Origin: Catajapyx aquilonaris
Taxonomy: Eukaryota
DNA length: 46,462 nucleotides
Direction of reading: 5' to 3'
Assembly: GCA_000934665.2 (NCBI GenBank)
Contig: JYFJ02003098.1
Span: forward strand, 1-46,462
The stretch's first letter is position 1. Each line of letters begins with the position of its first letter. The notes under the pieces were generated by a model, which was not told the origin of the DNA, did not search any database, and was given only the letters and a program-made list of their open reading frames with translations. The position numbers were made by a program, and so were the translations under genes. This document shows, in pieces, positions 1 to 46,462 of this stretch.

Positions 1-2350
1 CAGACATATGACTCCTATACTTAAATCGATCCTCTGGTGGCTAGGAAGGCAGTCATATACGTCGGGGCACTGAGTTCAGATACACCCTGTATATATAAAG
101 CCTTCACATCACTCTCAGAGATGAGGATTGCGGCGCGGCGCGGCGGGAGGAGAATCATTTACTTTACGTTATGGAAAAGCTATACCCTATGTTATCCTGG
201 AAGTTAGACTTGAATCTTGCTTGTGTGACAGTTGGGTAGCTCTGAAATTCCAGGATAAACGAGCGTGATATTTTCATTGACACTGGCTGCCTTATGAACT
301 AGACTTTTACTGCAACAATGGGTTAACTCACAACGTAGCCGTAAAGGTGGAAAATAATGGATAATATTTCTTATTCGTGATTTTCATCCTGTAATGTAGT
401 ATAAATTCTTCGGACATGTGCCAAAATATGAGGATGTTTTCGTAGCAATGGGCAATAAATGTATTTTTCCATCACTTTGACGCTAGAGTCCGTTTTCTCG
501 TTCATTTTAACTTTTCTTCATTTTTACAAAATGTGGATTAGGCCATTGTTGCAATTTTGTATACGTGTTGTCATGAAGGGAAGCATTCTAAACAATCGAC
601 ATTACACTGGTTGTAGAATGTTTGAGACCTTAATATACTAGTGATGTCACAGTGGGCAGCGATGTCAACAATATCAAGAAGTGATTCCACTAACAATGAA
701 GGCTTTTGATGTCAGTATCATTATAAGAGGTAATTTACATAGAGGAAATTTTACTCATGTGCAAATTGACTACCATATTCAAAATCATAACTATAGTGTT
801 CTCGATTTGCCATTTTTGCATACTGCATCATCATAGAAACCGTCATTTCCATTGCCTTACGGGCTCTTTTTAAATGTCACTTACCGGTATGTGCTAGTAC
901 ACTACAAAATACCTAATTCACCAAGCAAGCTTGCAGACATATACGCTTGAATAACAGAGTGATATAATAAACCAAACCAAATGTTTGCAGTGGGAAATAA
1001 CTGTAAATATTTTAGTTTCCCGTAATTTTTTGTATTATGTACACATTATTCTTCAGGGAATGACAATATTCTTGAACTGGCAGCCGTCTCAGGTCCGTAA
1101 TATCACATTTAGTTGCGAGAGTGCATGTTCGTGGAATCGAATGCTTGTGAAGTTATTAATCATTCAAGGCTGCCTTTTCATGGATTCATGCTGCATTGTT
1201 TGAAAACCTTGCCTATGTCTGCACCACTCGTATATTCATGTAACGTACAGCTGTCTAACCCTACTCACCACTGATAAAAAGTTTAGTGATTTAGAAATGT
1301 TATAACTATAATATACAATGGTTACCCCGTGATAGGCTCGTGGCCTATTAGGGAATCATCTTGTTTAATATCTGATTTTATTCATTAGCTTCACTGCTGA
1401 TACGAGATCATGGATCGTAGATTTTCATTATGGGGCATCCAAAGAAACAGACGCGCATTCCTTAGGGCTTAGGACAACACTAATATTTTGCTACATGTAT
1501 ACCTATGCAGAAGCTCATTCGTGTACTGCAGAAGACAAAAATGTACTGAAGTTGGATTGGGTCAGTAGTTCCTAATACAACGCTACTTATTGTACCATAT
1601 AAAGAGTTACTAACATTGGATTATAGAGATCATTAGAATTCCTGTGAACTCGTTGGAGCTCTTGACTCAATTCGCCTTCATCTATTACAGTACATAATAT
1701 ATCTCATTTATCGACAGAGTGGCCAGTAATTGCTTCAGACAGGGCAGGCCCCTGGTCTCGTTTCTAAGCCAAAAATACATTATAGAATTTTGTAATTGAA
1801 GCTTCATTATTGCGTGCGGCTAAAATTTAGTTTCATTTTGTTACCATTTGGAAAATCCTGCGGGGCGTATTATTGTCAAATACAGTAGTATTAGCAGATA
1901 TGACTCATGATGTAGGCTACTGTACTGTACGTCATGTCTCATAGCGCCCGTGCTGATAAATTCAACAGTTAATTTCAGCGACGCGACGCGACGTAATTAA
2001 ACATCCAATCCAAACATGATATAAAATGTCTTGGAGGAGTAAGGTGTCTCTTATACAAGTAGCCTGAAGCAAATGACAGAGTTACTAACCATTCTGCATA
2101 ATTATGTACTGCTAGCAGGGGCGGTTCATAAGAGGCCTCTCTGATTTCGTATGGGTGCACTGTTTGTCAAAATTCATACTTGTAACACAGGAAAACTTGA
2201 GTTTTACTAAACTTACGACCGGTTGAATAAAAGCAAATACGCTTATAAGAAAATCTGTTATTATGTATAGGCATTCACTATGCATAATTAGACATACTGT
2301 AAGCGGAGATTTTCGTTATCACCTGCTGTCATACAACCAGCCTTTACAGG

Positions 2351-2565
2351 TATAGATCGGTCAACATAAGAACGCAACCGAGTGTTCATCGCCGTGGCGC
2401 ACAGGTTGTAATACTGGAATCAGAAGTGATCTGTATGGCCATGCCAGTGTCAGAAATAAGTGATGTAACCTACAACATATCGTGCTAGCTCACAGATCAC
2501 TTCTCAGTCCAGGATTGCATCCTGTGCGCCACACTCGGTTGCGTTCTTATGTTGACCGATCTATA
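2351..2565. mobile_element. Foldback MITE (~215 bp)
   Basis: Perfect 35-bp terminal inverted repeat TATAGATCGGTCAACATAAGAACGCAACCGAGTGT (2351-2385 / 2531-2565), plus inner pairing GTGGCGCACAGG/CCTGTGCGCCAC and AGAAGTGATCTGT/ACAGATCACTTCT. Confidence 0.85.
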
Positions 2566-2739
2566 GCCGAAACTTAGATAGAACTTCTTATTATTTTGTT
2601 TTAAGAGTTGTCAAGCGCAACATTTTTTTTGTATTACCCTGTGATAGGGCCAGAGGCCCTCTTAGTGGGTTGAAAGACCACCATATTTTTCTATTCCATT
2701 TTCGTATTTTATTCAAACTCCGTACAGGGAAGAAAGGAC

Positions 2740-2967
2740 ATGTGGCTGGGATGGGGATTTTTCGGGGAGGAGACAAGGGTGCAAGTGCAATGTCGGAATA
2801 CTGGGTCATGTGCAGTCTCCCTGGAGGTTGTGTTGCCAGACGCCTCCAAGGCGCGGGTTAGAGACCCTCCTGACGCAGGCGAAAGGGAAATCTCAGGCGG
2901 GGATCGAGCCCGGGACCTTTCACTCAGAAAGCCGAGTCGTTACCAACTCGGCCACCACGCCTCCCCC
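2740..2967 (-). mobile_element. tRNA-derived SINE
   Basis: Minus strand reads GGGGAGGCGTGGTGGCCGAGTTGGTAACG...GGGCTCGATCCCCGCC, i.e. Pol III A and B boxes, followed by a non-tRNA body. 3' boundary approximate. Confidence 0.7.
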
Positions 2968-5900
2968 AACACTTTTATTCCAGAGAGAGTGAATCTATAT
3001 CGCCTCCTAAGGGGATCTCACAAATACTGAATGAGCCTGAAAAACCTGCCTTATAATCAACACATATATAAATATTGTGGGTTAGCCATGCGAAGATCAT
3101 ATTTTCAGCAATTATGATCTATTTGAAAAGTATATTATTTTATAACATGTCGTGATAATTTCAACAGTTAAATTTTTGGAATTGTGATAGAGGTAACTCA
3201 ACCTGGAAGCCTAGTGCATAAAATTATGTTCCAGTGATGGGTAGCATATGTGGCTAATAACAGAGGAAGAATGGATATTAAATGTATAATGCAATCAAAT
3301 AGGGCCTATAATTATAATCTGTAGATAAGTATTGCTAAGACCCAAGAGGGAGCACAGATCGAATTTTTCTGCCGTGCCATCTCAATGAAATGTCGGAAAA
3401 TAATACAAAAGAGGATTACTGAGCACAATCCATAATGATAGCCTACATAAGATTGGATTTACAGTATAACATTACTGATATGGGGTAAATTTCTTATTCC
3501 TGTACAATTTGCTCGCTCGTACAATGTAGCGTTCATGGCTGTTTTTTGTGTGGAAGTGATTGTAAGATGGCTAGTTAAAGTATCCAAATAGTCTAATAAT
3601 ATACAAATGACAGTTGTCTATTGCCTTTTTCCAGGATACTTCTCCATGCATTGTCATAATTATATGCAGATATATACCATACTAATCCATGATTACAGTA
3701 CAGCAAGTTCCCCCAATTTATAGTAGGCCTAAACTGTGCAGCACTTACTAACATGGATCCTTCTCCCCCCTTTTCTCCCGCTATAATCCTCCTTTAACAG
3801 GATGCCAACCGCACAAGATCTCTTGAAGAGTCGCGAGTGGGGCCACAAGGACCTGCTGGCAACCACGGAGTTGTCAGGTATCCTCCCTGCACAACATCTA
3901 CGCACTAGTCAGCTCTACAGGTCAGTGGATAATGTCCATTGGAAATATTTCGATGTTTAAACACAAAAAATGGCATTTTAAGCCGGATTGCATCTGGTGA
4001 GGTTATGTTCTATGGGGAAGGGAGAGATTACCTTCTTGTGTGCACAATGACATTGTATGGTGGCTGCTTCAGAGTGTAACACTTAGGGCTGGAAATTGGT
4101 CGTGTGACGCGAAAGCCTGCGCGGATGAATGCTGCAATGAAGGCGAATTGAACATACGGTCCATTCAGGGTATTTATATACCGTAAATGTGAACATCTCT
4201 CAGGAATATAATAATCAGTCACAAAATTGATAGGCATCCACAAATGCAATAAATCACTGCTCAATGATGTTCACGCTCGCCGTTGTGCTGTAGAGTATAT
4301 TGTATTTTTCACCGCGTAATTTATTGCTGCATTCGTTCCCGAAGGGCGAAGCCAAAAAGTCATCTCCTTTTCTTTTCTGGGGAGAATTGAATAAAAGAAA
4401 TAAGGCGCCAGGTTGACTTCCAGCCCTGTTACCCGCCTACACGCTGTCACATGTATGTCGAATGCAAGAATAGTCGCAAGACGGATGGGGGAGAGGGACC
4501 GAAGCTTCTCACAATCAGTAGGCCTTTTCTGCCACTTTTGTGGAGGTGTGATTGGTATTCGCTTTTCAATGCCCCGTTTCTATTCCCAAGCCAACTTTCC
4601 GGACTCAGTTCAGCATGACAAGTTGACAAATCTGGCGTCTCGATGTTGCTGGAGACGACCGTCCTTAAAATGTCCAAAATGAAACCGGAAAAATGAACCG
4701 CGGAAACAATGTCCGTCTTTCCTCCTTTCTTGCTTTGTTGTTTGCAACACGTTTATGGTCCCTTTTACACTGCCTTGTGAGGTTTCCAAGTGGTCAATGC
4801 GGAAAGTGGTGGTCAAATATTAGTGTGGTGTGTGGTGCTTCTTCAGGCTCGACCAACAAATATAAAAGGAGTGATAGGGTACCTTCCTTCCCCTGTAAGA
4901 AAACCATCTGTCCACCCCCATTGTTTCTGTCTTATTTTGAAGCCTGTGACATAGCCTCACTTGAAGCGTGTGACTTAGTCTCACTCAAGCGTGTGACGTA
5001 GGCTTACAAAGGAAGAGGGTTGGGTCTGTTGCCTTGTCAGTCATCGTAAGATGAGTTGCTGTGCACTTCTGGAAGGCTTTATTGTCTTAAGGACAGGACG
5101 CTTCAAATGAGACAAATCCGTGAAAAATAGATGGCGCAACCTGCGGTGGCGCCACTGCTTTGACTCAAACATGGCCGTGGCTTCCTCACCTGCAGACTCT
5201 CAGCTTCCGATGTTGTTTCCCTCTTCGATTAAACTTGTACGTGATGTGTTTTTTCTCTTCTAAGACATAGCGTATGTGCGGAAAAACCGAGTATATAAAT
5301 GAAGTTGTTTTAGAGGCTTTCCTGAGGATGCACCGCACGCATTTTTTTGCACAAGCCCTGGCATGATCTGTAGACTCTCTACTTGGGTGTCCCATTAGAG
5401 ACTTGTATAATACTCCAAATTTTCCCCTCCTTTTCACCCATCCTTCTCCAGTTTTCTACTCACGCAGTAAGTTCAAAATCCCACATATTTATAACGAAAC
5501 CCACGAACCTTAGAAACTTGGATTATCATACAGTTCTCCAAAAAGTAATGCGAAATCAGTGTCAATTCAGTGTTAAGCCACTCTAATTTCATCAAATGCA
5601 GGCGTCAGTATCGCGCATGTTGTTTTTAATCATCCTGATGTCCATAGCAAAAAGTGATGAACTGCATTGATACGTATCGGATTACCCATGTGATGCCCAG
5701 ATATCTATCTTTGCTTTGTAACGCTTCTTTGCAGAACTTGTGTGCAAAATGGGTTTATTTGTTACATCTTGGCCGCTGGATTCATGCAAACAAGTTTTGA
5801 AAAATAATGTCAGACTGGAATCTAATTTTGTGCCTGGCGGAAGTAGCCAAGGCCAGATTTCAAACTAGATTTTCAGAACACTAAGACCTGATAGTATCTA

Positions 5901-7249
5901 TAGGAGTAGCTTATAGCGAGAAAATAATTTTTTTATCTCGAGACATAGGACCAGCGGCCAAGAATAAAAAGCGTGGTTTTATCCCTTTTCAAAGAGCCAG
6001 TGGGATATTGATGTGACGGTCCAAGTACCTCTTTTAAGTAGGGTGGGTTGGGAATGGGTGGTCTGGGAATAAACCACCTAAAATGCACGCTGTTATCCGG
6101 AAACAAAATGTCCAGTTTCCCCAAGAAGCTTGTGTGTGTGTGTGTGTGACAGTGAAGGAAAAAAAAAACAAGGAGACCGAAACTTTCGACAGTGAGAATA
6201 ACATTTCTCTTTTCCAGCTGCGTGCAAACCGAAATTGCGGAGATGGAAACCGTCCTGTGACTACAATGGTTCAAAAGCTACGTTATTTTTTTCTCTCTTT
6301 CGCTATGTCTCTCTACATTACGAGTGCAATCTATGCCGGTCTCGAATATCACCCATCAAAGTGCTGGTCACCCACCCGCAACACCACCGGTGAAACGAAA
6401 AAAAAAATGCGTTTGGTGGAAGAGACTATTAGGTGTGCCAAAAACAACTGATAAAAAAGAGCAAACCATGACGTCACACGTGCCAAAAAATTCAAAGTGC
6501 CAATACCAGTCATTAACTTAAAAAGAAGACGGTAGATGAACCGCATTGCAACCTATCCTAAAAAGATACAGGGTAGTGCCTTTAAAAAGAAACTGGAATT
6601 GAAAAAATAATAATACTAAAAACCCAAGTCAGCACGCGATTTTGCAGAAATTTTCATGCCATTGTTGAGATCCCTAGGCCTTTTTTTTATTTTTCGCCCC
6701 GTCGCGTCGCTTCATATTGGACTACATGTTTACACACAAAAAAAGGGTACTTGAGCATCCTTGATCACACTATGCCCGCTTTTGCAGGCCGCTAGAATGT
6801 ACATTGTCAGTTCCAGAGGGACTATCCATTGGAGAGGTAATCACTAATAACGTTAATCCTGTGACTGTCACCCTGAATTGCTTCCAAGCGTGCTATTTCG
6901 TCCGCGATATCGGACTAAAGTGGACTAGCCCGTGTGATTTAAAATCCTCTCTTTTTTTCCGCTAACAAGGCAGTTTTTAGTCAACTCCAGAAGAGATTCG
7001 AGACTTTGACTTTCAAGCCTGCTTTTGTTCAGTAAAGATCAATTTTCCGGAGAAGCTTTTTCTTAGTTTATTTTTTTATTGCTAACGATAGTTACTCGCA
7101 TTGTGCATAATGCCTTAATTGATAATTTTTTAACTGTTGGCATAACGCGCGGTACAGGAAATCAGTGTTATATGTAGTCATAACATTATTATAGCAATTT
7201 ATGGTGTTGTAATGTACAGGAACAAAGAACTAATCTTGAAAGAAAAGAT

Positions 7250-8600
7250 AGCAACGACAAAGGGCAGGAATCTGTTGGGGAGACTAAGACAATCGCACTA
7301 CTATAATTATAAATTAGATCATGTGCATGCAAGAGTGTCACTAATTTAGCAAATCAGTTTCGATGGGTGTAGTATTTTGAATTCCCCCAACACAGATTTT
7401 GAGAGAATTCCGATATTAGCAGCATCCGTACAATATAAACGCCAAGACAGTTCAATGGAGATTTGTATCATACGGAAGAGGATGTACAGAATCGTAAATG
7501 TCTACCCTATCGAAGTTCCTCATCGTCTGTTGATCAATTCTGAGCGAGATCAATATTCACGTTGCCAAATGACCTGTTGAGGCACCTTTTTAGGCTATTT
7601 TGTCGATGTTACCACTGACCAAACTGGAAATTTGAGATAGTGCATCTTGACAGGAGTGTTTTTGTCAGCACAACAATTTTGTTACGCCAAAAATGGTTAC
7701 TTTCATGGTCGGCAATCTTTTGTTACAAACACAAATTATTCCCGTAAGTTGAGATGGCTTAACGTGAATATTTATTTTTGCTGTAACCTAATATTTTAAA
7801 GCCAACAAAAATTCGTGTCACAATTACCGTACTTTTGCAACATAACTGTTGATTTACTAACTTCTTTGTATGGTGTTACGTCACTGTAAATATTCCGTAG
7901 ATATTTATTATTGTGCTGTTGTAAAATGACTAATTACTTAAATATGCAGTACGAACCAGAAAATGACAAAACGACCTTGATTTATTTATGTTTCATGTCA
8001 CTGTAGTGCAAATAGTCGTACTTCTCGGCATGGGGACTACCACCATTACGTCCTACGACCTACGGTAACATTGCCAGATAGCTAAACAATAATCTTTGTT
8101 GTGGAAAGAAAATATGTTGTCATTTTAGGTTGTAGGTTACATAGCACAAAAACAACGTGACTAATATTGGGTAACTCGAAAGAAAGATCTGATCGCATGA
8201 CCTACTGAGAGGGTGAATCGTCAAGTTTATTCTTGTGATTGTCTCACGTAATAGGAAGAGGAGTTCCAAACTTGTTTTCTAAGCCGACACAATCACACCA
8301 CTGAAGTTGGTACCCTCCAATTATGTACTTTATAACTAACTGAGCCAATAGAACTTGAGGATTCTCTTGAAACCAGCAGAATAACATTTGAGGCACCGCA
8401 TTTTACTGATGACACACTGCCCAGCCTCAATCTGCTTACAGTTGATTGGCGTCATGATTTCCAGGCTGCCTGCCAACGGTATCGGCGTGAGTTTTCTTTG
8501 ACGTACTGTAGGGACACCCGGTAGCGTACCAATTTTGTACCCCACACTGATTGTAAATACAGTCATGAGTCTTCACCGTACCTGAAACTTGATAGCTTTG
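7250..8600 (-). mobile_element. Highly degenerate Ty3/Gypsy pol remnant (RT-RNase H)
   Basis: Motif fragments in the expected order across frames: PGVPTVRQRKLTPIPLA, CVGLENK (~CVDLRxxNK), IHPLSR, DVMV..EKYD, TDAANIGI (~TDAS), YTPIETDLL, TDSCPL (~TDHKPL). Boundaries approximate. Confidence 0.45.
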
Positions 8601-10706
8601 GTTGATGCTCATGCTTTATTTTTTAGAAGAGGAGGATTTGCCTTGTAGTTGAAAAAAAAATGGTTCGGTTTATTAAGAATGCCCCATGTTCACTAGTCGT
8701 CCATTGTGAGTAAATACACATATGTATAGGTATCTAAAAATATGACGGTTAATAATACGGGTACCTGTGTACACTCGTAACGTGGTTGTAAGCTGACATT
8801 TCCCAGTAGGCGAATTAGAACATACAATTAAGAATATTATGATTCTTATGCGTTACAATGCAATCACTCGTATAGTTTAAATGAAGGATGAAAGTCAAAG
8901 CATCAAATCTGACTTGGAAGTGATGTATTTTCAAAATTAAATATTTTCGGAACAAAATAATAGTCCACAATGAAACACTGTGTCGGACAACGACAAAAAG
9001 ACATAATCCCGTTGCATTTAATTTATTTAATTTTCCTCTGGGCCGATCACAGCAAGACGGCACAATACTCCAGACCAACAGCTCAAAATTTTTGAAAGGT
9101 GCTACCTGTCGTGTTCACCTGTTCAGTTATTTATTTTGTTGAGTCACATGAGCTACCGCACTCTACTAACACTGCAGTAGTTGTACTCAAAAAAAATCTC
9201 AAATAATCATGAATGTTAAAAGTTATTCTTGTTGTTGACTGCAGCATTGCAACTGATTACTATATATTTAAAAGAGAAAGAAAAACGTGGAGCACGCCAA
9301 CTAGTTCTATCACACCCAACGTAGTGACTCACGATTTTGAATCTTACTGTATGTGAGAATGAGCCTGACTGAAACGGGAAACCCGGACATTGTAAAAAAA
9401 AAAAGACCGACATTATAACATCCCGTGTGAATGTGTGAAAATATTACCATAAGATGTGGGGAAAAAGATCGCCTTTATTTCTTAGGAGGTAGTCACTGTT
9501 ATAGAAGCCTAAGTAATAATTGTCTGTTTTCTTGTACACATCCCCCTCCCTCTTAAAAGAAACCTTAAGCTCACCGCATTAGTACCACGACATGGTCCTA
9601 AGAAGACGCGTACATGTGTCACTGTCAGGGATATATAATATATAATATATATATTTTTTTCGTTTTGAACATGGTTGAGTTGCTTCAATTTCTTTTGCTA
9701 AGCCTTCCATTGATTTTCATTCGATTTTTACTCATGTACATACGAAAAAGGATTGTGTCGAATTTCAAAAAGCTCTGCATCAGCGAACATGTCACTGTGA
9801 TGGACAGTAGAGTAGCTGATAACTAATTTTAGGACGATGAGTAATAAAGAAACTCTAGAGGCCATCGCTTCTTTTATTGAGCACCTCCTGACAAACACAT
9901 GCACAGTCAGAATACATTCATGATATTTTACTAAAAAAACAAATAGTTATAGTACAGTAGATTCGTACATAGTTGTAGTCCCACGTTAAATATGAAAAGT
10001 TATAGCAAATGCTTACTGTGAAAGGTTAATAAAAATGTGAAGCTATTGAGCCTAAATTTTAAGCAATTTCTTTCGTAGCAAATGTAGACAAAATCCACAA
10101 GTGGTTTTCCCAAACTGGGCATTGATATCACGATTCTTAATTTTCCCAATAAATAAATACACGTTCTTTCACATAATTATGATGAAAGTTACCACCCAGC
10201 ATTTTCAGCGTTCTGAGTCTATTTCAGTTCCTAGTGCCATGCATCGGAAAAGTAAGTAGCTGCACGGATACATCATTCTTTGTGTTTCTTTCCAAAAACA
10301 TGTGAGCCAAGGCCTCTCGATCTTATTTCAGATAATCAAGGGGAAAATTCAGGGGGTACGCAGGAGTATTTCGGTTACATCTGTGACAATAGGCACATCT
10401 GACACACAGGGGCTAACCAATATATTACTCTGTAATACATTCAAAAGTTGTATTATTTAAGGCCCCAAGTTATACTCTCCCTGGGTAACTGACTCACTAT
10501 TTTTTATACCAACGTCTATGAAATATTAGAAGAAAACGACAAATTACCCAAGTGAGTGCTCTACACAGGGTAACCAGGTTTGGGGATTAAGTGATTATTT
10601 TGAAATAAAAAGACCGCTAGGCTGCGCTGTACCATAATCATTGCATTCGATATGTCAGATATTCTGAAAACAAGGTCTGGGTAAGTGATTTTTCTCCTTT
10701 GTCATA

Positions 10707-11258
10707 CAGGGTGATTCTCTCCAATGGAAACCCAAACATTCCTCAATAACTATGGTAACTATGGTAACTATAACTATGGTATGGTTCCCGATGAAAATTA
10801 ACATGTACTTACCTTGTATACTTGTATACTAAAGAATATGCCAAAAGTGGTCCCCTCCAGCATCCAAGAATTTTAAAATCCGAGTCTGCATATTGCCGAA
10901 GACTCCTGCCGATTGAAGGCGGCGATTCCATCCATTCCCACCCGCCAGTCTGTTTGGCGAGAGGGGTATCTCAAGGCAACGGGGCCTTGCGATCACGTCT
11001 CACCAAGGAAGCGGGCGGGCGGGAGTTGAGCCATTCCCGCCGGCCATTCTGCAGGAGTCTTCGGCAATAGGCAGACTTGGATTTTTAAAAAATTGGATGC
11101 TGGAGGGGACCACTTTTGGTATATTCTTTAGTCAGACCTTGTTTGTCATGATACAAGGTAAGTACGGTATACGTATATGTTAATTTTCATCGGGAACCGT
11201 ACCATAGTTAAAAAGTTATTGAGGAATATTTGGGTTTCCATTCGAGAGAATCACCCTG
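10707..11258. mobile_element. Tc1/mariner-type MITE with long TIRs
   Basis: TA|CAGGGTGATTCTCTC...GAGAGAATCACCCTG|TA with a TA TSD. Inverted arms pair for roughly 200 bp (e.g. CCAAAAGTGGTCCCCTCCAGCATCCAA / TTGGATGCTGGAGGGGACCACTTTTGG). Confidence 0.9.
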
Positions 11259-11690
11259 TATAATAAAATTGACGAGGTCTTATTATTTGCCTTTCCTATC
11301 ACTGCGATACAGCAATAAATTTCCAATAAGAGGCTTATTAGTTTCCCTATTGGTCGTTACCTGCATGTGACGCATGCGCAGAGAGGTCAGAGAAATGAAC
11401 GAGCCATGTATAATGCTCGATTTTGCTGAATCTGTTCTTTCTTTCCTTGAGCAAGGCGGGCCATACAATTCTGTCACGCCTTTACTCGTACGACGGCCAC
11501 ATATGAGCTTGTTTGTTTATACTGTGTGTGTTAGTAGAGATTAACAAGCAAGTCATGAAATATTATTGGCTGCTTTTTGACTAGAGTAGTCAACCAGCCG
11601 TCAATTTAAGTAGTGCATAATCATTTAATATGACGCATACTGGAGACTTTCCGTCCATGACTTCATGGTGACTCTAAAAATTCGGTTTGC

Positions 11691-11905
11691 GGAGCTGCAT
11701 AGCAGTGAAGTGGTTATCGCGGCAGCCTTCCCACCTATGAGGTCCCGAGTTCTATCCGCCGATCAGGCACTTTCCCGTGGAAAAAGTTTCAATCGGTTCT
11801 CTTCGTGTTTTCTTGGGGTTTGCCGTTTCCTTNNNNNTTCCCCCCCCCCCCCCGTCAAAATACATCAGCAACGCCAAGATTGGGAGCCACGGGTGCCGAA
11901 GTAGG
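11691..11905 (+). mobile_element. Degenerate tRNA-derived SINE
   Basis: TAGCAGTGAAGTGGTTATCGCG (A-box-like) followed by GAGTTCTATCC (B-box-like) at tRNA spacing. Contains an N gap. Confidence 0.45.
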
Positions 11906-11966
11906 TAATTGCCAGTCGAATTTATAGGTATACGTACGTACCGCTGAGGGCCGAAAGTCTTAAATA

Positions 11967-12298
11967 CAGTGAGCCCTCTTTTCTCCGTGGTTTGAAAATA
12001 TTAAATAAATATTAGCTACATGAAATCAGTAAATTACATAATACAGGACTTAATTTTATTACATTACAGTACTGTGTTATAACCATCCTATTTTATTGTG
12101 CTTGTGTTTGTTGATGTATTAATATTTATAATTTTTGTGTAATTTAAACTCATCATAGGTAAGTAGGTATGACTGTATGGATGTATGTAGGCTACTGTAT
12201 GTTACATAACGTGTGTTACAGTTTACAGTATACATAGAGTTCGGTATTATAAACGGGGGGCTTGGAACCTATTACCCCAGGATAACGGGGGATTACTG
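11967..12298. mobile_element. pogo/Tigger-like MITE
   Basis: TA|CAGTGAGCCCTC...GGGGGCTTGGAACCTATTACCCCAGGATAACGGGGGATTACTG|TA. CAGT...ACTG ends, TA TSD, and a 3' end resembling Tigger-family MITEs. Confidence 0.65.
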
Positions 12299-12899
12299 TA
12301 TTACGTGTGCCAGTTTTTTGTTATGCATTTGTACGGAACAGATGCGGCTTGAACTGTGACAATGTATTGTTGCTCCATATTAGAGGTAAGATTGCATCAC
12401 ATACAGTTACTTTCTCCTTCCCTTCATATGCACTATGTTTGAAATCAAATATTGCAATTTTTAAAATTATGCAAACATGCTAAGTCGACCAAACGATATG
12501 TGAGTCGTATTTTAAATATTTCTTTTGAAATGTTAGCAAGATATTAGGCAGCCACATCAGATAAATGGTTCAACACGAGTTAAAATTCCAAATGATTGAA
12601 AATTAATTCCTAATTTATATGAGAAACCCCCATCATGTAATGTTAAAACATTTCTGTTTCTGACCGCTAGTCCAATATCATGTAACAGGTTTAAAATTTG
12701 CTACATCATGATCTAATGTTCAACTTGATCGAAAAGAAAGGTTATGTCATCGACATTATCGGAAAGTTTCATATTGTGGAAAAAGTACCTGCTCATTGGG
12801 GTATCCCGCACCCAGTTACCATGTTCGCCAATATAATTATGGGCTGCGAGTGCGGCTTTTGTAGGGTGGAAGAGACCAACTTGTAAGTTCTTTACTTTA

Positions 12900-14800
12900 G
12901 GATACTAGATATAATATGTCGCAGCCTCGGTATAGCGGCTGGTTGAATAAACAGGTGGTCTGCAACCTGTTCGGTGTATTCTTGAACCACGACCACGGCC
13001 CTGAGTGACCCTGTGTAGTCACAGATGATGACCCAGCCGACCCAGGGCGGTAAGCCCTAATATCATCAGAAAAATGCTGGATTCTGAGTAAAGTTTGTCT
13101 AGCAACCTGTTTAAATACTCTATAAGTTAATATTGGTCTGATGTTTGCTTCCATATATACAATATACTGGATAGGTTCTGTAGTGTAGTAAACACAACCC
13201 GTAACATCTCCCCTTCCCACCTCTTAAAGTGGGGATATGGACAGTGCACCACCTTGCACATCATGTGTCTCTGAACCTCATGACCGCCATATGCTGCCGG
13301 CTAGCAGCAACAGTTCAACTCCAAAAATGAGCATAGGATTTTTTACGTCGAATTGCACTTGGTTTTATGACTTCGCTTCTGAAATCTGCGAATTGTGACC
13401 ATGCTTGGAATACCCCATTGTTGTGTCCATATGTGACACTCTGACGGTATAAGCTGCACCAAGCTGTTACAATCGACCCTTACAGCTCACATGAAACAGA
13501 ATGATCTCAATAAGAAAAAATACGTCAGATACAACACCCCCTCCCCCACCCCCCACCCAAAAAAAACTCCGTTTGGGATGCCATTCGAGAGGGGCAGTTG
13601 CGGACCCTCAGGCAGCTTGTTGATAGGTGGAGCGTGAGTCGGACACGGTCGAACAGCAGTTGTGTGACGATGGCGGCACCCATTCAAACATGTGCCAAGC
13701 AGGATAATGATGTTATTCATTTTTGTACATCGGCGTATGCAGGCAAAATACAGATCTACCATTCATCTCGTATAGTCATTAAGTCTACGGGCGTTGTAAT
13801 AAAGAATTCCTGGTGGTCCTGGTCCAGCTTCGGGCGATTCTATTCTTAATTTTGGAAGCAGAGCACTGTACGACTGACTAATACCATCACACTTCCTACA
13901 TTGCATATTCCCCCAGTTCCTGATAAACGTACCGGTACGTTATACAGTAGCTTCCTTAACGCGGAATTCCATTTCCAACCCGGTAAACAGTGATACTCTT
14001 GATGGCACATGCCCTGAATCTTCCCCCACAATTGAGAGTATAATCGCCTGCAGGGAAGCTTTCCGGTTCACAGGCTTTTTATTCGTGATATACTATGAAT
14101 AATAATCAAAGAATCTGGATATAATTTTCTCATAAAGTATTATTCACCTCTTTGTGATTTAACTTACTCGATGCGTCGTATTATTTCTTTGCAATGTTTT
14201 TTTTCAAAAATTAACATACAACTTCATGGTGCACTGCAGCTAAAATGTGCCGAATCACTATCCTCAACAGCACTGTTTGCAAATGTAAAAGTTGAGCTTC
14301 TTCTTTACTACTTTGCCCTAGAAAAATTCTGCACAGTATACATCTCGGGGTCAGGAACCTAGCTGCTGGGTACTCAAAAAATAAGTACATTTAGGCATGA
14401 AAAATAAAGGATCCTAGAGAAACCTTTCAACCGAATGCGTGCCTCGGAGAGAGAAGAAAAGCTAATAACAGCGAAAAAGGGAAACCCAAAAAATATTGTT
14501 ATGCAAAATGACATCAGGGACAATTTTGAGAATTGAGGAAATATCATCTTGGGTTTGGAGTTTGGGAGCAACATTCCGCAGGATCCGGCTGTACTCGATG
14601 GCTGCAGATGCTATGTGGACTGAACTCTTATTGATCTCCCTCCATGATATAGGGTTGGGGAGAGAGAGAAGGTTGGGTCGCCCTCCGTCACACTCAAGTT
14701 TCCGCTCCGGGAGAAATTTTCCCACCAGCTGTGTAAACATCACCGCTTCTCAGGCTTCACCACCCACCAACAAAATGTGCCTTTTTCGATTAAAAAAATA
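12900..14800 (-). mobile_element. Highly degenerate Ty3/Gypsy pol remnant (RNase H-integrase)
   Basis: Ordered fragments: IEKGTFCWWVV (~IEKExLA+VW), GKF..DGGRPNLL, IEYS..VAP..QDDISS (~Y.PG..N.AD.LSR), LPGW, VDLYF, EGPQL (~DNGPQF), SGPW (~GPY). Boundaries approximate. Confidence 0.4.
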
Positions 14801-14906
14801 TATATAATAAATAAATCGAAGGAGAAACTGTTGAACCTGATAACGTACTGCAACTGCGAAAGAATCTAATTTATTGGAAGAACAACACCTTTCACAGTCC
14901 GTTTTA

Positions 14907-14988
<82 letters not shown>

Positions 14989-15019
14989 ACTACTACTACT
15001 ACTACTACTACTGCTACTG

Positions 15020-15051
<32 letters not shown>

Positions 15052-15065
15052 ACTACTACTACTGC
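14907..15065 (+). repeat. Compound trinucleotide microsatellite (TAC)n/(TGC)n
   Basis: Alternating in-register blocks of TAC and TGC, seen directly. Confidence 0.97.
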
Positions 15066-15362
15066 ATACGTACTTCCGATTATACAGTAAATGTCCATGG
15101 AGACAACCTTGAAGCCCTCAATGCTCCAACCCTACAAATCCACTTGTCATTATTTTTGAGTTAGGCAGTAATCCAATTCTGTGAAACTGCATTATGCATT
15201 ATGCAGGGTGTTTTGTGATAGTTCCGACAAACTCGATGGATGAGTTTCTGAGCACAAGGGGATTGTTTTACTTGGAGGTGTCATTAATTTTGGTCTCATA
15301 AGCCTCGCTACCGCGATAATAATTATAATATCAGTAGGTATTCGGTAGAATATCGTGTTCTA

Positions 15363-15910
15363 CAGGGTGTTTAAAATATTTATGTACTGTATGTCCGTCG
15401 AAGTCATCCCTCGATGCTAGAGGGCGCTGCCCGCTGACAGACATTGGTGGAGCTGGTATACATAAAAATGAATGGGAAAAAAGGTGAACAACATGTTTAT
15501 TCAAAGAAGGTGCTCGAATAAGAAGGGACCGGCAACAGCATTGCATGTACGAGACTGTCAAAGCATTGACTGCCATATAGTTTCAAAGATTCCCGGCATT
15601 TTGGCGAACAGTTGCAGCGGTGACAGCGATTCTAGTGGCGATGCCTTCCTCTGAGTCAGTGACGTCTCAGCAATCGTTAAACAGTCCATGTTACATGATT
15701 GTGCTGTGTCCGATTTACGAATGCGGACTGCAAACAGATCCGATCTCCGTCACCATTTAGCTTCTTTAGACAAATGCAGCGCCGCCAAACAGCGCCATCT
15801 AGAGCCGAAGGATGACGTCAGCGGACATTACATTCATTGGCTAAAAATATTTGACTTGGTGTTCCCAATCTCCCATAAAAATTTGTACACATAGGTTTTA
15901 AAATACTCTG
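15363..15910. mobile_element. Degenerate Tc1/mariner-type MITE
   Basis: TA|CAGGGTGTTTAAAA ... TTTTAAAATACTCTG, with subterminal inverted match TCATCCCTCGATGCTAGAGGGCGCTG / CAGCGCCATCTAGAGCCGAAGGATGA. Confidence 0.55.
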
Positions 15911-16674
15911 AATTTGGGGGAGTCAAGATCCGACAGCTCCATTGTCTCCGTAATTGCCTGAGACTACACTTAATGAGAGAGCCTTTTTAATATTTAAACC
16001 GTACGGTAACACATATATATTTTTACAAATAATCAAGTAAACACAAAGGAAAGAACACGTATACCTGCCATGATATTTTATACCTCGTGTCAGAAGCCCG
16101 TTATCTCGGTAACGACCATGCCGAGACGAAATGACACCTCTGCAGTATATAGGTCAGTATGAGGTATAGGTACCGTACAGTACTTATCCTACAATAATAT
16201 GTTGTCCCTGTGCGCAGTCACTGGTAAAATATTTAAACACATGTATTATCTTTTAAGTACAGTACCGGTATTACATTAATTTTATTCACATGTAATAAGC
16301 CGATTCAGTTAAACAAAAGCACTATAATTATATTTAGGGTAAAGTGCCCAAATTTCGACACCCTAATGTTTTGTTTCTCTTGAATAAGGGAATGAATGAA
16401 TTCAGCAACATAGGCAAATTGACTTTAAGGCATTTACTATTTACCTACGAGGCCCCACAAAGAACCTTTTTTTTAAATCCAAGGAAAGCGCACATATAAA
16501 AAATGAAACCACTAGTATAGGACTGTTTGCAGGATTTATCTGCTGCCTGCTCTGACTACTATGCAATATTATTGAGCTCGGAAGGTGATGACAGACACAT
16601 GTAACATGAATACCACGCAGCATTTTAGCTGAAATCTCCATGTTATTTATATTACATTTTAATACTTTTAATGC

Positions 16675-16915
16675 GGGAGTCGGAGTGGCGCTGCGGTAAC
16701 GTTCGCGCCCACGAATGTAAGGATCCCGTGTTCGATCCCAGGCCCGGGCTTCCCCCCCCCNCCCCCCTCATCTCGTGCAGAGTTGCCTCGTCTCTGGCTT
16801 CGTCTCGGGTGGAATCTCCGACATACTAATCCATCCGGGGGAGTTCAGTCAGTTCACAAAATGTACGTTACAGATATTGCACTTGCACATCCCCTCCCAG
16901 TCCCTCGCTCGCGGT
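16675..16915 (+). mobile_element. tRNA-derived SINE
   Basis: GTGGCGCTGCGGTAACG (A box) and GTTCGATCCC (B box). Body shares ATTGCACTTGCAC with the SINE at 2740-2967. Confidence 0.6.
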
Positions 16916-16948
16916 ACCCCGGTGCTAAGGGGTTGAACTTTGCATTTT

Positions 16949-17345
16949 GTGACAAAAGTGTGACACTCGGTACACTTGTTCTTTGGACACTTCTGATCAT
17001 ATCTGGACGTGGGGCCACGATGACCCACTCCGGTGGAGGTCCATTTCGCAGGGTTGCCATAACTACCAGATGCAGCATCCTTTAGGACCTTGTATTCGGT
17101 GACAAAAATATGAAACTCGCCACAATTGGTCTTTGGACACTTCTGACTTTGGACTACTTCTGAACCTGTCTGGATGTGGGGCCATGATGACTGACCCCGC
17201 TGTGCGTCACTCGCAGTGTTACCAGATCTAACGGACCCAACATACCTCTCTGCGAAGATCATGTGAATTGGGAGATTGCATTCGGATAAAAACGTGCAAC
17301 TCGGTACACATCATATCAACATATCTGTACGTGGGGCCACGGTGG
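16949..17345 (+). repeat. Diverged tandem repeat, about 3 units of 150-180 bp
   Basis: Recurring GTGACAAAA..ACTCG..CTTTGGACACTTCTGA..TCTG(G/T)A(C/T)GTGGGGCCA blocks starting near 16949, 17099 and 17284. Confidence 0.7.
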
Positions 17346-19489
17346 GTGACAAATCGAACATGTGCTACATACCTTTACATGATCTTTTTTGCTAACACTT
17401 ATTTTTCCTGGAACACCCACATAATGCCAGAACTCTCACTACCACATAAACTTATTGACAGCTTAAAATCATATTCAAAATATTTCGAAGATAATTAAAT
17501 CACTCTACAATTACCAGTTTTCTATCTAATTCTTTTGACTTGTGAGAACAATGTATGATTGTAGAAAACACCTCGTGTGTTGATAGTTACCTCAAGAATT
17601 TCATATGTCCTTTTGACTATATTTATTTTTTAGACACGAACATGAATGGCTTACGACATAAAACCTAATCACTCATGATTCCCAGATAAGCTCTATCCTA
17701 ACAATTAATTCATTCACATTATACCAATTACGTCCCCTTTTCAAATTACTCCAAGTCTAGTAAATAAAGCTTCTCGGTAACACCTACCAATTCTTTAACT
17801 TTTTTTTGTCCATTAAGGACATCAAGTAGACAGAGAAAGAGTATTTATTGATCGTGCTAAGGACAGGCGATGTTTGTGGACCTTGAGTGCAGAGCGTGTG
17901 TAATTGATGGACCCCTTTCTTTTTCCAGCACCGTCCAGGATTTGGTAGTGTAGGGTGTGGCACCAGAGGGGAGTGGGGTTCGTAAAATAAGAGCGGCATT
18001 AGGGTTCAATTAGGTGGAGGACATTGAAGAGCAGAGGCGGCGCTTTCTGCTCGTCCAAGAAGGATATGGGAAGGCTTGTGGTTAGGAATTGATAAAGTTT
18101 CAACTTCACCACTGGCAGTGTTCCAGAAGATACTACTGGTCGGCTACAAGCTGGAAAAATGGCTTCTGATCTTGCCACTACCTCTTATACTTATTAAGAT
18201 TTGTGCCGCGTGCGTCAAGATGTGACCGCCTTTTTCTGGGATAATACCAGGTTCAAGTATAGTTAAGCTTTCTCATGCAGTTTTTACTGGTTATCCACAA
18301 CTGCTGTAACTTGGTGAGCTATGGAAGTGTATACGGGGGGACGACTATTGGCCCAGATATCTCGGGGGTTTCACAAGTTTGTTTGTTTCTTCCCTGCACA
18401 ATAGGCAAGATTGTGTTCTTCTGTCTGTTAATTGTGAAGTTGTAAGTCCGGATTTGTGAGAGAGCCTTGTTAAAGTGTACTTGGGTGGGAAAATGTGAAT
18501 AGGTATGGTCGTCTTGGGGACTTCTCTGGTATCGTCTCTTCATCTCCGTGGCAAGGCTGCCAGAACTGATGGCCTTATTGTGCAGGTGTATAGCGTTTAA
18601 AGTTCTCCGCAGGAAATTCCGGATAAAGTTGTCGATTTCGCCAAAAGCGGTCTTTTTTCTATTTGCCCTTCGTCGGTGTCTTGTACTGTAAGGCAGGTGG
18701 CCATAAGGTCAGGGTCCCTAATCAGGCCAGTTTTCCGTTTCTCGCCTGCAATCGACTTATGGCAACACATGACGACATGCATACCTTCAACATAATTATT
18801 ATGACCCCAATAATAACACTAGTCAACAAGGTTTTTGGGACATGAAATTTTTTGGCTGTTTCTAACGCATTCATATGCGCTGATTCCGAATATGAAGTCA
18901 GAAAGTGTCCATCACCCTCCATTTTTTTGTAACAGCCATACCTTATTTTGCGGAAAGTACACTGCACATTGCTCAATATGACTAATAGTGGAAACGGTAG
19001 CTGGGAAAACCATTTGGTGATGAAAGTGTGCCACTTGGCATTGTGCTTCCTAGGACCATAAGGAATGATTCCGGAAGTGGAACCTGAGATTTCGTCCATT
19101 AGGATTCAAGATGGCGGCCAATAATGAAACTTGCCTCCATTGTTACAAAATTGGTATTTTTCGCCGTAAATTGACGATTGAGGAGTCGATTCCTAGCAAT
19201 ATGAAGTCTCTGAACCCGAATCTAATGTCAGAATACAGTTTTAACACGTTTTAAGCCAATAATGAAAATGGTCCTTCTTGCTGGAGAGCGGCCGGACCTC
19301 ATGGTCAAAAACAGATTAATAGTGAGTTACAAAGTCAGTATTTCATAATTTAATGCATATGAATCCAATTTAGAAAGCTTTAAGAACAAATGTGACTAAA
19401 CACAGTTTTGAACAATTCACAATAGCGCTCGTACAGGCCTTAACAAAGTTGGCAAATTTTGAAGGTTGCACCTGTCATGGAGGCACTCA

Positions 19490-20172
19490 TTTTCCAACTT
19501 GGACTTGGGGTCACTAACATTCAAGGCTTGATTCAAGGTGCCTTCAGAGGAGCTGGTCTGGTCCCACTAAACAGATATGCAGTACCAGACAGTGCGTTGG
19601 GTGCCACCGCAACAACTACTGATCCACCTGCTGCAGACAATGATGATATTCCACAGGGTCAAAGATAGCTCTTGCAGCACCCCAAAGTCAAAGAAGGACG
19701 CCAAAGAAAACTACCGCAAAAAGCTAAATGTATTACAACGCCTTTCACTTCAGATTCACCAGTTAAAATCAGGCCTATAGGCAATGCAACAAATGCGGCA
19801 TCACAATCCCATATGACATGTGCATAATTATGTGCTATGTGCATATGTGACAATAAATAAAATGAAGAAATTAAGAATTAATAGTGATTATTATTTCTGA
19901 TAGACCTAATAAATTGCCATGTAACCTTACACTTTGCCATGCAACCTGATGGGCTTGCCATTCAACCTACTGTTTTGAAAAATCTTACTATTTGCAGCTG
20001 AAATTTAAAAGTTAATTAACATATAATGTATTGCTTATTTGCTTTCTGTAATTATTTACTTATGGTGAAGGATATTTGAAAAATGATCTTGGCCCAAAAC
20101 TTTGGTTAAAATGGTGAACCTAACCTCGTAAAAAAATTGTTTCGAAAATTTGCCATCCAACCTTACTTTACC
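19490..20172 (+). mobile_element. 3' remnant of a pogo-family (DDE_1) DNA transposon
   Basis: Peptide IQGAFRGAGLVPLNRYAVP matches the pogo C-terminal motif (I.SGFR.TG+.P.N..A+P). Four subterminal TTGCCATNYAACCT repeats (19914-20163) end at ...CTTTACC|TA. Confidence 0.6.
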
Positions 20173-20289
20173 TACAGAAAACTGATGGTGGTGTGCCACC
20201 CCCCTATAGCTCCCATAAGGGACATCACGGGGTAAAATAAATAAATAAATAGAAATTAACTGTAGGAACATAGACTAAATTACGAGCCC

Positions 20290-21200
20290 CCTGTAAGTAG
20301 AAGAAATGCCACGGACCGCAAGCTTATTGCCAGAAGGCTGTCCTATTTGGACGAGTTCTTGGCTTGCACACTATTGGCTGGTGAACATGAGCACATTTCA
20401 AAATATAGGTTTCATTTTAAAGGGCCAAAAAATTAAGCAGAAGTGAAATATTTGAAATGAGAGTAAGCTTGTAGATTTATTAATGAATGAAAAAAATCAG
20501 GATATAGCTATCACTCCACACTGTTGGTGTTTGAGCTTATACACTCCTAACTTTTAATATTCAGCAATCCATGCACTTGTTTCATAGGGCAGCAATTGTA
20601 AAGCGTTATTTTGAACACTCCAAGTTGTATCTGCTTTTAAAATGTCCAAGGAATTTCACCAGAATTTCACATTGTCGTGATTCAAAATCCTTTATTGCTT
20701 TCACTTACACATTTTATTCAAAAATTAATTTGTTCCTGGCAGCTTATTTCGCTACCCTTACTTTCAAAACGGAAAACATCCCAGTGTTACGAACAGTCCT
20801 GGTCGTGCCCTCTGCTAAAATGGCATCTTCCTATAATCACATTTCTCATTCACTACAGTATGGCGACTCCAATAATTACTTTATTAATTTTCTGGTGTCT
20901 GATGAGCCAACAGGAGGCAGCTACCACTTCTTATTCTTTTGGCGTCCTCTTAAAAAGTGCACGCTTGGTAGAATAATAAACTTTCCACAGCGGAACAGAT
21001 GAGAAGTGAACAATGTAGCAACCGAAGCATATTTTTTCCCCCGCCGGTGAAGTATGGATCATCCAAGTTTTCCTGTTTTTTTTATATATGTGTTGGCGAA
21101 TCCTCTTGCGAGTCTTTGCACGTGAATTCAGGAAAGATCTCATTTCCGGAAACCCCCCTATCAATGATCGAGAAAGACGTGGAAGAGGTTAACGCCCCGG
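20290..21200 (-). mobile_element. Highly degenerate hAT (ZMYM1-like/TTF zinc finger) transposase remnant
   Basis: Ordered fragments: IYKKNRKTWMIH..GEKICFGCYIVHFS (~W+.YS..LFCFPCLLF), FSRGHDQ (~AFRGHDE), VKFLGH (~ERFLGF), PWHF (~TRWNF). Confidence 0.45.
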
Positions 21201-23101
21201 ATCAATGATGACAAAGCTGCTTCTTCGCCTGCATATATAGGTACGAATACGGATGCGGGAATTCTCATTGGCAGAATACCAATATCAGATGCCTAGATTT
21301 TCCAATATCGATCAAGCACTCTAGTAGTGCAACTTGTGAGCAGTTTTTGTGTCGGACAAACTTTTTTTTTTTGCATGAATTGAACGACTGCTGGGGCAGA
21401 GGCGGCAACAGACACAATATGCTCTGCCGATCTCGTCTAACATTGAAATAAGCTTCTCAGGGCCAAATCGCGGCATTCGTAAGCCCATATTTGTTCACTC
21501 ACAATAGTCACTTCCTTTTTTTAGAGAGAGGAATGGGTTGAAAGAAGGAAAAGTTTTGAATGGTATAATACTAAGTGTTGCCTGATATAGTAGCTTTCAA
21601 ACCTTTTTTTACTGGGGGCGATTAATTATGGATACAAGCCTAATGTGAAGAAAGGATTACATTGATCGTAACTGAGAGTATATTCCGGTCATGTCGCCCG
21701 GATTATAGTGTGGAATATCCCGGCGAGATTTTACGCTGACGGGTATTCTCCAGTTCGTTCCTACAAAGCTTTAATTCGAGCCCACACGTGATTGACATCC
21801 ATAATTGAATGGTAAAACAATTTTTCTCTATTAGCAGGCATACACGTATGACATATTGCGTCTGTGAATAAGGCAATTGCTGCTTTTCACTTCGAACTGA
21901 TTGTAACTCGTCTCACTGTTGTTGCTGTTACTATACATAACTTAGTAGGCAGCATGTAGTTAATACAGGTCTATTTAAAATCTTATGCTTTGTATTCTAT
22001 ACGAAATCTGCAAAACCCCTGACACACCAACTACTATTGTTCGCTTTTCTTATTTTTACATTCACAATACGGTATATCTTCCTTATACAATAATATTTCA
22101 TTATTACTAAAGACGCAAGGCAAATTATTCCCGTATACATTCTAAGACTCCTTCAATGATCGTGTGTTTCCTAATAACCGTCACCCCTGGTTACAGCTGC
22201 TTATTTTTCCAAGATATTCCGACAAGTAATTAGTCACATCGTGAAATGAAGTACTTCAAGCCATTTCAAGGATACTCTAGCATTGATCAAAGAGTCCTAG
22301 TCGGTTAGACTGAGTTAGGTAGTGTGTGGTATACCGGAACATGCTTCCTGATGTAATGCTCGTAATTAAGGACTGGTTGCATCACTGGAGCCCCCCAAAA
22401 TTGCATTAAAGGTTACGAGCCGAAAGCCCGTTCTGTTTGAATTAGGCTGTATATGCCCAATCCCCAATCTAAAGGCGGATGAAATGTCACTTAAAGGTGG
22501 TGCTGGAATTAACTGTTTACTTAGTTTGGTCTTCACAATTTCCTGCCGTATACTATATGTATAGGCTTATGTATACTGTAGTAACTCAACCCCAGTGCTG
22601 CAACCCTGAGTATCGCACAGGAGCAGTGATTATATCCATTGGTTGTGGTTGCTCTATAGCTGTTGCTGAGGTTTTAGACATCTCATTCAGGCTTATACTC
22701 TCACAATTTCCTCAATGCAAATATGGACAAACCTAATGTTCACAATTAGTGCGCCAAGCACGTCATTAGAGTTAGAAAAATCGTGGGCTTCTTTAGATAA
22801 TTATGTGTGGCCTATAGCTTAATATCATTTCAATGAAGAAACAAGAAGATAAAAAGATATACGAAGATTTCAATCAGGCCATGAAATTTTTTAGCCAACT
22901 GGATTGTTATTACCGATTGTTGCCTATTCATCGCCATCTTTTGGACTTGAACAAAGCGAAGGTATCAGTGGGCGACTTGATGATCTGGACAACCAGCCTG
23001 TAGAGTCCTATGGGCTTAGAGCACATGGTACAGGTAAAAAAAAATCATTAGTTCTATAGATGTAGTTACACAAACCTGTACGCATAACATGTAATGTACC
23101 G

Positions 23102-23236
23102 TCAAATTGTTTTGGTCACTTTATCCTGGTCTTGAAGGAACCCTTCTCATAGGCCCCACCGTGAGGATATGAGCGAGGTGAGTGTGTGTGTGAAGGGTTG
23201 CTTCAAGACCAGGATAAAGTGGCCAAATCAATTTGA
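23102..23236. mobile_element. Small hairpin MITE
   Basis: About 45-bp inverted arms TCAAATTG..TTTGGTCACTTTATCCTGGTCTTGAAG.AACCCTTC / GAAGGGTT.CTTCAAGACCAGGATAAAGTGGCCAAA..CAATTTGA. Confidence 0.75.
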
Positions 23237-23599
23237 GCCCCATAGTACCTGCGGAATTAGTCTGCCCTATATGTCAATGTTTAATTTAAAAGCAGCCGGC
23301 TGACCAATGACCGCCATTCTGAGCAGGAAACTACAAATTACCATCGACCTAGTTTCAAAAAAAATGCTGTGTTGTGCAAGAGTATAGAGTCGTATCAAAG
23401 TTACAAACCAGTTTGCTACTCCAGGCTCTTTTTTGGCATGATTCTCAGCATATGGGAATAACAGTGACCGAAATGAGCATGCAGTCCTGGATGTTGATTT
23501 CCCGGCGAAAGCACGTCTGGAGCCGACCGAGGAGCACGAGGTAATGAAATTAGTACCGCCCGGTCTCATTAGAAACCTACATTCCAACGTTCTGCCAGC

Positions 23600-25900
23600 C
23601 TGCCTTTTTTTTCGCTGCGAGTACAAAGCCGTGTACTCTTACACCGCCTTAAATCTCTTTCCTTCATCTTAGAATTGCATTTTTTCTTCTTCACTCCACC
23701 ACGCCCCAGATTATTATTCCCCTTCGAATATTCCAGAAAATTGCCATCGCCTGACAGCCGCGCAATTTGCATATATTTATTTGCTAATATGCGAGCCACT
23801 GAGGATTCCAGTGGAAATGTTTCTGGAAGAAATGAATGTGGCAGTATAATCCGGGATCACCTTTCCTCAATACCTCTAGCAAAGAGTCGTTTCTCCATCC
23901 TTTTTGTTTTCAAGGGAGGTAATCCTTCCCCCGGATTTATTCCGAACTAAAGGTTCAATTTGCATAAGCATATCCTTTTTGAAGCCTACGACAGCTCTAT
24001 TCATCACCCGGAAAGGTTCCAACGAACTTTTCTAGTCTTACAGCGTCGGTCTTTATTTCCAACTGCATACAGGTTTTGACGTTTTCAATCCGTTCTTTTG
24101 AACACCATGCTTTTCAACAAGTCCCGCCTAATTACGTCTTCAAAATTCCATCCCACCAGCCCGATTCCCATGATAATGTCACAGAGAGAATTTTTAAGCA
24201 TGCATCACCTTTTCCATGGGAGGCGTTGGTAGATGCTCGCCATTGACGCAATTGACTCCCAAAAACTGCATCTCTAGAACCTCCCTATAGAACGGTAACA
24301 AAGAGAAGCGCTGTATTACCTTTTTATACAGAAGGAATGCAGCATGAACCGCTCTCGTGTGCGCTCTTCTCTAAGATCTTCCCATGGGTTGGTGGAAAGA
24401 AAACCACATCCTTGCAATCGGCTGTAGATACTGATGGTATTGTGGAGAGTGTCCTTTATAATTACGAAAACAGGCAAGTGTTGAACCGGAACTGGCAATA
24501 TTTCTGTACCTTCTAATCTTCCATAGAGAAGGTACAGTACAGTCGCCAGTACTTTAGGGTGCCAGACCTTAATCAGATTTATCCTGGAAGGTAGGCAAAA
24601 GAGGCTTGGAAATTAAGATGCTGTCGGGAGAGCTGCCTCTATTTCCAAGCCTGCTTGAACTCGGCTGGGTGATGCGGGTGGCCTACCTTTCAGGATAGAG
24701 CTGATTCGGATTTGTTACCGTAGACCCTAATTATTGTGCTGTCGACTGTAGAACTTCTAGTAGAAGTGACTAGGAATGTTATGGGAATAGAAAGGCTTGC
24801 TGACATCCCAGCTCTGTATATTTGACCTGGAAGCTGCAGCAGTAATAGCAGCGCTCTCAACACTATCACTGCACAGGATCGGGTCAGAAAGTGATATCCT
24901 ATGGAAGTTGTGCAGTTTGGGGAGCTTGGAAAGGGATGCGCATGAGAAGCCAAGCGATATCCGCTCAATTAGACTCGTAGAGCCCTCCCATCCTCCTCTC
25001 TTACCCCGCACCATAGTTAGCTAATTGCATGCAAACTTGAGCGCAGCACACTTTTGTCTCTTCTTTTCCTCGTCTGTGACTTGGCCTGCACTCCATAAAA
25101 TCTTCCGGTCTGGCAGCTAACAGCGAGTTTAAGCCTTCTAAAAGGCCGTGGCTGGTCCCCTTTCGAAACGCGCCCACGGAAAGGGATAAGCTAGGCAGGA
25201 TTCTCATTCCTCAGACCTTTCCAGCATGTAAATTAAAGTCTCAGGCTGCTGGGTGGGGAATGGAGGAGATGGCAGGAAGCGGGGAGATGTAGGGAGAGGT
25301 AAAGAGAGAAGACAAAAAATCGGCAAGATTCCTGGAAGGAATAAGACGCGTTGACCTGACAGCATCCGTCTTCGTTACTTGACAGTGAAAAAGCGCAGTT
25401 CTCCCTCTCCCTATATGCATACAACATGCTTCATTAAGTACCTCCTTCAAAGTTATTTGGCGATAGTGACCTGACGTCCTGGAATCGCAGGATTATTATA
25501 TAGCCTATAGCTGGGTGAAGTGACATGCTAGGATGGAGAACTTTGAGGGAGAAATGTGCCATTTTGCACATATTGCGCCCTTTTATTGGACACACCTTTT
25601 TGTCGTTGCCCTTGCGGCTTGATACACCGTCTGTACGGGCCAAAAGGTCCACATAATGACATCAAAGTGCGCTCTTTTGTGGGGTAGTGCTTCAGCGTTG
25701 TACAATATTCCTCTATAGTGCTCTTATCCATTCTGGGCTCTCCAATTACGGAAGCGTTTACAGTTCATTCAGCCAAAATAAGGTTCCAATTAAAGCAGGG
25801 TCGTCGAAGATGCCAAATTAGTCCTTGAGACTCCCCTTGAGGAACATTATGTTGGTCTGTTATTAACAAAGGGCAGGTTCTGAAGGTACAAATGATCCGA
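23600..25900 (-). mobile_element. Degenerate non-LTR retrotransposon, R2/NeSL-like (RT plus C-terminal REL endonuclease)
   Basis: Ordered fragments: ARTDGV (~PGPDG), STRLIP, IPHPA..F (~HP.QRGF), AFRKGTSH (~KAFD.VSH), SDPILCSDS (~ADD), IYSRLQGCG (~LYS...GGLG), SCRR (CCHC start), IPD and ANKY (REL PD...K..KY). Confidence 0.55.
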
Positions 25901-28900
25901 CATGGAATCGCTTTAAGCCAGATAAAAGGGGTCGTTTCGGAAACACGGGGCCCCTCCCCCCGCTCGAAGCCCCCTTTTCAGGGGTAATGGAGGTGGTTGG
26001 AATCAAGAATGTTCGTGCCAAAGCATACGTGATAAAGATGATCCTGATCCTCTATTTTGCTCGACAACATCCATATTGAAAGCTTGTCAGGGCTAAGCAA
26101 CGTTTACGTGGAATCAGGTGCGAAACAACCGGCTTCTAAACTTATTGTTATGAACAATAATGCAGGCTGTAAAAGTGACACTAAATATTTCTTATTTAAT
26201 TACACAGGCTGTTCCCAAAGAGCTTAATACTAGGAAGAGTGGAAAAAACAGCTGGTAGCATAGCAACCGAGTCTCCAATCGACTGACCTGCCACCTGGCG
26301 AGTCGGTAGCCAAACTCGATACTGTATTGTACAATACGGTAGATCGAGGCAGTGCCGGAAATATGGCAATAAAAGCCCCAGAGGTTGGAAATAAGTCATA
26401 CATATGCCCGCCGATTTGTTTAAAAAATTCCCGCCGATTTAAAAAAAAATGAAGACAAAACAGGCGTATATAGGATAAATATCACATATTATATTACATG
26501 TTATTACACAACTTGTGTACACATTACACAACCTCTGTGTACACATATGACACAACTCATGTATACTGGTGCATATTGCACAACTTGCATACATATTGCA
26601 TATATTATTACACAGATGACACCTCAGGTACATAATATGATGTATGAACCCTAGACATGATTATTGTGGAGAACCACCTTCCATTTTCTGTTTGCATTTG
26701 TAGTATGTCCCACATGGCATAACTCCTTCACTTCATTAATTCTAAATCTAAGAAAGTAATGCACACGCATTTTCAGGTAATTCTGAAGAATAATCTTGGG
26801 AAGATTGCAGTTCAGTGGTTGTGGTTGTGGTCCCCATGAAATTTTTTTAGCTCACGCACTTTAATAGTATCAAGGATATACCTCTCAGCAGCTGAAACCA
26901 ACCCTTCAATGTGGATGTTGGATTGCAGGAAACGAAGCAGCAGGGCATTACAAGACTTTACAAAAGCAAACATATCTGCAGAGGGCACGAAAAATGATCC
27001 AAATTCACTCTCTGTCCTGCTACGAAGATAGTCATATACCTTTTCCTTCATAAAAATCTGGTGATCTTCCCTAGCTTCTGTGTCTTTTGACAGTAACACT
27101 GCACTACATAGTGCACATTTATGCATCCTTATAATTTTCCTGCATACCCACCCTGCTACATAAAATTCGGCATTTTCTTTGCACAAACTGGTGCATTTGT
27201 CTAGCTCTGTTTCCATTTCAATTTCGTCTGCAAGTGCCAGATTGGAGGAGTCATTGCAGAGTGGTGAATGAGAATCAGAATTACTTGTACTAGTACATGC
27301 AGCATTTGTTAACTCATCAGCTTCCAACAAAAATTTGCCCAAATCATCCTCACAGTTTTTCCCCAAACTAGTACAGTACATGTAAACAAGCTTGCTGCAG
27401 CTATTCTTTCCATAGAAAAGCGAAATTCAGACAGAGACGGATTGAATCTGAAACCCCCTCTACCTCGAATCTTAGCAAATAAGTTTTCAATGCAATCTTG
27501 ATTTACCTTTCTGGGGCACAAATACGTCACCTCACAGCTTGTTCTAAGATTATCCCACAACATGACAAGGCCATTTATAGATAGTTTGAAACCGTTAAGG
27601 CATGGTATGTATGTTTTTGTCTGGAATTTACAGTCATCCATTTCTCGAGCCAAGTCTTGGAGAAACTGCTTGTTCTTATTGTCATGACACCATGGCCTTC
27701 TGAATCCTTTCTTGTCCCCAAGTGATCCATTAAAACAATCAAAAGCCTTGTCCATTTTTAAGATCCACTGACTCGTTGCTTCTGCCCCTGGTAGTACATT
27801 AAACTTTGCCAAAGTGTGCCTTGCAACACCAACTGAATGACTGAAAACCTGAGAAGCATAGCACACCCTCATTTTTGTGAACTTTGTCAAGAACACGTGT
27901 TTGAATGTCAGCTTTGGGCACAGTCTTGTTTCTGAGGAGTCGAGATCATAGAGTCTCTTTATATACTTAAAAGAGACTACTTCCCCCTTCACCACTAGGT
28001 CATAATTCTTAAGATTATTTCTCATACATTTGAGTAGGTGAGGTGGATCATACATAAAATATGTTTTGTAGTTATTAAAAATGACATAAGGCTTATCGAC
28101 AGTCACTCCCATCCTTGTAAACATACCCCGATTATTAGGCCCTTGGTCACATACCACCACTTTCACTCTCAAACCTATTGACCCCAGTCTCTCCAGACAT
28201 TCCTCCACTATGTTCCTTAGTGACACGTCCGTGTTAGTGATAAGCTAGATGCGCCATCCTCCACCGCATAATAGCATAGTGGTTGCTTCCAACGGCCACA
28301 TATAGCTCTTACCATAACAACAAGAGCATGATTAGCGATGCTGCATTCCCTCTCACCATCTCTGTAATCCACAAACCCTTCCACTTTGTCAGTACCCGAA
28401 TCGTATGAAAGATCTGACTTTAGAGAAACCTCGTCAAAACAAAGCGACACTATGGTCTGCAACGGCTTCATCCTTTTCACTTTCATTTGTAAGGCCTGCA
28501 GCATGCTGTCAGAAAGACCTGGGGCCAACCTGTGAGGTTTCATCCAGGTTCGCAGTGTTCTCTCAGTAGGTAGACGGAAAAGTTTACGACACATGCGATA
28601 TGCACTGGGGCTGCTGTAGTACAAACTAAAGGCAAACTCCCTGTCGGATTTCGACCACCTGCTCCACTTTTTCCCCTTGCTTGCAAGCTTCAGCTGAGTT
28701 GCAATGAAAGCCCCTCCTGGTCCTCCAACCAAATTCTTACACTTCTCGATGGCATGAGCCATAGTGTCCGCTTGTGCAAGATCTCTTGCCAGTATCTTTA
28801 ACCGTTGCATTTGCTGGGAGGCACGGCTCAGTTTATTTTGCTGTGCCTTAATCTTCTTCCTTAACTTCGTCCTTGTGGGACTGACCTGGCGAAGACCTAT

Positions 28901-29020
28901 GGAGACAGATGAAAATCATTATTTTCAAAGTCTGCATCTATACCAACACCTCACATAAAGGTGTCAGCTCATCATCTGGTTATTCAGGCTCACAGCTACA
29001 CCATGCACCCTCACTCTTTG

Positions 29021-29254
29021 AAGGGTTGCCCCCGAATAATGTTGTAAGTGACATTGGTGACAGTTGTCTAGTTTTGGTTTCGCGGGTCCGGGAATTGGAA
29101 AAGATACATGTCCTGTGGTCATTTGGTCTGATATAATTGACAACATGAGTCAAAAAGTTTTGATTCATTTGTGCCTGTATCTTTTGTACCATTAATTCCA
29201 CTTTTCCTCAATTTGTCTGAAATGTCACTTACAACATTATTCGGGGCAGCCCTA
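29021..29254. mobile_element. MITE nested in the transposase linker region (hAT-like ends)
   Basis: About 34-bp TIR AGGG(T/C)TGCCCCGAATAATGTTGTAAGTGACATT. TSD not clearly preserved. Confidence 0.75.
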
Positions 29255-29369
29255 CATTTAGTGCTCATGATTCCCCTTTTATCTCCAAAGAAGTCTGGGT
29301 AATTTAAGGTGAAAATATCGCCATGGAATGTAACAGTAGGATCACATTGAAACATTCAGGTACCTGTAA

Positions 29370-30115
29370 TTCTTGGGCGTTTTCTTGAGGACATATCCTG
29401 GTCTTCACTCAACTGGGAATTTCCTGCCACACGCTTCACTGCAAGGAAAATTAAGTCTTACAGGTGAAGTACAGCTAACTTGTAAGTAGGACTGGGAAAA
29501 TACTCTAACTCTCAGTATGTATATTAGCTCGTTTAACTTAATGTAGATGCTCTGTAGACATAATTAATTATGAGAGCCTATACACCATAGACCTTTTAAT
29601 AAAATCAAGTACTTTCGGAAGCTTACAGGCAGTATGTGCCTATTTAGGTAAAGTGCTGGGCTGGAAATTTGGTTAGCTACCTGCACTGATTCGTGTTCCT
29701 GGAGTAGGCATCATCTGCACGTTTGGCATGGTCCCTGTAGTTCTTAAGCATTTTCTTGCTGGCATATCCTGGTCTTCACGTTCGACTTGGTGTTTCCTGC
29801 CGCACTCTTCACTGCAAGAAAAATTAAGTGCTATGGATGAAGTACAGCTAAGTATGAAAGGAAAAATATCGAAACTCACAGTATGTAGGCTATACAAGTA
29901 TTACCTTATATATAACTTAATGTGGATACTCAGTAGACATAATAATCAGAGGCTACATCAAAGACCTTTTAGACTATACTACATAGACTATCAAGTCCTT
30001 GACCTGGAAGCTTACAGGCAGTATGTGACTATTTTAGTAAGGTGAACTGGAAATTTGGGTATACCTGCATATGTTCGTGTTTCTGGAGTTGGCATCATCT
30101 GCACTCCTGGCATGG
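29370..30115 (-). repeat. Tandemly duplicated exon-intron unit (period about 375-390 bp) within the transposase gene
   Basis: VQMMPTP.TR..AG occurs twice. Donor ACTGCCT|GTAAGC at 30016 and 29627; acceptor TTGCAG|TGAAG at 29811 and 29438. Confidence 0.85.
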
Positions 30116-31028
30116 TTTCATTTGAAATACACGACTCGGTGTTGACACATACAAAGTCATTTGCACAAGTTATGCCTGATTGGGGATAAAGTTCCTTTCT
30201 GGTTGTGACAGGTCCTTCTGGCATGACCTCATTACCATCTGACATGGTCACATCTGAAAATAATGTTTATAATATATTATGTATTAGAACAAGACCAGAC
30301 ATAACCATCATAATTCCAAATTGCAACCTTCATTTTTTACTACTCAAGTTGCTAAATGGTATTTACATGTGAAGCACCCCCTTGGGCCCCTTCTCAGGGT
30401 TCTGAGCAACACTCTGAGTTAATCTACAGTGGCTAGTGATATACATTTCAGCCCCTAAATATTGCCCTCATTTTGTTATGTATTTTAATGCCATTATTCA
30501 GATAATATCCAGACTCGTAGCTGCTCACATAAAATTTCAGTTCCAATTGAAATATATTACATATTTACTTACTTTCTTTGTACGTTGCGGAGAAACTACA
30601 TGGAACAGCATTCTCTTTCAGCAGTTTCCTGGTACCACTCGAAAACTTGATTGCTTCGGGTGAGAAGTGTAGCTCACAGAGCCTGTAGCTTCGATAGGAA
30701 GCAGTGGTCATAGGCAGGTCATCCCTTCCCGCGAGCCGGCACCACTCTTTGAAGAGCTGTGGCTCCTTCGGGAATTTAAAGAATGTGATCCCCGCTCTGG
30801 TTCGCGAACAGCAGTAGCGGGCGGCACACAATAACTTGGTCATACCGACGAAGAAACTCGATCCGAGGACAGACACAGAGAACAGATTACTACACCTGTG
30901 TATGTGTTTAATGGAACGTGAACAGAGGTTGTTGACCCCAGCCACCCCGGCAACCAGCAACAAATTACCCGCTACAGGGTGGCAAGCTGCGTCGAATATC
31001 AGTTTCGAGTCCAAAATTAGTGCCTTAA

Positions 31029-31979
31029 GGTAGTTCTTGCGCTTGGAAACGGGGGGAAGGGGGAGGGGTGTTGAGCCTATGTTTATACATGGGCGAGCTG
31101 GCCAATACCAACTTCTGCGATTGTAAGACATTTCTGCTAGTATTTCTCTGAAACAGAGTTTTGAGTACGCGTTTCGCGTCGGATACGTTACGTGAACATT
31201 TATTTGAGGGATAATAATTCCCTCGTGCACTTTTGTCCCGGAGAAGAGCAGAAATATGGCTGTCCCAAATACCGGAAAAAGTGCGGGAAATCCGGCAACG
31301 TTGCACACGTTGGCAACCCTTATCAACAAAGTATCGATGTTTTGATGTATCGATATTTCCCCCCAGCGATATATCGAGTACTCGATAGTTAGCCCAACTA
31401 TCGATATTACAGTATATCGATATTTTAATAAAATTATTGTTATTGTTATTGTTATTAAAATATATTATTAAAATTATTATTATTGCCCCTTTTAACTCTT
31501 GCACATCCCTATATCGTAAAACGAGCCCTAGATATTAATTTTATACTCTTAAAACGAGCTCAGCGCGATGCCTGGGACTTTCAAAACGCGCGCCCCCTAC
31601 TATATTGTTGTAGCTGCGTTGCCAAGTCATCGCTGAGAGCCGTGACTACCCCGCAGTTTTGAAGGGATTGTGAAAGAACGGGCCTGGTGACGTATTGGTT
31701 TCTTGTGACAAAATAATTTGGTACGAATGTGGCTACACAGTGATTAGTTTTTTGTGATCGTGGCACCATTTTCACGGGATCTACGGGGGGAAATATCGGT
31801 TCCTGGATGCCCCTCTCCATAAGCCGCCATGTATAAGACCTCAAGTTCAGAGATGAATATCTCCGAAAGTATTTAGTAGAAGTCCTTTATATTTTACAGG
31901 CTCATTAGTCACATAACAGGGAACAACTGGTGTAATTTTAAATTCTCTGCCACCATTTCGTCTTAGCGCAAGAACTACC
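31029..31979. mobile_element. Kolobok-like non-autonomous element
   Basis: TTAA|GGTAGTTCTTGCGCT...AGCGCAAGAACTACC|TTAA (15-bp TIR, TTAA TSD, GG termini). The empty site is visible in P copy 2 at 37469-37472. Confidence 0.85.
31190..31511. mobile_element. Fragments of hAT-type MITE ends nested in the Kolobok-like element
   Basis: TTGGCAACCCT (~31310-31320) and GCACATCCCTA (31501-31511) resemble hAT MITE 3' termini. ATCGATA repeats at 31332-31421. Partner ends not found. Confidence 0.45.
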
Positions 31980-32468
31980 TTAACCGCATACGACCTCATA
32001 TTGGTCAGTTTTTAGATTTATAACTCTTAATTGTGTGCCTCTTGATATTAAATCAACACAGTTTATTGAAATTCCTCTCGACAGCACTCGACGGTGCCGC
32101 CTAGTGGCGCCGTGTAGTGGTCGGTAGCCAAACACGTTGACTAAACAACTGGCCAAAAAGTGGCGACGCTTGGAAACCGTTTTTTCCACTCTTCCTAGTA
32201 TTAAGCTCTTTGGACCGGCCCTGTAAGCACATACGCACTATTTAAATTTAATTACTGGTAATTTTATTCTTGCAGACAAAGTGTAAATAACAGTGTAGTA
32301 AATTTTTCTCTTTCAAAAATAGATGCCCCATTTTGACAATTATGGGACATAATCGTCATCCACACTGTCGGTGTCACTGTTGCTAACAGGGTTGACACCA
32401 TTGTTGATCATCTCTTCAGTCTCCGATTCCTCCGAATCCTCAACATCCTCACCACTCAACTCTGACGG

Positions 32469-33434
32469 CTAATACAGAGACTCATCATCTTCAATCTCCT
32501 CGTCATTCTCATCATCATCAGTTTCATCATCATCAGTCTCCTCAGTTTCATCTTCTGAGTCTGTGATACCCCTGAAGTAAAATGGATTCTGAGCTTCCAT
32601 CACATTTTCCTGTGGAACACGCTCCCGCAGGGTCATGGCCAGAGGTGGAATAGGCTTTCGGACACTCTGACGTTTGTTGGTGACCCTTCCAGGGTTCTTC
32701 ACTTCTGCAGTCTTCTTCACTGCCTCCTTAACAGGAGCCTTCTTCCTACCTCCAGATGGTGCATGTTTCGGCGTCTGACCTCTAACCTTCAGCCTAGCTT
32801 GAAGCCTGCGAGCATGTCCAGACATGACCCGTTTGTCGTTCAGCATGTCAAACGCCCCACTCCTGCACAGCTCCTCATACAACGGCTGCAAATCTTATAA
32901 TTAGTGTCTGAACAGACAAGTTGCCAACAATAATTACCCCTTCAGGACCAGTAGGGACCACGAAGTATTCCGGGTGGGCTACTGCCTTCCGACGGTACGC
33001 CTCCACACTATTGGCAGGAAGTCGGTCCCATCTCTGTATCGATATGGCAATCCATTCGTCAGGGTTGCCCTTCTTGAACTCGGACGAAATAGTCTAACAA
33101 TGAACATGTTGCCATAAGAACAATCCTAACAATGTAACAATGGATCGAACGATTTTTGAACACTTACAGGCCTGACATCGGTGTAGTACAGGACGAACTC
33201 TGGTGTGATCGTATGACCCTTATGACAATTGGTCTCCCACACTGCCCTCTGCCTCTCAACCTTCTCTATGTTGACGTCAGCTTTCCTCTCCCAGTAAGTC
33301 CTCACATCCGGGTCCATATTCTTCCAACTGTTATTGGCCATTTTAGCCCCATCCACATCCTTCTCTCCGGTTCGAAGGGCACGAATGTCCAGCCTGTCCT
33401 TCAGCACAGCTTCGTACAAGGTAAATCCGTCCAT
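32469..33434 (-). CDS. Divergent tandem HMG-box protein with basic and acidic C-terminal regions (3 predicted exons)
   Basis: Exons 33434-33168, 33093-32938 and 32885-32469 are joined by GT-AG phase-0 introns of 74 and 52 nt. Box A: FTLY...KMANNSWKNMDPDVRTYWERKA. Box B spans intron 1: FVLYYTDVRP/TISSEFKKGNPDEWIAISIQRWDRLPANSVEAYRRKA. D/E-rich tail. Confidence 0.75.
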
Positions 33435-33590
33435 CTTATGTCCTCACAGAATTGGTGTACAGAAAGTAGAGCGTTACAAATACACGTCTAAACTTGACTG
33501 ATGCGAATGCCTGAATGAACTGTCAACAAACTAGTTGGCTTGACACTACTTGACACTGATTGACCGGTTCACCTGGCAACCACCAAATTG

Positions 33591-36179
33591 TTACGGTAAA
33601 AATGGATATTTTCTCGGCCCATACATGCAATGTACAATACGCTCATAAGTAAAGACCGCGAGAGCTAAGCATATCCCACAGCTAAACACTATAAAGTGAC
33701 CTTGCAACCTGTCTAGGGTAAACACCACCCTTCCTTTGTCACTCTCAACAAAATGGTATTTTCTTCTAGCCTGAGCAGCATCTAGCAACCTTCTGTGTTC
33801 TAGCAACCTCTCATTCTTCACATTAAGTCCGATGCTGTAGAATATATGATTCCAATAGTTCCAATGGGGAAGTAGCCTTCATTTTGGAAACTACATAATA
33901 AATTCGTCCATATTTTTTGGATTTTTTTGGCATATTCCGTTTTAAGATATCAGTTTCAGTTCCGGAGTAATTGGGGTTTTTATGTAGGGAAATGGTGACG
34001 TCACTGTTTCCCTAGAAAATGTTGACGTCACGCGAAGTGAAATGAACGCAAAAATGGTGTTATAGAACGCGCCCCGTAATTGTTGTAAAATGCTTCGCTG
34101 TTGTTAGCAACCGTCCCATTCCGTGAGCAAGATAGCGGCCGGGGCGCGTATTTATTCCAGGCCGTTCCAGTCGCTTCTGGGCTGACAGTGGTGCCAAATG
34201 GTAGGAATTATCTGTCACCCGAATTCGGCACATGAAGGCCCCCTTTCTCCACCTCGATGGCCTACAGCCGCCTTGCGAATGCTTTCCGTCGTGTCTGCGG
34301 TTAATTCAAAGTCAAATTCCTCATATCTCGCAGTCAACCAGGCATTTCAGTGTACCCTTTCGATTGGCACCACCCGGCTGCCCCGTTTTTCCCGCCAATT
34401 TTGAAGGCACTTTTAAATGTGCCGTAATTTATCCAGTAATGTCATTTTGATGCAACAAAGGGATGGAATGTATGTTTACAGGCATGGGCTAGCTAGTTAT
34501 GAACAAACATCCCAAATCCCAGACCAAGGCTACTTCACCATTGTCATAGTAGATAGTCCCTTTTAGAAGAACATCAGAGTAATAAATTAAAACAAAGTAA
34601 TCATTAGATTTGAAAACTTTGCCCTGGCAATACGGATCTAACTTCTTCATAGCACGTTTTAGTGTCAACGGGGTTTCCATGCAAACACTGTCTTCAGCAG
34701 TGGGGACATTTCTGAAGCACTGCTTCCAGGTTTCTACTGTTTCTATTCTCTTGTACGTGCTCTCGTAAATGTCATGCTCTTTGAACTCCATGGGAGCAAT
34801 CAGCACTAGATATAACTCTCGGGTCATTTTTATAGCAAACTCAGAATTTGCCAATTCTTTGAATTTTTTCGGGATCTCCTCCAATGGAGGGGTAGTTAGG
34901 AAAGTGTAGAGTTTGGCGCAATACACTGTTGTAATGATCATAGAGAAAGTATATCCAAGTCATGGCCACAACCTTTGAGGCCGATGGACCAGGAAATGGT
35001 GCGCTTTCTTCTAAGGTAACTTTTATAAGGTAATTTAGGTGAGCAAATAACGATCCAGGTTGTCCATGACTGTCCTGGAAAAACATTCCATGATGAAGTT
35101 TAGCAATAATCACTAATGCTACACAGGACGCGAACAATGAAGCAACAATCATGCACCAAGTACCTGGAGTGAACGGATAAAGAGTGATGAGTGCGCTGAT
35201 GTCTGGTCGTGGTGTCCGTGCCAAGAAGGTCACTTTGCTGTTGTGATACGGCGCCATTAGGTCACCCACTGCATTGATCATATCAATTACTGGAAAACCT
35301 ATGAAAAATTCAGTTTTCCGTCGAGTACGTCTCGTACAACCAGACCTAGCGCTGTCAAGTTGTCTAATAAGCCAGTCATGTCAAATTCAGATTGATGCCA
35401 GGTGAAGTTGAGTGCTTTTCCGATAAAACACAACGGATTTTCTACTCTAGAAGTGTTACCGCAATTTTTTGAACTATCTTCATCGCTATATAGAGATTTC
35501 AATAACTTTCCATGCAGATTATTGGAAGTGTCCTTGAAAAGTTGTCGACACGAAATGTGAGAAATGTACGACGGTATTGCCACTGATTCGACAACTGGGT
35601 TCCCATCGTCACAAAATAAGCACACAGAATGCACTAGTAAGAAACCGTTTTGTTGAGAGTTGATAGACACCTTGTACTTGATTGTAGACAATGGCTTGTC
35701 AAGGAGATAATTTGAATCTGCATTGTCTCTAATCCAAAACACAAACTTGTCTCTTGCTTTTTTCACTACCAGTCCATCTGGTCCATAAAATCCCCAAAAT
35801 TGGAGGAGCATACCACAATCAGATGTGTGGCACACTTGGCCATCTTATCTCTAGGATCCAGTTCTAGACGCGATTGTGGAGTGGCGTCATCTGAAGAATC
35901 GCAGTTCCAAGTGCTGACAGAATCCGATTTGGAAACAAGCAGAGGTCGTCCAATAGATGACATCTTACTCATGAAATCCATCAGCTCTTCAGGGAAATGA
36001 TCACCCAAGTCATGATGGATCAGAACAGGACACTCCAGCACTGGCTCAGCGTTCTTCAGCAGGTTCCACATGAATTGAGTTTCAATGTACCCATGTGAAT
36101 TTCCTATTTTAATTTGTACATGGCTGGACTTTGTTGTCAAAAATAATTTCACTATGAAGAGAATATGATAGAGCAACAT
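33591..36179 (-). pseudogene. Divergent ionotropic receptor (variant iGluR chemoreceptor), intronless and disrupted
   Basis: Signal-peptide-like N-terminus, then VCLFCDDG, LFKD..NLHG, ALNFT, YPFTPGTW (M1), VTLEE (pore), VYCAKLYTFLTTP (M3), KGTIYY..GL and TLDRLQGHF..G..LAVFTYE (M4). Frameshifts near 35790, 35300 and 34925, and an insertion at 33866-34539. Confidence 0.85.
33866..34539. mobile_element. ISL2EU/PIF-Harbinger-like non-autonomous element inserted in the IR gene
   Basis: AT|GGGGAAGTAGCCTT...AAGGCTACTTCACC|AT. Removing the element and one AT restores the IR frame. Weak THAP-like remnant inside (NAWLTA...IIPTIW, minus strand). Confidence 0.75.
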
Positions 36180-37780
36180 TTTTCTTTATCCTTGCACTTT
36201 TACTCTACATGAAGAGTATTTTGATATCGTATAATCTGCACAAACGCGAACTCCGGGCAATACAAACATCTGAACCTCGTCAAAGAGTCAGCCCAAATGA
36301 CTGTTTACCCCCATTCCAGTTTCTGACTTGCGAAACTGCAAAGGCACACTACAATATTAATCCGAACTCGAGTTTCGAAAGTGCCCTGACCTTTCTGCTC
36401 ACCCGATCTCGCTTGGCCAAATTCGCAGATAATTGCATGTGTCGCAAGCCGACATCAGATGCGTAGTGACACCAAATACACAAAATAATGTTTATTTTAA
36501 ACAGATATACAGTATAAGTGAGAAGGTAGAAGGTAGAAGATATAAGTATACAGTATAAGGATCGATCACGGTATCCTTGAACAAGTCACCTCCAGTGAAG
36601 TAATTAGTACTGTTGTTCTCTCAACACTCACGTGACATACTCAGGGAATTTCCACACTCAGTTATGGTTTCGACATAGGGCGAATTAATATTGCAATCAG
36701 AAGACCCTAATTGTAGGATAAGATCGTCCCTGATGTGTTATGTTTCAAAGGCTGATTGTTCCAAGCCACCTGAGCCAAGTCAAAGAGCTTAATACTAGGA
36801 AGATTGGAAAAAACAGTCTGGTAGCATAGCAACCGTGTCTCCAATCGACTGACCTGCCACCTGGCGAGTCGGTAACCAAACTCGATACTGTATTGTACAA
36901 TACGGTAGATCGGGGCAGTGCCGGAAATATGGCAATAAAAGCCCCAGAGGTTGGAAATAAGCTATAAGCACTCGTATACTCCCGTTGGTGTAAAAATTGA
37001 CGACAAAACACGATGTAGAAGACCTGTGAATAAAATACCATCACGAAAAGCAAATTGTTTGCCAGAAGTTTATTGCCACTACAATAATCCCACACTCTGC
37101 GCTATACAATACACACCACGGTAGGCTACTGTACACACTGGTCATGATGCTGAACATGATGGTCATGACAGGAAGATATACCCCCGCTGCTATGTCCATC
37201 TTGTGGCGGGACGGGCTTGTTCTTCTACCGTGAACTCGAGAGCCGTGGAGGGTCCTTTGGTAATGAAAAGAATGCGATCCGTGACCCCGTGCGCGAACAG
37301 CAGTAGTAGCACTCGGCACCCAACCCCCGACCGTCTACGCCCCACTATGCCGGCCTTGGAACTTGTTCTATTTCAAAATTCGAACGTGATTTCTAAGCAA
37401 CGAGGTGATTATTTGGATTGTTAGGTGCAGCTGCGTCGAATATCAGTTTCGAGTCCAAAATTAGTGCCTTAACCGCATACGACCTCATATTGGTCAGTTT
37501 TTAGATTTATAACTCTTAATTATGTGCCTCTTGATATTAAATCAACACAGTTTATTGAAATTCCTCTCGACAGCACTCGACGGTGCCGCCTAGTGGCGCC
37601 GCGTAGTGGTCGGTAGCCAAACACGTTGACTAAACAACTAGAAGCGGCTCGAAGCCGTGGTGCTCCTGAGGGCAGGGGAGCCTTGATCCTTGCCCGCGCG
37701 CCACCAACGGTCGTTTCCGCAACTACCCGCACCCGCGAGGAAGCATAAGAATCCCCATCGGAATAAGCAATTCCAGCGAT

Positions 37781-37860
37781 GGCAGCCGTAGTGTATTGGT
37801 AAGCGCGCTGGCCTATAGATCGGAAGGCTGCGGGTTCGCGTCCCGCTCAGGGTTCTTTTT
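37781..37860 (+). other. tRNA-like (SINE head) segment inside the MITE
   Basis: GTAGTGTATTGGTAAGCGCG (A box) ... GGGTTCGCGTCCC (B-box-like), followed by a T-run. Confidence 0.55.
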
Positions 37861-38009
37861 TTTCCCCCTCTTTTTTTCGTCGTCTTTTCTTACGTGAAGA
37901 TAGGGCTGTATCCGCAACGAGTGAAGGTTAGGTTTGGTTAGGTTGGGTTAGTACATCGTTAGTACATCGTACCCCTATCCCCTGCCCACATCACATCAAG
38001 CAGCGGTAC

Positions 38010-38110
38010 GTAGGGCTGTATACGCTGACGATAGGCCTGTATCCGCTGAAGATAGGCCTGTATCCGCTGAAGATAGGCCTGTATCCGCTGAAGATAGGGC
38101 TGTATCCGCA
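38010..38110 (+). repeat. 21-bp minisatellite (GATAGGCCTGTATCCGCTGAA), about 5 units
   Basis: Seen directly; it produces the RIQAYLQ repeat in the minus-strand ORF. Confidence 0.9.
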
Positions 38111-38421
38111 ACGAGTGAAGGTTAGGTTTGGTTAGGTTGGGTTGGTACATCGTATTCCTACCCCCTGCCCACATCAAGCAGAAAAAATTAATATTCCAGC
38201 TCTGAACAGCGCCTTCCTCGCGGGGTTGGTGGCGCGCGGCAAGGATTAAGGCTCCCCTGCCCTCAGGAGTACCACGGCTTCGAGCCGCCTGTAAACAACT
38301 GGCCAAAAAGTGGCGACGCTTGGAAACCGTTTTTTCCACTCTTCCTAGTATTAAGCTCTTTGGCTGCTCCTAATAGGATACTATGAGACAAATATTATGG
38401 CAGATATATATTTGTTTCATA

Positions 38422-38552
38422 CAAGGTGACCCTAAAGTCTGGACACAGTCATAGGTAATAATATTACATTGTTGGTTGCCAGGATAACAATATTGTCAAC
38501 CGACAATATTATAATATCATTACTTATGTGTCCAGACTTTTGGGTCACCCTG
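38422..38552. mobile_element. Small Tc1/mariner-type MITE
   Basis: TA|CAAGGTGACCCTAAAGTCTGGACACA...TGTGTCCAGACTTTTGGGTCACCCTG|TA. Confidence 0.85.
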
Positions 38553-40901
38553 TAGAAGCCTGTTACATGTAACTGCAGGATGCAAATACAACCTAGCTGG
38601 AACCCAATTCCATATATCCTTTATGGTGAGAATATATTGCACCGCATCTTGTTATAACATACTTAACAGCATGCACTTTCATTATCTGTATTAGTTAGAG
38701 CAGTCTGCTGAATACAGTCAGTTCCGGCTGCAGCTTGACGAGTTAAGTGTGGTTAAAGTGCCACCACGAAACTAAAAATTATAATGAAATTATTCGCTAA
38801 TGGAAATAAGCCTTATTTTTTGGTTAGATAGGCGGATATTTTTGGCTTTCCCTAAGTCCACATGATGGACTGTGATGAAAGGCTCACGAAAACATTCGGA
38901 GTTGGAATTGGATCTCATTACCAACAGTGATGAGTGTAAAAAATGATGATGAGGTATTGGCTGCTCTCCAACAAGTCATGCTGATCAAATTGAAGTGCTG
39001 CGCAAGTTTTAAATAGGTAAGACCTGAAAGAGAGAGAGAAAAAAACAGGAAACATTAACCTACATTTGGGTTGGTAAAGTGAGTATCTCGGAGTATCGGA
39101 TTTTTGCGTGACATCATTTACGCATATTTGCTGACCACTTTGGATTTAAATATATTTTGTTGTTAACGTTGTATGACTGGGCCACTGTTATTTTAAAATA
39201 AACACACAACTATCTTTTATCTGCACATCGTTTATTTTATTACATTTTGCCAATATGCCTATATTTGGGACTTAATTTCCATAACAACTTGAAAATGCAT
39301 GTTACATGAAGATGCGTTGAGGTCAAAGCCTTGGTCAAAGCCTTTTCGCGTACTCGTACTTCTGCAACCCTGGAAAATTAACGTTGTTAAGAGTTTCTGT
39401 GGCTCTATCTAAAAGTTAGGTGCGACACCTTTGAGAAGACGAGACACACTCTCTGCTCGCTCGCCATCTCTTCTTCCCAAAAAATTCTTGTCTCTACAAG
39501 ACTGGTAATCCGATTGACGAAGGTCACACTCGGCCCTGAGAGAGCGAAGAATTCTCAATCCATTTCTCATTGAGGCAGCGAATTGCCACTTCTTGTAGGC
39601 TTGATAGCTGCTCTTGTTCCTGGGCGTGCAGCTCGACAGATTGCTCCGGCGGTAGCCTTCCAAATATCTCCCCAATCATCTTCCAGCTTTCCTTCTCTCC
39701 AAGTGGAGAAGGAGAGGGAGCCAGCAAGCATTCTCCCTGCTAGATTTATGTACAGTCCGGCTGGTCATTGCCTTTTGAACTTATCGCTGCCAGAATCTGT
39801 AATGGGGGGGGGGGGGGGACNACTCGTTTCGACGTGAACTTGGAAATGTGCATGGTATTGGTGGAGTTGTTCTGTGCTTTTCTTCGTAAAACCAGTGTTG
39901 CCTTTATTGAATAGCTCGTAAATAAATATGCGGCATATGCAGCATATGTATGCAGTTCTACCCTGTCTCTGATATAGTGATATCAGGAAATATCTCACTC
40001 GCGATTTCAACAAAATGGCAATAGATTACGAAACATTAATTCATAACTGTGTGTAGAAGTGCATTACCGAGAGGTCCGAGACGGAAAAATGGTGATTCAC
40101 TGAAATCAGAATTTGCTAATTCATTATTATTATCAATTTATCATGAGCCATATTTTAAAATATTTCGCTGAGTATGAGTATTGTACAGGTAAGTATTTAA
40201 AAATATCCTTAACCATTTATCTACAAGCACTGTACAAGCTATAAATTTATATTTGTCGTGAATATTTATGCACGTACTGTACATGTAAATGATCATGATA
40301 CTTTAAGGGCTACATTAGGGTAAAATTTTGAAGCCTTTTAATTTCTATAAATATTTCTTAAAAAGCATAAATTACATGGCTGTAATGAAACTTGGCAGAG
40401 CACAAAAATGTGCATTACAAAAGACCACTTACACATAGTGGATTAATTTTGTCTCTTTTTAAAATACGCTCATAAGCTTGCTTTTTGTTCATTATGACTG
40501 CTGCTAATGCCACTGACAGGATATTCGACTTCACAAAAAACCGTTAATACGGACGGATCAAAAGTTATGCTATTATTTTGAACGGGTCCCTCCCTGATTA
40601 GCTTATTTGAGAAGAGAATCCCACAGATAAATGCATTCAATAAAAGCGTGAGGTTGTCAGCTCCAATAACGTGTCATTAATGCCAGACCAATAAAATTAT
40701 ATTCCTTTGTTTCGTTAAGGTAAATGAAACGGATATCAACAGTGCATGATTTTTTTGATATTGTCAAATATAGCCAGAAAAATGTATTGTGAATCCCCAA
40801 TCTGACAAACTGACCTATAGATAACTCTCTTGTCTTTCTGATGCGCAGGATTTGCAAGGAACTCGCAAAAGGATTGTAGAATATTCACATGAAGTAATCC
40901 G

Positions 40902-41138
40902 GGCTGTACTTGCTCTTACTGGCGTGCGGGAGGCGGGAGGGTAGTAGTCGGTGGGGGCAGCGGGCTGTGTCGCTAAGATAGGTCTGTATCCGCAAGGAAG
41001 GAAGGTTAGGTTAGGTTAGGTTAGGTTGGTACAGCATATCCCTTCTAAAACCCCAAATATCAATCTGCCTTTGCCACATAGCCAAGCTGCCCCCAGCCAC
41101 CACTCCCCCTGCCGCGTCCCGCACGCCAGTAAGGATCC
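40902..41138. mobile_element. MITE with 8-bp TSD and an internal (GGTTA)n tract
   Basis: GTAATCCG at 40894-40901 and 41139-41146. Inverted arms CTTACTGGCGTGCGGGA..GGGGGCAGC / GCTGCCCCC..TCCCGCACGCCAGTAAG; GG...CC ends. Confidence 0.7.
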
Positions 41139-42880
41139 GTAATCCGATTGTAGAGAGGTAGCAAAAAGTTTACATGATGGTGGAAATGGAAATTTATGAA
41201 ATTTTTATTATTTCCTGGATGCCCCGTGATTAGCCATGTGATATGATAGCACTCCTCACACTGGCGTGGGTGTGAGTGTGTACACTGGACGTACACTACA
41301 CTTCAGAGTGTTTGAAGTTTTGCCTCACTTCGCTACAAAAAATACGTCGGAAAGAAGTCAAAGATTGCTATCATGGGCTATATCCTTGAACTTGTTCGAA
41401 AGCCGATTCCACGCCGGTAACTTAATCCGGAAAGGAAATTTGTTGGATATATCCTTCCGCCTCTTATCGCTCCTTTTTTCATTCTCCTTTTCCTCTTCCT
41501 CCTCCTTATTCTTCTTCGAGGTTTAGTGGAGGTTTTTTGAATGGTCCCTTACGGAGTGATGTTCTGATTGCTCCAAGACTATCTGGCAACTGAATTAGCG
41601 TCTCTATTTTCGTGTGACATCTTCAATAAATCGTCAAATGCAGAACAATTCTTTAGTCTGGGTGTTGTAAAATAAATTCAGAGCTTACACCTGTCAGAGA
41701 TTCTGTCCCAAATGTTCTCCACGTACATAATTATTTGGTACCATTTTATACATACTGGTATCTTACAGTATTTATATTGTTAAATTAATGCAATTATCGG
41801 CGTTTATTAACACATCATCATCGGAGAAATTGAGATGTACCCTCGCGAGCATAAAGATGGAGACGACAGGCCCTTTTTTGACCTTTCTTTATCCGACTCA
41901 AATTAATGAACTCTTTTTGGACCGAGTTAGCTGCTTCAGGTTTGTGTTCGTGTATTTATGTCAGTATATTTGATACCGTAATAGCTGAGATTGGCAGAGC
42001 AGCCTGCCGAAGGTGAGGGCTTGCCGTCTCCATCTTTATGCTCGCGGGTGGTACCTAATGTACACAACTTAACACTTAAGGAAAACACATGGATATGACA
42101 CTGCATTTGTGGTGTAGCTGGGAGCCTGAAACTGATGAGATTGGAACAGGGCGTCGGAGCGGCGGCGCGGCGCGGCGGTGCGGTGGGTGTTTGATATCGT
42201 ATTTTCCGCAAATACTTAACTGTGATTTTTGACTGGCACTATTGCAGGCATCCTTATCCAGCAGTTCTGTGTGTGAGCCCCCCATGGCTGCAGCACACAG
42301 CTGGAGATTTGCCCTCTCTCAGCACCATGGGGTGTGAAGAAAGAGTGCAAGAGTTCCTCAAACAGGCTACTGTAGATAATGTTAGTGAAGTGTCATCTTC
42401 GCCTACCAAAGGAGTCGGAAACGGCGACCAAGAAGAGGAACAAGCGGTTATTGCTGAAGCAGACGTAACCAAGACCTAACCTTATACAATTTTCATGCTG
42501 CATCTATTCTAATTGAGTGGCATTCCTGTAGATCAGTGCAATGAATTTTCAGACATGAGCCAGGTTTCATTCCTGGTAGGTATGTTTCTTTTCCTGAACC
42601 AAGAAGCTCTTTAAGCTTGTTATTTTCCCCTAAATACGCCACTGCTTTTAGTGACCCCATTTACCACTCATATTTCTGCTACAGGAGTCTGCTGTAGTAT
42701 CTGAACGTGAATAAAGCGCGCTAAACTTCCAGCTTTGCCTGTGTTTAGTGTACCTGTATTTTATAATATTGTTATGACGTGTTAATGCAATCACTGAATC
42801 CTATAACCGCCACTTGCAGGTCTGTAGAATATTGACTCGTTTGTAACCCATGCATTTATTAAATAATTCATTTTAAATTA

Positions 42881-45189
42881 TGGAAGAAGTGGCGGGGAAA
42901 ACTGGACTGAAAAGCTGGGAAAATAATAGTTTATTCTGATAACACCACCGTATAATGAATATGCCTTTTTTACTTAATATAACTGAAACATACAAATTAC
43001 CACATTATTTTACTTAACACACTAATAAGGCTGGTGATTGTTGTATTGTATAAATTCCCGTAGAAAAACTACAAGGATATATTATGAGAATTTATTTGAG
43101 AAATGACACTACATTGAGATTAATATTCTTTTGTGGCGCCCTTTCTTTACAATAAGTACATGTGAGAGAGAGCGTGAGTATCGAGGTAGTACAGTGGTCT
43201 AAGGGTTAAGACGCTCTCGTAACCTGAAGGTTGAAGGATCGAATCGAGGGAGGAAAGAGTGGGAGGGGAGAAAAATTTTTTGGAAATTTTTAAGACACCT
43301 GCCTAATGGGAGGGGGTGGTCACTTTTTTCGAAGAAAAAAGTCGAAAAAATAAAAAGTCAATTAAATGATCAAGTGGCTTCGCTTGTGTTGTCCATCCCG
43401 GCAGCCCCCACCCTACGCACCCCATAGTCCCTACATTTGTCTTATACCAGGGAGTTCCATTCTCAAACCTATCACCCCCCAAAAATTTGCTCCCAGAAAT
43501 TTAACTATAGTTCCAATAAAATCACCAGCACATGCAAATGATTCGGCACAATTTTTAGGGCATTTTCAATGGTTTGTTGCCGGCTGACCTTTGACCTGAA
43601 AAGCCCTAGTATTAGGCTTTTGGTCTGTTGCCAGGCCCTTCCTCGGTCTCCATCTGTCGGAGCTTTCGTAATGAGACTGTACAGAGCACAGTACTTAGAT
43701 ATACAGTAGCTATATCTCTCGATGTGAGGTAGTATTCCCCTAGCCAAACGTAGTGGCAGGTATCATTATGTATGAATGTGACGTAGGCGAGTGGTCACCT
43801 CCTTGGCGTCATCAGGACGGACATGCGGCATCACTGTTTCGTGGAATATATTGCTCTATGGATTATTAAAACAATAAATTCCAACCCGCTTCTGCTGTGC
43901 GTGGAGATGCGCATATCGTCGATGCGGTTTTAGATAGGCAAATTTTGGTGTAGGCTTGGTCGCCTTCCTGTCTCTTAGACCTTACATATTCCCCCCTTTC
44001 CACCCCCGCCCCGCTACCCACAAGGACAGGCGGACTGCTACATTTGGCTAGTAGGCTAGGGGCATACTACCTCACATCGAGAGATATACTGTATAATTAT
44101 CTAAGTACTGTGCTCTGTACAGTCTCATTACGAAAGCTCCGACAGATGGAGACCGAGGAAGGGCCTGGCAACAGACCAAAAACCTAATACTAGGGCCTTT
44201 CAGGTCAAAGGTCAGCCGGCAACAAACCATTGAAAATGCCCTAAAAATTGTGCCGAATCATTTGCATGTGCTGGTGATTTTATTGGAACTATAGTTAAAT
44301 TTCTGGGAGCAAATTTTTGGGGGGTGATAGGTTTGAGAATGGAACTCCCTGGTATAAGACAAATGTAGGGACTATGGGGTGCGTAGGGTGGGGGCTGCCG
44401 GGATGGACAACACAAGCGAAGCCACTTGATCATTTAATTGACTTCCTATTTTTTGACTTTTTTCTTCGAAAAAAGTGACCACCCCCTCCCATTAGGCAGG
44501 TGTCTTAAAAATTTCCACAATTTTTTTCTCCCCTCCCCCTCTTTCCTCCCTCTCTCCACCCCTCCCCACCCCCTCTTCGCTGCTCCTCCTCCCCCTCTGA
44601 AGAAGTGTTGGGGAAACTGCGAAGGAACAGTCGCCATCTTGCCCAGAGATGTCTGCTGCAAAAAAAAATTTCTGACTCTCAACCGTGGAGACACGGGATT
44701 TGAACCCACATCTCCCGATTGAGAGTCTGATGCGTTACCACACAGCCATGCTATGCTGCAACGAGAGTGTGAGTGTTGGAAGGGTCTAGCCTATTTACCA
44801 GATGCACGTCAAAGAGAAATAAATGTGAAATGAGAGATGAAGTAACAGCGGGAAAGGTTCATAGCGATAAAAAGAAACGACGGCTTCCTTTCAGGATTCG
44901 ATCCTTCAACCTTCAGGTTACGAAGAGAGAGTCTTAACCACTAGACCACTGCGCTACTTCGATACTGACACTCTCTCCAGCATGTACTTATTGTAAAGAA
45001 AGGGGGCCACAAAATTCAACAATCACTTGATTTGGGTAACATTTTTTAGCCTTATTAGTGTGTTAAGTAAAAGAATGTGATAATTTGTGTTTCAGTTATA
45101 TTAAGTAAAAAAGGCACATTCATTATACAGTATGTTATCTGAAACCATTATTTTCGCGGCTTTTCCAGTATTCCCCGCCACTTCTTCCA
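42881..45189. mobile_element. Large foldback element / inverted duplication
   Basis: Left arm ~42881-43745 is the reverse complement of the right arm ~44055-45189, which has extra sequence at ~44560-44880. Identical 73-aa ORFs at 43366-43587(+) and 44212-44433(-). Spacer about 310 bp; no TSD seen. Confidence 0.9.
44620..44752 (-). mobile_element. tRNA-derived SINE fragment in the right foldback arm
   Basis: Minus strand AGCATGGCTGTGTGGTAACGC...GGGTTCAAATCCCG (A and B boxes). Confidence 0.65.
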
Positions 45190-45307
45190 CCCTTTTCTCC
45201 CAGTCTGACATCTTTTCTCCAACTGAACCTGCGTTACTGAGCTAGTCAGGGTGTGACCCGAGGTCAGGGGTCACACAATGTATTGTACCAGATTGTACTG
45301 TATTGTC

Positions 45308-45443
45308 TGACCAGAAGCTAAAGAGATCTGGTGGTTTTTTCCCATCACCCCAAAATCCCCCACCGCCACCCCACCCCATCGAAAATGCCCCACTCAAAAT
45401 ACATTTTCAAGGGGTGTTGGGAGCTCTCTTTAGCTTCTGGTCA
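45308..45443. repeat. Short inverted repeat (possible MITE core)
   Basis: TGACCAGAAGCTAAAGAGA / TCTCTTTAGCTTCTGGTCA, plus inner CACCCC..GAAAATG / CATTTTC..GGGGTG. Confidence 0.65.
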
Positions 45444-45953
45444 ATATAAAGCATATACGATATACCTACCAGCTGTGTCCTTCTTTCTGAAGATTTGGAA
45501 ATGGCCACCCTATACCTGCTACAGAAGCCCTAAAAAGGGACATGTCCACTAAAAGAAAATAAGGGGGTTTTTGGTCCCTCTCCAGGAAGATGGAGAGGGG
45601 GCGTGGCCTCTACCCGAGCGTTTTTGGTAGTTGGAGAGGGGGGAAAAGGGGGGTGAAGTGGGCGGAGCTCTCCACAAATTCCCAAAAAGTGTCTTCTCTC
45701 CTCGGAGGTGGAAGAGACTTTCTGGAGAGGGATGTGGAGCGGAGGGAGGGCGGGAAGCGGGTGAAGGTTTAAGAATTAAACCTCACCAAGGAATTGGTTG
45801 CAGAATTAAACCTCCTTGGGCCCAGGCTGGAGCCGCATGTAAAAACCATGTATCTCTGATTTTGCCATTTTGAGATATTGCGCTTCAAAGTTTAGTGATC
45901 TGCCATTTCCTTAGGCATACGCCATACCTGACAATTTTTTTTTACTAAATGTA

Positions 45954-46269
45954 ATAATTAATAATAATAATAATAATTTGATACCCCATTATCAGCCTAC
46001 GGGCTTTCCTAGGGGGGGATTTCTCCCAATTTTTTTGTCTGGAACTCTTCCATTTTTTTTACTATTTTTCTCATCACCGGAATGAAGCAGGGAAAGGGTA
46101 GGAAGGAGGCGGCTGTGGCCTATATTACGGTAACGACCCCGGAATTATCCTGCAAGGACCATGGGAAACCACAGAAAACCATGGTCAGGGTCGCCGGCCT
46201 CCGGGATTCGAACCCAGGACCTCCCGATTAGCAGTCGGACACCATACCACTACACCACTACTGCTTCGG
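45954..46269 (-). mobile_element. Full-length tRNA-derived SINE with TSD
   Basis: A box TGGTGTAGTGG, B box GGTTCGAATCC, (TTA)n tail, and a perfect 19-bp TSD TTTTTTTTTACTAAATGTA (45935-45953 / 46270-46288). Confidence 0.92.
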
Positions 46270-46462
46270 TTTTTTTTTACTAAATGTACCATATCAGTAG
46301 GACTCTTTGAACATATAACATGTAATATCATTCACCTAGTTAAATTCACATTAAATGAAATCAAGTTACATGGTTACATTGGCACAAGTAAAAACCACGC
46401 AACTATATATACAGACTTTAATTGAAACTGTGATATTTTGTTAAAACAATGTAACTCTACTT

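What the first reader, a model, noticed from the sequence alone, without database searches (positions are those of the whole stretch)
26208..38370. Natural composite P-element transposon (12.1 kb) carrying an ionotropic receptor and an HMG-box gene
Seen: four copies of one 34-bp TIR define two directly oriented P elements (26216-32212 and 36781-38362). Neither element has its own TSD: copy 1 is flanked by GCTGTTCC/GACCGGCC and copy 2 by AGCCAAGT/GCTGCTCC. The two outermost flanks match at 7/8. Known: P-superfamily elements make about 8-bp TSDs, and bacterial composite transposons move cargo between paired IS copies. Inference: the transposase used the outer ends and moved the intervening 4.6 kb (IR plus HMG gene) as one unit. 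This would be a route for chemoreceptor gene duplication and dispersal by a eukaryotic DNA transposon.
Basis: partly seen in the sequence, partly recalled or inferred. Interest (0 to 1): 0.92.

Follow-up and report, generated by a model that had tools for sequence, protein, structure and literature searches.

The report
Two P elements bracketing two genes
Two jumping genes of the P-element type sit either side of 4.6 kb holding two host-like genes, and only the outermost flanks look like one insertion scar, so the 12-kb block probably landed as a single unit, a process known in maize and flies, though no second copy or empty site could be examined.

Summary
One 34-nt terminal repeat occurs four times (0 expected by chance). 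It bounds a 5,997-bp P element (26216-32212) and a 1,582-bp deleted relative (36781-38362) in direct orientation, either side of 4,568 bp. Neither element has its own 8-bp duplication (3/8 and 0/8). The two outer flanks match 7/8 in exact register (chance 5.6e-4 per comparison).

Copy 1 is a true P-superfamily element: THAP, HTH, split RNase H and GTP-binding insertion domains, and a match to the Drosophila P transposase structure. Its reading frame has two breaks.

The cargo holds a very divergent ionotropic-receptor-like gene with one frameshift and a weakly supported HMG-box-like gene.

The best reading is insertion of the 12.1-kb block as one unit. Outer-end transposition, reversed-ends composite insertion and gap-repair copying all give this same structure, and misassembly is not excluded.

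None of the decisive tests could be run.

This is a plausible first natural P-type example of a known phenomenon, resting on one 7/8 match.

The parts
26208..26215 (.). Left outer flank GCTGTTCC, putative target-site duplication copy 1
   Evidence: Read directly. It matches the right outer flank at 7/8 in register.
26216..32212 (-). P-element copy 1, 5,997 bp, with perfect 34-nt TIRs (26216-26249, 32179-32212). The transposase gene lies on the minus strand, about 30843 to 26812.
   Evidence: TIRs. THAP E 7.6e-16, Tnp_P_element HTH 2.7e-9, RNaseH_N 5.9e-26, GTP-binding insertion domain 4.5e-19, RNaseH_C 3.9e-6. 6p5a_A E 2.3e-19 and 1e-5. Gene layout and two frame breaks.
28224..28252 (-). First reading-frame break in the copy 1 transposase (no GT-AG intron of 30 nt or more can bridge it)
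   Evidence: 0 in-frame links; sequence.
27358..27401 (-). Second reading-frame break in the copy 1 transposase, at a G4A5 homopolymer stretch
   Evidence: 0 in-frame links; sequence.
32213..36780 (.). Cargo, 4,568 bp, bounded by the inner flanks GACCGGCC (left) and AGCCAAGT (right)
   Evidence: No similarity to any other part of the window.
32469..33434 (-). HMG-box-like gene (two HMG-like segments plus an acidic tail), with an AATAAA about 200 nt past the stop
   Evidence: ORFs and sequence. Pfam HMG_box E 0.11, 13.4 bits against a cut-off of 25.4. Atlas 0.90 to HMG_box clusters. Fold search inconclusive.
33591..36179 (-). Divergent ionotropic (glutamate-type) receptor-like gene with a signal-peptide-like start, M1-pore-M3 and M4 segments. 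A one-base frame break lies at 34954 in the M3 region.
   Evidence: phmmer gave 4 hits, 3 of them Lig_chan-like. Profile A1 hits NMDA/kainate receptor chains at E about 2e-12. Atlas. Frame analysis.
36781..38362 (-). P-element copy 2, 1,582 bp, an internally deleted non-autonomous relative. Left TIR has 1 mismatch; right TIR is perfect.
   Evidence: Shared blocks with copy 1: 181 nt at 97%, 44 nt at 100%, 173 nt at 99%, 71 nt at 100%. No transposase similarity.
37640..38291 (.). Foreign 652-bp TIR element nested in copy 2, with a perfect 9-bp duplication TAAACAACT
   Evidence: (I1). Copy 1 has the uninterrupted site.
38363..38370 (.). Right outer flank GCTGCTCC, putative target-site duplication copy 2
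   Evidence: Read directly; 7/8 with the left outer flank.

Best explanation
The 12,147-bp block (copy 1, cargo, copy 2) entered the site GCTGYTCC as one unit. A P transposase paired the left end of copy 1 with the right end of copy 2, which are one end of each kind because the elements are in direct orientation. It cut the whole block from a donor locus where the two elements had inserted separately, with duplications GACCGGCC and AGCCAAGT. It then pasted the block here with an 8-bp staggered cut. One of the 16 duplicated bases has since changed or was miscalled. Shown here: the four ends, their orientation, the P-family identity of copy 1, the absence of per-element duplications and the 7/8 outer match. 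Inferred: the donor locus, the use of the outer ends, the timing and the source of transposase.
For: Four TIR copies, 0 expected by chance. The elements are in direct orientation, with left ends alike and right ends alike. Per-element flanks match only 3/8 and 0/8, while the outer flanks match 7/8 in exact register against a chance of 5.6e-4 per comparison. Copy 1 has every P-transposase domain and aligns to the Drosophila P transposase with D, D and E kept in the FDE, SDLG and NQD..E columns. The cargo holds two apparently complete genes, whereas 125 flank ORFs of 66 aa or more gave no Pfam hit. No paralogue of the cargo genes lies elsewhere in the window. Precedent exists. Ac/Ds macrotransposons excise leaving a modified 8-bp footprint, reinsert, and can carry up to 100 kb (passages of PMC9910405 and PMC3260210). 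Foldback-flanked Ising TE and P-based constructs with 100-kb cargo are described in a passage of PMC6431247.
Against: The whole case is one 7/8 match, and the duplication is imperfect although three of the four TIRs are identical. A nested element 70 nt from the right end has a perfect 9-bp duplication. No second copy, donor site or empty site was seen: no genome is held; the scan's notes found nothing; metagenome and viral collections gave 0 hits; no donor footprint lies in the window. The TSD length and target preference of this P family are unknown, because these are its only two copies to hand. Copy 1's transposase has two frame breaks, so it may not supply the enzyme now.
Confidence: 0.4

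Rival explanations
1. The block did arrive as a unit, but by another two-element route. Route (a) is reversed-ends transposition into unreplicated DNA followed by aborted re-replication. This yields a 'composite insertion' of two elements flanking a fusion of their former outside flanks, bordered by an 8-bp duplication. Route (b) is gap repair: a P element already at GCTGYTCC excised, and synthesis-dependent repair copied P, cargo and P from an ectopic template.
For: Route (a) is documented for Ac/fAc, with products bordered by competent 5' and 3' ends and 8-bp duplications (passages of PMC4270019). Hybrid-element and reversed-ends events are established for P and relatives (passages of PMC2775673). 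Route (b) follows from established knowledge of P-induced gap repair (recalled, not read here). It would let the duplication be older than the cargo, which fits the single mismatch.
Against: Nothing in the window separates these routes from outer-end transposition. No fusion junction can be recognised inside the cargo without the donor sequence. Re-replication products have been shown only for hAT elements in maize.
Confidence: 0.22
2. Assembly artefact. In the animal a single P element sits at GCTGYTCC. Elsewhere the cargo lies between two other P copies, each with its own duplication. The assembler threaded the cargo through the shared repeat.
For: The elements share identical stretches at their ends (71 and 44 nt at 100%, 173 nt at 99%). 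The window has short N runs at 11832-11837, 16760-16761 and 39820-39821. Three coding frames are broken by small indels with no in-frame stop, one at a homopolymer. This suggests a draft assembly with errors. The only runs found date from 2014 and come from one sample.
Against: No N lies inside 26208-38370. The two left ends differ at 5 of 181 positions and the two copies differ grossly in structure, so they are resolved copies and not one collapsed consensus. A random mis-join would need both cargo sides to be attached to the two halves of the same insertion site.
Confidence: 0.2
3. The cargo is native here. Two P elements inserted independently, both lost their duplications, and the outer 7/8 match is coincidence.
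For: P elements cluster locally and favour hotspots (passages of PMC2577343). The duplication is imperfect.
Against: This reading needs two separate losses of duplications beside ends that are otherwise intact, plus a chance event of 5.6e-4. The exchanged-duplication pattern expected from ectopic recombination, as in Galileo (PMC2775673), requires inverted elements and reverse-complement flanks. Neither is seen here.
Confidence: 0.05

Closest known systems
Ac/Ds macrotransposons of maize (Huang and Dooner 2008, seen only as a citation; passages of PMC9910405, PMC3260210, PMC4270019)
   Same: Two elements of one cut-and-paste family in direct orientation move together with the DNA between them. 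An 8-bp duplication flanks the outer ends only. Cargo sizes run from about 10 to 100 kb.
   Different: Those are hAT superfamily elements in a plant, and their excision and reinsertion were observed genetically. This is a P-superfamily pair in an arthropod-like genome, with whole genes as cargo, and nothing was observed beyond one static copy.
Composite insertions from reversed-ends transposition with re-replication (PMC4270019, passages)
   Same: The end product is identical: element, then former flanking DNA, then element, inside an 8-bp duplication, with the structure of a macrotransposon.
   Different: The cargo there is a fusion of two formerly separate flanks, often accompanied by a linked duplication. 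Whether this cargo is such a fusion cannot be told.
Ising's TE of Drosophila melanogaster (foldback elements flanking host segments; passage of PMC6431247)
   Same: It is a natural animal composite transposon that carries host genes between two copies of one DNA transposon.
   Different: Its ends are foldback elements and its cargo spans hundreds of kb. Here the ends are P-type and the cargo is 4.6 kb.
Bacterial composite transposons (two IS copies framing a cargo, e.g. Tn5, Tn10; general statement in PMC6431247, names recalled)
   Same: The logic is the same: the transposase uses the outermost ends of two flanking copies.
   Different: IS ends are equivalent, so either orientation works. P ends are of two kinds, so direct orientation is needed (recalled from Drosophila work, not tested here).
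Engineered extended P elements (Ring et al. 2000, seen only in a passage and the reference list of PMC6431247)
   Same: They show that P transposase can move very large genomic inserts placed between P ends.
   Different: That is a laboratory construct, not a natural event.
Galileo (P superfamily) elements with exchanged duplications at Drosophila buzzatii inversion breakpoints (PMC2775673, passages)
   Same: Both are P-superfamily copies that lack their own duplications, and both are read through the pattern of flank sharing.
   Different: There the elements are inverted and chimeric, and the flanks are exchanged as reverse complements (an inversion by ectopic recombination). Here the elements are direct and the outer flanks match directly.

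Membership tests
P superfamily DNA transposon (copy 1) | N-terminal THAP zinc-finger DNA-binding domain | tested here: met
   PF05485 E 7.6e-16, 59.1 bits against a cut-off of 23.9.
P superfamily DNA transposon (copy 1) | P-type HTH, and an RNase H-like catalytic domain interrupted by a GTP-binding insertion domain | tested here: met
   PF12017, PF21787, PF21788 and PF21789 all score above their cut-offs. 6p5a_A E 2.3e-19 over residues 285-559 and E 1e-5 over residues 138-253.
P superfamily DNA transposon (copy 1) | Catalytic acidic triad | tested here: met
   D, D and E stand in the columns aligned to FDE, SDLG and NQD..E of 6p5a. That these columns are the catalytic residues is recalled, not given by a tool.
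P superfamily DNA transposon (copy 1) | Terminal inverted repeats of about 30 nt | tested here: met
   34-35 nt, 100% complementary.
P superfamily DNA transposon (copies 1 and 2) | 7-8-bp target-site duplication around each element | tested here: not met
   3/8 for copy 1 and 0/8 for copy 2. Only the outer pair matches (7/8). This failure is the finding itself.
Autonomous element (copy 1) | Uninterrupted transposase reading frame | tested here: not met
   Two frame changes cannot be bridged by a GT-AG intron of 30 nt or more. One lies at a homopolymer, so an assembly error is possible.
Composite transposon / macrotransposon | Two copies of one family bracket the cargo, with the outer ends forming a competent pair | tested here: met
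   Direct orientation: the outer ends are the left end of copy 1 and the right end of copy 2, both with perfect TIRs.
Composite transposon / macrotransposon | A target-site duplication flanks the outer ends only | tested here: inconclusive
   7/8 and not 8/8; chance 5.6e-4. The inner flanks are unrelated (2/8).
Composite transposon / macrotransposon | Evidence of movement: a donor locus, further copies with other duplications, or an empty site | not testable with these tools
   No genome is held. There were 0 hits in the other collections and notes.
Ionotropic glutamate receptor / IR family (cargo gene 1) | Pfam Lig_chan above the gathering score | tested here: not met
   15.8 and 11.8 bits against a cut-off of 30.8.
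Ionotropic glutamate receptor / IR family (cargo gene 1) | Profile-level homology to solved iGluR channel regions (end of S1, M1, pore, M3) | tested here: met
   Profile A1 (window ORF plus 3 relatives) hits 239 PDB sequences at E up to 1. All 60 best listed are NMDA, kainate or delta receptor chains, the best at 2.3e-12, and they are aligned to residues of about 460-680. The profile leans on the three relatives.
HMG-box protein (cargo gene 2) | HMG_box domain | tested here: inconclusive
   Pfam 13.4 bits against a cut-off of 25.4. Atlas 0.90 to HMG_box clusters. The AF2 model has pLDDT 64. The fold search gave 0 matches at E up to 0.001, with HMG domains only among rows at E 1.9-8.3.

The most novel reading that the evidence does not exclude
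This arthropod-like genome holds an active or recently active P family that repeatedly moves whole chemoreceptor genes as composite transposons. Dispersed, divergent IR-like genes would then owe part of their spread to P-mediated macrotransposition. That would be a eukaryotic counterpart of IS-flanked cargo movement acting on a sensory gene family.
Probability: 0.08. Interest if true: 0.75.

Novelty: new member of a known kind. Interest (0 to 1): 0.42.

Why it matters
If real, this would be a natural case of a P-superfamily pair moving complete host genes. It would extend macrotransposition, documented mainly for hAT elements in maize and foldback elements in flies, to another superfamily and to an arthropod-like genome. 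It would also give a concrete DNA-level, intron-preserving way to disperse single receptor genes away from tandem arrays. As it stands it is one static copy whose key prediction is untested. My literature searches listed no natural P-type composite carrying host genes. Those searches cover open-access text only.

Tried and rejected
Whole-genome search: no genome is held.

Reads: four runs of one sample and one study hold 0.68-0.72 of the cargo's sampled words. This shows only that the cargo is in the reads of what is probably the source sample. No junction, empty-site or depth test was therefore possible, and I did not resend.

Collection scans: exact scans for the TIR gave 0 hits in metagenome contigs and 0 in viral contigs. 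A scan for a cargo 33-mer in metagenome contigs also gave 0.

Scan notes: searches by place and by sequence for the cargo, copy 2 and copy 1 matched 0 windows. A search by words gave 0.

Protein database: two cargo ORFs gave no hit at all, not even themselves, so no paralogue count could be made. The transposase's best relatives are at most 49% identical, so no same-species copies were found.

Within the window: there was no donor footprint GACCGGCC...AGCCAAGT, no paralogous empty site and no cargo paralogue.

Flank similarities rejected: the inverted similarity of copy 1's two flanks beyond the TIR (68 nt at 82%) is marginal once the TIR is removed (p 0.03 uncorrected among 12 comparisons). 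I treated it as chance.

Fold test of the HMG-like ORF: low-confidence model with no significant match.

tRNA scan of the region: none found.

Rejected idea: an inversion by ectopic recombination, as in Galileo. The orientation and the flank pattern do not fit.

Papers not held: PMC9339288, PMC2553603 and PMC310958.
Full report
OBSERVATION

The repeat finder and a pattern search confirm one 34-nt terminal inverted repeat in four places. These are 26216-26249 (+), 32179-32212 (-), 36781-36814 (+, one mismatch) and 38329-38362 (-). None is expected by chance in 100 shuffles. A shorter probe adds only one 3-mismatch site, inside an unrelated foldback-like repeat.

The repeats bound copy 1 (26216-32212, 5,997 bp) and copy 2 (36781-38362, 1,582 bp). 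Copy 2 shares four blocks with copy 1, in the same order and orientation:
- the first 181 nt (97%);
- 44 nt (100%);
- 173 nt (99%);
- the last 71 nt (100%).

The two elements are therefore direct repeats of one family, and copy 2 is an internal-deletion derivative. They are separated by 4,568 bp (32213-36780).

The 8-nt flanks read from the sequence are GCTGTTCC | copy 1 | GACCGGCC ... AGCCAAGT | copy 2 | GCTGCTCC. In register, copy 1's own flanks agree at 3/8 and copy 2's at 0/8. The inner pair agrees at 2/8 and the outer pair at 7/8. Two random 8-mers of this window agree at 7 or more positions with frequency 5.6e-4. Shifting the element boundary by one base destroys the match (read).

WHAT THE ELEMENTS ARE

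Copy 1 encodes a complete set of P-transposase domains on the minus strand:
- THAP (E 7.6e-16);
- the P-type HTH (2.7e-9);
- RNase H N-terminal half (5.9e-26);
- GTP-binding insertion domain (4.5e-19);
- RNase H C-terminal part (3.9e-6).

Its two largest ORFs align to the solved Drosophila P transposase 6p5a (E 2.3e-19 and 1e-5). An acidic residue is kept in each of the FDE, SDLG and NQD..E columns. That these columns are the catalytic triad is my recollection.

In a 5.8-billion-protein database the closest relatives are at most 49% identical. The only named ones come from a spider, a beetle and two moths (34 hits among 504 candidates). Earlier notes of this scan call the genome arthropod-like.

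The gene runs from about 30843 to 26812 with a 1.7-kb first intron. Two frame changes (28224-28252 and 27358-27401) cannot be bridged by a GT-AG intron of 30 nt or more. The second lies at a G4A5 run. As assembled, copy 1 is therefore not an intact autonomous element.

Copy 2 has no transposase similarity. It carries a nested 652-bp TIR element (37640-38291) with a perfect 9-bp duplication, and copy 1 shows the uninterrupted site.

WHAT THE CARGO IS

All long ORFs of the cargo lie on the minus strand.

Gene 1 (36179 to 33591) starts with a signal-peptide-like segment and contains M1-, pore-, M3- and M4-like stretches.
- Pfam Lig_chan stays below threshold (15.8 and 11.8 bits against 30.8).
- Two word-seeded database searches found nothing.
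- An exhaustive phmmer search found 4 proteins at E up to 0.001. Three carry sub-threshold Lig_chan matches; the fourth is a bacterial repeat protein and is spurious.
- A profile of the window ORF plus those three hits 239 PDB sequences at E up to 1. All 60 best listed are NMDA, kainate or delta receptor chains, the best at 2.3e-12, over the S1-end to M3 region.
- The protein atlas points to arthropod clusters, one with Lig_chan on 18% of members.

I accept gene 1 as a very divergent iGluR/IR-like gene. Its frame is broken by a single extra base at 34954 inside M3, where no intron can link the two frames. A 47-nt intron (35345-35299) and an intron of about 630-670 nt are plausible.

Gene 2 (33434 to 32469) has two HMG-like segments and an acidic tail. 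Support is weak: Pfam E 0.11, atlas 0.90 to HMG_box clusters, an AlphaFold model of pLDDT 64 and no significant fold match.

Both genes appear to lie wholly inside the cargo. An AATAAA stands about 200 nt after the stop of gene 2, and about 600 nt lie upstream of gene 1. Outside the block, 125 ORFs of 66 aa or more gave no Pfam hit. Of the 135 flank ORFs of that size, I left out 10 that overlap N runs. No paralogue of the cargo ORFs occurs in the window.

MECHANISM

Independent insertions cannot explain two intact elements that both lack duplications together with an outer match of this quality. I give that reading 0.05.

The pattern expected from ectopic recombination between P-superfamily copies is inverted, chimeric elements with reverse-complement exchanged flanks, as for Galileo (PMC2775673, passages). 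That pattern is not seen here.

The simplest account is that the 12.1-kb block inserted as one unit into GCTGYTCC. Three routes give exactly this product.
- Macrotransposition. The outer ends of two linked elements in direct orientation are used together. This is shown for Ac/Ds in maize, including excision footprints, reinsertion and 100-kb cargo (passages of PMC9910405 and PMC3260210).
- Reversed-ends transposition with aborted re-replication. This builds 'composite insertions' bordered by competent ends and an 8-bp duplication (PMC4270019, passages).
- Gap repair. After excision of a P element already at this site, repair copies element, cargo and element from an ectopic template (established knowledge of P-induced gap repair, recalled).

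Direct orientation matters, because the outer ends are then one of each kind. That P needs one end of each kind is recalled from Drosophila work.

I cannot separate the three routes without the donor. I put 0.40 on outer-end transposition and 0.22 on the other two together.

The single T/C difference in the duplication needs either a later substitution or a base error. A nearby nested element has a perfect duplication, which counts mildly against a very old event and mildly against the reading as a whole.

ARTEFACT

A repeat-mediated misassembly would mimic the structure, with the cargo contig threaded into a single P insertion. Three observations argue for caution:
- short N runs elsewhere in the window;
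- three small frame breaks without any in-frame stop, one of them at a homopolymer;
- the only reads found come from one 2014 sample.

Three observations argue against it:
- no N lies inside the block;
- the two copies are clearly resolved as different sequences;
- both joins would have to fall on the two halves of one insertion site.

I give this reading 0.20.

WHAT COULD NOT BE DONE

No genome is held. The TIR and a cargo 33-mer have no exact match in metagenome or viral contigs. The scan's notes hold no look-alike of the cargo or of either element. The window holds no donor footprint or paralogous empty site. Every prediction that would turn the structure into evidence of movement therefore remains open.

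COMPARISON AND NOVELTY

Composite movement by paired DNA transposons is known in three settings I could document:
- Ac/Ds macrotransposons;
- foldback-flanked Ising TE;
- engineered 100-kb P constructs (the last two from a passage of PMC6431247).

D. melanogaster P duplicates the central 8 bp of a 14-bp palindromic target, ATRGTCCGGACWAT (PMC2577343, passages). Copy 1's inner flank GACCGGCC matches that core at 6/8. This fits its being a genuine old P target, but the family is different.

Six literature searches listed no natural P-type composite with host genes. They cover open-access text only.

I class this as a new member of a known kind, of moderate interest, with one 7/8 match as its only direct support.

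Noticed in passing
window 37640-38291: A 652-bp TIR element is nested in copy 2 with a perfect 9-bp duplication TAAACAACT. It holds a 21-nt tandem array (38011-38109, 4.7 copies) and internal direct repeats. Fragments about 85-88% alike lie at 40962-41043.
   Followed up: partly
window 38420-38554: A 135-bp MITE-like unit with 28-nt inverted ends (93%) and TA on both sides lies 57 nt right of the block. It looks Tc1/mariner (Stowaway-like).
   Followed up: no
window 42881-45189: A foldback-like structure with long inverted arms (87-96% alike, up to 504 nt per block). It contains the only other weak TIR-like match (43605-43623, 3 mismatches), which lies inside an arm and not at an end.
   Followed up: no
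window 29359-30116: A tandem duplication of about 373-389 nt (73-90% alike) lies inside the first intron of the copy 1 transposase gene.
   Followed up: no
window 34954; 28224-28252; 27358-27401: Three coding frames (one receptor, two transposase) are broken by small indels, yet no in-frame stop occurs in about 4 kb of coding sequence. One break lies at a G4A5 run. This could be assembly indel error and not decay.
   Followed up: partly
window 32213-36780 (runs X1-X4): Each of four runs of only about 256 million letters holds about 70% of the cargo's sampled 31-mers in its contigs. Either the genome is small or the cargo is multi-copy.
   Followed up: no
window 32213-32220: Copy 1's inner flank GACCGGCC is near-palindromic and matches the D. 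melanogaster P target core GTCCGGAC at 6/8. The outer flank GCTGYTCC matches it at only 2/8.
   Followed up: no
window 36741-36754 vs 26206-26215: AGGCTGATTGTTCC lies 18 nt left of copy 2 and resembles AGGCTGTTCC at the left outer junction. The local alignment gives p about 0.08, so it is probably chance.
   Followed up: partly
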